Of a stretch of 64,000 bases of DNA, positions 1-64,000 are shown piece by piece. Both the position numbers and the translations under genes were made by a program. Location of the stretch: assembly GCF_011386835.1 (NCBI RefSeq), contig NC_088803.1, positions 19,158,001 through 19,222,000 on the forward strand, read 5' to 3'. Every line of letters starts with the position of its first letter. Position 1 is the stretch's first letter. Source of the DNA: Chrysemys picta bellii (Eukaryota). Under the pieces are notes generated by a model. The model was not told the DNA's origin, did not search any database, and saw only the letters and a list, made by a program, of their open reading frames with translations.

Positions 1-344
1 CGTCTTGTTTCATTCTCCAGAATGAGGAAGCTCATGACTTTCACTGAGACTATGTGGATTATCTTAGTGACCAACTGTCACTTACTACACAAATTAGGTT
101 TGACTCAATTTTTTTGTTTGTTTTTAAACCTTGGCTTAAAAACAAACAAGTTATGCTGGTGCAATATTATCGCTGTGGTAGAACTGAAGTGAGGAAAGTC
201 AAAGTTATGGTTCCAACTTCAACAATAACTCAGCTGCACTAAACACAAGTCAGATATGAATGGGTAAACTATACAAATGCAGTGCTACCAAGATTACCCA
301 AAATGCTGCTTCCTGAAATAGGTATCATAGGACATGACCTATAA

Positions 345-680
345 CAGGGCTCGGCAACGTTCAGCATGCGGCTCGCCAGGGTAAACACCCTGGCGGGCTG
401 GGTCAGTTTTACTTACCTGTTGACGTGGCAGGTTCGGCTGATCGCGACCCCCACTGGCCGCGGTTTGCCGTCCCGGGCCAATGGGGGCAGTGAGAAGCTG
501 CGGCCAGCACATCGCTCGCCCGCGCCACTTCTCGCCGCCCCCATTGGCCCGGGACGGCGAACCGCGGCCAGTGGGGGCCGCGATCGGCCGAACCTGCCGC
601 GTCAGCAGGTAAATAAAACTGGCCCGGCCTGCCAGGATGCTTATCCTGGCGAGCCGTGTGCCGAACGTTGCCAACCCCTG
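345..680. mobile_element. Non-autonomous hAT (Charlie-like) MITE
   Basis: Termini CAGGGCTCGGCAAC / GTTGCCAACCCCTG; perfect 8-bp TSD ACCTATAA (337-344, 681-688). Confidence 0.85.
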
Positions 681-1951
681 ACCTATAACATTGACCATTC
701 CCCTCTATTATCCAAAAATTAGATTCACTGTCCCCCGCTGTATCAAACAATGGATGTTATATACATGTATGCAAGGGGACTAAATGGATTGATGCTGTGG
801 GAAGATATAAGATCCAGCTATAGCACTGAACATGAAAAAACCCTACAAGTAATTATATTGAGCTTAGCTGCCTTTGAGCATTTGATACACACCATATTTA
901 CTACAGAGCACCCATTCACCATGACTCACAGACAGCAACATCTCTCAAAAACTGATGTTCTGTCTGGAGCAGCTGTTCAGACAAAGCACTCTGACAACAA
1001 GAAGTAGTGTGGTATTAATTAACTGGAGACTTCCATTTTTATTAGTTGTCAACCAAGAGTACACTTTGTTAACGCTTGGGACAATTTTTAAATGGGCATT
1101 TAGCAAAGTGAATTTTCAAGTTCAGACTGGATTTTTCCGCCTACCTACCTGAATTTAAAACAATTCAGGAAGATGTTCAAGGTCAGAAACATTAAATTCA
1201 AATTAAAGTGGATGCAGTGACCCAGGTACATTATACTTTAAACAAACTACAGGGAGGAGCCAGCCAGAGACTCCAGCTAGTAAAAGTGACCAAAGAAGGG
1301 ACCCACAGACGCAGATATCATCAGAATTTTCTAGTTTTGACTGGACCTTCTCCACTCTGTGCTAACTGGCTATTTGTTCCAATGCTTCCCCTCCCCCCGT
1401 TTTCATCTCAGCCTTATACCGGCCTTTCCTGGCCTTCACTTCTCCCCTGCAACGCACATACACCATTTGTCCTTTAAAGTTATTCTATGCACAGTTAAAT
1501 ATGGATGGCCCCATTTTCAGAGCTGCTACAACTGACTTCAATGGGAGCTGCAGGTGCTTGGAACACCTTTAAAAACTTACGCCAAGAAGTTACTTCCTCG
1601 GTGAACCTTGATGTAAAATTTGGGCCCCTTTAACAGACTTTTAAAGAACGTAAATAAGGCATTCTGAATACACTTCAGCTGAAAAACTAGCTTCCCTATT
1701 TCCTTGACATTTCCCAAGACTTTCTTAAAGATTTCTCCATACCTCCTGAGGTTTGGCATCAAAGACACTGAAGAAATACCATGGTTGGTGAATAGGGAAA
1801 ATTCTTTGGGGTTGCCCCTTTCTCTTTCTCTCCCCCCCCCCCCCCAAGAGAAGAGTTTAATCAGTCACCTCTCCCCACAAGGTCATATGCTCTACAAGAT
1901 CATCAGGATCTTGTCCGTGGTACATTTCCTCTAGGTCACTAGGATATAGCA

Positions 1952-2068
1952 GGTTTCAGAGTAGCAGCCGTGTTAGTCTGTATCCGCAAGAAGAACAGGA
2001 GTACTTGTGGCACCTTAGAGACTAACCAATTTGAGCATAAGCTTTCGTGGGTTACAGCCCACTTCATC
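1952..2068 (-). mobile_element. Short Penelope-like element terminal fragment
   Basis: Reverse complement of the Penelope terminal repeat at 23192-23314 and 23806-23930; flanked by the 10-bp direct repeat GGATATAGCA (1942-1951, 2069-2078). Confidence 0.7.
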
Positions 2069-2214
2069 GGATATAGCAGCATCTGAATTGGCATCTGTCC
2101 ACTTCAGGGATAGTCCTTCAGTACACGTTCTCTGGAATTCTTAATCAGGATCAGTGTGCTTACAGTACATTTGGTACAGTCAAAATACATGTATGGAAGG
2201 AGGTGAGGATTGGA

Positions 2215-3320
2215 TAGGGTGACCAGACGTCCCGATTTTATCGGGACTGTCCCGATATTTCCTTGTTTGTCCCGCGTCCCAACCGACGTGCGGTCGGGAC
2301 ACTGGACAAACAAGGAAATGCTCCAGAGCCCGGAAGTGCTCGCGCCCCCCCTGCCCCGACTCCACCCCCTCCTCCCCCGATTGGCTCCCTCCCCGAATCC
2401 CCGCCTCTTCCCCAGGCTCACCATTCCTCCTCCCACCACAAGCGCTGGAGGGAGGCCCGGGAGGCGCGGGGCCGGGGTGAGTAAGAGTCCGGCCTGGCCC
2501 CGAGCAGGCAGAACTCAGTTGGGTGGTAGGGAGAGGATGGGGGCGGCCCGCGGGGCCAGGCGGCGGCTGTTCTTCCCTCAGGGTAGCGGGACTTGGGAGC
2601 AGCCGCTGCTGCAGCTCCCACTGCCGTGGCGGGAGGAAGCGGCCAATGGCCAAGCTCGGCGGCTGCGGCTCTGGCGCCTGGGCCCAAACCCCCCGAGCCC
2701 GGGCCTGCTGCAGGGACCCAGCAGCACGCACGCTGCGCCTAGCTGGTGCTATCGCGCAGCAGCCCCGGGGCGGAGGCATCGGCAGCCCAGCCCCGTTAGT
2801 TCCCCTGCGGAACCCGAGCGGGACGGGGGGGCTGGGGCCTGCTGCCCCCACTCCGGGGCCGCTGTGGGATAGTACCAGCTGGGCAGCAGCCCAGACACAA
2901 CTGGCCAGGGGCTGGGCGCAAGCAGCGTGCGCACTGCTGGGTCCCCGCAGCAGGCCCCGGCTCGGGGGATTCGGGCCCAGGCGCCAGAGCCGCAGCAGCC
3001 AAGCTTGGCCATCGGCTGCTTCCTCCCGCCACGGCAGTGGGAGCTGCAGCAGCAGCTGCTCCCAAGTCCCGCTGCCCGGGGGGGAGAACAGCTGCCGCCT
3101 GGCCCTGCGGGCCGCCCCCCTCCTCTCCCTTCCGCCCGACTGAGTCCTGCCTGCTCGGGGCCAGGCCGGACTCTTACTCACCCCGGCCCCGCGCTTCCCC
3201 TGAGTCTCCCGGGCCTCCCTCCAGCGCTTGCGAGGAAGGTTTTTTTTTTGCCCCGCCCATGTCACCCTCTCCCCCTCCCCCCGCATCCCGATATTTGACT
3301 TGGGTGATCTGGTCACCCTA
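2215..3320. mobile_element. Non-autonomous hAT element (Blackjack/MER81-MER94-like TIRs) with a GC-rich inverted-repeat interior
   Basis: TIRs TAGGGTGACCAGA / TCTGGTCACCCTA; degenerate TSD GGATTGGA / TTATTGGA; same family as 6214-7365 and 30113-30310. Confidence 0.8.
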
Positions 3321-4246
3321 TTATTGGACAGTTTCAGCTTTGTTATCTATATCAGACAAACTAAGAGAAGACAGAGTCGCATTCATCCCCATCATGCTAT
3401 CTTGGACAGACTGCAGATAAAGTATTACATACACAGTGAAGGAAACAGGTGAATAAAATGGGTTAAAAGGAAAAAATAGGAGGGAGCCATGGTCAAAACA
3501 AAAAGAGCTCAATGAACACTACTAGAAGGGCAGTTTCAGTGCTGTGAAAGGGTGGAAGTCAGACTGGAAGTGATCCAAGTACAGTAGGTTATTTTGGGAG
3601 AAGTGGCTGGATAAAAATAACTGATGTGCTTCAGAGCCCACCTAGACTGAAGGTTCTACAAAGACGGTGTGAGTATCAGGAAATGCAGTACCATACATCT
3701 ATTTCTGATTTTTGGACAACAGGGTTAAATCCATCTCAGTTGTAAGTACACTGAAATCAGTAGTGCTGGTCCAAGGATGAATTCACACCAAGGAGCTTCT
3801 GGGCTTACCCCTGAATTCCATGAATAATGTTACATCAGTATTGGATTTCACCTGCCAGCATTAGTCTCACCCTCTTTACTACCACCTTTCGGGATACCAG
3901 ATAAATCACCAGAGAGTACTGAACTGTCAGGGCTCAGCCCTGCTGGGTGTAACATATACAAAGACCAGCTTCCAGTGGAGACAAGTTTAATACAGAGCCC
4001 ATGGCTAGAAGGAGGTTCCATTTTGTCTCACTTAGTATGGCTGCGGTCAACACATCACGGTGAATCTCAGTATAAAATTTCAGCTAAACAGTTAGTGAGT
4101 CTAGCCACCATGTGTGATGCCTTAATAATGGCTGTTTAACTCTAGACACCAGTTGGCAGACAAGACCTGGCATAACTCCAACACTGGTTTTAACTGACCT
4201 CTGGTTAGTGCTCACTCAAGCTGTAGTATTGCAAAGCCTCCTTACG

Positions 4247-5346
4247 TGTGACGTTCCCCTGGTGTTATCCGGACTGGTGATCTGCTAGGTCACTCCAAAC
4301 CTTGACTCTGGGGGCCAGCCTGACCCTGCTCTGCTGTGAGAACCCCCACTCCTGGGCTGTTCACATACAGCCTCTGGCATGTAAGCTGCTCCTTGGATTG
4401 TGCAACCAAATGACACTAGCCAATATCTCCGGTCCCAGACACAATCCTAGAAACCTTCGTCTTGCAGTGTCCAGTTATGCCCACTGGATGCTGCAAGCTT
4501 ATGAGAGTTTGTCAATTTAACAAAGCAATTGATATGTACCAGGCTTTTACCCCAAGGGGACTCTCTGACATGCTTCAAACCAAACGCACTGCTTCAGGTA
4601 GAACAAACAGATTTATTAACTACAGAGATAAATTTTAAGTGATTACAAGTCAAAACATAAGTCGGTTTTGGTCAAATGAAATAAAGGCAAAACACATTCT
4701 AAGCTGATCTCAACACTTTCAGTGTTTCAGTGTTACAAACTTAGATGCTTCTCACCACAGGCTGGCTGGTTGCCCTTCAGCTAGGCTTTCCCCTTTGATC
4801 AGCGCTTCAGTCGCTTGGTGGTGATGTCTGTAGAGGGAGGAGGAAGAGAGAGGAAGAGCATGGCAAACGTCTCTCCCTTTTATCATGTTCTTTTTTCCCT
4901 CTTGGCTCTGCCCCCCCCCCTTGAGAGTCAGGTGAGCATTACCTCATCGCAGTCCCAAACTGACCAAGGAAAGGGCGGTGACTCACTTGAGAGTGCAACA
5001 GATCCTTTCTTGCTACCTAGGCCAGTGTCCTTTGTTCCTGTGAGGCTGGGCTGGGTTTGTCCCATACATGCCCTGATGAGGTATGAACTGCCCCTCTGCT
5101 CTTGGAGAGTTTTTGTCTGGGCTTGTTTTAAGCTATGAGGACACATTTTCAGTCTCATAACTACATACATAAAATTACAACCTATAACATTACTAGAACA
5201 ATAATTACTATAACATTACAACAATGCTCAGTGCATCATGAGCCTTCCAAAGACACCAGACATGACAAACTTTGCATAACACACTATCATATTATAAGGA
5301 TGAACATGGGGGTGCAGGGTGTTCCCTCGAGGTACAGAATGTCACA
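4247..5346 (-). mobile_element. Solo LTR (Gypsy-type), same family as the LTRs of the element at 51283-55738
   Basis: TGTGAC...GTCACA ends; highly similar along its length to 54647-55738; minus-strand AATAAA; no clear TSD. Confidence 0.8.
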
Positions 5347-5744
5347 TGTATTCAAGAAATGAGATATCTGGGTGTGCATGCAGTGCAGAGTACATTTTTA
5401 AATGTAAAAAATAATTGGAATTTGCTGCAATTACATTGGCCAGTTTAAATGAACTATAATGGCCCTCCCCTATCCTCCCCTGATGACATTAAGCTAGGCA
5501 ATCTAAGCCCTCATTATTTCACTGATCACTGTTAAGAATTCTTTGCCTCCTCTGGCTGTCCATCCACTGTGGCCCCCACACTGGGATCAGTGGACAAGTC
5601 CCTTGAGAGTTGAACATTCTTGAAGGCTGAATCTTAATTTGATATGTGAAGGAGTCTCTGCAAGTATTTTGGGTATAGAAAGGTATGTGATTGGGGGGTG
5701 GGGCGCAGATGCTATGGAAAGCCTCAACTTGCTCCAAATCCCGA

Positions 5745-7416
5745 CAGTAGAACCTCGGCGTTACCGACACCTTGGGAATGGAGGTTGTCCGTAACTTTGA
5801 AATGTTTGTAACTTTGAATGAAGCTCCGGATCCAGCAGCTGACACTCCAGGCCACGCTTCAGCAGCAGCTGAGCTGCTCCCTACACAGCCCCTGCAGGAG
5901 TTTGCAAGCTCGTCCCCCTACCTGCAGAGGTGTGTCTGAAAACAGCCGGTCCCCCTCCCGGCGGGAGGTGGGGTGAAAGCAATGCAGACCCAGCGCTGCT
6001 CCTGCTGCCTTGGACTGGCAACCCCAGTGTCTTGCTGTAAGTGGCTGCCCCGTGCGTGGGGGTGGGAGTGGGGTGGAGACAAATGGCCCAGATGTGCCTA
6101 CCTTTAAGATGTAATACAGGTACAGTACAGTATTTGCTTTTTTTGAAGCGGGGGGGTGTCTCTGCTGCTGCCTGATTGGTTACTTACGGCTTCACTTGGA
6201 GTCCGGTTGACCGTAGGGTGACCAGACGTCCCAATTTTATCGGGACTGTCCCGATATTTCCTTGTTTGTCCCACGTCCCGACCGACATGCGGTCGGGACA
6301 CTGGACAAACAAGGAAATGCGCCGGAGCCTGGAGCCCGGAAGTGCTCGCACCCCCTCCGCCCCGACTCCACCCCCTCCTCCCCCGATTGGCTCCCTCCCC
6401 GAATCCCCGCCTCTTCCCCGGGCTCACCATTCCTCCTCCCTCCGCAAGCGCTGGAGGGAGGCCCAGGAGACTCAGAAGAAGCGCGGGGCCGGGGTGAGTA
6501 AGAGTCCGGCCTAGCCCCGAGCAGGCAGGACTCAGTTGGGTGGTAGGGAGAGGAGGGGGGCGGCCTGCGGGGCCAGGCGGCGGCTGTTCTCCCCGCCCGG
6601 GCAGCAGGACTCGGGAGCAGCCACTGCTGCAGCTCCCACTGCTGCGGGGGGAGGAAGCGGCCATGGCGCTTGGCGGCTGCGGCTCTGCCGGGCCTGAATC
6701 CCCCGAGCCTGGGCCTGCTGCGGGGACCCAGCAGCGTGCACGCTGCGCGCGCCCAGTCCCTGGCCAGTCACGTCTGGGCTGCTGCCCAGCTGGTACTATC
6801 CCGCGGCGGCCCCGGGGCGGAGGCATGGGCAGCCCAGCCCCATTCATTCCCCTGCGGGACCCGAGCGGGACGGGGGGGCTGGGGCCTGCTGTCCCCACTC
6901 TGGGGCCGCCGCGGGATAGCACCAGCTGGGCAACAGCCCAGATGCGACTGGGGGCTGGGCTCAGCGTGCGCACTGCTGGGTCCCCGCAGCAGGCCCTGGC
7001 TCGGGGGGTTTGGGGGCGCCAGAGCCACAGCCGCCGAGCGCCATGGCCGCTAACTCCCCCGCGGCAGTGGGAGCTGCAGCAGCGGCTGCTCCCGAGTCCC
7101 GGTGCCCGGGACGGAGAACAGCCGCCGCCTGGCCCCGTGGGCCGCCCCCCTCCTCTCCTTACCACCCAACTGAGTCCAGCCTGCTCGGGGCCAGGCCGGA
7201 CTCTTACTCACCCCGGCCCCGCGCTTCCCCTGAGTCTCCCGGGCCTCCCTCCAGGGCTTGCGAGGAAGTTTTTATTTGGCCCCGCCCCCCACCACGCCCC
7301 CCCACGTCACCCTCCCCCCCTTCCCCCGCGTCCCGATATTTGACTTGGGTGATCTGGTCACCCTAGTTGACCGGTCAGTCCGTAACTCTGGTGTTCGTAT
7401 CTTTGAGGTTCTACTG
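5745..7416. mobile_element. Non-autonomous TcMar/Tigger-like DNA transposon hosting a nested hAT element
   Basis: TIRs CAGTAGAACCTC / GAGGTTCTACTG, followed by TA on the right. Confidence 0.65.
6214..7365. mobile_element. Non-autonomous hAT (Blackjack-like) element nested in the Tigger-like element
   Basis: TIRs TAGGGTGACCAGA / TCTGGTCACCCTA; perfect 8-bp TSD GTTGACCG (6206-6213, 7366-7373). Confidence 0.88.
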
Positions 7417-8949
7417 TATTTAAAAGTCCAGTGATACGTTCTGTTCTATGAAATGGGATACTGTATAGAGTATGTTGGCAGGATGGCCAGAAGTCTACTT
7501 CAGGGGGGGCTTTTTGCTTGAAGTATGGAAGTGTGCTTGCTTGTAGTTTATTAGTTTAGTTATTACAGAAAGTAGGTTGGGAAGGGGAATTTTTTTTAAA
7601 TCTTGCTTCTCCAGCCCTCTGCAAACAACACTGCAGGTAACAAGGGACAGTCAGGGTTGTTTGAGGTGCCCCATCCATTCAGAAACTCAGCATAAGGACA
7701 GCATTGAGGCAGATGATCAAAGAGGCAAAGGATATGATGCTCAATCACTCCTCCTCCCCAACATCTTTTGCTGGAGGAGGACGACGGAGGGCCCCCCCCC
7801 CAACATGTTCATGTGTTTGTATTAAGAGCCCTGTCCCACAAAACTCATATTCAGTGGCAGCAAGTGGCAAAATCTGCCGCCATATCCCTTGGTACTACTC
7901 CCTCTTTTACATCAGCAGGGGACAAAGCTATCTGAAAAAAGTGAAGTGTTTAGAGAAATACGCTGAAGGGAAAGTTGAAGGACAAAATGATCACAGAGCA
8001 TTCTCACCCAGAGTGTCCTTGGATTAACAGGATAGGGAGAGTCAGGGCAGAAAGAAGGTTGAAAACATTATTTAAATTAACTGTTCAAAATTCTGTTTCC
8101 TACTGTTGTAAACGTGGCTATAGTGACAACACAGGAAGCAGATCTGTGGAGGAAGAAGATGAGACTCTGAAAAGGACACCTGCCCATTTACTTAGAGCAG
8201 AATTGCCCCATACATGAGAATAACCTCCATAAGCTATAGGAAACTGAGTTTGTACTTCCAGTTTTCACCTGCTCATATGCCAGGGCAAGGAGAGGGCAGG
8301 ACTGTCCTCCCTAAGAGTCTGGAATGGGGCTCAGTCCTTTAATCGACACATTTTATGAATGGTAGCAAGGAGGCTCAGTACCTGTGCACGGCCTCCTAGA
8401 GCTCACTACAGGAGCCATGCCACCACAGTGGCCCTTACTATTGCTAAACATCCACTCAGAAGCGGTGCCTCACATCGCACTGGGGAACGCCTAGTTTGCG
8501 ATTACTAATTATATCCGGTTTAACAGTTTATAAAGTTATATTGACTATAGCACCACCAATTGTATGGTACTACCTAGAAAAGGTTCTACCCCCTGGAGTC
8601 TAGCATTTACCCAAACAAAACTACAGATCAGACCCTTAGATTATAAAAATACTTAAAGTAGAAAACTTACTTTTATAGCACTGTTCAGACTTCTTAGTTT
8701 ATACAGTGTTGTAAGGATCCTTCTATTTTATGAGGCACCTTGCAAAGCTTTTTAGCCCTCAAATACAGAGGAGAACCACTTCAAGAGACAGAAATGAAAG
8801 TTCCTTCCAGGCATCTTGTAATGAGAGCATGGAGTAAGGAAGCCCTTTCAACACAGTTGAGCAGTGAACACCCTGAACTCGATGTGGTGGAGTAATTTTT
8901 GATAGTTATTTCTCTCAAGCTGGAAGAAAACAATAGTCACTGAAAATGT

Positions 8950-10050
8950 GTAGATGGTAAACAATGAAGAGGACAGGTCACTGATACAGAGTGATCTGGA
9001 TTGCTTGGTAAACTGGGTGCAAGCAAACTATTTTTAATATGGCTAAATATAAATGTGTACATCTAGAAACCGGGGGGGGGGGGGGGGGAAGGAGGGGGAA
9101 GTGAGCCAAAAACTTACAGAATGGGGAATTCTATCCTGGGAAGCAGTGATTGTCCACCACAACCTCCAAATCATTTTTCAGTCAGCTGAACATGAATTCC
9201 CACTGTGATGCTGTTTCCAAAAGAGCTAATGCAATCCTGGGATGCACAAACAGGGGAATCTCAAGTAGGAGTAGAGATGTTATTTTATCTCTACAGCTGG
9301 CAACAGTGCAACCAGTCCTGGAATACTGTGTCCAGTTCTGATGCCCGCGATTCAAGAAGGATGTTGATACACTGGAGAGGGTTCAGAGACTTGATTAGAC
9401 ACCAAGAATCTACATAGGGAATAAATATTTAATAGAGGGCTCCTCAATCTATCAGAGAAAGGTATAACATGATCCAATGGCTAGAACAGGGGTTGGCAAC
9501 CTTTCAGAAGTTGTGTGCCAAGTCTTCATTTATTCACTCTAATTTAAGGTTTCGCGTGCCAGTAATACATTTAAACGATTTTAGAAGGTCTCTTTCTATA
9601 AGTCTATAATATATAACTAAACTACTGTTGTATGTAAAGTAAATAAGGTTTTTAAAATGTTTAAGAAGCTTCATTTAAAATTAAATTAAGAAACAGAGCC
9701 CCCCGGACTGGTGGCAAGGACCCGGGCAGTGTGAGTGCCACTGAAAAATCAGCTCCCGTGCCGCCTTTGGCACACTTGCAATAGGTTGCCTACCCCTGGG
9801 CTAGAAGTTGAAGATAGATAAATACAGACTGGAAATAAGGCATACCTTTTAACAGCTGGAGCAGTTAGCCACTGGAACAACTTACTAAGGATTGTGGTGG
9901 ATTCTCCATCACTGATAATTTTCAAATCACAATTGGATGTTTTTCTAAAAGATCTGCACTAGAATTTATTTTGGGGAAGTTCTATGGTCTGTATTATACA
10001 GGAGGTCAGATTAGATGATTACAGTGGTCCATTCTGGCCTTGGAAATATA
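8950..10050 (+). mobile_element. Degraded 5'-truncated CR1 LINE 3' fragment
   Basis: Translates to CR1 ORF2 C-terminal motifs (CDAVSKRANAILGC...PVLEYCVQF), matching the intact ORF2 in this window; interrupted by a MITE. Confidence 0.75.
9487..9798. mobile_element. hAT (Charlie-like) MITE inserted in the CR1 fragment
   Basis: Termini CAGGGGTTGGCAAC / GTTGCCTACCCCTG; perfect 8-bp TSD GGCTAGAA. Confidence 0.85.
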
Positions 10051-11179
10051 TCAATCTATGAAAGCTGTAACCAAGGGTCTGGTTTACCTAAAACTTCAGT
10101 CAATCTAGCTATATTGCTTAGGGGGTGTGAAAAATTCACACCCAAGAGACATAGTTAAGCCAACCTTAGTCATGGTGCAAACACTGCTAGATGGAAGAAT
10201 TTTCCATCAACCTAGTTACCACTTCTCAAGAGGTACTTGAGGGTACTCATTACTACTGCAATGGAAGGGGTTTTCCCATCGCTGTAGCAAATGTCTACAC
10301 TACAGTAATACAGCAGCGCCACTGCAGCATTTGTAGTGTAGACACAACCCAAGACTCAAAACTGACTCACCAACAATGCAGATTGAGCTGCAATACAATT
10401 AATACACAGCTAGAAACACAATTAAGTCTTGTGATAATCAGACAGCCCAACTGTACGTATACACTGGGTACAATATGGCTTAGACCTAGAGAAGCGGTTC
10501 TTCAGAGTAGCTTAAAGCAGTGTCCTGAGCACAGGTTAAAAAAAGGCAACTGGAATCTGAAAGATTGAGTGAGCACCGCTGACATTTACCACACAAAGGT
10601 CAGCCAGTTGCTAGAGCTAGCACTGCCTGGCACGGCTCGGCTTCTGCTACACTTGAGAGAAACGCTGTAGAGAGGATTAAAATAACAGTCTAACATTTTT
10701 CTCCAATCAAAACGAATGATCCTTCATTAGACTGTTCAACCAATGGGAAATAAGCCTGAACGGTAGAGAATAATGTAACGTTTAGTTTAAATGCACAAAA
10801 AGACGAATGCCACAGTGCGCGAGTTCTCTCAGCTGACCGTGCAGCAACAGCTAGTTCCCCTCGAAAGTGTGCCAACACCAATAATGCTGGTGCACCAAAA
10901 AGGAATTTAATCTAGTTTAGATTCATTTTTCCAATTTGAACTGGTTGCCGAGACAGAGCCAATAGTGGCCAAACGGCAGGCGTACCAAAGAAGAGGGTTT
11001 TACTTTTGAGCTAAGAGAGAATTTCATTTCATGCTAATTGAAAGACTCATTGCAGATTACCACATTTTTGCTTGCTTAAGGTTCTGCAAGCCAGTCAACC
11101 CTAAGAAGCTGAAAGACGCTACATCACATAATACTATTGAGTTTTATCATAAAACTTGACAGTATACTAGGAAATGTAC

Positions 11180-12280
11180 TGTAGTACTGAGACACTTTGG
11201 GAGTTCACCCTGACCAGTAAGAGGTTTTGTCCCACCTGCCCTCTAACTCTGGATGCCTCTGGGCTGCGCAGCTTTGGCACAGAATCCGGACACAAGCAGC
11301 ACGCTCACAGCACAATGGTTTCACCCCTGCTTCCACCAGACCAGCTACTCCTTGCAGGGTGACCCCAACACCTCCTCTGGTCCCAATTCTCCCCAAAACT
11401 GTCTCCCCTGCAGCGTCCAGTCCCTCTGACCTCTGAGTGCTCAGTAACACCAATTTCACTACCTCCAAAAAGCCAGGACACACACCAACCTGTTAACTCA
11501 GCTGGAGTTATACACTCCACCCCAATACACAGCACTGAGATGATTTGCAGTAAAACTAAGAATAGGTTTATTAAAAAAAAATCTCTTAAATGTGTTTGTT
11601 GAAGTGCAAGAGATATGAAAGGATTATAAACAAAATAATAGTATTTATAGTGTCTAAAACTTAACTCTAGCAAGATACATCTTTGCCTAATCTAGTTTCT
11701 TATTCACATCAAGGGGTCAGCGTTCTCCAGCTGGATTAGCAGGAGAACCCATCTTTCATAGGTCAAAGAACGTAGCATTTTGCTTCTCTCACTTGGTAGA
11801 TCCCCCAAAAGTCTTTCAAGCAGATCTTTGTATCCCCAAAGTTTTTGTCTTCAAAGTCAGAAAGCCCTCCTGGAGGCTCAGCTTCCCATATCCACTAGGG
11901 AGCAGACACCACATTACTTTTGCAGTCTCCTGTGGCTTACAATGCAAATGATCTTCCTGCAATCTCCCAAGCAAGTGAACAGCCCATTGTTCCAGTCCCT
12001 GGTCACACCTGGCTCTGTTTGCAATTGAGACAGAGGTTTTTGCCCTTCTCCTTTGTCGGGAAAAAAGCCTGCTTTGCCTCCTTTGTCTGTTTACAGTCTC
12101 CAAAACAGTATTAGAGCATCCAGAATTTCACACACAATGTTATTACATACATTTCCCAGTGACATCAACAACCAATGTGTTATTAGTTTTCAAATGATAT
12201 ATTACAAGGCAACGTTTAAATGAATATCATGGCAACAGTGTGAGGTGCATTGAGCTGGTCAGGCCAGTTGAGATTTACTG
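11180..12280 (-). mobile_element. Probable LTR-like repeat abutting the truncated protease copy A (boundaries approximate)
   Basis: LTR-like composition and a minus-strand AATAAA near 11567; ends not resolved and no TSD found. Confidence 0.35.
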
Positions 12281-12578
12281 TTAAATACCAGAGAGCCCTT
12301 TCCCATCACTCCACCCCCTTGGACCTCACATGGCTGCAGATACCGCCCCCATCCCATGCCTTGCACCCCCTGTGGCCTCACACTGCTGCAGGCACCACCC
12401 TCATCCCATCATCCCGCCCCCAGTGACCTCACATTGCTGCAGGTAACACCCCGATCCCATCACCCCGCCCCCAGTGACCTCCTGCCATGTATTGGCTGCA
12501 TTTGCTTTCTCCTTGGATTGGTCCATCCATGACTCTGACTTTCTTGCTGACCGCGAGCCTCGTGTCCTGTCTTTGCAG

Positions 12579-13347
12579 CTGGCGCACCCAGCCAGGCTGA
12601 ATGAATGGGTGGGGCTCATCTCCTTGCCCTGCGCCTGGCAGGGCGTGCGCCCTGGGGCCATGTGCAGCGTCGCCAGCTGGGGCCGGACAAGCGCCCGCAG
12701 CGCAAAGGGCTCGGATGTGCTCTGGGAGGTGGACGTGGCGGTGCTGGAAGATTACGTGTGTCTGAGGAATCCTGACCAGGTCTATCGTTACTATAATGCC
12801 TCCACCATGCTTTGTGCAGGGGATCCAAAACAGGGCAAAGACTTCTTTAAGGTAAACATTCTCCTGGCTTCAAGAGGCCCCAGTTCCTTCTGAGGAGCAG
12901 TGAATCTCAGGATTGCAACTGGGCCTGTGAGCAAAGATCAGAGACCAGCCCCCTGCAGCGCTAGGCGCTGTACAAATGAATAACAATTCTTCTCCCGGGA
13001 GGAGGGAGCGAGCAGCTGGGTGGGGGGATGGAGCCCACTGAGACCGGTTGGGCTGGGGGAGGAGGGGGCGATGCTGAAACCAGCTGTGCCAGGGCAAGGG
13101 GGGTAAAGTCTCTGAGCTGTATGTCAGGACTTGAAGAACAGCTGGAAACCGATCTGTCAAGTTGTTCTTGTCACCTGCTTCTTGTTTTAATTCTCAGGGT
13201 GACTCCGGAGGGCCCTTGGTGTGCGGCAAAACAGCCGAGGGCATTGTCTCTTGGGGCTCCCTCAATGGGACCCCCCCTGCAGTGTACACTAGAGTCTCCA
13301 GATTCGTCCCCTGGATCCTGGAGATCCTGAGAACTCTGCAGTCCTGA
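12579..13347 (+). pseudogene. Protease copy A: granzyme/chymase-family S1 serine protease, exons 4 (12579-12851) and 5 (13198-13347) only
   Basis: AG/GT-bounded exons encode LAHPARLNEWVGLISLP...MLCAGDPKQGKDFFK|[11 protein letters not shown]...GIVSWG...[15 protein letters not shown]. No exons 1-3 found upstream in the window; only intron-3 minisatellite remnants (~12320-12480) precede exon 4. Confidence 0.8.
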
Positions 13348-13845
13348 GCCCCACCGGGAATTGCTGCTTGTGTTGCAACTGGGCCTCTGGAGACGCCCTG
13401 ACATAGGACTTGCTTTGCAAAGGGCCTGCGCTCCCCACCGTCCCCGCCGCCAAGCATTGCTCTGCTCAGGGGAGCCGTCGGCAGCACTCAACCCCTGAGC
13501 ACCAAGGCAGGTGGCCTAGAGGAGTTAGGAGCCAGGTTCAAGTTCAGCTCCTGTTGGCTCCATTAGCAAGCCCAACCCAGGCTTTCAAGCTAGGGAAGCA
13601 GGTGGTTTGTCTCCGAGCCGAACTCTGGGGCCAACCCAGCGGTTTGTAGCTCACCCACATGTCGAGTGACTGTTTAGGGGAGATCCTTGTCCTCACCCTG
13701 CCAGCTGAGTCGTGTTGGAACTGCAGCCTGTCCTGTCCATGCTAGGGCTGTCCTCTGGGTTCGTTACCCTGGGCCGGCCACCTCCCGTTCCATACCCACC
13801 TGCTCCCAGTGCTGCCGAGGCCTCTGGGAGATCGTTGATCGGACA

Positions 13846-14064
13846 CAGGGCTGGCTCCAGGGTTTTTGCCGCCCCAAGCAGCCAAAGAAACAAAAAAAGC
13901 CGCAATCGCAATCTGCGGCGGCAATTCGGCGGGAGAATCTTCGCTCCGAGCCGGAGGGAGGGACCGTCCGCCAAATTGCCGCCGAATAGCTGGACTTGCT
14001 GCCCCTCTCCGGAGTGGCCGCCCCAAGCACCTGCTTGCCAAGCTGGTGCCTGGAGCCAGCCCTG
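13846..14064. mobile_element. hAT (Tip100/MER45-like termini) MITE, copy 1
   Basis: Perfect 14-bp TIR CAGGGCTGGCTCCA / TGGAGCCAGCCCTG; its own flanks (ATCGGACA vs GCAGTGAC) do not match. Confidence 0.85.
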
Positions 14065-15587
14065 GCAGTGACTCAGAAAAACACTTGGGATCACAGTGGA
14101 GAGTCAGCTGACCCTGAGCTCCCAGTGCGGTGCTGCGGCCAAAATAGCTAACATGATCCTGGGGTGCAGAAACAGGAATCTCCAATAGGAGTCGAGGGGT
14201 TATTTTCACTTGGAAGTTGGTATTGGTGCAACTGCTGCTGGAATCCTGTGCCCAGTTCTGGTGCCCACAATTCAAGAAGGATGTTGGTAAATTGGAGAGG
14301 GGTCAGAGAAAAGCCACAAGAATGATTAGATGATTAGAAAACCTGCCTTGTCATGCTAGTCTCAAGGAGCTCGATCTATTTAGCTTAACACAGTCTCTAA
14401 GTACCTACCTGGGGAACAAATGGTTAATAATGGGTAGAGAATCCAGCCGAGGAACCGTCTAGCCCGACCCAATGGCTGGAAGTTGAAGTTAAACAAATTC
14501 AGACTGGGAATAAGCTGCAAATTTTTAACCATTAGAGTAATTAACCGTTGGAACAAATTACCAAGGATCATGGTGGATTTTCCATTGCTGGCGATTTGTA
14601 AATCAAGCAGGTCTGTTTTTCTAACAGAGCTGCGCTAGCTCAGCCAGGAATTTACGAGAGCTGGTCTCTGGCCTGGTTCCTACCGGAGGCCAGACAAAAT
14701 GATCACATGGACCTTCTGGCCAGACAAGCAATGACTCTACAAATCATATCCCTCACACAATGGCGGTGGCATTTGCCTGTGTCATCTCTTTCCAGAGATA
14801 ACTTTCCAAGCCACTCCTGCTGCCCGTAACAGTGACACTGTTACCAACCCAGTGCCAGAGCCCTCTGCTCTCATTGATCAAGGTCTGGGAAATCATCTCA
14901 AAGGGTGACTCCTTATGGGCAGGGCTGGGGAAGAGCAGACCCCAAATTCACATCTTTCTGCCAGCTGTTTTCAGTCCCATGCACCCCCTCCCCATTTTAT
15001 AGCTAAGTCAGCAGAGAGGGTCTCCGAGGGCCAGAACGGAGGCAGGTCTGTGATGTGGCAACCCACCTCCATCTCTCCATCGCCGGGCAGCTGCTTTCAT
15101 CTGCTGGGGGTTGACCTGGGGACCTCCCCAGCTAAACCATCAGCTACTACAGCTTGAGCAAAAGATCTCGTGTCCCTGTGGACTGGCATAGAGGGGTACC
15201 CGTCACATACACCCAGCCGATGGTTGTGAAGACATAAGCCACCCCGTCTCCCAGAGCCCAGCCTTCTTGGCCACTCCATTGCTGCGCCGGACTAGCAAAG
15301 CACCCCGTGACCCGCTGGGACTTCACCAGCTGGTCCACCACAGGGCCAGCAGTTACTCCTCGGTCAAGCAGCAGGGGTAAAGGATGGGACTTGGCCATGC
15401 TGCATCTGGGGCCAGCGCAGGAGGAGACGACCCTGGCTGTGGCCATGGGGCTGGAGGACAGAAGCACCCCACCCAGGTCTCCTCCAGCTCCCATGCCACT
15501 CCGCTGAGGCTGGGCCAGTGCCTGAACACTCTGTTCCCTACGAGGCTGATCTGCTCCACCCCTCAACCCCGATCCCCCGGGACTCAC

Positions 15588-15651
15588 CAGCCTGAGCCCC
15601 GGGGGGCAGGTCTTGCAGGAGAAAGGCCACAGGGAGCAGGAACAGTAGCAT
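15588..15651 (-). pseudogene. Protease copy D: orphan exon 1 (signal peptide MLLFLLPVAFLLQDLPPGAQA)
   Basis: 64-bp ATG-to-GTGAGT exon paralogous to 37482-37545; its intron 1 is cut at the MITE end (14065) and no exon 2 follows. Confidence 0.8.
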
Positions 15652-16229
15652 CCTCAGTTCAAGCTCAGGGATGGTGCATCTCCCTCAGCCCTGAAAGGTT
15701 GTACAGACCTGCCGGGGGCAGAGGGGTGGGGGGAAGGAAACCTCAGGGTGTGGTTTGCACCGGCCTGGCGGGAGCTCAGCTGTCTCAGTTCCTTGGTCCT
15801 TCTCAGCTATCCCCTGCCCTGTGGGGTGAGTGTGAGCTGGGGGAGCAATGTGGGTCAGAGAGACCGGATCCCCCCATCTGTGACAGCCCCACTGCCCACA
15901 GACACACCCCCCCCATGGGGGGAAAGAGTGTCTCTAATTATCAGCTCTGCCAAGCCAGCCAGTCCCTGCCCTGTGGGCAGAATGGGGCTGGTGCCCCTAT
16001 AGGGAAAAAGCCCCGTGTTCCATTCCCCGCTCCCTTGAGCCAGCCAGCCCCCCTACCCCCCAACCCCACTGGGGCCAGATGGGAGCTGGCACCCCCTAGA
16101 GATAACATAACACAGGGAGAGGGGAACAACAGAGATATCATTGGATAGAGGTGTGTATGGGGCTAGAGAGAGAGCTAGATAGATGGGGATGAGGATGGAT
16201 AGACAGATGTGGATGGGGATAGATGGATG

Positions 16230-17464
16230 CAGGGGCAGCAGGTTTGTAGAAATTTTGGTGGTGCCCAGAATGCCCCCCCAACTCCAACCCCCCCCCCCAC
16301 CTGCCTAAGGCTCTGGGAGGGAGTTTGGGTGGGGGGAGGAGGTCTAGGGTGCAGGCCCTGGGCTGGTGCAGGGGATTGCGGTGTAGGAGAGGTACAGGGT
16401 GCAGGCTCTGGGAAGGAATTTGAGTGCAGAAGGGTGAGAGGTTGGGCTCTGGGAGGGAGGTTAGGTGCGGGGAGGAGGTCTAGGGTATAGGCTCTGGGCT
16501 GGGGTGCAGGAGAGGGTGAGGGGTGCAGGCTCTGGGATGGAGCTTGGGTGCAGGCTCTGGGCTGGGGGTGCTGGTGCAGGCTCTGGGAGGGGGTTCGGGA
16601 GTGGGAGAGAGTCTGTGGGAAAGGGGTGGGGGTGCAGGCTCTGGGAGGGAGTGGGACGGTGCAGCACTTACCTGGGGCTCCTAGGCAGGGTGGGCTGGGG
16701 GGCCTCTGTGTGCTGCTACCCCCAGGCATAGGCGCTGACTTCATGAGTGCTCCGGGGCTGGAGCATCTGATGAAAAAAAAATTGGTGGGTGCTCAGCACG
16801 CACCAGCAGCTCCCCGTGGCCCCGCCCCGCCCCCTGCTCCAGCTCACCTCCGCCTCCTCCGTGAGCGTGATGCCGTGTCCTGCTTCTACCCTTCCCTCCC
16901 AGCGCAGGGAGGGAGGGGGGAGGAGGGGTAACGTGGCGCACTGGGGGAAGAGGCAGGGCCGGGGCAGGGATTTGGGGAAGGGATCCAATAGGGGCAGGGA
17001 GGGGGTGGAGTTAGGGCGGTGACTTTGGGGATGGGGTTGGAATGGGGGCGGGGCCAGGGGCGGGATGAGGTGGAGTTGGGGCGGGACCAGGGGCCGGAAA
17101 AGGGGCAGGGGGCACGGGCACCCACCGGCGCTGGAGAAGGTTGGTGCCTATGCCCCGAGGCACTGCCCTCGCAGCTTCCTACTGGCCGCAGGGCGTTTGG
17201 GGTGGGAGCAGCGCGCGTGGACACAGACCCACCCTGCCCAGGGGCCGCAGGGAGGGGCCAGCAGCCACATGGAACAAGCAGGCAGGAAGCTGCTCAGCTC
17301 CACTGCGCTGCCGGTGGTGGGTGGGGGACATGCGGAGGGGAGCGCCCGGGGCGGAAGGCGGGGCTGAGGGAGAGACCAGCCTCAAACATTGCTGGAGCCA
17401 GGCCCCGGGCCAGGAATGTTCCTGATGCCCAGGCACCACGGACCCATATAACTCGCCACCTATA
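16230..17464. mobile_element. Composite of non-autonomous hAT-type elements inserted into a (GATG)n-like microsatellite
   Basis: Absent from the paralogous region near 35870-35930; starts CAGGGGCAGCAGGTTT; flanked by GATGGATG on both sides; internal AGGCTCTGGG repeats. Confidence 0.5.
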
Positions 17465-19159
17465 GATGGATGAGGCTAGGATAGGGGATGGATAGACAGA
17501 TGAGGATGAAGATGGGAATAGCTGGATAGATGGAGATGCGGTAGATGGATGGAGATGGATAGATAGATGAGGATGGGGATAGCTGGATGGGGTAGGTACA
17601 TAGATAGATGAGGATGAAGATGGGGATTGATGGATGGAGATGGGGATAGATGGGTTTTTTGTGGCTAGAAGAGACTCTGTCAATCCTGTCCCATGTTTGT
17701 CCCAGAAGCCAACCCCCCCAGTGAGATGTGGTGATCCCAGCCCGGCCCCCCAAGGAGGTTGCAGCATCCTGGGGAATGCCCTACAACACGCCCCTCCCAC
17801 CAGGACCCCCTGTGGGGCTGTGAAGCACAATCAGCTGGGGCGCAGGTGCAGTCTGGACATAGCCTCTTCTTCCCGACCGCCCCGCATGCCCCCGTGCCCA
17901 GGGCAGCACTGAGCAGGCCATGCCAGTCCATGGCGTGGGGATCCCAGCCCCAGGTCCGGCGCAGGTAATTCCCTTTGCATCTCGGTCCCAGCCAGCGAGG
18001 CTCCTCCTGCCCTGAGGGGAGGCGTTTCCCCCTTGCACCCACCAGCTCCCTGTTGCACTGCAAGCACTGAACCCAGGTGTCCTGGGTCCCAGCCTTCCCC
18101 TGTCAGGGCGAACTCCCTCCCGGGCCCGGGCCAACCCAGTGTCGGCTCTGGAGGTTGAGGCTCAGGTTGAATTTTCAGTCCCAGGGCCAGCATTTTTTTT
18201 GTAAATTTATGTTTATTCACGACAGGGCGACGAAGCCTTGAGTGCAATGAATGCGGATGTGCAGGGGGGTGGGGATGCTGGAAACAGGCTATAGGTGCTG
18301 GCGCTGAGTTCCCGTCCCATTGATGATCTCCCAGGGGCCTTGACGGCACTGGGAGCAGGTGGGTTTGGAACGGGAGGCGGCCAGCCCGGGGTAACGAACA
18401 CAGGACAGCGCTAGCACGGACAGGACAGGTTGCAGTTCCAACAAGACTCAGCTGGCAGGGTGAGGATGAGGATATCCCCCGAACAGTCACTCGACCGGCC
18501 GACATGGGGGTGAGCTACAAACCGCCAGGTCAGCCCCAGGGTTCAGCTCAGAGACAAACCACCTGCTTCCCTAGCCTGAGTTTGGTTGGGCGTGCCAAGG
18601 GAGCCGACGGGATCTGGATTTGAACCTGGTCCTAACTCCTGTAGGCCCCCTGCCTTGTTGCTCATGATGGTTGGGTGCTGCCCACGGCTCCCCTGAGCGG
18701 AGCAATAGCTGGTGGCAGGGAGATGGGGGGGAGGGGGAAGCACAGCCCCTTTGCAAAGCAGGCCCTATGTCAGGGCATTACCTTAAAGGAACTTTTGCCC
18801 TGTTTCGGATCCCCTGCACAAAGCATAGTGGAGGCGTTATAGTAACGATAGATCTGGTCAGGATTCCTCAGACACACATAATCCTCCAGCACCTCCACGT
18901 CCACCTCCTGGAGCACATCTGAGCCCTTTGCACTGCGGGCGCTCATCCGGTCCCAGCCGGCGACACTGCACATGGCCCCGGGGTGCACGCCCTGCCAGGC
19001 GCTGGGCAAGGGGATGAGCCCCACCCATTCATTGAGCCTGGCTCGGTGCGCCAGCTACAAAGACAGGACACGAGGCTCGCGGTCAGCGAGAAAGTCAGTC
19101 ATGGATGGGCCAATCCAAGAAGAAAGCAAAGCAGGAGGTGACCACTGGGAGTGGGGTCA

Positions 19160-19365
19160 TGGGATAGGGGCGGTACCTGCAGCAGGGTGAGGTCCCTGGG
19201 GGCGGGGTGATGGGATAGGGGCGGTACCTGCAGCAGGGTGAGGTCCCTGGGGGCGGGGTGAGGGGATGGGGGCAGTACCTGCAGCAGTGTGGGGTCACTG
19301 GGGGTGAGATGATGGGATGGGGGTGATACCTGCAGCAGTGTATGGTCACAGGGGGCTGAGTGATG
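19160..19365 (-). repeat. 51-bp minisatellite in protease intron 3; each unit copies the exon-3 end and donor (CTGCTGCAG|GTA)
   Basis: About four units here; homologous arrays at 40383-40560 and ~12320-12480. Confidence 0.85.
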
Positions 19366-19379
19366 GGGGGGCTGGTACC

Positions 19380-19555
19380 CAGGGCCGGCGCAACCCATTA
19401 GGCGACCTAGGCGGTCGCCTAGGGCACTACAATTTTGGGGGCGGCGACAGCAGCGGTATTTCGGCGGCGGGACCTTCCGCCGCTTCTGTGGGGGCGGCAT
19501 TTCGGGGCGGGACCTTCCGCCGCCTAGGGCAGCAGAAAAGCTGGCGGCGCTCCTG
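19380..19555. mobile_element. hAT (Tip100-like) MITE inserted 7 bp into intron 3 of copy B
   Basis: 8-bp TSD CTGGTACC (19372-19379, 19556-19563); CAGG...CCTG termini with an imperfect TIR. Confidence 0.75.
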
Positions 19556-19829
19556 CTGGTACCTGCAGCAGCATGACATCATTGTTAAAGGAGTACATGT
19601 CATATTGCGGGTGGGGGATCCGGCGATGCACAGGAATTTCTTGTTGGCTCCATTCCCACAGTCTAAGGTTATGGACTCCCAGCTTGACAGTGATGTAGCT
19701 AGAAAAGTTAAGGGGAAAGCAGGAGTCCTTAGGGGCGGCGGCGTATGCACAGTGATAGACGGGCCCAGGTGGGTCTCACTCAGGAATACTGCTCTTGGGG
19801 GCTGCGACATTTTAAGAGCATAAGTGCAG

Positions 19830-20540
19830 ACATACTGGGTCAGACCAAAGGTCCATCTAGCCCAGTATCCTGTCTTCTGACAGTGGTCAACGCCAGAGGG
19901 AATGAACAGAACAGGTAATCATTAAGTGATCCATTCCCTGTCGCCCATTCACAGCTTCTGGCAAAGAGAAGCTAGGGACACCATCCCTGCCCATCCTGGC
20001 TAATAGCCATTGATGGACCTATCTTCCATATAGTGCCTTAGTTGTCTCTTTTCCAAGCTGAAAAGTCCCAGTCTTTTTAATCTCTCCTCATACAGAAGCC
20101 GTTCCATACCCCCTAATCATTTTTGTTGCCCTTTTCTGACCCTTTTCCAATTCCAATATATCTTTTTTGAGATGGGGCAACCACATCTGCACGCAGTATT
20201 CAAGATGTGGACGTACCATGGATTTATATAGAGGGAATATGATATTTTCTTTCTTGTTATCTATTGCTTTCTTAATGATTCCCTGTTCACGTTTTTGACT
20301 GCTGCTGCACATTGAGTGGATGTTTTCAGAGAACAATCCACAATGACTCCAAGATCTCTTTCTTGAGTGGTAACAGCTAATTTTATATGTCTAATTGGGA
20401 TTATGATTTCCAATGTGCATTACTTTGTATTTGTGAGGTCCCTTTGAAGCGCTTCGCAGTCTGCCTGGGATTTAACTATCTTGAGTAGTTTTGTATCATC
20501 TGCAAATTTTACCACCTCACTGTTTACCCCTTTTTCTAGA
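19830..20540 (-). mobile_element. CR1 fragments in intron 2 of copy B
   Basis: Minus-strand translation [40 protein letters not shown] matches the CR1 ORF2 C-terminus. Confidence 0.75.
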
Positions 20541-21307
20541 TCTAGGCCCCCGGTCCCACCTAGCTGAGTCAGAGCCCACCCAATAAAGATTCATTCCTCC
20601 CTTGGGTCTTTGGGCATCTTGCGCATTGCCGGCTCCAATCCAGCCCAAGGGCCAAGGGTGGGGTTTGGGGGACTCGGGATGGGTGGGTTTCTTACCCCTG
20701 CTTGTCGTTGCAATGAGCTGCTGTCAGCACCACATCGTCCCGAATCAGGACCCCCCCACATGTTTTCACCCCTCTCCACATTGCTATCTGCACATAGGCC
20801 ATGTAGGGTCTGGAGTGGGGCCGGGCTTCCCATCCCCCGATGATCTCCCCTGGCAGGGAGATGGGGAGGGGTGAAAATCATCTGCTTTGAGACAATGTGA
20901 GGTCGGAGAGTGTAACCAAGGACCCCAGCCCTAACCCTACACCTAATCAGGAGCCCTGATCGGCCTGTGGACCCAGACAACCCGGCCTCCCTCTCCGTTC
21001 TCTCCAGATCAGCCCTCAGCACCCCAGCTCTCCCCTCCCCCTGGATCGGCCCCTCACTCTATCCCCATCCCACTATATATCTATGGATTCCCACCTGGAC
21101 CTGTGCACTCATCCATCCCTGATCTCTGTGGGCTCCCCCTCCCTGGGGCTCCTCCACCCCACCCCCCCCGAGCCCACTTCGGACCAACTCACCACGCTGA
21201 GCCCCGGGGAGCAGGAGAAAGGCCACAGGGAGCAGGACCAGGATCAAGAGCTGCATCCTCAGAGCCATCTAGGGACAGACACAGAGCTTCTGCCTCAGCC
21301 CTGGAGG

Positions 21308-21349
21308 TTATATGGACCTGGGAGGGGAGGGCAGGGTCTGGCAACCACA
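21308..21349 (-). promoter_or_regulatory. Candidate promoter of protease copy B: TATA-like box and RUNX site
   Basis: Minus strand CATATAAC (~21307-21314), about 40 bp before the first ATG, and TGTGGTT (21343-21349). RUNX control of granule protease promoters is established in mammals; function here is inferred. Confidence 0.4.
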
Positions 21350-23169
21350 AAGGCAGTACCCGGTTTCTTGGAAACCCCCACCTGGATGGACCAGGGGTGG
21401 AAATGCCCCTGGGAGAAGTCACAGCCATGCCCACATGCCCTCTGGTGCCCAGTCAGCCTGGCTGCGGATGTGGCTAACTCTGCTCCCCACCCTTCCTATA
21501 AGTGTGAGAAACGCCCTTGGGCTTTTCTGCACCTAGATTCACAGGCCACTCAATTTGATTTGATTTGCACCTTAGCTCCAACTGGATTGTTGCTGATTCA
21601 AGCTCCCGGCCACCTGGTCTCGTCTTGCTTTAGCCAGCGAGGTCGAAGAGCCCCCTGAACTCAGAAACCCCCTCCCCACTGAGGTTCCTACAGATGGGGG
21701 CTGAGTCCCCTCTTTGCCTCCGATCACCTCAGGAGATCGATCCCCTTGGAGCTCTTCCCGCCAGGCTGGGGCTCCAGACCTTGACTTCCTCTGGTTGCTC
21801 CTTCCAACTTGCCAACTTCCTGAGTGAGGGGTGGACACGAGAGCTGGATACAGTCTCCCGGTACAATCTCACCAAGGCCATGTCCAGAGGTGACATCCCC
21901 TCCCGCCCCCCCACTCCTACTCGATATCCCCTGGTGTATACTCCCACAGACGGCGTCTGCCCGCTTAGCTCCTGCATCGCACTGGGAGCACATGCTGGGT
22001 CAGTTTCCACCATGACCCTAAGTCCCTTTCAGAGTCCTTGCTCTTCAGGATACAGCCCCCGTCCAGTTGGCATGAGCGACATCCCTTGATATCTGACCTT
22101 GCATTTGATTGGTTTCAGATGTCTGTTTGATTGAGCCCAGCTCACCAGGCCACCCAGATCAGTCCATAGCCGTGAGACATCCTCCCTGTTCTTTATCACC
22201 AATCTCTCGGTCCGCCGCAGACTTTACCAGACTCTTACCGGCCCCCAAGGATGACAGCAGGGTCACTGAACACGGCCTGTTCTCCACGAACCCGTGTCAT
22301 TAAGAATATTCCCCTCTTTTATCAAACACTTATTGATAAAGTCCAACCTCACCCATTGCACTGTTTCACTTTGGATCCCTGTCGTGCAGCTGGGATATCT
22401 AATGGATGAGGGGGTGGGATGAGTCCACCAGATACATGTAGACCTGCGCGTCACCACATGCACGCATTGCAGAGCCATTCTAGATGCATGAACGTCCAAC
22501 TAAATACATGTAAATTCAGGTTAGATTCATTTTGATTGAGGCAGTTCCATTCTAGATCTATCCATATTCACACGAAGAGTCATTCTAGATCAATGCACAG
22601 CCACTCTAAAGCCAAGTAGATCCTTGTATGTCCATTCTAGACCCGTCTCCCCAGCCCACCCACTGGCTGAACCCTGCTGGTAGTTACAGCAGGTGTTGCT
22701 GATCTGAGTGTCCAATTTTATAGACTTCTATAATATCTCCATCCCTAGTCATCCTAAACTGAACTATTGCAGTCTTTTAAAATCTCTCCTCATGAAAGCT
22801 GTTCCATACCCCAATCATTTTTGTTGCCCTTCTCTGCACATTTTTCATTTCCAATCCATTTTTTGAGATGGGGTGACTAAAACTGCATGCAGTATTCAAG
22901 GTGTGGACAGATCAAGGATTTATACAGTGGGATTATATTTACTACTTAGTTCTGCCTTGAGTGCAGGGACTGGACTAAAAGACCTCACAAGGTCCCTTCC
23001 AGTCCTATATTTCTATGATTATGATACTTTCTGTCTTATCTATCCCTTTCTTAATGATCCCCAACATTCTGTTCGCTTTCTTAAATCCCTCTGCACATTG
23101 AGTGGATGTTTTCTGAGAACTATCCACAATGACTCCAAGATCTCTTTCTTGAGGGGTAACACCTAATTT

Positions 23170-23930
23170 AGAAAGAACAGGAGTACTTGATGCATCCGAA
23201 GAAGTGGGTTGTAGCCCACGAAAGCTTATGCTCTAATAAATTTGTTAGTCTCTAAGGTGCCACAAGTACTCCTGTTCTTTTTGAGGATACAGACTAACAC
23301 GGCTGCTACCCTGAAACCTAATTTAGACCCCATCATTTTATATGTATAATTGGGATGTTTTCCAATGTGCATTACTTTGCATTTATCAACAATAAAGAAC
23401 AGGAGTACTTGTGGCACCTTAGAGAATAACAAATTTATTAGAGCATAAGCATTCTATGACAGACCTGCGGGTGGCTATATTACAACAGAAAAACTTCAAA
23501 AACAGACTCCAACGAGAGACTGCTGAGCTGGAATTGATATGCAAACTAGACACAATCAACTCAGGATTAAATAAGGACTGGGAATGGCTGAGCCATTACA
23601 AACATTGAATCTATCTCCCCTTGTAAGTATTCTCACACTTGCTTCTTATCAAACTGTCTGTACTGAGTTACCTTGATTATCACTTCAAAAGTTTTTTTTC
23701 TCTTACTTAATTGGCCTCTCAGAGTTGGTAAGACAACTCCCACCTGTTCATGCTCTCTGTATGTGTATATATATATATCTCCTCAATATATGTTTCACTC
23801 TATATGCATCTGATGAAGTGGGTTGTAGCCCACGAAAGCTTATGCTCTAATAAATTTGTTAGTCTCTAAGGTGCCACAAGTACTCCTGTTCTTTTTGAGG
23901 ATACAGACTAACACGGCTGCTACCCTGAAA
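23170..23930 (+). mobile_element. Penelope-like element 3' end: GIY-YIG C-terminus plus terminal repeats, one partial copy inverted
   Basis: ~23452-23608 translates HSMTDLRVAILQQKNFKNRLQRETAELELICKLDTINSGLNKDWEWLSHYKH*; repeated terminal unit at 23192-23314 and 23806-23930; inverted piece at ~23393-23450. Confidence 0.75.
23806..23845 (+). ncRNA. Minimal type I hammerhead ribozyme motif in the Penelope terminal repeat
   Basis: GCAU-CUGAUGA-A-GUGGG(UUGUAG)CCCAC-GAA-AGCU-U-AUGC: conserved core, 5-bp helix II, palindromic AGCU helix III, 4-bp helix I. Confidence 0.65.
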
Positions 23931-24394
23931 TTTATCAACAATGAATTTCATCTGCCATTTTCCTGCCCTGTCACCCAATTTTGTGAGATCCCTTTGTAAT
24001 TCTTCGCAGTCTGCTTTGGACTCAACTACCTTATAAGTTTGTATCATCTTAACACTTTGCCACCTCACTGTTTATCCTTTCCCAGATCATTTAGGAATGT
24101 AGACTAGGATTAGTCCCGATACAGACCCCTGGGGGACACCACTATTTAACACTCTCCATTCTGAGAACTGACCATTTAGTCCTACCCTTTGTTTCCTATC
24201 TTTTAACCAGTTACTGATCCCTGAGAGGATCTTCCCTCTTATCCCATGACTACTTACTTTGCGGCGAACAGCAGAGGCTAACAGCAGGAGTTTGCCTGGG
24301 AGTTCGCGTGGGGAGAGCGCACTGAGGCTTTCATCTGCAGGTTTCTCCGAGTAGTTCCTGCAACAGTTGAGGAAGCTCCTAAGAGGACGGTGAT

Positions 24395-25402
24395 ATGGAA
24401 GGTGAGCGATCAGCTGTTGTAACCTGCACAGGTTGTGCCATGTTTGTCTTTCTTCCGCAGGACAGAAGTGACTTTGTCTGTACAAAGTGCAAGCTGGTCT
24501 CCATATTGGAGGAGAAGGTTCGAGGGCTGGAGAAACAAGTATCGACTCTGTGTTGCATAAGGGAAAATGAAGATTTCCTGGACAGACGTCAGGAGATGCT
24601 TCTACGGCCACAATGTTCTGAAGATTCAGAGCAGGCGCAGCAGGGACAGAAGGATTGTGAGGAGGTTTGGCAGCATGTGACCTCCAGAAGAAGAAAGAGG
24701 AGCGTCCATGCACCAGCAATGGAGATACAGGTGAGCAATCGTTTCCATGTTCTCTCTACAGGTGCTAATGCGGAGAGTGGACTAGATTGCCCATCTGAGG
24801 GAAGGGAGCAGAAGGAGACTCCACCGATTGGAAGGCAAAAGATGCACTGTCCTAGGGATGCGGGTTCCACAACCACCACTCCCAAGAGGAGGAGGAGGGT
24901 GGTGGTGGTCGGGGACTCCCTCCTCAGGAGGACTGAGTCATCTATCTGCCGCCCTGACCGGGAAAACCGAGAGGTCTGCTGCTTACCAGGAGCTAGGATA
25001 CACGATGTGACGGAGAGACTGCCGAGACTCATCAAGCCCTCGGATCGCTACCCCTTCCTGCTTCTCCACGTGGGCACCAATGATACTGCCAAGAATGACC
25101 TTGAGCGGATCACTGCAGACTACGTGGCTCTGGGAAGAAGGATAAAGGAGTTTGAGGCGCAAGTGGTGTTCTCGTCCATCCTCCCTGTGCAAGGAAAAGG
25201 CCGGGGTAGAGACCGTCGAATCGTGGAAGTCAACGAATGGCTACGCAGGTGGTGTCGGAGAGAAGGCTTTGGATTCTTCGACCATGGGATGGTGTTCCAA
25301 GAAGAAGGAGTGCTAGGCAGAGACGGGCTCCACCTAACGAAGAGAGGGAAGAGCATCTTCGCCAGCAGGCTGGCTAACCTAGTGAGGAGGGCTTTAAACT
25401 AG
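24395..25402 (+). CDS. CR1 ORF1p, 335 aa: N-terminal zinc-finger-like motif, coiled coil, SGNH esterase domain
   Basis: CTGC...CTKC motif; GDS, GTND and DGLH esterase blocks. Confidence 0.93.
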
Positions 25403-25446
25403 GTTCACCGGGGGAAGGAGACCAAAGCCCTGAGGTAAGTGGGGAA

Positions 25447-28296
25447 ATGGGATCCTGGGAGGAAGCACAAGCAGGAGAGCGCAAGAGGGGAGGACTCCTG
25501 TCTCATGCTGAGAAAGAAGGACGATCATTGAGTTATCTTAAGTGCCTATACACAAATGCAAGAAGCCTGGGAAACAAGCAGGGAGAACTGGAAGTCCTGG
25601 CACAGTCAGGGAACTATGATGTGATTGGAATAACAGAGACTTGGTGGGATAACTCACATGACTGGAGTACTGTCATGGATGGATATAAACTGTTCAGGAA
25701 GGACAGGCAGGGCAGAAAAGGTGGGGGAGTTGCATTGTATGTAAGAGAGGAGTATGACTGCTCAGAGCTCCGGTATGATACTGCAGAAAAACCTGAGTGT
25801 CTCTGGATAAAGTTGAGAAGTGGGAGCAACAAGGGTGATGTCGTGGTTGGAGTCTGCTATAGACCACCAGACCAGGGGGATGAGGTGGACGAGGCTTTCT
25901 TCTGGCAACTAGCAGAAGTTGCTAGATCGCAGGCCCTGGTTCTCATGGGAGACTTTAATCACCCTGATATCTGCTGGGAGAGCAATACAGCGGTGCACAG
26001 GCAATCCAGGAAATTTTTGGAAAGCGTAGGGGACAATTTCCTGGTGCAAGTGCTGGAGGAACCAACTAGGGGCAAAGCTTTTCTTGACCTGCTGCTCACA
26101 AACAGGGAAGAACTAGTAGGGGAAGCAAAAGTGGATGGGAACCTGGGAGGCAGTGACCATGAGATGGTCGAGTTCAGGATCCTGACACAAGGAAGAAAGG
26201 AGAGCAGCAGAATATGGACCCTGGACTTCAGAAAAGCAGACTTTGACTCCCTCAGGGAACAGATGGGCAGGATCCCCTGGGAGAATAACATGAAGGGCAA
26301 AGGGGTCCAGGAGAGCTGGCTGCATTTTAAAGAATCCTTATTGAGGTTGCAGGAACAAACCATCCCGATGTGTAGAAAGAATAGTAAATATGGCAGGCGA
26401 CCAGCTTGGCTAAACAGTGAAATCCTTGCTGATCTTAAACGCAAAAAAGAGGCTTATAAGAAGTGGAAGATTGGACAAATGACCAGGGAGGAGTATAAAA
26501 ATATTGCTCAGGCGTGCAGGAGTGAAATCAGGAAGGCCAAATCACACTTGGAGTTGCAGTTAGCAAGAGATGTTAAGAGTAACAAGAAGGGTTTCTTCAG
26601 GTATGTTAGCAACAAGAAGAAAATCAAGGAAAGTGTGGGCCCCTTACTGAATGAGGGAGGCAACCTAGTGACCGAGGATGTGGAAAAAGCTAAGGTACTC
26701 AATGATTTTTTTGCCTCTGTCTTCACGCACAAGGTCAGCTCCCAGATTGCTGCACTGGGCAGTACAGCATGGGGAGAAGGTGACCAGCCCTCTGTGGAGA
26801 AAGAAGTGGTTCGGGACTATTTAGAAAAACTGGACGTGCACAAGTCCATGGGGCCGGATGCGCTGCATCCGAGGGTGCTAAAGGAGTTGGCGGGTGAGAT
26901 TGCAGAGCCATTAGCCATTATTTTTGAAAACTCATGGCGATCGGGGGAGGTCCCAGATGACTGGAAAAAGGCTAATGTAGTGCCCATCTTTAAAAAAGGG
27001 AAGAAGGAGGATCCGGGGAACTACAGGCCAGTCAGCCTCACCTCAGTCCCTGGAAAAATTATGGAGCAGGTCCTCAAGGAATCAATTATGAAACATTTAG
27101 AGGAAAGGAAAGTGATCAGGAACAGTCAGCATGGATTCACGAAGGGGAAGTCGTGCCTGACTAACCTAATTGCCTTCTATGATGAGATAACTGGCTCTGT
27201 GGATGAGGGGAAAGCAGTGGATGTGTTATTTCTTGACTTTAGCAAAGCTTTTGATACTGTCTCCCACAGTATTCTTGCCACCAAGTTAAAGAAGTATGGG
27301 CTGGATGAATGGACTGTAAGGTGGATAGAAAGCTGGCTAGATCGTCGGGCTCAACGGGTAGTGATCAATGGCTCCATGTCTAGTTGGCAGCCGGTTTCAA
27401 GTGGAGTGCCCCAAGGGTCGGTCCTGGGGCCGGTTTTGTTTAATATCTTTATTAATGATCTGGAGGATGGTGTGGACTGCACTCTCAGCAAGTTTGCAGA
27501 TGACACTAAACTAGGAGGCGTGGTAGATACACTAGAGGGTAGGGATCGGATACAGAGGGACCTAGACAAATTAGAGGATTGGGCAGAAAAAAACCTGATG
27601 AGGTTCAACAAGGACAAGTGCAGAGTCCTGCACTTAGGACGGAAGAATCCCATGCACTGCTACAGACTAGGGACCGAATGGCTAGGTAGCAGTTCTGCTG
27701 AAAAGGACCTAGGGGTCACAGTGGACGAGAAGCTGGATATGAGTCAACAGTGTGCTCTTGTTGCCAAGAAGGCTAACGGCATTTTGGGCTGTATAAGTAG
27801 GGGCATTGCCAGCAGATCGAGGAACGTGATCGTTCCCCTTTATTCGACATTGGTGAGGCCTCATCTGGAATACTGTGTCCAGTTTTGGGCCCCACACTAC
27901 AAGAAGGATGTGGAAAAATTGGAAAGAGTCCAGCAGAGGGCAACAAAAATGATTAGGGGTCTGGAGCATATGACTTATGAGGAGAGGCTGAGAGAACTGG
28001 GATTGTTTAGTCTCCAGAAGAGAAGAATGAGGGGGGATTTGATAGCAGCCTTCAACTACCTGAAGGGGGGTTCCAAAGAGGATGGAGCTCGGCTGTTCTC
28101 AGTGGTGGCAGATGACAGAACAAGGAGCAATGGTCTCAAGTTGCGGTGGGGGAAGTCCAGGTTGGATATCAGGAAAAACTATTTCACTAGGAGGGTGGTG
28201 AAACACTGGAATGCGTTACCTAGGGAGGTGGTGGAGTCTCCTTCCTTGGAGATTTTTAAGGCCCGGCTTGACAAAGCCCTGGCTGGGATGATTTAG
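25447..28296 (+). CDS. CR1 ORF2p, 949 aa from the first ATG (frame open from 25378): APE endonuclease plus reverse transcriptase
   Basis: YTNARS, GITETW, GDFNHP and SDH endonuclease motifs; [10 protein letters not shown] and FADD RT motifs; no stops. Confidence 0.96.
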
Positions 28297-30112
28297 CTGG
28301 GAATTGGTCCTGCTTTGAGCAGGGGGTTGGACTAGATGACCTCTTGAGGTCCCTTCCAACTCTGATATTCTATGATTCTATGATTCTATGCTTAAGAGCC
28401 TTTGGTGAGGGACCTTGTCAAAGGCTTTCTGAAATTCCAAGTACACTATATTCATTGGATCCCCCTTGTCCACATGCTTGTTGACCCCCTCCAAAGAATT
28501 CTAGTAGATTGGCGAGGCATGATTTCCCTTTACAAAAACCATAGTTGATTCTTCCCCAACAAATCATGTTAATCTGTTTGTGATAATTCTGTGTTTTACT
28601 ATAGTTGCAACCAATTTGTCTGGTACTGAAGTCAGCCTTACTGGCCTGTAACTGCCAGGATCGCCTCTGGAGACTTTTAAAAAAAATCAGTGTTACATTA
28701 GCTATCCTCCAGTCATCAGGTCTGGCTGATTTAAGCGATTCGTTACATACCAGTTAGTAGTTCTAAGATTTCATATCTGAATCCCTTCTGGTCCGGTGAC
28801 TTATTACTGTTTAGTTTATCAAATTGTTTCAAAACCTCCTCTAATGACATCTCAATCTGGGACAGTTCCCCAGATTTGTCACTTAAAAAGAATGGCTCAG
28901 GTGTGGGAATCTCCCTCACATCCTCTACAGTAAAGACTGATGCAAAAAATTCATTTAGTTTCTCTGCAACAGCCTTGTCTTCCTTGAGTGCTCCTCTAGC
29001 ACCTCGATCGTCCCGTTATTAAACCTTGTAGTAATGCGTGGGGCGGTACCGGTCCCCTTCATGCAGGATCAATGTAAAGAAGCCATTGCAGCTGGGTGGC
29101 TGAAACAACAGCAGTAGCATTCAAAACACAGTCACATGGAAAAGCTAGAGCAGAAGCAGCTCAATGGATTTCCCAGGCCATGATCGCTAAGGGCTTTGCT
29201 TGGTGACATAGGTTTTATCTGTGCACGAGGGAGAAGGGGAGGAGAGAAGGCCAAGCAGACAGTAACAGAAGTGCCAGCTGGAAAGGCTGGCTTGGACAGC
29301 AAACGGAAGCACTGTCTGCAGCTGTGTTCAGGGAAACAGGACTTCTGTATCATCTTTGGAAATAAATTAGAGTGCATCCCAGAAAATACCCCTAGTGGAA
29401 ACAAATGGCAAGGGCTTGAGCTTTGGCGCTCTTCTAAAGTCAAAAAGAGACAGACTATGTCTAATTACAGCCCAGGGGCTGGGGGATAAACTCAGGACTA
29501 AATATACACAGTCCCCTTGATGCACAGTGGAGCACTCATTTGTCAGGGGGAATGTTTGCACAGAAATCCAGAGGAGAACACAGCCTGTCTGCAGTAACTA
29601 AGTCTTTAATTATTTACCCCCATGGCTTATTATTGCATTAGGACAGTGAGGCAAAAATTTGAACCAGGGTTTCCTGATGGAAAATGGGGATTTGTGAAAT
29701 ATAAAATTTCCACAAAAGAATGATGCCAGCAGAAATTTCCATCAGGAAAAGCAAAGTGAAACACACAAGGAACGGTGAGACCCCAGGGGACAGTTCAAAG
29801 AGGTGTCAGCCAAGGTCTTCCAAAGCAACAGATCAACACTTGTATTTTACACAGGCAGTGTTCTGGGACTCCTTCTCCATTGTTTTCTGAGGTATGAAAT
29901 GAAGGCCAGGACTACAGCCAGAGTCGGTAGCAATATAACTATTAGGATCAGAGATGCAATTTTACCTCTACAGTTATACCAGTACAACCGTGTGCATGGA
30001 GGCAGTTATGCCCACACAGGAATAACCTATACTACCCCATGCTACGGGACCCAGACCCACATCCCAGGCCAGGCAGCTCCTGTCTGGTCTCCAGAGCCCA
30101 GCCAGCCCTAGT

Positions 30113-30310
30113 TAGGGTGACCAGATGTCCCGATAAAATCAGGACCGTCCCGATATTTCGGGGTGTGTCCCGCGTCCCGACCAATCTTCGGTCGGGACAC
30201 AAATTGTCCTGATATCCGCTCGCAGGGACTGACTCGCCTTTTTTTTTTTTTTTTTGCTCCCCCCCCCCCCATGTGTCCCGATTTTTTCTTTCCCTCATCT
30301 GGTCACCCTA
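30113..30310. mobile_element. Short hAT (Blackjack-like) MITE
   Basis: TIRs TAGGGTGACCAGA / TCTGGTCACCCTA; perfect TSD GCCCTAGT. Confidence 0.88.
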
Positions 30311-30759
30311 GCCCTAGTCTCCATTTGACTCAGCCCTCTCAGCTTGTACATGAGCACGATGGTTGTTCCCAGGCACCTTTCCCATTCCTCCCCTAAGAAC
30401 TGTGGGACCCCCTAGCAGTGAAGGCCCTGCACTGCCCTCCCGGACGCCTGGATCCCGTTCCCATCTTTGTGCTGGGACCTGCACAGCCATCCCAGACTCC
30501 TCGCTCTCCTTCCCCCTCCCTGCCCTATGACCTGTCAGACCCTCCCTAAGGATGAGCACCCTGCACTATCCTCCTGGACACCTGGCTCCCATTCCCTGCC
30601 TGGTCTCGCCCACCGTATTGGGAGCTGCAAGCACTGGGGACAGCACTGACTGTATGAGGACAGTCCAGCCTCTGAATCCCCCCTCAGCCCTAGCACCACC
30701 ATTGACCAAGCGACCCCCCACCCCCCTTCCCCAAACAGCAGCGATTGACCCACCAGCTG

Positions 30760-30765
30760 TTTATT
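30760..30765 (-). terminator. Candidate polyadenylation signal of the SDR39U1 copy
   Basis: Minus-strand AATAAA about 490 bp after the stop codon. Confidence 0.4.
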
Positions 30766-31251
30766 GCAAACTGGACAAGGCTGTATACAGGGTTGGGGGG
30801 AGGGAGGGGGGCTGCAGTGCAGCCAAAAACTACAATTCCCATCAGCCTTTGCTGCAGAACCCCAGCTCCATAAAGTGCCAGGAGCTTGGAAACAGCCTGA
30901 ATGCACTGTCAGCGCAGCACGGATGGCAGTGGGGCAGGAGGGGTCACAGTAGGGCACCCTCCCCCCGAGAAGGACTGGGAGGGAGGATTTCTGGAGGGGC
31001 TCAAAAGGGAGCATTCCCACTCAGAGAAGGGGGCTGGGGAGGCTAAGAACAGGGTGAGTCCCAGCAAGAGGCTGGGGAGTATTGGGGGGGACACTGGGGA
31101 GGACTCATGAGGGACCCCACAAAGTTCAGGCTAAGACAGCCAGGAGGCTCAGAGCTGGGCTGTGGGAGCCAGAGATAAGGGGTCTCTTGGGGCTGATCCC
31201 CCCAGAACAGGGGCATCCCTGGGGCACTGGGATCAGCCCCCCCTCAGCCAC

Positions 31252-34200
31252 TCAGGACACGATGTCCTGCAGGGCAGAGGGCAGGTCGGGGTACATGAAG
31301 CAGTAGCCACTCTCCAGGGTGCGTTTCGGCGCCACTCGCTGGCCCTCCAGCAGCATGACGGCCCGCTCAGCACCGAAGACATCCCGCACTGCCCAGCTGG
31401 GCAGGGGCAGCAGGGTCGGGCACCCCAGGGCCGAGCCCAGCTCCTGGGCAAAGTCGACGTTGGAGGTGCCAGACGAGGCCGGGGAGACCCCGTTGAGAAC
31501 CCCATGCACACCCTCCGTCTCCAGGGCGTGGCACACGACACCGGCCAAGTCCCGGATGTGGATCCATGGGAAGGGCTGGAGGCCAGAGCCCACGGGGCCC
31601 CCCAGGCCAAGCCGGAACGGCCAGAGCATCTGCGAGATGGCACTTCCACCCTTCCCCAGCACCACACCTGCAGGAAGAGGAAAGTCAGAGAGAGACTCCG
31701 GAGCCAGCCAACCACGCCTCCCTCTCCGAGCTAGCCAGTCTCCCAGTCCAAGCCTGCCTTGGGGCCAGTGCCCCCTCGAGGGGAAAGGGTCCATGCCCCA
31801 TTCCCTGCCCCCCCCAGCCAGCCAGCAGCCCCCCTCCCCCTGAGCCAGCCACAGTCTCCCAGCCCAAGCCAGCCTTGGGGCCAGCATCACCTGGAGGGGA
31901 AAGACCCCGTGCTCCATTGCCCCCCACCTTGAGCCAGCCAGTCCCCACCCTGGGGCCATATGGGAGCCAGCATCCCCTAGAGGGGAAAGGCCCTGTATCC
32001 CATTCCCCACCTCCATGAGCCAGCTAGTCCTTGCCCTGAGGTGAGATGGGAGCTGGTGATCCCTAGAGGGGACAGGCCCCATGCCCCGACGCACCGGATC
32101 TCACCACAGCCTGGCGCGTGCTGTCCCCGGGAATTTTAGCTGCTGCCTCCCAGGCGCTCAACAGGCGTGAGAAGAAGTCGAAGTCACCGCCGGGACTCTC
32201 CTCGGTGTACTCAGCCATGGGGCTTGGGCGGTAATACCCTGCCGGGCAATGGGCAGGGAACTGTAGTGCCAGCCAGTGCGCATAGCCCTACCCCTCATTG
32301 ATATCCCTCCCTCTTCTGTAGCAATTGCATCTGGTGACGGGCAGAAACACTACTATTTTCCCTCCCACTCCAATGTCAGAAGTGCATTGATGTCATAGGA
32401 GGCTGGGCTCCATTCTCTTACAATGCAAATTTTCTTCTCTCTTGGTGGCAGAAGGACAGTTTCACAGGATGTTGTGTTTGGCCAGGGGACTATTTTTCCA
32501 TCTCTTCCCAATGGTGGAAGAACATCAGCATCACCAGAGGTTGTGCTTTGTCCTTGACCTACAAGAGGAGGGACTATTTCCCCCCCCCCTCTGCAGCGGA
32601 AGGATCACAATGTGTCATGGAAGACTGTGCTGCACCCCAGGCCAATTTTCCCTTCTTCCTAGTGCCACAGTGCCACATAGGGCTGCACTTTGTCTTGCAC
32701 TAGAAGGGGGGACTGTATATCCCCTCAGTGGCGGAAGGATACATGTTGTGCAAAGTGTGCTCTACCCAGGGCCTATTTTTCCCTCTCTATGCAATGGTGG
32801 AAGCACACTCTTTCCACAAGGTGCTGTGATCTGTCCTCTCATGATTGGGGGACTATTTTCTCTAAGTGGCGGAAGCACACCAGCGCCAGCGAAGGCTGTG
32901 CAAGGATGATGCACCACAGGGACTATTTTCTCTCCATGGCAGAAGGACACAATGCTGTTATGGGAGGTTGTGCTGCACCTGGGGACTATTTCTCCTGTCC
33001 CCTCAGCAGTAACTTCCAGAGGCCACACTCTGCCTTGTCACTGCCCAGGGACTATTTCCACCTGGTGGAGGGATACCATAGGACAGGATGGCATGAGTTG
33101 CACTCTGGCCATGCACAATAAATACCTACGCCGGTGACGAGGACCCAGGAGCGGGGCAGCCTTTCGGCCTCAGCGATGGCCCTGGCCAAGGTCTTGGTGG
33201 TCTCCACCCGGCTGGCAACCACAACCCTGTGGAAGGCATCATCCCACCTTCAGGGGGAGAGAGCACAAAGGGGTCACACTCAACCACCCCACCCCCATTC
33301 TCCTCTGCCAATCGCAGCCCAACAAGCAGCTATTTATACCATACCATGAATCCCACTAAATCTTCCCCCAGAAGTAATGGCCCAGGAGGAGAAAGGTTCC
33401 TAGCAGAAGTTTCACATCCTGACCAAGTCCCCTCTGATGGTACCTAAAGGAGAGCAACCCATTCCCCTGCACTCCCCCAGGGAGTACAGGGGAGTGACAC
33501 AAATCACCACACCCCAGAGCAATGGGAGGCAGGACTCTCTCCCCCGCACACTCCTCAGATGTAGGTGGGAAAAGGCTCCCTGTCCCAGGGAGAGTGGGGG
33601 GAACTGTGAGTATTTGGGAATGGCAGTGGGGTGTCTGGAAGATGCTGGTTCCACTCTGTGGGAGACAATTGGGTGGGTGTCTAGTGTAGGTGTGACAGGG
33701 CTGCTAGCATCAGTGTCACAAAAGAGGCCAGATATTGGGCAAGACTATTTATACCCCCACTGGTGCACTCTCCTAATGCTTCCCCTTGGAAACAAGAATT
33801 CTGAGAAGAAAGGTTCCTAGTGACAATTATGTTTCAACCCCCAATTCATCCCCAATTTGCAGAACACAACCCTTCCGTCCTGCCCCACCTCCACTGCATT
33901 ATGGGTAGTACAGGAGAACAGGGAGAGACTGAGTCATCCCCATTTCTGTCCTTCACTGAAGGGACGCCACATAGGTTGTTACAGGGATTATTCTCCCCTA
34001 GCATGCCCAAAGCCCCGGACACACCTGCGAAGGGGGTTGAGAACATTCTCACCAGCCAAGTTCACCGCAGCATCACAAGGGGGCAGGCCGGAGCGGGACA
34101 GATCATCCTGGGGAGACAGGAAAGAAATGGTATTCCACACAGCTCAGTCTCCCCACTAACCCCTAAACCCTGCCAGTCCAGTCTCCCCTTATCCCCTGGA

Positions 34201-34618
34201 TCAGCCCCTCACTCACACATGCCCCTAGTTAATCTCACTCTGTTCCGCTGCACTAAGTCAACTCCTTCCTGACCCCTGCAGGCTGTGCCCTGGAGCATGA
34301 GGGTGGATGGCTCTGATGTCACCTGGCACAACAGGAGGGATGGCTGGAGTGATGCCACTAGGACCAGCCTGGAGTCTTAGGGCTGAGCGCTAATTCCCAG
34401 GACAGGGAGCGAACCTCCCCATGGGCCAGTGGGCTCCTAACCCCCTGCACCTCTGTGGCTGCCCCATGAGCCCAATATTATTGGAGTCACTCCCCTTCCG
34501 CAATCACCTACCCAGTTGATCCGATCAGGCCCTGGATGGCGAGAGACATGGGTCACCTAGTGCCCTCGACTCCTCAACAGCTGGGTCAAGGCTCCGCCCA
34601 CAAAGCCGGTCCCACCTC
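31252..34618 (-). pseudogene. SDR39U1: SDR39U1 (epimerase family) copy: exons 34512-34618, 34025-34107, 33126-33247, 32095-32238, 31252-31667; in-frame TAG in the first visible exon; exon 1 not found
   Basis: Spliced translation GGTGFVGGALTQLLRSRGH*VTHVSR...DDLSRSGLPPCDAAVNLAGENVLNPLRRWDDAF...VTGVGYYRPS...VLGKGGSAISQMLWPFRLGLGGPVGSGLQPFPWIH...LLEGQRVAPKRTLESGY aligns by eye to human SDR39U1; all introns GT-AG; stop at 34557-34559 where Glu is expected. Confidence 0.88.
32450..33070. repeat. Degenerate ~70-bp tandem repeat in an SDR39U1 intron
   Basis: Recurring GGGGACTATTTT...GGCGGAAG...GTGCTG units. Confidence 0.65.
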
Positions 34619-34859
34619 CTGATTTAAATAGATACTTTCAAGCATTGGTGCCCGTCACTCCCGACCCACTGCCAGCCCAGCCCTGGGCTCTCCCTTGCTC
34701 TTCTGGTGCCCCATACTCCTGACCCGCAGCCTCCTACTAGCTCAGCCCTGGGCTCCCCCCGTTCTGCCGGTGCCCCTCACTCCCAACCCACAACCCCTGC
34801 TAGCCCAGCCGTACCAGTGCCCCTCACTCCTGACCCACAGCGCCTTGCTCCCCCCGAGC

Positions 34860-35083
34860 CAGGGCCAGCTCCAGGGTTTTGGCCGCCAAAGGATCCAAAA
34901 AAAAGAAAAAAAAGAAAAGCCGTGATCAAGATCTGCGGCGGCAATTCGGCGGGAGGCCCTTCACTCCGAGCGGGAGTGAGGGACCATCCGCTGAATTGCT
35001 GCCGAATAGCTGGACATGCCGCCCCCTCCGGAGTGGCCACCCCAAGGACCTGCTTGCCAAGCTGGTGCCTGGAGCCGGCCCTG
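34860..35083. mobile_element. hAT (Tip100/MER45-like termini) MITE, copy 2, same orientation as copy 1
   Basis: Termini CAGGGCCAGCTCCA / TGGAGCCGGCCCTG; interior colinear with 13846-14064; its own flanks (CCCCGAGC vs ATGGGACG) do not match. Confidence 0.85.
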
Positions 35084-36223
35084 ATGGGACGGGAACTCAG
35101 CGCTGGCACACGTTACCTCTTTCCAGCAGCTCCACCCTGCTGCACATCTGCGTTCATTGCGCTCGCTGCTTCATCGCCCTGCCATGAATAAAAATGAAGT
35201 TACAAAAAAAAAAAAATGCTGGCGCTTGGACTGAAAATTCAATGTGAGCGTTGACCTCCGGAGCCGATGCTGCGTTGGCCCAGGCTTGGGAGGGAGTTCG
35301 CCCTGACAGGGGAAGGCTGGGACCCAGGACACCTAGGTTCATTGATTCCAGCAAAACAGGGAGCGGGAGGGTGTCGGGGGGAATGCTCCCTCCCCTTCAG
35401 GGCAGGAGGAGCCCTGTGGCTGGGACCGAGATGTGAAGGGAATCACCAGGAGAAAAGCAGCCTGAGCTGTCCAGATTCCGGAGCTGGCAGGGAGATCTGT
35501 GCGTGGGCCAGGGCTGGGGTCTCCACGCTGTGGGCTGGTGCGGCCTGCTCAGCGCTGCCCTGGGCACAGGGGGCATGCGGGGAGGAGGCGGGGGTGAGAG
35601 GCTATGGCCAGGCTGCTCCCACGCCCCAGCTGATTGTGCTGCACAGCCCCACAGGGGATCCAGGTGGGAGGGGTGGGTTGTAGGACATCCCCCAGGATGC
35701 TGCAGCCTCCTTGTGGTGCTTGGCTGGGATTGCCGCGGTTCACTCAGGGGTTGGCTTCTGGGACAAACGTGGGACAGGATTGACACAGTCTCTTCTAGCC
35801 ATGAAAAATCCATCTACCCCCAACCCCATCCATTCCCTATCTATGCATCTCCATCTATCTATCTATCTGCATCCATCTATCTATACATCCCCCATCCCCC
35901 TCCATATCTGTCTATCCATCCTCATCCCCATCTACCTAGCTATCTCCCTAGCCCCATAAACACCCCTCTGTCCATTGGTATCTGTCATTCCCCCTCCCTG
36001 TGCTATGTCATCTCTAGGAGGCACCGGCCCCATTCTGCCCCCAGGGCAGGGACTGGCTGGCTCGGTAGAGCTGATAATCAGAGACACTCTTTCCCCCCAT
36101 TGGGGGGGTCTGTGGCCAGCGGGGCTGTCACAGACTGGGGGCTCTGGTCTCTCTGACCCACATCGCTCCCCCAGCTCACAGCACCTCACCGGGCAGGGGA
36201 TAGCTGAGAAGGACCAAGGGACC

Positions 36224-37059
36224 TGTCAGGGTTTTCTCCCCCTCTGAACTCTGGGATACAGATGTGGGGACCAGCATGAAAGACCCCCTAAGCTTATATT
36301 CCACCAGTTTAGGTTAAAAACTTCCCCAAGGCACAAATTCCTTGTCCTTGGACGGTATCACTGCCACCACCAAGTGAGTTAGATAAAGATTCAGGAAAAG
36401 GACCACTTGGAGTTCTCATTTCCCCAAAATATTCCCCCAAACCCCTTCACCCCCTTTCCTGGGGAGGCTTGAGAATAATATACCAACCAAATAGGTAAAC
36501 AAGTTGAGCACAGATCAGACCCTTGGGTTTTTAGGACACTAAAAACCCAGTCAGATTCTTAAAAACAGAACTTTATAATAAAGAAAAAAATAAAAGAAGC
36601 ACGTCTGTAAAATCAGGATGGAAGGTAATTTTACAGTGTAATAAGACTTAAAACACAGGATTCCCCTCTAGGCAAAACTTCAAAGTTACAAAAAACAGGA
36701 CTAAACCTCCCTCTTAGCATAGGAAAAATTCACAGGCTAAAACAAAAGATAATCTAATGCATTTCCTTGCTATTACTTACTATTTCTGTATTTTAGATGT
36801 ATCATTCAGTAGGAGCTGGATTACTTGCTTGGTCTCTCTCTTTGTCTCAGAGAGAACAACAAAGAGGACAAACAAAACCTCCCCCCCGCCCAGATTTGAA
36901 AGTATCTTCTTTCCCCATTGGTCCTTCTGATCAGGTGCCAACTAGGTTAATGGAACTGATTAACCCCTTACAGGTAAGAGATTCTGTACCTCTGGCCAGG
37001 AGGGATGTGATGTTATTGTATATATAAAGGTTGTTACCCTTCCCTTTATATTTATGACA
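36224..37059 (-). mobile_element. Solo LTR (Gypsy-type) about 420 bp upstream of the intact protease ATG
   Basis: TGTCA...TGACA inverted ends; AT-rich; absent from the paralogous copy-D upstream region. Confidence 0.65.
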
Positions 37060-37481
37060 GGGCTGGGTTCCCACCAGAAGCCCCCACCACAGTCGTGCCA
37101 GGCTAGGGCGAGAGCTAAGGCTGTGGTTAGCAACTGAGCCGCCTCCGGTGCCAGATGTGCATTGTACTCAGCTGTGCACGGCTGCCCGGGGTATGGGGGG
37201 GGGTCCCCACTTGGCACAGCCCCAGCTGGGCCTGGCACCAGGACGGGCAGGGCTCCAGGGGCCAAGCGTTCCCAGCTGTGGGGGCGTCTGGACCCAGCTG
37301 GGCCTGTACTGCACCCCCCAGCCTATGTGGTGGGTTTCCAGGAACTGAGATAGCTGAGCCCCTGCCTGGCTGGTGCAAACGTCACCCTGAGGTTTCCTGT
37401 CCCCCACACCTCTGCCCCGAGCCGGTCTGTGCAACACTTCGGGGCTGAGGCAGATGCACCATCCCTGAGCTTGCAGTAAGG

Positions 37482-40400
37482 ATGCTGTTGTTCCTGCTCC
37501 CTGCAGCCTTTCTTGTGCGAATCCTGTCCCCCGGGGCTCAGGCTGGTGAGTCTCGCAGGCTGGGGTGGGGGGGGGGGGTGAGCAGATAAGACCCACAGGG
37601 AGCAGAGTGTTCGGGCACCGGCCCAGCCATCTCCCCAGCCTCATCAAAGTGGCGTGGGAGCTGGAGGAGAACTGGGTGGGGTGCTTCTGTCCTCAGGCCC
37701 CATGATTCCAGCTGGGGTCGTCTCCTCCTGCACTGGCCCCAGATGCAGCATGGCCAAGTCCCAGCCTTTGCCCCTGCTGCTCGACCAAGGAGTAACTGCT
37801 AGGCCCATGGTGGACCAGCTGGTGGATAAGTCCCAGCGGGTCACGGGGCGCTTTGCTAGTCCGGAGCAGCAATGGAGTGGCCAAGAAGGCTGGGCTCTCC
37901 CCTGGGCTCTGGGAGGCGGGGGTGGCTTATGCCTTCACGATCATCAGCTGTATATATATGACAGGTGCCCTTCTATGCCAGTCCACAGGGGGGACGAGAG
38001 CTTTTTCTCAAGCTGTAGCAGCTCATGGATTAGCTGGGGAGGTCCCCGGGTCAGCCCCCAGCAGATTGGCCACAAAAGCAGCCACTTGGCAATGGAGAGG
38101 AGGGGGGTTTGCCATGTCACAGACCTGCCTCCATTCGTCTGGGATGATTTTTAAGACCTCGATCAATAATAGCAGAAGGCTTTGGCCCCGGGTCAGTAAC
38201 ACGGGCACTGCTATGGGCAGCAGGAGTGGCTTGGACAAGGTATTTGCAGTTATCTCATGTGAGGGATATTGTTTGTAGAGTCGTCAACTCTCTGGCCAGA
38301 AGGTCCATGTGATCATCTCGTCTGGCCTCCTGCAGGACGCAGGTCAGAGACCTGCCCTCATTAATTCCTGTTAGAAAAACAGCCCAGCTTGATTTACAAA
38401 TCACCAGCGATGGAGAGTCCATCCAGCCATTGTTCCAGTGGTTACTAACTCTAATGGTTAAAAATTTGCATCTCATTTCCAGTCTGAATTTGTTTCAACT
38501 TCCAACCATTGGGTCGGGTTAGACCTTTCCCGGCTGGATTCTCTGCCCATTATTTACTATTTTTTCCCCAGGTAGGTACTTAGAGACTGTGATCGAGTCA
38601 CCCCTGAACCTTCTCTTTGTTAAGAAAAATAGATCAAGCTCCTTGGGTCTATCACTCTAAGGCAGGTTTTCTAACCTTCTAACCATTCTTGTGGCTCTTC
38701 TCTGACCCCTCTCCAATTTACCAACATCCCTCTTGAATTGTGGATACCAGAACTGGACTCAGGATTCCAGCAGCAGTCGCACCAAATCCAGAGGTAAAAT
38801 AACCTCTCTGCTCCTACTGGAGATTCCCTGTTTCTGCATCCCAGGATCACATTAGCACTTTTGGCCGCAGCGTCACACTGGGAGCTCATGGTCAGCTGAC
38901 TATCTGCCCCAATCCCAAGGGTTTTTCTGAGTCACTGCGTCCCAGGATTGGGTCCCCCGTCCCATACATGTGGCCAAAATCCTGTGCTCCTAGATGTTGC
39001 CTTTATCTCTGGCCATAGGAAAATACATGTTGTTTGCCTGAGCCCAGTTTACCAAACACTCCAGATTGCATCACTGACCCATCCTCTTCATTATTTACCA
39101 CTCCCCTCTCTTTTGTGTCATCTGTAAACTTTACCTGCGATGATTTTATTTGTTTCTTCAAAGTCATAGATAAAAACATGTTCATTATCAGAGGGCTAAG
39201 AATGGTTGGACTCAGCCCAGGAGGTGACAAGCCCCAGAGTGTTTCAGATTTCTCTAGAAAGAGGCCCCAAAAGCACTGAGACGCTCCAGTGCGAATGGCC
39301 CAAAGGCGTGTCTCAGAAATGCATGTTGATCTCTCTGGACCAATCCAGTTCTCATCAAGGCATCATGAAAGATTCACACATCCTGGCGTTGGCCCATTTG
39401 TAAAGGTTTAATGGCCCAAAATAAAGGTATAATGGCCCCATTAAACCAAAATCTCTAGGGCAACTTGAAACTTGCTGTCACAGATGGTCAGGGATAGATG
39501 TGGGTGCCAAAATTCCCTACAGATGTGGAGAGGGGGATGGGAAGGGGCTGATTTCCCAGCCTCATATTTTCCCAAGTGGTGGATTTGAACCCATCCTTGT
39601 CTTTCTCCCAGGGGGGATCGTTGGGGGACAGGAAGCTGTGCCCCACTCCAGACCCTACATGGCCTTTCTGAAGATAAAAAGATGCTTCGAACCCATGAAT
39701 ACCTGCGGGGGGTTCTTGATCCGGGACGACGTGGTGGTGACGGCGGCTCACTGTAGAGTGAAGTGGAGGTAAGGATCCCTCCCCCACCCTGCCCACCAGG
39801 GGATCAGCTCAACCTCTGCAGAGCCACGCTTGAGGTCTCAATTCCCAGTGACGATGTTGCTCCAGCCAACCGCTCCAGTGCGATCACAAGGCCATGGATC
39901 AGCTGGATCCAATGCATAGGGGAATACCCCAGCCATGGGGATACCAGGCAGCCTGGCACCCCCTAGAGGGGAAAGGCTCTGTGTCCCATTCCCTGCCCCC
40001 CTCAACCACCCAGTGCCCTCGAGTTCTCCCAGATGTGATGTGTCATGCACTATGGCATTATTCAGAAAAGGGGTTCAGGGCTGGTCATTCCCAAAGTGGT
40101 CAGAGTGTCCAGAAGCCCTAGACCCCCCTGTGACTGCAGGACCGATATGTGGAGATGGGAGGGGCTTTCGAAGGGAGAGCCGTCTCTTGGGGTGTGCTCA
40201 GCACTGACGCCTGGCTGGTCTCTGTGTGTCCGGGCAGCAAAGGCATCGTGGTGCTGGGGGCCCACAACATTCGGAAGAAAGAACCAAGAGAACCATGGAG
40301 TCAGAAAATTAGAGTGAGGCGCTGGATCCGCCACCCGAAATATAACAAAATGACCCAAAACAATGACATCATGCTGCTGCAGGTACAACCCCCATCCCAT

Positions 40401-41285
40401 CACCCTGCCCTGAGTGACCCCACACTGCTGCAGACACTACCCCCATCCCATCACCCTGCCCCCAGTGACCTCACACTGCTGCAAGCACTGCCCCCATCCC
40501 ATCACCCCGCCCCCAGTGACCTCACACTGCTGCAGGCACTGCCCCCATCCCATCACCCCGTTACTCTCCATTGCACTCTGGTCTGCTTACGTCTCCCTTG
40601 CATCCAATTCTCTTGTCCCTCACACGGCAGCTGAGAAAGAGGGCTGAACTCAATGACTGGGTGCAGCCCATCCCTCTGCCCCACCCCTGGCCGGAGGTAC
40701 CTGTGGGCACCAGGTGCAACGTGTCTGGGTGGGGCTGGATGCAAGTTAATCCCCCTAAGAGCTCGGACGTGCTGCAGGATGTGGTTCTGGAGGTGATGGC
40801 TGACGAGGTGTGTGAACACAATTTGACCAAACCATATGATGCTAAATCCATGCTCTGTGCGGGGGATCCCAGAGGCAAGAAAGCCACCCTGAAGGTAAAG
40901 ATCCTGCCGTCCGGGGGGGGTGGAGGGGGAGGCTGCTCTGGTATATTCTTTGGGAGTGGGGAGGGTCGAATTCAGATCTCAAATGCCAAGGGCGTGGAGG
41001 GAAGGTGACATTGGGCTGGGGATGGGGGTGGGAGGACTGTGAGTATGACAGCGACAAGTGAATCACACAAGGCGTTACTCCTCTGAGGCATGTTTCATTT
41101 CACAGGGTGATTCAGGGGGCCCCCTGGTGTGCGATGGGGTGCTCCAGGGCATCGTCTCATGGGGGCCGAGCAATGGGGCCTCTCCTGAAGTGTATGCAAG
41201 AGTCTCCCAGTTCATCCGCTGGATACGGACAGTGATGAAACAGCTGATGCCCCCGGATGCTCCTGGAATCTCGTCTCGAACCTGA
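37482..41285 (+). CDS. Protease copy C: intact cathepsin G/granzyme/mast-cell-protease-like S1 serine protease; exons 37482-37545, 39612-39768, 40238-40382, 40631-40894, 41106-41285
   Basis: Five GT-AG exons with phases 1,2,0,0; signal peptide, GG propeptide, IVGG N-terminus, [14 protein letters not shown] (His57), NDIML (Asp102), GDSGG (Ser195); lacks Cys191 as expected for the chymase-locus family. Confidence 0.92.
40383..40560 (+). repeat. 51-bp intron-3 minisatellite (exon-end/donor copies) in copy C
   Basis: Three full units in frame with exon 3 ([17 protein letters not shown] etc.); internal donor copies have degenerated to AC, or GC (after CAA and CAG). Confidence 0.85.
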
Positions 41286-42254
41286 GCTGCCCAACTCCCG
41301 TTGGTCCTGAGGCTGAGCTCGGGGTCTTCTCACCGGGGACGGGGGTGGAAAATGTAACTCTCTGGACCTGGGAGCCTTTCACAGCCACTTCACCCTGCTA
41401 CAAATATCACCATGTCCCTTAGTCGGTCCTCTGCTGGGACTAAACTGGATCGCTCAGCATCAAACGCACGTTCCTCTTCCTAATGGACCAGACTGATTAG
41501 TTCAAAGGCTGGAGGCTGGAGGGGGCTGGGGTCAGGTAGGAATGTTCCACCCCAATCATTTTTCGACAGAAAATGCCGTTGCCACAAAAATGAAACTTTT
41601 CTCAGGGAAATATAAATTTTTTTGCCATCTCCCCCCCTGGTTTTCCACCAGGAAAGACTCAGTGAAATAGCTTGTTTTGGCTTCAGTCAACTCGAAACAA
41701 AACATTTTGGGGGAGCCAAATTGGACTGTTTCATTTGGTGCCAGTTCAGCAGTGATCTGTGTCCCTGGTGTGTCCGCGGTGCCCTCCCTGTTAAAAATGT
41801 GCACGTTATTCCCAGTCCTAATTTGTCTAGTTTCAGTTTCCAACCATTGGTTATGTTAGACCTTTCTCTGCTAGATAGAAGAGCCCATTGTTAAATATTT
41901 GTTCCACATGTCGGTACTTACAGACTGTGACCAGATCACTCCTGAAGCTAAATCAATTGAGCTCCTGGAGTCTAACACTATAATGCGTCTTTTAACAGCT
42001 GGGCTCCTGGCTGGATTACATCTCCCATGATGCACAAGGAATGATGGAGGGCAAATGACCAGGGTGCATTATGGGAAATGTAGTCCAGCTGGGAAGCCCA
42101 ACCTGTAGGGCTGCATAGGGGCACAAGGGACTTGAACTACAACTTCCATGAGGCACTGCAGGAGCTCAAGAGGATGCAGCCGGACATGGAGCTGACCTGA
42201 AATAAAATGTGCTGACTGTCCCGGTCAGGAATAGTTCAGAGTCCAATATTCCCC

Positions 42255-43417
42255 CGTGACAGTTGCAGTCTATATAATTTTATAAAAATATGCTAATGAG
42301 TGAATATACTGTAACTGGAATATGCTTCAGGCAAAAGGTCTCTTGTAAGGTATCATTACAAAGCTTATAATCTACTGAGTGTGATCATCCTATTTGTATA
42401 AATGTACCACTCTTGTATCTGAAACTAGAAATAGGAAATATAACTCTGAGGGCCTATTGTAATTATGCAAAGTGTGGGCCATTAATGGTGGTTTGGAATC
42501 TTGATGACTCCCATTAACCAGGACAATTGTCTACAGATGGCTGTGTTTTACCAGTAAGTCTTCCTGTATATGTGTGTGCTGGCAAGTGGGCAATGAAGTC
42601 TTGCAGTGACATGTGATCATGTCACCTGAACTGGAATCCATCTTTAACCTGGTGTCTTTCCATTGAGAAGGAGGGGGTGGAAACCCAGAGAGGGACAAAG
42701 GATTCCCGCCTTATGCAAAAGATATATAAAGGGGTGGAACAGAACAAAGGGAGAGAGGAGCCATCATGAAGAATCCCCTAGCTATCACCTGAGCTGGAAC
42801 AAGAGCTGTACCAGGGGAAAGAATTGTGCCCAGGCCTGGAAGGTGTCCAGTCTGAGAAAAAAACTTACTGAAGCATCTCTGAGGGTGAGATTATCTTTAT
42901 TCAGTTTGATTAGACATAGATTTGCACATTTTATTTTATTTTGCTTGGTGACTTATTTTGTTCTGTCTGTTACTACTTGGAACCACTTAAATCCTACTTT
43001 CTGTATTTAATAAAATCACTTTTTACTTATTGATTAACTCAGAGTATGTATTAATACCTGGGGGAGCAAACAACTGTGCATCTCTCTCTATCAGTGTTAT
43101 AGAGGGTGAACAATTTATGAGTTTACCCTGTATAAGCTTTCTACAGGGTAAAAGGGATTTATTTGGGTTTAGACCCCATTGGGAGTTGGGCATCTGAGTG
43201 TTAAAGGCAGGAACACTTCTGTTAGCTGCTTTCAGGTAAACCTGCAGCTTTGGGACAAGTAAGTCAGACCCTGGGTCTGTGTTGGAGCAATGGGAGTGTC
43301 TGGCTCAGCAAGACAGGGTGCTGGGGCCCCGAGCTGGCAGGGAAGGCAGGGGTAGAAGTAGTCTTGGCACAGCGGGTGGCAGCTCCCAAGGCGGTTTCTG
43401 TGATCCAACCCGTCACA
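42255..43417 (+). mobile_element. Solo LTR (Gypsy/ERV-type)
   Basis: (C)GTGAC...GTCACA ends, C-run TSD-like flanks, TATATAAA near 42723 and AATAAA near 43008. Confidence 0.7.
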
Positions 43418-43744
43418 CCCCCAACTCGTGAGGAAGAGGAGAAATATTGACACGTCTCATGGCAGGGAGGATGCAAAGCAATGGCCAGGTGGAAAGATCC
43501 AAGTGGTTTGGAGGAACTGTCGGGGACGTCTCAGAGGGCTGGGTTTTGACTCAACATAAGATGGAAAATTTTGGTCAAAGTCGACACTGGCTCATTGAAA
43601 ATAGCCACTGCTACTAAACTACTGTTTCCAGCTGTTTGATGTGCCCATTTCTGATCAGGCCCGGATACCGTGGGGGCCCGCTGGGCAGTGGAGAATCGGG
43701 CCTGCTCAGGGCTGAACTGAGCCGGGAGCTTGCTTGTTTGCAGA

Positions 43745-44464
43745 GGGCTTGGCTACACTTGCGAGTTATAGCGCAATAAAGCAGCCCCGGGCACCCTAGC
43801 TCCCTCCCCGTCTACACTGGCAAGGCCCGTAGAGCGCTCTGACTCTGCGGGTACAGCGCTGCTGGTACTCCACCTTGGTGAGAGGAATAACGTTTGCTGC
43901 ACCTTGGTACAACGCCCGGGTATCAGTGTGAATGAGGTGTTGCGTTACTGTGCTCTGATCGGCCTCCAGAAATGTCCCATAATCCCCTTAAGTCAAGTGG
44001 CCACTCTTGTCATTGTTTTGAACTCCTGTAGGAATGCAGAAATGCCCTTTCAAAGCTCCGTTTCTGACAGCCGCAATGCAAGCCGTTACTATGGAATGCT
44101 GTGTGTGAGCGAGAGAGGCGGGGGGAGAGAGGGGGTCTGCTGCTGTCTGAACTTACAAGACAGCATGCTGACATCCTCTCAGCCCCCGCAAAACCCCACT
44201 CTCTCTCCCCCCACATACACACAACACACTCCCTGTCACACTCCACCCCAGCCCCCCCATTTGAAAAACACGTTGCAGTCACTTGCATGCTGGGATAGCT
44301 GCCCATAATGCACCGCTCCCAGTGCCACTGCAAGTGCCGCAAATGTGGCCACGCCAGTGCGCTGTCAGCTGTCAGTGTGGACAGACTGCAGCGCTTTCCC
44401 TACTGTGCTCTCCGAAGGCGGGTTTAACTCACAGCGCTCGACATCTGCAAGTGTAGCCAAGCCC
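43745..44464. mobile_element. Non-autonomous PIF/Harbinger-like DNA transposon
   Basis: 18-bp perfect TIR GGGCTTGGCTACACTTGC / GCAAGTGTAGCCAAGCCC; TAA on the right flank. Confidence 0.65.
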
Positions 44465-45679
44465 TAAGAAATTACCCAGTGATGGGCTGCAACCAAATGC
44501 CGCGAGCTCAGACCCTTGTTCCTTTCTACCCATCTCCCCCCTCCCGCCCGCATCTGCCCCAGCTGGTTAATTTCACTCGCTGCTTTCTAGCCCTGCAGTG
44601 AGTAAAACCAAAGGTACAAAAATCTAGTGTCGCCTCACTGGAAATCGAAGGGTCTCCCTGAGCTTGGAAATCCAGAGCCGTCTCTGAAGCCACCTGGCAT
44701 AACAAGGCTCTGGTTAGGGCTAGGACAGGGGGAGTGGGGAAATTAACCCACCCCCCCCCCCCGCCAAAGGTCTGGAATACCCCCCCGCCCCAGGTGTCAG
44801 GGAAACACAGGGAGAATTACAAGGAAAAGAGCTTTAAAAAAAGAGAAAACCCTTTGACAAGCTACAGAGGGGCATGGAGAATGCGATTTCCAACTGGGGG
44901 TCAGCCTGCAACCTGGCCCTAGGACGGGGACTGGCTGGCTCAGGGGATGGGGAATGGGACATGGGGCCTTTCCCCTCTAGGGGGTGCTGGCTCCCACCTG
45001 CCCCCAGGGTGGAGACTGGCTGGCTGGGGGGGGGAGGGGGTCTGAGAATCAGACATACTTTCCCCCCATTGTGTGCGGGGGGTGTCTGTGGGCAGCAGGG
45101 CTGTCACTGATAGGGGGATCTGGTCTCTCTGACCCATGTTGCTCCCCCAGCTCACCCCCCTGCCTCCACACACAGGGTGGGGGACAGCTGAGGAGGCCCA
45201 AGGGGCTGGGTTCCCACCAAACCCCAGACCCCACAACAATGGTGCCAAGCTGGGGTAAGGGAGCTGTTTTGGAACACCATTCCCCCCACCCCCCCGCCCA
45301 GCTTCTGGAGTCCTGTGATTTTCAGTTAACAAGGCCGGTTCTAGCCCTTGGCGTGGCCCAGAAATGCCTGCAACCGTGACCCTGAAAGATTTGGAAAAAA
45401 AGAAACCAAAGAAACTGAAGGCAAATAAAAAAGATCCGAAAACTGATGTATCTGTAAAAACTCTTTTTAAGCAAATCTCCAGTGGTTTTTTTCACCTGAC
45501 TTGTGATTTTTGAAGAGCTGGGGTTGGCCCTGCTAAAGTACTCTGTGTTATTATTTATTAGGTGTATTACGGTAGTGCTGGTAGCACTACCGTAATACAC
45601 CTCATCATGCTAGGGGCTGTACATTATTTATTAGGAGTATTACAGTAGCACAGAGGCCGGCCGGGGTCGGGGGACTCTG

Positions 45680-47430
45680 TAGGAGGCACTGTGCTGCAGG
45701 GGCCAGATGGGGACCTTGATAGGGGGTGCTGTGCTGCAGGGGACAGAGGGGGGGCTCAGTAGAGGGTGCTGGAATGAAGGGGGCAGAGGGAGGGCTCAGT
45801 AGGGGACGCTGGGCTGCGGAGGGTAGGGGGGCTCAGTAGGGCGCACTGTATTGCAGGGGGCAGATGGGGGCCTCGGTAGGGGGACACCATGCTGCAGGGG
45901 GCAGAGGGGTTTCAGTAGGGGGCAGCATGCACAGGGGCAGAGGGGGGCTCAGTAGGTGGCACTGTGCTGCAAGGGGCAGAGGGGAGCTCAGTAGGGGGCG
46001 CTCTCCCCCAAGCGGGAGGAAAGGCTGGATCTGCAAGATGTTCTGCCCACCCACCCCAGGGCATCCAGCCGCAAAGGCAGGAAGAGAACCCAGGCGTCCT
46101 GAGCCCCAGTGCCCCCACTCCGAGTCCACCTGCTCCTGCTGACGCCTGCGGTGCAGAGCCGGCCGTGCGCAGTACCCAGGCAAACCAAGGCAACAAAATG
46201 GCTCCAGTAAAAAACTCTGTGAAGGTTACACGTGTACTGACGGTTGGTGGCTCGAAAACATCACCATTTCACCCATGCGCATGACTGCGGTGCCACCCAG
46301 GTGGGGCTGGGGACTGGCAATTGGGGGGCCAGGCGCTATGGGGCACAGGGGTGATTGGAGGTGGTGGGGAGAGCACAGGACGGAGGCACGGCAGGGATAC
46401 ACCCTTGTCCCCCCCCCCCCCCATAACCTCAGGGAGTTTTGGCTAAATCCACGAAACGCCCCCCCTCCCCTCCCCGAGGGCCTCCTCTTCGCCCAGGCTG
46501 GCCCATGTGGTGCTAGCCCAGGACAGCGACGGTCACGCGGTGACACCTGGGCAGGACAGAGACGTGGCCAAGGTGTCTCCTGGCTTAGCCAGGGCAGAGT
46601 CGAGGGTTCCTGGCTGTGCCCGCGCCGGGCAGAACGGCCCCTCCGAGCGGCCTGCAGGGGAAGCCAAGCAGAGATTGACTCAGGCGGAGACCCTGCTTCC
46701 ATCCCCTGCAGTGGGAATGGTGAGGGGCAATGGGGATTATCACACCTTGGCGGGGAGGTGGCTTCCCACAGCCCCTGCCCCGCCACCCAGCCAGGCCACA
46801 GCACAGAGCCCGGGTAGCTCACGCGAGGCAGGGCCAAGAGGGGCAGTCCGTGGCTGGGAGAGCAGCAAGGGGAAACCCCGGGTGCTGCGCAGGGGGAATT
46901 GTACTGGGGGGACATGTTCCCCTGGCAGTCAGTGCTGACCCCAATGCCCCAGGGCGGCGCTAGGGGCACTGTGCTGCAGGGGGGTGCTGGGGGCACTAGG
47001 GAGTGGTGTGCTGGAGGGGGCTCTGGGGGCACTAGGGGGTGTTATGCTGCAGGGGGGTGCTGGGGGCACTGGGGGCACTAGAGGGTGCTGTGCTGCAGGG
47101 GCACAGGGGGTGCTGTGCTGCAGGGGGGTGCTGGGAGCACTAGGGGGTGCTGTGCTGCAGGGGGTACTGGAGGCATTGGGGACGCTGTGCTGTAGGGATG
47201 ATGGGGGCACTAGGGGGTGCTTGGGGCACTAGGGGGTGCTGTGCTGCAGGGGGTGCTGGGGGCACTAGGGGGCGCTGTGCTGCAGGGGCACTGGGGTGCT
47301 GTGCTGCAGGGGGGTGCTGTGGGCACTAGGGGGTGCTGTGCTACAGGGGGTGCTGGGGGGCACTAGGGGGCACTATGCTGCAGGGACACTGGGGGCGCTG
47401 AGCTGCAGGGGGGCTGGGGGACACTAGGGG
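45680..47430. repeat. G-rich degenerate tandem repeats (GGGGGTGCTGTGCTGCAG-type) at 45680-46000 and 46950-47430
   Basis: Many short imperfect units visible directly. Confidence 0.75.
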
Positions 47431-49984
47431 GCATCACTCACCTGGCCTCCCCCTCAGATACCAGCCCAGGGCGGCGACTCCCAGAGCAGCCAGCAGGCAG
47501 CTGGCGAGGACGCCCAGGGACCCGGCCTGGCCTGTGGCCTGGGGATCTGCAAATGAGCAGAGACAGACTGAGCCATGGGTCCCGCCTGCCCCTGCACCTA
47601 TTCCCCCCCTACACCCCTTGGCCCTGGGCCAGCAGATCCACACCCGGTCTGCTCCTCCCAGCCCCAGCCCCCCATGAGTCTGCCCTGCAGCTAAATTCCC
47701 TCTTCCCCTACCCCTCTGAGCCCTCCAGAACCTCCCACTTTCCCTCCCTCTTTGGATCCCCCACAACCTCTCACCTTCCCTTCCCCCCTCTTAGCCCCCA
47801 GAACCCCCACCTTCCTCTTCCCCTCAGAGCCCCCCAGAACCTCCTCGCTGCCTATCCATGCCTCCCAAAACTGCCCCTCTGCCTTTCTGCCCCCAGCTCC
47901 CCTGCCCCTCCCTTCCATAGAGGGTGCTCCATTCCCAGCCCCCCCCCCCGCACTCACCCCAGGTGATCCTCAGGGGGGCGCCCCCCAGGCTGACGTGTCT
48001 CACCACACACACATGCTCCCCCAGCCCCAGCTCAATGGACACTTGGATCTGGAAGGTGGGGTCCCCGTTGGGCCGGATCCTGCTGGTCATCTGTTCCCCT
48101 AGGGCCCCCCTGCCCTCCCGCTCCCAGGTCACCTCAATGTCACGGGGGTAGAACCCCGTCACGTGGCACATGAGGCGGCGAGGCTGGCCCCGGGTTCCTC
48201 GCACGAGGGACACGTGCACTGTGGGCTGGGCTGAGGGGACAGAAAGGGTTAAAGATCACGGGGGCCGCGTGTTGGGAGTGAGGGGCACATGCAGAGCTGC
48301 GGGAAGCCCAGGGCTGGGCTAGCACGGGGCTGCGTTTTGGGAGTGAGGGGTACCGGCAGAGCTGGGGGGAGCCCAGGGCTGGGCTAGCACGGGGCTGTGG
48401 GTCGCGAGTGAGGGGCACTGGCAGAGCTGGGGATGGGGGGGCAGGACTGGGCTAGCAGGGGGCTGTGGATCAGGAGTGAGGGGCACTGGCAGAGCTGGGG
48501 ATGGGGGGCAGGACTGGGCTGGCAGGAGGCTGTGGTTTGGGAGTGAGGGGCACCAGCAGAGCTGGGGGGAGCCCAGGGTTGGGCTAGCAGGGGGCTGTGG
48601 ATTGGGTGTGAGGGGCACCAGCAGAGCTGGAGGGAGCCCAGGGCTGGGCTAGCAAGGGACTGCGGGTCAGGAGTGAGGGGCACCGGCAGAGCTGGGGGGA
48701 GCCCAGGGCTGGGCTAGCAAGGGGCTGCAGGTCGGGAGTGAGGGGCACCGACAGAGCTGGGGATGGGGGGCAGGACTGGGCTAGCAGGGGGCTGTGGGTT
48801 GGCAGTGAGGGGCACAGGCAGAGCTGCCACCTGTCGTCTGCGCGGTGAATGGCGAGGTGATCCGGATGAAGGTCCTGCACTGCTGTGGGGTATGGGCGTT
48901 GATCCCGGCCAGCATCTCCCTCTCACGGTTCCAGCGCTCGGCCATGCGCCAGGCCGCCGGGTGCACCGAGAACCAGCGGTTCTGGTCCCCGTGGTACTGC
49001 AGCACGTCCTCCCCATTCAGGGCGTACCTGGTAACGGCTTGAACGGCGCCGCTGGCTTCGTCCAGCTCACAGCTCTGCACGACCTGCATGTAGTAGGGCT
49101 CTGGGGGCGGAGCGGCCACATGAGTGACTCAGCAGGGAGCTGCCGCCAGGGGGCAGAGTGGGGACGAAGTTCTCCCAGGGATGGAACCCAGGAGTCCTGG
49201 CTCCCAGCCCGCCCCCACTCTAACCACTAGCTCTCACTCCATTCCCAGAGCTGGGGAGAGAACCCAGGAGTCCTGGCTCCCAGCCCCCACCCCCCACTCT
49301 AACCATGAGACCCCACTTCCCTTCCAGAGCTGGGGATAGAGCTCCCAGCTCCCCCGCACCCCACTTTAACCACTAGGTACCATGGAAATCACTCCCCTCT
49401 GGTGTCCTGCCCCTAGCTCCCTCCCACTGCCCGTGCCCCCCTTTCCTGGGCTGAGTTAACGGAGTGCCAGGGCCCGAGGACTCACCGGCCTTTGGGGAGC
49501 TGGCGTTCACCGCCCGAACCAGGGCCTGGTACTCGGTCTCTACCCAGGGGTCCCAGAACATGCACCGGGCGCTGCTGACGCTCCAGAACTGGTGGGTCTC
49601 CCGGTTGCCCTGCATGTAGCCGTTGCGTGGCATCATCCTCCGGCTGCTGCTGTCGTAGGCCGAGAGCGCCAGGCCGTTCACCTGCAGCAAGCTCTGGCGC
49701 TTGGGCAGCCCAGGGGCTGCCTGCGGCGAAATAATCTGGGAGTGGGTGAAACGGTGAACCCCTACAGGAAGGAGAGAGAGACCAGGATGGGGATGGGACC
49801 CAGGCATCCGGGCAGCCACCCGAGGGGCCCCTGCAGCACCCACTCCTGGGGGAGAGTGATTGGGATGGGGATGGGACCCAGGCATCTGGGGGGCGAACAG
49901 GGGTCACTTACCAGCTGAGACGACCGAGCAGAGAAACAAGAGCCAGGCGGAGACCAGAGCGGGATGGGCCCCCCCAGGAGCCAT
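46680..49984 (-). CDS. Nonclassical MHC class I-like heavy chain: leader 49912-49984, alpha1 49486-49761, alpha2 48831-49100, alpha3 47958-48230, TM 47442-47546; tentative cytoplasmic exon 46680-46705 (GDGSRVSA*)
   Basis: All introns phase 1 and GT-AG; exon sizes 73/276/270/273/105 bp; alpha1 H..PGLP..VNG..YDS..PR..FW..NAS; alpha2 disulfide CEL...QQC with ALNGED and RW; Ig-C1 alpha3 LMCHVTGFYPRDI...PNGDPTFQ...CVVRHVSL; hydrophobic TM followed by RGR. The last exon is uncertain. Confidence 0.9.
48280..48830. repeat. ~61-bp GC-rich minisatellite in the MHC-like intron; same family at 56540-56940 and 34670-34850
   Basis: Units GCAGAGCTGGGGGGAGCCCAGGGCTGGGCTAGCAGGGGGCTGTGGGTCAGGAGTGAGGGGCAC, about nine copies. 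Confidence 0.85.
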
Positions 49985-51779
49985 CAGGGAACAGGGGATG
50001 GGACGGCACTCTGTGGGGTGAGGGGTGGGGCTGGGACCCCCAGGGCTGGAGAGACCAGGGCCGCCCTCTGCCTGCACCGAGCTCTCTGACGCTCTGACAG
50101 GAAACACCTGCGAGGAAACCCAGGCCCACAAACCGATGCGGATCCACCCGTCCAGCCCCTCCCTGCCAGTGAGGGGGCGGGGGGTGGGGTGGGGCTGGCA
50201 TCAGACGTTGCTGGGCAGACGGGTTGGGGATGTGTCGTAACAGCATCCGCCTGGTGCCTGGGCTTAGCTCTGCGTGTGGAGGAATGAACCGCAGTGGCAG
50301 ATTGTGCCTGTCAGCTTCCCGGCAGAGGGGAAGCCAGCGGTGGGGAGATGGTTGGGGGGGGATTTCCTTAGTGCAGACGGCTCAGGGACACGGCACGCAC
50401 CAGGCCTGGGCCAGAGGTGGTCAGAAAGTACAAGAGGGCAAACACCTCCATCAGGAATCTGAGCCCTTTATGGATTCCCAGTTCCTCAGTAGTAAAGGCC
50501 AGATGGTAGCGTGTTAAACCCCAGGTGATAGTGCATTTAAAGCTCCAGATGTTAGTGAATTAAAGCCCCAGAGATTATTGCATGAAACCCCAGATGTCAG
50601 TGCATTAACTGGCAGATGTCAATGCATTAACTGGCAGATGTTAGCACTCCGGGCCACAATCCTGAGGATGGTAGAAGAGCTTTAACAGAATAGAATCAAA
50701 TTCTGCACAAAGGACCCATCAACTCACTAGTTTGAGAGCTGCAGAGTGGAAGCCTTTTGTAGCACCCAATAAAAGGTTTAATGAGTCCTACAACCCCCCC
50801 AGACAATGCTCCGTTTGCGTGGGCGCCAGGTCTGCTAACCGGCTATTCCCACAGACGGTCTGGGCATTGGCTCCACTGGAAAGTTGGAACTTTGGGAAGA
50901 AGCAGAGATTGCTCCTTCGGCTCATGCAGGGGAGGAGATTCAGAGCCCCAGCTCCGAAGGGCAGATCTTTGCTTATTGCTCGGTCCTCCTGCTTGGCTTT
51001 TGTGTTGGATGTGGGGCCAGTTGGGAATCCACCTTCCATCCCGTGAAAACTTCTGTGATTTTGGAATTCCCCTAAAAATCCTTCCAAAATTGTTGTGAGA
51101 AAGAGCCAGACATGCACCATCCCAGCCAGGGCACTCCCGTGGGAGGCAAGAAACGGCAATTCAAATCGCTGCTCTGCCTGATCTAGGACAGCAGGTCTGC
51201 ACTGTCCCGGCTGGGCCCGGGCTAGCGTGTGGTGGGGCTCTGGCAATCTCTCCTGTTGGAGCTTTTCCACATTGTATAGCTCTGTGACATTCCCATCTGG
51301 TGTTATCCGGACCAGTGATCTGCTAGGTCACTCCAGTCCTTGACTCTGGGAGCCAGCCTTACCCTGCTCTGCTGTGAGAACCTCCACTCCTGGGCTGTTC
51401 ATGCACAGCCTCTGGCATGTAAGTTGCTCCTTGAATTGTGCAACTGAATGACACTAGCCAATATCTGTACTTCCAGACACAACCTTAGGAACCTCCATCT
51501 TGCAGTGTCCAGTTATGCCCCCTGGACACTGCAAGCTTATATGAGTTTGTCAATTTAACAAAGAAATTGATATGTACCAGGCTTGTTATCCCAAGGGGAG
51601 TCTCTGACATGCTTTAAACCAAACGCACTGCTTCAGGTAGAATAAGCAAACAGATTTATTAACTATAAAGATTGATTTTAAGTGATTATAAGTCAAAGCA
51701 TAACAAGTTGGACTTGGTCAAATGAAATAAAAGCAAAACACATTCTAAACTGATCTTAACACTTTCAATGCCCTTACAT

Positions 51780-51901
51780 TGGGAACGATAGCTCAGTGGT
51801 TTGAGCACTGGCCTCCTAAACCCAGGGTTGAGAGTTCACTCCTTGAGGGGACCATTTAGGGATCTGGGGCAAAAATCTGTCTGGGGATTGGTCCTGCTTT
51901 G
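51780..51901 (+). mobile_element. tRNA-derived SINE (turtle Pol III/SINE type) with a CR1-derived tail
   Basis: A box TAGCTCAGTGG and B-box-like GAGTTCACTCC; tail GGGATTGGTCCTGCTTTG matches the CR1 3'UTR at ~28300. Confidence 0.85.
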
Positions 51902-54095
51902 ACTACTGCCCTCCAGGAGGTCAGTTACACAGTTCCTTCTCAAAACCTGGGTCACAGGCTTAGTGCCTGGGTGCACAGATGCTGACCCAGCCATCCTCCT
52001 AGTGTCCTGGGCATCCTGCCCCAAATGATTAGTGAGGAGACATTCCTGTACCCCCACTATTCCTTCCCCAGTTTCCTCCTCTGAGCCCCCTCCTAAGACA
52101 CATTTCTTTGTGCTCCCTAGGAAGGGTTCGGTCTCTCATTCATCTGCAGAACTCTGCCAGCTAACAACTGGGACAGTTTCCTTAATCACTGACAACACCT
52201 CTCCTGCCCCTGCGCCTGAGGGCATGTTGCTAGTCTCAGCCCCTCCCATACTTGGAAGCACCGTGCTTCCCTGTGTTACAGTCACAGGAATCCACCCACC
52301 TCAGTGGTTTCTGAGATCCCCTGCCCCTTCTCTGGGCTTTCCTCTGGGACACTTTGCTCTATGCTTCCTAAAGCCAGTTTTAGTGCTGGTTCAGCTGTGA
52401 CCTGCTGGCAGCTAACAACCTGGACAAGTCTCTCTCTGGCAGGCATTACACCCCGATCCCTTCCTGATGTGGTGTTGCCTCCAGCTGCAGTGCAGGAGTT
52501 GGTCTCAACCACCCTCTCTCCTGGAAGCATGTGGCTTCCCCCCGCTGCAGAAGAATCAAGGAGACTCTCCCATTCTCTCAGCAGTTCCCAGTATGCTGGG
52601 ACCCCCTTTCCTTCGGGGGTCCCAGCATAACACTCCCTCCTGCTGCAGGCAAATACTTTAACCTGAGCTACACAGAAAAAATCATTACCAGGAAGCAGGT
52701 CGACTAGGAGGTGTTCCATTACCCCCACAGTCAAAACACTTTCCAAACCTCCCCAAATCACATGGATTTTAGCTAGTGGTATGAGGAATCTGTTTCCACC
52801 CACCCCACAATCTCTGCCATTTGGCCAGGCAGCATACTGGCCTTTGGGACCACACTCTGCTTAACCAGAGAGATCTGGGCCCCTGTATCCCTCTGCCCCA
52901 AGTATTCCCTGCCATCAATTTGGACAGCCTGAACATGCTCCATATCTGGTTCTGCAGAGGCTAACCTCACAGAGCCAATATGATAGCTTTCAATTGCTTG
53001 GGGGGTTTCTGTGTTGAGGACAGCAGAACTAATGTGAACTATTGTTTGCCTGCTTCCTCCCAGCACAGGGCATTTATTGCTCAGGTGATCAGTGCAATTA
53101 CACCAATAGCACCTTTTGGGCTCTTCTGCTTTTACAGAAGAGATACCGGTAGAGGAATGTTTTTGGGTAAGAGAATGTTTAGGCTCCCAGCCCCCTTCTC
53201 TCTTCCTAGGGGCAAAATGGGATACTCCCTTCCCACCAGTTTTAAACCCCTCTTTCTGTGGCCTGCCCTCAATAGACGCCTGATTCTGTTCGAAGGCATC
53301 AGCTAAAAAAGCCATCTCATCCACAGACTTTACATCTTTGTTCCATAGACACTGCTTTACATCAGCCTTACATACGCTTAGGAGATGCTCTTGAGCAACA
53401 AGATCCAACATTCCCTCAAAACTTGCCACCTCTTTACCCCTCACCCATTTTCCCAACAAATCTTTCAGTGTGTTTACATATTCCCCATTACTCATACCAA
53501 TATCCCTCTTAAGATTCCTAAATTTAACTCTGTATGTTTCAGGGGTAATCTGAAAACTTCACAAAGAAGTATCTTTAACTTTACAATAGTCTAGCATCTT
53601 CAATAGGCATTCCATTGAATACATTTCAAGCTTTACCAGTTAATTTTGCAAGCAGGGTGGGAACTCTCTTATCATCAGGGATTTGATGTATTACACACAG
53701 ACTTTCAAAGGTAGTCAGATACTCAACAACATCATCCTCTTCACTGTATGCAGGACATAAGTGTTCCCACTTGTGGATTTTTGGAGTGGTGGGAGTCGTT
53801 GGGGTTGGGGGGTTCTGGTTTCTGCTTCTCTAGCAGGTCCAGCTGGTGTTTTCACTCTCTTTCTCTTTCTTCCCACTCTCTCTCTTTTTCTTCCATAGCC
53901 CTTCGGTGTGCAGCCTCTTCTTCTTTGAGCCTCATTTCTGCCTGCCCCATTTGAAACTCACTGTCCTTTGTCTTCTCTTCTGCTTCCAGTCTGGCCAGCT
54001 CTAGTTTTGTAGCTGCCTCACTGGTAGTCATTTTTCTGTTTTCTTGTGCTTATTTCCCTCACACAAAATTAAAAAAAAAAAAAAAAAAAAAAAAC

Positions 54096-54525
54096 TGTGA
54101 CCATCTCATAGACTTCAAGGTCAGAAGGGACCATTATGATCATCTGGTCTGACTCCCTGCATGCTGCAGGCCACAAAGCCGTCCCTACCCCTTCCCTTGA
54201 CTCTGCTGTTGAAGTCCCCAAATTCTGAGGCTTGGTGACTTCAATTGGCAGAGAACCCTCCTGCTAGTGATCCCTGCCCCATGCTGCGGAGGAAGGCGAA
54301 AAACCTCCAGGGCCTCTGCCAATCTACCCTGGAGGAAAATTCCTTCCCGACCCCAAATATGGCGATTAGTAAAACCCCGAGCATGTAGGCAAGAGTCTCC
54401 AGCCTGACCCTTGTTAGCCATTATACTATTTACCTGCCATGGCTCAGTATTCCTTGGCTAAAATCATGTTTTTCCATTAAACCATTCCCTCCATAAACTT
54501 ATCTAACTTAATCTTAAAACCAGAC
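54096..54525 (-). mobile_element. CR1 3'-end fragment inserted in the Gypsy leader
   Basis: Reverse complement resembles a CR1 3' end (GACCTTGAAGTCTATGA...). Confidence 0.6.
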
Positions 54526-54627
54526 ATCTCCTGACTGTTCTTAGCCACTGCACTTAAGACTCACTTTAAATCACAAATATCAGTGCTTAAAATGTGAACT
54601 TCACTTGGGGTAACAAGCCATACATAC

Positions 54628-54645
54628 ACCCTGCTCGCTGCGCCA
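54628..54645 (-). promoter_or_regulatory. Primer-binding site complementary to tRNA-Ser(UGA)
   Basis: TGGCGCAGCGAGCAGGGT, 1 nt inside the 5' LTR, is the reverse complement of the 3' end ACCCTGCTCGCTGCG-CCA of a vertebrate tRNA-Ser-TGA (recalled sequence). Confidence 0.8.
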
Positions 54646-57600
54646 CTGTGACGTTGCCCTCTGGTGTTATCTGGACCGGTGATCTGCTAGGTCACTCCAA
54701 TCCTTGACTCTGGGAGCCAGCCTTACCCTGCTCTGCTGTGAGAACCCACACTCCTGGGCTGTTCACGCACAGCCTCTGGCATGTAAGCTGTTCCTTGGAT
54801 TGTGCAACCGAATGACACTAGCCAATATCTCCAGTCCCAGACATAACCCTAGGAACCTCCATCTTGCAGTGTCCAGTTATGCCCGCTGGTCACTGCAAGC
54901 TTATATGAGTTTGTCAATTTAACAAAGAAATTGATATGTACCAGGCTTGTTATCCCAAGGGGAATCTCTGACATGCTTCAAACCAAACGCACTGCTTCAG
55001 GTAGAATAAACAGATTTATTAACTATGAAGATAGATTTTAAGTGATTATAAGTCAAAGCAGTCAGATTTGGTCAAATGAAATAAAAGCAAAACACATTCT
55101 AAGATGATCTTAACACTTTCAATGCCCTTACAAACTTAGATGCTTCTCACCACAGGCTGGCTGGTTGCTCTTCAGCCAGGCTCTCCCCTTTGATCAGCTC
55201 TTCAGTCGCTTGTTGTGGTGTCTGTAGATGTAGGTGGAAGAGAAAGGAAGAGCATGGCAAATGTCTCTCCCTTTTATCATGTTCTTTCTTCCCTCTTGGC
55301 TTTGTCCCTCTCCCTTTCAGAGTCAGGTGAGCATTACCTCATCGCAGTTCCAGACTGACCAAAGGAAGGGGGTGTGACTCTCTCAAGAGTCTAACAGATT
55401 CTTTTGTTGCTGCTAGGCCAGCGTCCTTTGTTCCTGTAAGGCTGGGCTAGGTTTGTCACATCCACGCCCTGATGAGGTGTGAACTGCCTCTCTGCTCTTG
55501 GAGAGTTTTTTTCTGGGCTTGCTTTCAGCCATGAGGATACATTTTCAGCCTCATAACTAGATACATGAAGTTATCACCTATAACATTACTATAATATCGC
55601 TATAACAATAATGCTCAGTACATCATGAGCCTTCTGAAGACACCCGACATGACACACTTTGCATTGGATACCACACCATTATTTTACAAGGATGAACATG
55701 CGGGTGCTGGGTGTTCCCCCGAGGTACAGAGTGTCACAAGCTCAGTGTTTCTCTTTTTGATACCAGGGATGGGCCTGCTGCCTTCCTCAACCGAGTCAGG
55801 GCAATCTCAGGTTGCAGCACCATTCCGCGGACCCATCCTTGGTCTGGATAAGTATTCACAGAGCCCTGCAGTGGTTTGTCCCCAACCTGGGAAATGGGGG
55901 AGCTTGCAGGAGAAGTGAGAGGTCAGACCATAGTGGGGGTGATGGAGCTATATTGTGGGATCCACGGATTTAGAGTTCAGAGGATGTCGGTTTTGGAGAC
56001 CATCTCCCGAAGGGACCTACCACAAGGGGAGAGCCCAAGCTGCTCTACAGCACTCCTGGGTCCGGAAGCAGAGGTAAATCTGGAGCCTGCTGATGACAAG
56101 CAAGAGGCTGTTAGCCAAGAAACAGGGGATTCCCCTGAAACGCAATCTGATGAGCCTGTTTTCCAGTCTGTCTGCAGCTGTTTCTGCCAAGTCCAGCCCC
56201 AGCCTTGCGCAGATGTGTGACCTCTGGGGAGTGGGGGCCAGGTTTGAAAAGGAGCAGGCCGGCTAGGCAGGGAAGCTGTGGCAAGCCTGCCTTTGGAAGT
56301 TTGCAATTGGCAGGTTTGAGTCACTGCAGCAGCAGCAAGAGAAGGTTTTTTTCCATCAGAGAGGCCTGAACAAAGTCAGCGAATTGGTGCTTTGAATTCC
56401 TGCCCTTGTCAAGGTTTGTTTTCCCCTATTCCAGCTAGAAGCTGGCACCATCACCTGGAGAACAGCAGGAGAGGACCCTTAGGTTGGCATGGGAAAGACA
56501 AAGTCCCTGATTGAGATCCCATCCAATTCAGGACAGTAGGGGCTGCGGGTCAGGAGTGAGGGGCCCTGGCAGAGCTGTGGGGAGCCCAGGGCTGGGCTAG
56601 TAGGGTGGTACAGGTTGGGAGTGAGGGGCACTGACAGAGCTGGAAGGGAGCCCTGGGCTGGGCTAGCAGGGGCTGCAGATTGGAAGTGAGGGGCATTGAC
56701 AGAGCTGTGAGGGGCAGGGCTGGGGTGGCAGGGGGCTGTGGGTTGGGAGTGAGGGGCACTGACAGAGCTTGGGGGGGCAGGGCTGGGCTAGCAGGGGGTT
56801 GAGGGTTGGGAGTAAGGGGCACTGACAGGGCTGGGGTTGGGGGAGCCCAGGGCTTTTCTAGCAGGGGGCTGGGGGTTGGGAGTCAGGGACACCAGCAGAG
56901 GTGGGGGTGGGGGACCCCAGGGCTGGGAGAGAACAGAGGCTGTCCATCGTTAGGGGTCCCAGCGCTAGAGCTAGTCAGGAATTTCCCCTGGCAATTATTT
57001 TCCAGTGGAAAATGCAGCGTCCACAAAATCGCATTTTTTCCTGGAGAGTTTCCCAGTTTGCCAGTAAAGGTCCCCTGCCACCGGGCCGCTGCGTTAAAGC
57101 TGCGACCGAAGGATTCTAACCCCGGGAAATCTCCCGCCCCCCCACCACTTTGTCATTCCTATTTGGAACAAACTCTGCTGGGGGAAAGGCCGGACGCTCT
57201 GCCGGGTGTTAATAGTGGTGCCGGCCCAGCTGTGCCCAGAGCCTTCACTGGCTCCTGCAGCACTCCAGGGCCCCCCACAAACTGCTCCCCTGCCCCAGCG
57301 CTGTCCAGAGACATGTGGGGTGCAGTATCTCCATGGGCCACACAGTGTGGGTCGGGCCCAGGTGCAAAACACTCACAGCTAACACTAGGGGGAAGCACTA
57401 GTAATGCCATGGCTGGGTGGGGGCGTGGGCATGAGACCTGGCTAAGTCTGACCCCCTATATCTAAACCCATGATGAGCCAAGCATGGGGATGGCTCGGCT
57501 GGCACTGAGATGCAGCCAGCTCTGGGGTGGGGCAGCTGGGTAACAGCCGCACATAACACTGCATGGGGATGACTCGCCCAGCGCTGAACTGCAGCCCACT

Positions 57601-60600
57601 CCAGGGTCTTGCTGCCATCAATGATCATTATGGGGGGAGGCCACCTCTCTAGGGCTGGGAGGGGGAGGAGCCATCTCCTGCCAGTGTTCCCGCCCCAGTG
57701 CTTAGTGGGGTCCCCCAGTTACCAAAGGGGGGCTGATCCTTCCTGCCCCCCTGGAGAGGAGGCAGCCTGGCCCCTCGGGATGCTGACCTTGATTGCTCTC
57801 TGCCCCCAGATCCAGCTGGTCCGCCGAAGGCCTCCATCCTCCAGGGGTCGGGGACACACTGGGGGGTTAGGAGATGGTGTCAGCACAGGGATGGTAACAA
57901 CAACCACAACCACACACATCCTGTGCCTTACCAACAGCCCCCTGCCCGGACAGAACCTAGGAGTCCTGGCTCCCAGCCCCCCCCACTCTAACCACTAGAC
58001 CCCACTCCCCTATCAGAATCGGGAATAGAACCCAGGAGTCCTGGCTCCCAGCCCCACCTTGCTCTAGCCACTAGGCCCTACTCCCCTCCTAGAGCCAGGA
58101 GCACTTTGAACACCTGAGTAGCCTGTTAGAGCCTGATTACATTTCCCCCGAGACAGGCTGGCATGACAGGCCCGCGTTTCATTTTCAGCTCCCTGTCCAG
58201 GCTGGGGTTTGAATTTACGCTGTCCAGCTCCGTGGCTACAACCTGCCCTCTGGAGCCACCTGGGCCCAGTCAATTACAGCTGAGAGACTGGGGCCACTTG
58301 GGGCACGTCAGAACCCCAGTTTGATCCCTAGGTCTGTGTAGAGGAAGCTCCTTTCACATGTAAGGAGAAAGCACCAAGGGGCTGGCTGGAGAACTGAACA
58401 TCTGGGTGCTGACGGGTGGCACAATACCTGGTCTTGTTCCTCACAACCATGGGTGTCGCTAAGCCATTGTGCATGTTCCTTCACTGAGCGAAAAGGTCTC
58501 GAGAACGTTTTAAAGCAGGGGTGTACAGCCCAGCAGTAAGGGGTGTAAATTTTTAATGGGCCAGTGTAATTAACCATCAGAACAATTTACCGAAGGTCGT
58601 GGTGGATTCTCCCTCAGGGACAATTTTTAAATCAAGACTGGCTGTTTTTCTAAAGATCTGCTCTAGGAATGATTTGGGGGAAGGTCTCTGGCCTGGGCTA
58701 GACATAAGCTTGGCAAAAGTTGATTTTGATTTTTGTTTGTAATTTCAACAGACTATAGCAATTTTTTACGTATTTTTTTTTCTATTTTTATCAAATTCAA
58801 TGTTCCTCGTTGGTGAAAATTCTGGGTGTTCAACATTTCTTTTCCAACTTTTATCGATTTCAAATGTCATAGCTGTGGGAAATGATTGGGTGCCATAGTT
58901 GTTTAATGCCCGAAGACGGTGAGATGCAAAAATGTTAATGCTCAATAAACCATCACAACCCCACTTCTCAACGTCATGTGTCAAAATATACAAAGTCGAC
59001 GTCCTTTGATTGAACGCAAAGAAGTTCTCCGGCTGCGTGGGTGTGACTTCGCCGACCTGTGCCTGTTGAGTAACAGCGACGGAAAAAGTTTTTCACAGGT
59101 GTGTGCGGTGAAAGTGACATTTACCAACATTTACAGATTAAATTCTGATCTTTCCAGGGTGTCAGACGAGATGGTCACAAGGGCCCCATCTGGCTTGGAA
59201 TCTGGGAAGTCTTTTGAAGCGTGTGACCCAGGACTGCACATCATAGGGCTCTAGCTCCATCTAGCAGCCAGAGTTTCTTACATTGGCCTAGCCTTTAGCT
59301 TTAGATATACAAGTTCAATCCACCCCACACCCCGCAGCATCACCTTTCCCGCAGGCAAAGGAGCGAAATGACTTGCCAAGGCCACACAGAGATGGGAAAG
59401 GAACCCAGGTGCCCTGAGACATGGGATTATCTGCCCCTGTGACCCCCTCTGTCTCTTCCAGGAGAGAGCTCGCTAGTGGTAAATAACAAGAAGGTAATTT
59501 CATCCCTGCTGGTGTTGTGGAACCCAGCAAAGGACCATGGGTGATTTTTGCCCTCTGGGGTGCGTAACATGGAAGCGGATGCAGTTGGGCAGGAACCGTG
59601 TACGCTGCCGGGATGGGCTAGGCAGCTGTTGACCCCTGGAGGGCTTGTTCTAGCCCAGTCCCAGCTCACGGGCATCTGCTGCTGCAAAGGGAGACGGATC
59701 CTTCCCACGCCAGGGGGTGATTCCCAACCGGCTCCAGGGCAGAAAAGCTGGTTGGCTGCAGCAGGGAGACTTTCCTCTCTGGGGCCTGTCCAGTGCACGT
59801 TCAGGGAGCTGGAAATGAGAGACAGAGTTTTCTGCCTTTGTAACCCACTGGCCCTTACGCCCCTCCCAGAGCACGGGGCTCCTCCCCTTACCCACAAGGC
59901 TCTACTCCCCTGTGAGAATCAGCATAGAACCCAGGAGTCCTGGACCCCAACCCCCACTGCTCGGACCCACTAGACTCCCCCTCCTCTCCCAGAACTGGGG
60001 AGAGAACCCAGGAGTCCTGACTCCCAGTCCTCCTTCTCTAATCAGTCAAGACCCACTCCCCTCCCGAGAGCTGCGGTAGAACCCAGGAGTCCGGGCAGCT
60101 GCTCCAGCAGCCTGCTCCATGCGCCTGCATCCCAGCAGCCTGTGCTGTTTACTGTGTGGGGGTTGGCAAATCCCAAGCCCTATCTGTGTGGACATTCCCG
60201 CTCCCAGGGCCGGTCGGGGTTTCCCCGCGGCTTTCCCTTCCCAGCGCCCTTGTGAAATGGGGTCATGGGGACCAATAATAGCTGATGATGAACCACAAGC
60301 AAACACTGGGTTTGTCCTAGCACCTGCTTATCACGGCTCCAGGAACCAGCCCTGGGGATCTTTGCTCTGCACCATGTGACACCCGGAGGGGCCCCCCTGG
60401 GGTCAGAGCAGCCTGTGGCCGAGGCCCCTCATGCCCATTCCCCTTGGCAGCTTCCTGGCACTTGACAGCCCAGGATTGCTCTCCCTGTGCTGCAGGTGGG
60501 GAAACTGAGGCACAAAACTCCAGAACGGGTGTGGCCACAGCCAGGTGAATGTCAGCGAGCCGGTCTCCCAGACCTCCGCACTCCAGCCACTGCGCCCCAG

Positions 60601-62101
60601 TCTCTTTTGAGGGTCAGGGGTAGAACACAGCAGTCCTGACCTCTAGTGCCCACTGCTTAATCTTTTAGAGCCTCCCCCCTCCCAGGAGTCCTGGCTCCCA
60701 GCCCCCTTTCCACTAACCCACTAGATCAGTGTTTTTCAAACAGTGGGTCATGACCCACTACTGGGTCGCGGCATGTCAGGCACTGGGTCGCCTTGCTCTG
60801 GTCAGCACCCCTACCAGCCCGTTAAAAGTCCTGTCAGCAGTGTTGCCTGGCTAAGGCAGGCTAGTGCCTAGCTTTCCGACACCGCGCTGTGCCCCGGAAG
60901 TGGCCAACTGCGGGTCTGGCTTCTAGGCTTCTGCCCCCGCCCCAAGCACCAGCTCACCACTCCCATTGGCCGGACACTGGCCAGTGGGAACTTGGTGGGG
61001 GGGAGGCAATGCCTGCAGGGGTGACAGTCGCGCCAAGACGCTTGCATGCCTCCATCTAGGAGCCGAACCTGCTGCTGGCCACTTCCGGGGTGCAGCACAG
61101 TCCGTGGTGCCAGGACAGGCGGGAAGCCTGCCTCTGCACCCCGGCTGTACCGGTGACCAGGAGCCTCCGGAGGTAACCCAGGAGTCCTGGTTCCAAGCCC
61201 CCCCTTCTCTAACCATTAGATCCCACTGCCCACCCAGAGCCAGGAGAGAACCCAGGAATCCTGGATCCCAGACTCCTCCCTTCCCTCTAACCACTAGGCC
61301 ACACTCCCCTCCCAGAGGCCCGGGAGAGAACCCAGGTGTCCTGGTGTCCAGCTCGGCCCCCCTCCACCAAAGTCTTCTTCGTTTGATTTGAATGGGACCT
61401 GAGCATGCAGCCGTCTTAGGCCCCATGTCTGCATGTGAGGGCAGCGCAAGGCCGATGTGCTTACGGGGCGAGAGGGGTGGGTGAAGGGGGGCAGTGGGGG
61501 ACAGGGGTGCTGTGTGCGGTCTGTGCTATCTGCTCCCAGGCATTCCTAGATAACAGCCAGCAGGGAGCTGGCGGCTTTTCATCAGGAGATCCCTTGGCAA
61601 ACAACCCTGGGGCCGGGGGGGGGGGGGGGGGGGGGGGGCGGGGGGAGGAGGAGGTGATGTTTGTGGCTATAACTAAAACACAGGGCAGGGAGCCAGGATG
61701 CCTGGGTACTGTTCCCAGCTCTGGGAGGGGAGTGGGGTCTAGGGGTTAGAGTGTGGGGGCTGGGGGCCAGGACGCCTGGGTTCTGTCCCCAGCTCTGGGA
61801 GGGGAGTGGGGCCTAGTGAGGTAGCACAGGGTAGGGGGACTGGGAATCTATTCCCCAGCTGGGGACAGGAGAGGAGTGCTAGTGGGTCAGAACAGGGGCG
61901 GGGGTCAGGACTCCTGGGTTCCAACCCTGGCTGTGGGGTAGTGCTGGGTTGAGGGGCACTGTAGGGTGTACAGTGTCTCAAACTACTGGCCAGAGCCCCA
62001 TTGCTCCAGAACTCCCTACCCCACCCAGAATCCCTGGGCCCCTCAGTGGGAGGAGCTTCCCCCATCCCCTCCTCCCTACCCCCAGCTACCCAGCCGGGCT
62101 G

Positions 62102-62191
62102 TATATAACAGGGCTGGAGGGGAAGGAGGCTCAGGGACGCTCAGCTCTGCTGGTAGCTGGATCCATCTCTGACGGGAGCCGCAGGACTCAG
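62102..62191 (+). promoter_or_regulatory. Candidate TATA box and non-coding exon 1 of the RNase gene
   Basis: TATATAA at 62102-62108; donor CAG|GTGAGC at 62191/62192; acceptor TTCTTGCAG at 63215, 18 nt before the ATG. A non-coding exon 1 plus one coding exon is the RNase A family norm. Confidence 0.6.
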
Positions 62192-62809
62192 GTGAGCTGA
62201 GAACAGATTTTAGCCAAGGGGGAATGCAGATTGACTCGGGGCAGGGAGCAGAATGCGGCCCTGACTCCATTGCAGACAGGGGTAGGCTGTACAGATTCCT
62301 GGGTCTATCGCCGGCCCTCAGAGGGCAGAGAGAGGCTGTTTACACATGAAATGTGCACCTGCACCGCTGGACTGCCTGGGTTTAAACACTAACTATGCCC
62401 ACAGAAGGGCTTGCCTGCCAGTGTCTGCAATCCACCGCCCCGAGGGGCCCGACCTAGCACTGCCTGCAGCGGGGGTCAGGTCGGCACAACTACGGCACTG
62501 GGGGAGGGGTGGATTTCCCCTGACAGACAGAGCTATGCTGATGTATGTCCCCAGCATACACCAGCCTGGTGTGTAGAGGGATGGGGGAAGTGGGAGCCAG
62601 GACTCCTGGGTTCCCAGCGCTGCCACTAACTTCCAAAGTCTGTTCTCAGTCACCTAAATCTGGAGTGAATCCACAGGAACTTCTCCAGCTGCACTGGGGA
62701 AAGTGAGAACAGGGCCGGGACAGGCAAGAGGATGAGCGGGGGTGGTAACTGGACTGGAAAGAGTCAATGGGGGCGAGGGTTGGTAAGCAGGCTGTGTGAG
62801 ATCAATTAC

Positions 62810-63170
62810 CCCTCCCCTGCCCCACACCCTATACTGCCGCCCTAGTGCCCATTATACAGTATAGCCGCTGCTTCCCCTCCCCCACCCTCTGCTGCCCGTA
62901 GTGCCCATTATACAGTATAGCCGCTGCTTCCCCTCCCCCACCCTCTGCTGCAGTATAGCCGCTCCTTCCCCTCCCCCGTCCTCTGCTGCCCCTAGTGCCC
63001 ATTATACAGTATAGCTGCCCCTTCCTACCCCCACTCTCTGCTGCCCCTAGTGCCCGTTATACAGTACAGCCACCCGTTCCCCCCTTCCACCCTCTGCTGC
63101 CCCTATTGCCCGTTATACAGTATAGCCGCTCTTTCCCCACCCCTGCCCTCTGCTGCCCGTAGTGCCCGTT
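62810..63170. repeat. ~55-bp minisatellite in the RNase intron
   Basis: Six to seven units CCCTCTGCTGCCCCTAGTGCCCATTATACAGTATAGCCGCT... Confidence 0.85.
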
Positions 63171-63233
63171 AGAGGACAAAGCTCTGCCATGCATTACGGT
63201 GTCTTGTTCTTGCAGGCCTGCCCTGCTTCCGCA

Positions 63234-63668
63234 ATGGGTCTCTCTCGGGATGGGCTCAGCCTGCTCTTGTTCCTGGTGCTGGCCTGGTGCCTGGCCCCGC
63301 CTGTCCGCTGCCAGGGCCCGCGCTACGAGAAGTTCCTGCGGCAGCACCATGACCACCCGCGGACCAACGCCGGGCGGGATTACTGTGGGGCCATGATGCA
63401 GCGCCGGGGCATGGCCCGGCCCTGCAAAGACATCAACACCTTCATCCACGCCCCCAAGGCCCAGATCCAGGCTGTCTGCGGCTCCGGGGGCATCGAGTAC
63501 TGGGGCAGGCGGCGCAGCCGGGCTCAGTTCCCCGTCACCACCTGCTCGCTGAAGGGCCCCCCGTGGGGCCGGTGCAGCTACCTGGGCCACACCAACCACA
63601 GATTCCTCGTCGTCACCTGCGACCCGGCAGGCTGGCCCATGCAGTTCGATGAGAGCCACATCATGTGA
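63234..63668 (+). CDS. RNase A-superfamily (angiogenin/leukocyte RNase-like) secreted protein, 144 aa; His119 equivalent is Gln
   Basis: Signal peptide; FLRQH (His12); CKDINTF signature (Lys41); six mature Cys; C-terminal WPMQFDE instead of PVH(F/Y)D. Confidence 0.92.
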   Translation: MGLSRDGLSLLLFLVLAWCLAPPVRCQGPRYEKFLRQHHDHPRTNAGRDYCGAMMQRRGMARPCKDINTFIHAPKAQIQAVCGSGGIEYWGRRRSRAQFPVTTCSLKGPPWGRCSYLGHTNHRFLVVTCDPAGWPMQFDESHIM

Positions 63669-64000
63669 CGGCGCCGGGCACCACCGCCCTGCCCCGCCTT
63701 GGCATGGAACTGAGTCCTCGGCCACGCGTTGTGTCGAATGGGCCAGACCCCCGGCTGGTGTGAATGGACTCTAGCTCCATGGGGGTCAGTGGCACCAGCC
63801 CCCCAGCTGGTGTGAAAGGACTGTAGCTCTGTGGGGGTCAATGGGGCCAGCCCCCCAGCTGGTGTCAATCTGCATCTCTCTATTAACATTGGCACCACGG
63901 GAGCAGCGCTTCAAAGCCATGCAGCTCCTGTCCGGTGAGATGTGCTCTGGACACAAGCCCAGGACTGCCCGGGCCACGCAGGCTGCCTGGTTGTTCGCCC

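What the first reader, a model, noticed from the sequence alone, without database searches (positions are those of the whole stretch)
46680..49984. Non-MHC-linked class I-like gene in the protease/RNase locus with an FcRn-like alpha2 domain
The gene looks intact, but most peptide-anchoring residues are replaced (approximately Y59F, Y84A, T143M, Y159H, Y171T). Beta2m-contact positions (Q96, G120, D122, P235, Q242) and the N86 glycan site are kept. The alpha2 pattern PY..Q....CEL......V....YALNGED.....Q..W....P.A.....RW matches my recollection of mammalian FcRn ([31 protein letters not shown]...QGTWGGDWPEALAISQRW) better than HLA, MR1, HFE or CD1, including an acidic pair at FcRn E115/E116. Against orthology, the D130/W131/E133 equivalents, the post-Cys Pro and the endocytic tail motifs are not evident. 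FcRn is generally regarded as mammal-specific, so this may be a reptilian relative of that lineage or an uncharacterised lineage with a non-peptide ligand.
Basis: partly seen in the sequence, partly recalled or inferred. Interest (0 to 1): 0.82.

Follow-up and report, generated by a model that had tools for sequence, protein, structure and literature searches.

The report
Reptile nonclassical MHC class I-like gene
This is an intact, transcribed turtle gene from an old, poorly described branch of the MHC class I-like family that sits among protease and RNase genes; it cannot hold peptides the classical way and is not the reptile version of the antibody transporter FcRn.

Summary
The gene is real: six phase-1 GT-AG exons on the minus strand encode a 371-aa type I membrane protein (signal, alpha1, alpha2, alpha3, TM, tail). 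It is colinear with, and 96% identical to, a RefSeq model in Terrapene. RNA-type contigs in 4 of 4 runs join the TM exon to a tail exon at 46651-46533, not 46705-46680. The residue observations hold: only W147 of the eight peptide-end anchors survives, and the beta2m-contact positions and N86 are kept. It is not MHC-linked (own contig C13; the MHC is on C12).

It belongs to a discrete lineage: 14 clusters, then a gap of eight orders of magnitude in E-value. The lineage is found in turtles (two orthogroups), alligators and geckos, with frog genes as nearest relatives. Databases misname it "class II beta-like".

The locus matches human 14q11.2-q12 (RNase A, METTL17, SDR39U1, chymase/granzyme proteases), not FCGRT at 19q13. 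FcRn is only a marginal alpha2 match (30 bits, against 42.5 for ULBP3). It is absent from the alpha1 hits and from the top 60 alpha1+alpha2 hits.

Alpha1/alpha2 are under purifying selection (dN/dS 0.06-0.35). One caveat: the minisatellite-filled alpha2-alpha3 intron appears retained in contigs of three runs.

The scan had noted only this same stretch before.

The parts
49912..49984 (-). Exon 1, coding part: start codon and signal peptide (73 nt, ends in phase 1). The 5' UTR continues beyond 50050.
   Evidence: The joint 49912->49761 appears in 4 of 4 runs, and contigs reach the end of the laid stretch at 50050.
49486..49761 (-). Exon 2, alpha1 domain (276 nt). It carries F59, the lone C67, W60/W70/W73 and the N86-A-S glycosylation site.
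   Evidence: The splice to exon 3 (49486->49100) is seen in 2 of 4 runs.
48831..49100 (-). Exon 3, alpha2 domain (270 nt). It carries the C101-C164-type disulfide pair, the YALNGED motif and the conserved RWFSVHPAAW..ERWN helix.
47958..48230 (-). Exon 4, alpha3 Ig C1-set domain (273 nt). P235 and Q242 are kept. The E-F loop is 5 residues shorter than in paralogues.
   Evidence: The splice to exon 5 (47958->47546) is seen in 2 of 4 runs.
47442..47546 (-). Exon 5, connecting peptide and transmembrane segment (105 nt).
46533..46651 (-). Exon 6, cytoplasmic tail (39 codons) and TGA stop at 46535-46533. The 3' UTR runs at least to 46485.
   Evidence: candidate; joint in 4 of 4 runs; colinear with the 371-aa Terrapene model P0049.
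48260..48826 (.). 65-bp minisatellite (8.6 copies) that fills the alpha2-alpha3 intron. The donor CAG|GTGGCA is weak, and contigs of three runs read from both flanking exons into this intron.
46963..47431 (.). 37-bp-unit minisatellite (about 11 copies) that fills most of the TM-tail intron.
40149..40634 (+). Exon of a neighbouring chymase/granzyme-type serine protease gene, convergent with the class I-like gene. The same arrangement is seen in Terrapene and Emydura.
31252..32094 (-). Exon with a DUF1731 domain (SDR39U1-type), the classical border gene of the chymase locus.
   Evidence: PMC8537139.
63162..63668 (+). RNase A family gene upstream of the class I-like gene, at the edge of a cluster of 45 or more RNase A matches.

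Best explanation
Identity (about 0.9).
The gene is the turtle 'orthogroup A' member of an old nonclassical MHC class I-like lineage that lies outside the MHC. The lineage occurs in turtles, crocodilians and geckos, with frog genes as its nearest relatives. In turtles this copy is fixed inside the RNase A / chymase-granzyme locus, the counterpart of human 14q11.2-q12.

Shown:
- It encodes a 371-aa type I membrane glycoprotein with a normal class I fold.
- It is transcribed.
- Its alpha1/alpha2 platform is under stronger purifying selection than alpha3 or the tail.
- It has lost seven of the eight residues that clamp peptide ends.

Inferred function:
- It pairs with beta2-microglobulin, because the contact residues are kept.
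- It reaches the cell surface and acts as a non-polymorphic ligand whose conserved platform is read by a germline-encoded or semi-invariant lymphocyte receptor (about 0.45). The conserved platform comprises W60, C67, W70, W73, L81 and the alpha2 stretch RWFSVHPAAW..ERWN.
- It may hold a small non-peptide ligand in a Trp-lined pocket that contains the lone Cys67 (about 0.2).
- It is not an FcRn orthologue, and an FcRn-like Ig or albumin transport role is unlikely (about 0.06).
For: Gene model and splicing:
-. The model is 96% identical to and colinear with RefSeq orthologue P0049.

Discrete lineage:
- An exhaustive HMMER search with alpha2 gives 14 clusters at E<=1.5e-16, then a gap to 2.9e-8.
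- Members come from at least 15 turtle species, Alligator mississippiensis and A. sinensis, and two geckos.

Tree:
- Frogs, then gecko, then alligators, then turtles. Turtles split into group A (100/99, holding the window gene with Terrapene, Natator, Emydura and Pelodiscus) and group B (98/99).

Own genome:
- At least seven paralogue loci, several of them carrying stops, lie on the same contig at 9.6-11.2 Mb.

Synteny:
- and PMC8537139.

Fold:
- AF2 model with pLDDT 85.8. Best matches are ZAG Z 20.8, HFE 19.9, shark UGA 19.7, H-2Kd 19.1 and FcRn 18.6.

Selection:
- dN/dS against Terrapene, Emydura and Pelodiscus: alpha1 0.06/0.18/0.35; alpha2 0.16/0.21/0.33; alpha3 0.34/0.40/0.38. The tail is about 0.9-1.3 against Emydura and Pelodiscus.

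Anchors and contacts:
-. Conserved positions.
Against: - No functional data exist for any member.
- Beta2m pairing, surface expression and any ligand or receptor are inferred only.
- Contigs of three of four RNA-type runs read from the alpha2 and alpha3 exons into the intervening minisatellite intron. The dominant assembled form there would therefore stop 22 codons after alpha2. A properly spliced alpha2-alpha3 junction was not among the listed joints.
- Three of the four runs are only guessed to be RNA.
- No tree could be built with FcRn, HFE, UT, CD1 or MR1 sequences, so deep affinities rest on HMM scores and fold comparison.
- Dijkstra et al. 2018 (Immunogenetics 70:459) was not held and could not be read. 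It may already name this lineage.
Confidence: 0.8

Rival explanations
1. It is a reptilian orthologue or close relative of FcRn (FCGRT). It would bind IgY and/or albumin in a pH-dependent way and recycle or transport them.
For: - In the alpha2-only profile FcRn (30.3 bits) slightly outranks classical class I, MR1, HFE and CD1.
- The window's YALNGED shares ALNGED with dog FcRn, as printed in the supplement of PMC4509613.
- A Pro at HLA position 138 (HPAA, against WPEA in FcRn) is shared by eye.
- The most conserved stretch of the family overlaps the region that forms the Fc site in FcRn.
Against: - Synteny is with 14q11.2-q12, not 19q13.33.
- FcRn is absent from the alpha1 hits and from the top 60 alpha1+alpha2 hits.
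- ULBP3, RAET1L and even class II beta score higher on alpha2.
- Fold searches show no preference for FcRn.
- The D130/W131/E133 equivalents are V/H/A.
- There is no Trp or di-Leu endocytic motif, and the tail evolves neutrally.
Confidence: 0.06
2. It is the sauropsid/amphibian representative of the UT lineage, which is known from marsupials and monotremes.
For: Visual comparison with opossum and platypus UT sequences printed in the supplement of PMC4509613 shows:
- a shared N-terminal VHH start;
- (F/Y)AL(D/N)GED in alpha2;
- x-P-(E/A)-A at HLA position 138;
- an alpha3 motif TF.(I/L)QV.(I/L)EL with a long loop, then CVV.H, and no W244.

A 2018 paper that I could not read argues that UT predates tetrapods (cited).
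Against: - No marsupial or monotreme protein was among the 28 named hits of the 31 at E<=1e-3 in the exhaustive alpha2 search.
- By-eye identity to UT is only about 15-25% in alpha1/alpha2.
- The opossum UT cluster is flanked by human chr2/chr20 synteny, unlike this locus.
Confidence: 0.15
3. The copy is losing function. Because the expanded minisatellite intron with a weak donor is retained, it mainly yields a truncated alpha1-alpha2 product or a transcript targeted for decay.
For: - Contigs in X1, X2 and X4 run from spliced neighbouring exons into both ends of the alpha2-alpha3 intron.
- The donor is GTGGCA, against GTAAGA in alligator and GTAAAG in gecko.
- The intron is a 65-bp x 8.6 minisatellite.
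Against: - The ORF is intact, and alpha3 is under purifying selection (dN/dS 0.34-0.40).
- The same donor and gene length occur in the Terrapene orthologue, which RefSeq models as spliced.
- One X8 contig starts exactly at the exon border 48831 with 21 unmatched letters before it, which is compatible with splicing.
- Contigs drop rare forms.
Confidence: 0.1
4. It is an MR1-like presenter of small microbial metabolites.
For: - MR1 is the top PDB match of the alpha1+alpha2 family profile (47.9 bits, 1.2e-11).
- The predicted groove positions are rich in aromatic residues.
Against: - The lead over HFE (45.6 bits) and bird class I (44.6 bits) is trivial.
- The Schiff-base lysine K43 aligns to Met/Leu.
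- Identity to MR1 is 20-25%.
Confidence: 0.05

Closest known systems
FcRn (FCGRT)
   Same: - Class I fold with alpha3 and a TM segment.
- Lies outside the MHC and has lost the peptide anchors.
- Shares the ALNGE(D/E) motif and a Pro at HLA position 138 in alpha2.
- Marginally better alpha2 HMM score than classical class I.
   Different: - Different chromosomal neighbourhood.
- No alpha1 similarity.
- The key Fc-contact residues D130/W131 are not kept.
- No endocytic tail motifs.
- Not the best sequence or fold match.
UT family of marsupials and monotremes
   Same: - A divergent class I lineage outside the MHC, with alpha1-alpha3 and a TM segment and unknown function.
- Several short motifs are shared by eye (VHH start, ALxGED, xPxA, the alpha3 QV..EL...CVV.H motif without W244).
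   Different: - Low overall identity.
- Different synteny.
- No UT hit in the exhaustive search.
- The relationship was not computed.
MR1 and HFE
   Same: - Top PDB profile hits (47.9 and 45.6 bits).
- Top Swiss-Prot fold hits.
- Non-polymorphic class I-like molecules that pair with beta2m.
   Different: - MR1's K43 is absent.
- Identity is 20-25% only.
- The gene is not at the MR1 or HFE genomic positions.
ULBP/RAET1 NKG2D ligands
   Same: - Best single-domain match for alpha2 (ULBP3 at 32-42 bits).
- The intron-retaining transcript would encode an alpha1-alpha2-only product.
   Different: - ULBP/RAET1 have no alpha3 domain and do not bind beta2m.
- Here alpha3 is present, conserved and keeps the beta2m/CD8-side residues.
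Classical MHC class I of sauropsids
   Same: - Same exon-per-domain, phase-1 gene structure.
- The alpha1 beta-sheet part is most like duck and chicken class I.
- Disulfides, N86 and beta2m contacts are kept.
   Different: - Not in the MHC.
- Seven of the eight peptide-end anchors are replaced.
- The strongest purifying selection falls on alpha1/alpha2, not on alpha3.

Membership tests
MHC class I superfamily (fold and gene plan) | Signal, alpha1, alpha2, alpha3 and TM each in its own phase-1 exon; alpha2 and alpha3 disulfides; alpha1-alpha2 platform plus a C1-set domain. | tested here: met
   - (AF2 pLDDT 85.8 with class I secondary structure).
- (Z 18-21 to ZAG, HFE, H-2, FcRn and CD1).
Reptile/amphibian nonclassical lineage (unnamed here) | Groups with turtle, alligator and gecko proteins that carry GLPK, PRNGY, FW..C..W..W.E, VNxS, YYMQV..CELD, LNGED and HPAAW..AE.WN. 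| tested here: met
   - (E 2.5e-34 to 1.5e-16, then a gap).
- (motifs).
- (starred clades).
FcRn (FCGRT) | Orthologous genomic position, next to RCN3/NOSIP/RPS11 (human 19q13.33). | tested here: not met
   - Neighbours are RNase A, chymase-type proteases and SDR39U1.
- In Pelodiscus the neighbour is METTL17.
-.
FcRn (FCGRT) | FcRn is the closest known family by sequence or structure over alpha1-alpha2. | tested here: not met
   - not in the top 60.
- absent from the alpha1 hits.
- fourth family on alpha2 alone.
- no structural preference.
FcRn (FCGRT) | Fc-contact residues E115, E116, D130 and W131 (human numbering; from established structures, recalled). | tested here: not met
   From the sequence, aligned by the shared NGE and W133 landmarks: E-D is kept, but D130->V, W131->H and E133->A.
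FcRn (FCGRT) | pH-dependent binding of Ig and albumin. | not testable with these tools
   Needs recombinant protein.
Classical MHC class I | Eight conserved peptide-end anchors (Y7, Y59, Y84/R84, T143, K146, W147, Y159, Y171). | tested here: not met
   The residues here are H, F, A, M, R, W, H, T, so only W147 is identical.
Classical MHC class I | Location in the MHC, and high polymorphism. | tested here: not met
   - The gene is on C13, whereas the MHC class I genes are on C12.
- Few differences appear in contigs of four runs. The polymorphism part is only indicative.
MR1 | Lys43 for Schiff-base capture of ligand. | tested here: not met
   K43 aligns to Met (window) or Leu (family consensus) in the HMM alignment.
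UT (marsupial/monotreme) | Groups with UT sequences in a phylogeny. | not tested
   - UT sequences were only available as text in a supplement.
- Motif resemblance by eye only.
- No UT hit.
CD1/PROCR | Closest by sequence, and a deep hydrophobic groove. | tested here: inconclusive
   - No CD1 or EPCR among the top 60 alpha1+alpha2 hits.
- Chicken CD1-1 Z 18.2 and EPCR Z 14.3.
- Groove chemistry was not measurable because no coordinates were returned.
ULBP/RAET1 | An alpha1-alpha2 platform only, without alpha3 and without beta2m. | tested here: not met
   The alpha3 exon is present and under purifying selection.

The most novel reading that the evidence does not exclude
The frog-to-reptile lineage found here is the non-mammalian sister stock of mammalian FcRn, possibly together with UT and HFE-type molecules that share the x-P-x-A alpha2 motif. 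If so, the ancestor of FcRn predates amniotes and was later moved and re-tooled for Ig and albumin binding in mammals.

A second untested reading is that the family-wide lone Cys67, set among Trp60/70/73 at groove-lining positions, captures a small ligand covalently, as Lys43 does in MR1.
Probability: 0.08. Interest if true: 0.8.

Novelty: new member of a known kind. Interest (0 to 1): 0.42.

Why it matters
Reptile nonclassical class I molecules are almost unstudied, and no function is known for any of them.

This lineage stands out for several reasons:
- It is old. It is shared by turtles, crocodilians and geckos, and has frog relatives.
- It is kept at one locus across crown turtles.
- It is constrained most strongly in the ligand/receptor platform.
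- It is systematically misnamed in public annotation as class II beta, ULBP, CD1 or HFE.

Defining it gives comparative immunologists a concrete candidate restricting or ligand molecule for innate-like lymphocytes in reptiles. It also corrects the idea that this gene is a reptilian FcRn. The question of how reptiles move IgY into yolk therefore still points to other receptors.

Tried and rejected
Rejected by the splice joints and by homology of the tail.
- **First word-index search, alligator P0009, alpha1-alpha2 region.** It found only itself. The gecko query found one further gecko. Neither is informative about absence elsewhere.
- **CAP-Gly synteny.** A CAP-Gly gene flanks the alligator copy, but no CAP-Gly hit lies on own contig C13. 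No shared synteny was shown between the alligator and turtle copies.
- **Xenopus copy.** It lies between an hSH3 gene and an SLC1A-type gene, which is also different.
- **Rsm22/METTL17 Pfam search of the own genome.** It found nothing, probably because the match is exon-wise. It is not evidence of absence.
- **Poly(A) signal.** No canonical signal lies within 680 nt of the stop, so the 3' end is undefined.
- **Bacterial promoter/terminator scan.** Irrelevant and empty.
- **Groove-facing versus top-facing conservation.** No clear difference.
- **Phylogeny or profile comparison with FcRn, HFE, UT, CD1 and MR1.** Not done. Those sequences were visible only as text in tool outputs, and long letters may not be typed into calls.
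- **Complex prediction with beta2m.** Not run, because no beta2m sequence could be given by reference.
- **Dijkstra et al. 2018.** Not held.


Full report
**What is there**

Translating the minus strand of 46400-50100 shows class I-like reading frames. Exact borders give five GT-AG exons, all in phase 1:
- signal peptide, 49984-49912;
- alpha1, 49761-49486 (276 nt);
- alpha2, 49100-48831 (270 nt);
- alpha3, 48230-47958 (273 nt);
- connecting peptide and TM, 47546-47442.

Among the candidate terminal exons, the one starting at 46651 encodes a tail homologous to the tails of relatives. With it, the product is 371 aa and ends at a TGA at 46535-46533. This model is colinear, without gaps, with a 371-aa RefSeq model of Terrapene carolina triunguis and is 96% identical to it (P0049). 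The genome is therefore a cryptodiran turtle close to emydids, which agrees with an earlier scan note that guessed 'turtle'.

**Transcription and splicing**

Thirteen small runs hold about 0.21-0.33 of the sampled words of the 3.65-kb stretch, which is about the exonic share. I laid four of them on the stretch. One is recorded as RNA; the other three are only guessed to be RNA.

| Junction | Runs showing the joint |
|---|---|
| exon 1 -> alpha1 (49912 -> 49761) | 4 of 4 |
| alpha1 -> alpha2 (49486 -> 49100) | 2 of 4 |
| alpha3 -> TM (47958 -> 47546) | 2 of 4 |
| TM -> tail exon (47442 -> 46651) | 4 of 4 |

All joints have GT..AG ends on the minus strand.

The alpha2-alpha3 junction was not among the listed joints.
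- In X1, X2 and X4, contigs that are spliced to their other neighbours run on into both ends of that intron.
- In X8, one contig begins exactly at 48831 with 21 unmatched letters in front, which is compatible with splicing but does not prove it.
- The intron is a 65-bp minisatellite of 8.6 copies.
- Its donor is weak: GTGGCA, as in Terrapene. Turtle paralogues have GTGACA, alligator GTAAGA and gecko GTAAAG.
- A retained intron would stop the frame 22 codons after alpha2.

The mature protein starts G1-V2-H3. Its numbering coincides with HLA numbering at F59-W60 and at A84/N86, and alpha2 is offset by +2. I checked the positions against a classical-type class I gene of the same genome (C12) and against the MR1 alignment.

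- The peptide-end anchors Y7, Y59, Y84, T143, K146, W147, Y159 and Y171 read H, F, A, M, R, W, H and T.
- Q96, G120, D122, P235, Q242, the N86-A-S sequon and both disulfide pairs are kept.

These observations are correct.

**Not MHC-linked**

The window is C13:19.158-19.222 Mb. Pfam MHC_I matches in the same assembly lie on C12 (0.8-2.1 Mb), on many unplaced contigs and at a few other places, with none on C13 among the 141 listed.

**Family**

Pfam barely sees the groove domains. Alpha1 has no hit. Alpha2 matches MHC_I at 7e-6 (below the cut-off) and MHC_II_beta at 1.4e-5.

An exhaustive HMMER search of 1.84 billion cluster representatives with alpha2 found 14 clusters at E 2.5e-34 to 1.5e-16. 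Nothing follows until 2.9e-8. Source records show the following:
- many turtles: Terrapene, Chrysemys, Malaclemys, Mauremys, Chelonoidis, Gopherus, Platysternon, Chelydra, Chelonia, Natator, Eretmochelys, Lepidochelys, Dermochelys, Pelodiscus, Carettochelys, Emydura;
- both Alligator species;
- two geckos.

Their database names are 'class II histocompatibility antigen beta chain-like', 'UL16-binding protein 6-like', 'CD1b-2-like' or 'hemochromatosis protein homolog'.

The weak hits beyond the gap are two frog proteins, ULBPs, a horse class I-like protein, teleost class I and a manta ray protein. None of the named ones is FcRn, a bird protein or a marsupial protein.

A maximum-likelihood tree follows the species tree: frogs, then gecko, then alligators, then turtles. 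Turtles split into two groups:
- group A (100/99), which holds the window gene together with Terrapene, Natator, Emydura and Pelodiscus;
- group B (98/99).

The A/B duplication therefore predates crown turtles. The frog genes share the family hallmarks: the lone Cys in the alpha1 helix, NG(Y/F), CELD, YALNG, SHPA..WN. Outgroup sampling was thin and the frog branches are long.

In the own genome, at least seven further paralogue loci, several of them carrying stop codons, lie on the same contig at 9.6-11.2 Mb.

**Locus**

The window holds the following:
- a Trypsin-family exon at 12.5 kb;
- an SDR39U1-type DUF1731 exon at 31.3-32.1 kb;
- another Trypsin exon at 40.1-40.6 kb, convergent with the class I-like gene;
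- the class I-like gene itself;
- an RNase A gene at 63.2-63.7 kb.

The orthologues are placed in the same way:
- The Emydura orthologue is flanked by two RNase A genes and a Trypsin gene.
- The Terrapene orthologue is flanked by a Trypsin gene.
- The Pelodiscus orthologue is flanked by a METTL17-type (Rsm22) gene.
- Two public gene models even fuse the gene with a protease.

SDR39U1 is the classical border gene of the chymase locus, which exists in turtles, alligators and frogs and is reported lost in birds (PMC8537139). C13 carries 45 or more RNase A matches at 18.0-19.23 Mb. The region is thus the counterpart of human 14q11.2-q12, not of FCGRT at 19q13.33. The alligator and Xenopus copies have other neighbours.

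**Comparison with known families**

| Query (call) | Bit scores |
|---|---|
| Single alpha2 sequence (9) | ULBP3 32, HLA-DQ beta 29, ULBP6/RAET1L 29, HFE 25, FcRn 23 (60 residues only) |
| Alpha2 family profile (72) | ULBP3 42.5, ULBP6/RAET1L 35, DQ beta 33.3, FcRn 30.3, duck class I 28.7, H-2Kb 28, MR1 26.9 |
| Alpha1 profile (97) | duck and chicken class I 24-30, MR1 and HFE 22; FcRn absent from all 65 hits |
| Alpha1+alpha2 profile (44) | MR1 47.9, HFE 45.6, bird class I 44, ULBP3 39; FcRn not in the top 60 |

An AlphaFold model of the Terrapene orthologue's ectodomain (pLDDT 85.8) has the class I fold.
- By the structural aligner its matches are ZAG Z 20.8, HFE 19.9, shark UGA 19.7, H-2Kd 19.1, a marsupial class I 18.7, FcRn 18.6 and chicken CD1-1 18.2.
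- In Swiss-Prot models HFE, ZAG and MR1 lead, and FcRn is not in the first 30.

It does not extend to alpha1, to the fold or to synteny. MR1's Lys43 aligns to Met.

UT sequences could be compared only by eye. Several short motifs are shared, but identity is low, UT did not appear in the exhaustive search, and the opossum UT cluster has different synteny. That relationship stays open.

**Constraint**

Nei-Gojobori dN/dS by domain:

| Domain | vs Terrapene | vs Emydura | vs Pelodiscus |
|---|---|---|---|
| alpha1 | 0.06 | 0.18 | 0.35 |
| alpha2 | 0.16 | 0.21 | 0.33 |
| alpha3 | 0.34 | 0.40 | 0.38 |
| CP/TM/tail | not defined (dS 0) | 1.29 | 0.92 |

The platform is therefore the most constrained part in the two closest comparisons. 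This is the opposite of a classical molecule and fits a fixed ligand or receptor. The tail carries no conserved sorting signal in this orthogroup: the YRP(A/P) of group B and alligator is FCPA here.

Family-wide conserved positions are W60, C67, W70, W73, E75, L81 and V82 in the alpha1 helix, and RWFSVHPAAW..ERWN at the start of the alpha2 helix. The second half of the alpha2 helix varies.

**Reading**

- Shown: gene structure, transcription, family membership, locus, loss of the peptide anchors and purifying selection.
- Inferred: beta2m pairing, surface display, and a role as a monomorphic ligand, perhaps holding a small non-peptide ligand, for a lymphocyte receptor.
- Not supported: FcRn orthology.
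- Unresolved: any deep tie to UT, FcRn or HFE; the share of correctly spliced mRNA; and whether a 2018 paper that I could not read already names the lineage.

Noticed in passing
window 48260-48826, 46963-47431, 47711-47844: Three introns of the gene are largely made of G-rich minisatellites: 65 bp x 8.6, 37 bp x about 11, and 36 bp x 3.6. The paralogues at C13:9.85 Mb have an alpha2-alpha3 intron of only about 100 bp.
   Followed up: partly
window 49184-49340: A SINE-like repeat in the alpha1-alpha2 intron (two 79-bp units) has contig depth above 15,000 in all four runs. It is therefore an abundantly represented repeat family.
   Followed up: no
own genome C13:18.04-19.23 Mb and 6.48-6.54 Mb: There are at least 45 RNase A family matches on this contig, most with open frames. 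This very large RNase A expansion ends at the window.
   Followed up: no
own genome C13:9.59-11.23 Mb (L002-L019): At least seven paralogue loci of the same class I-like family lie here. Those at 9.85 and 9.866 Mb have open exons. Those at 9.84, 10.63 and 11.23 Mb carry stop codons.
   Followed up: partly
P0001, P0077 (public proteins): Public gene models fuse this class I-like gene with a trypsin-family domain ('putative oxidoreductase' in Platysternon). These are chimeras of neighbouring genes. The whole family is misnamed as class II beta-like, ULBP6-like, CD1b-like or HFE homologue.
   Followed up: partly
window 49486-49761 (mature residues 60-73): A lone cysteine at mature position 67 of the alpha1 helix is kept in about 90% of family members, including the frogs. 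It is flanked by near-invariant W60, W70 and W73 at positions that line the groove in HLA.
   Followed up: partly
window 47958-48230: The alpha3 E-F loop is 5 residues shorter (ELGLGEH) than in group B, alligator, Emydura and Pelodiscus. The deletion is shared with Terrapene and with sea-turtle orthologues.
   Followed up: no
window 52773-53495 (-): A 240-aa ORF has a weak SCAN-domain match (E 1.6e-5, below the Pfam cut-off). It is possibly derived from a transposon.
   Followed up: no
own genome C12:1066500-1071500 (L026): An MHC-linked class I gene has all the Tyr anchors but Met in place of W147 (EITKGKM), which is unusual for a classical molecule.
   Followed up: no
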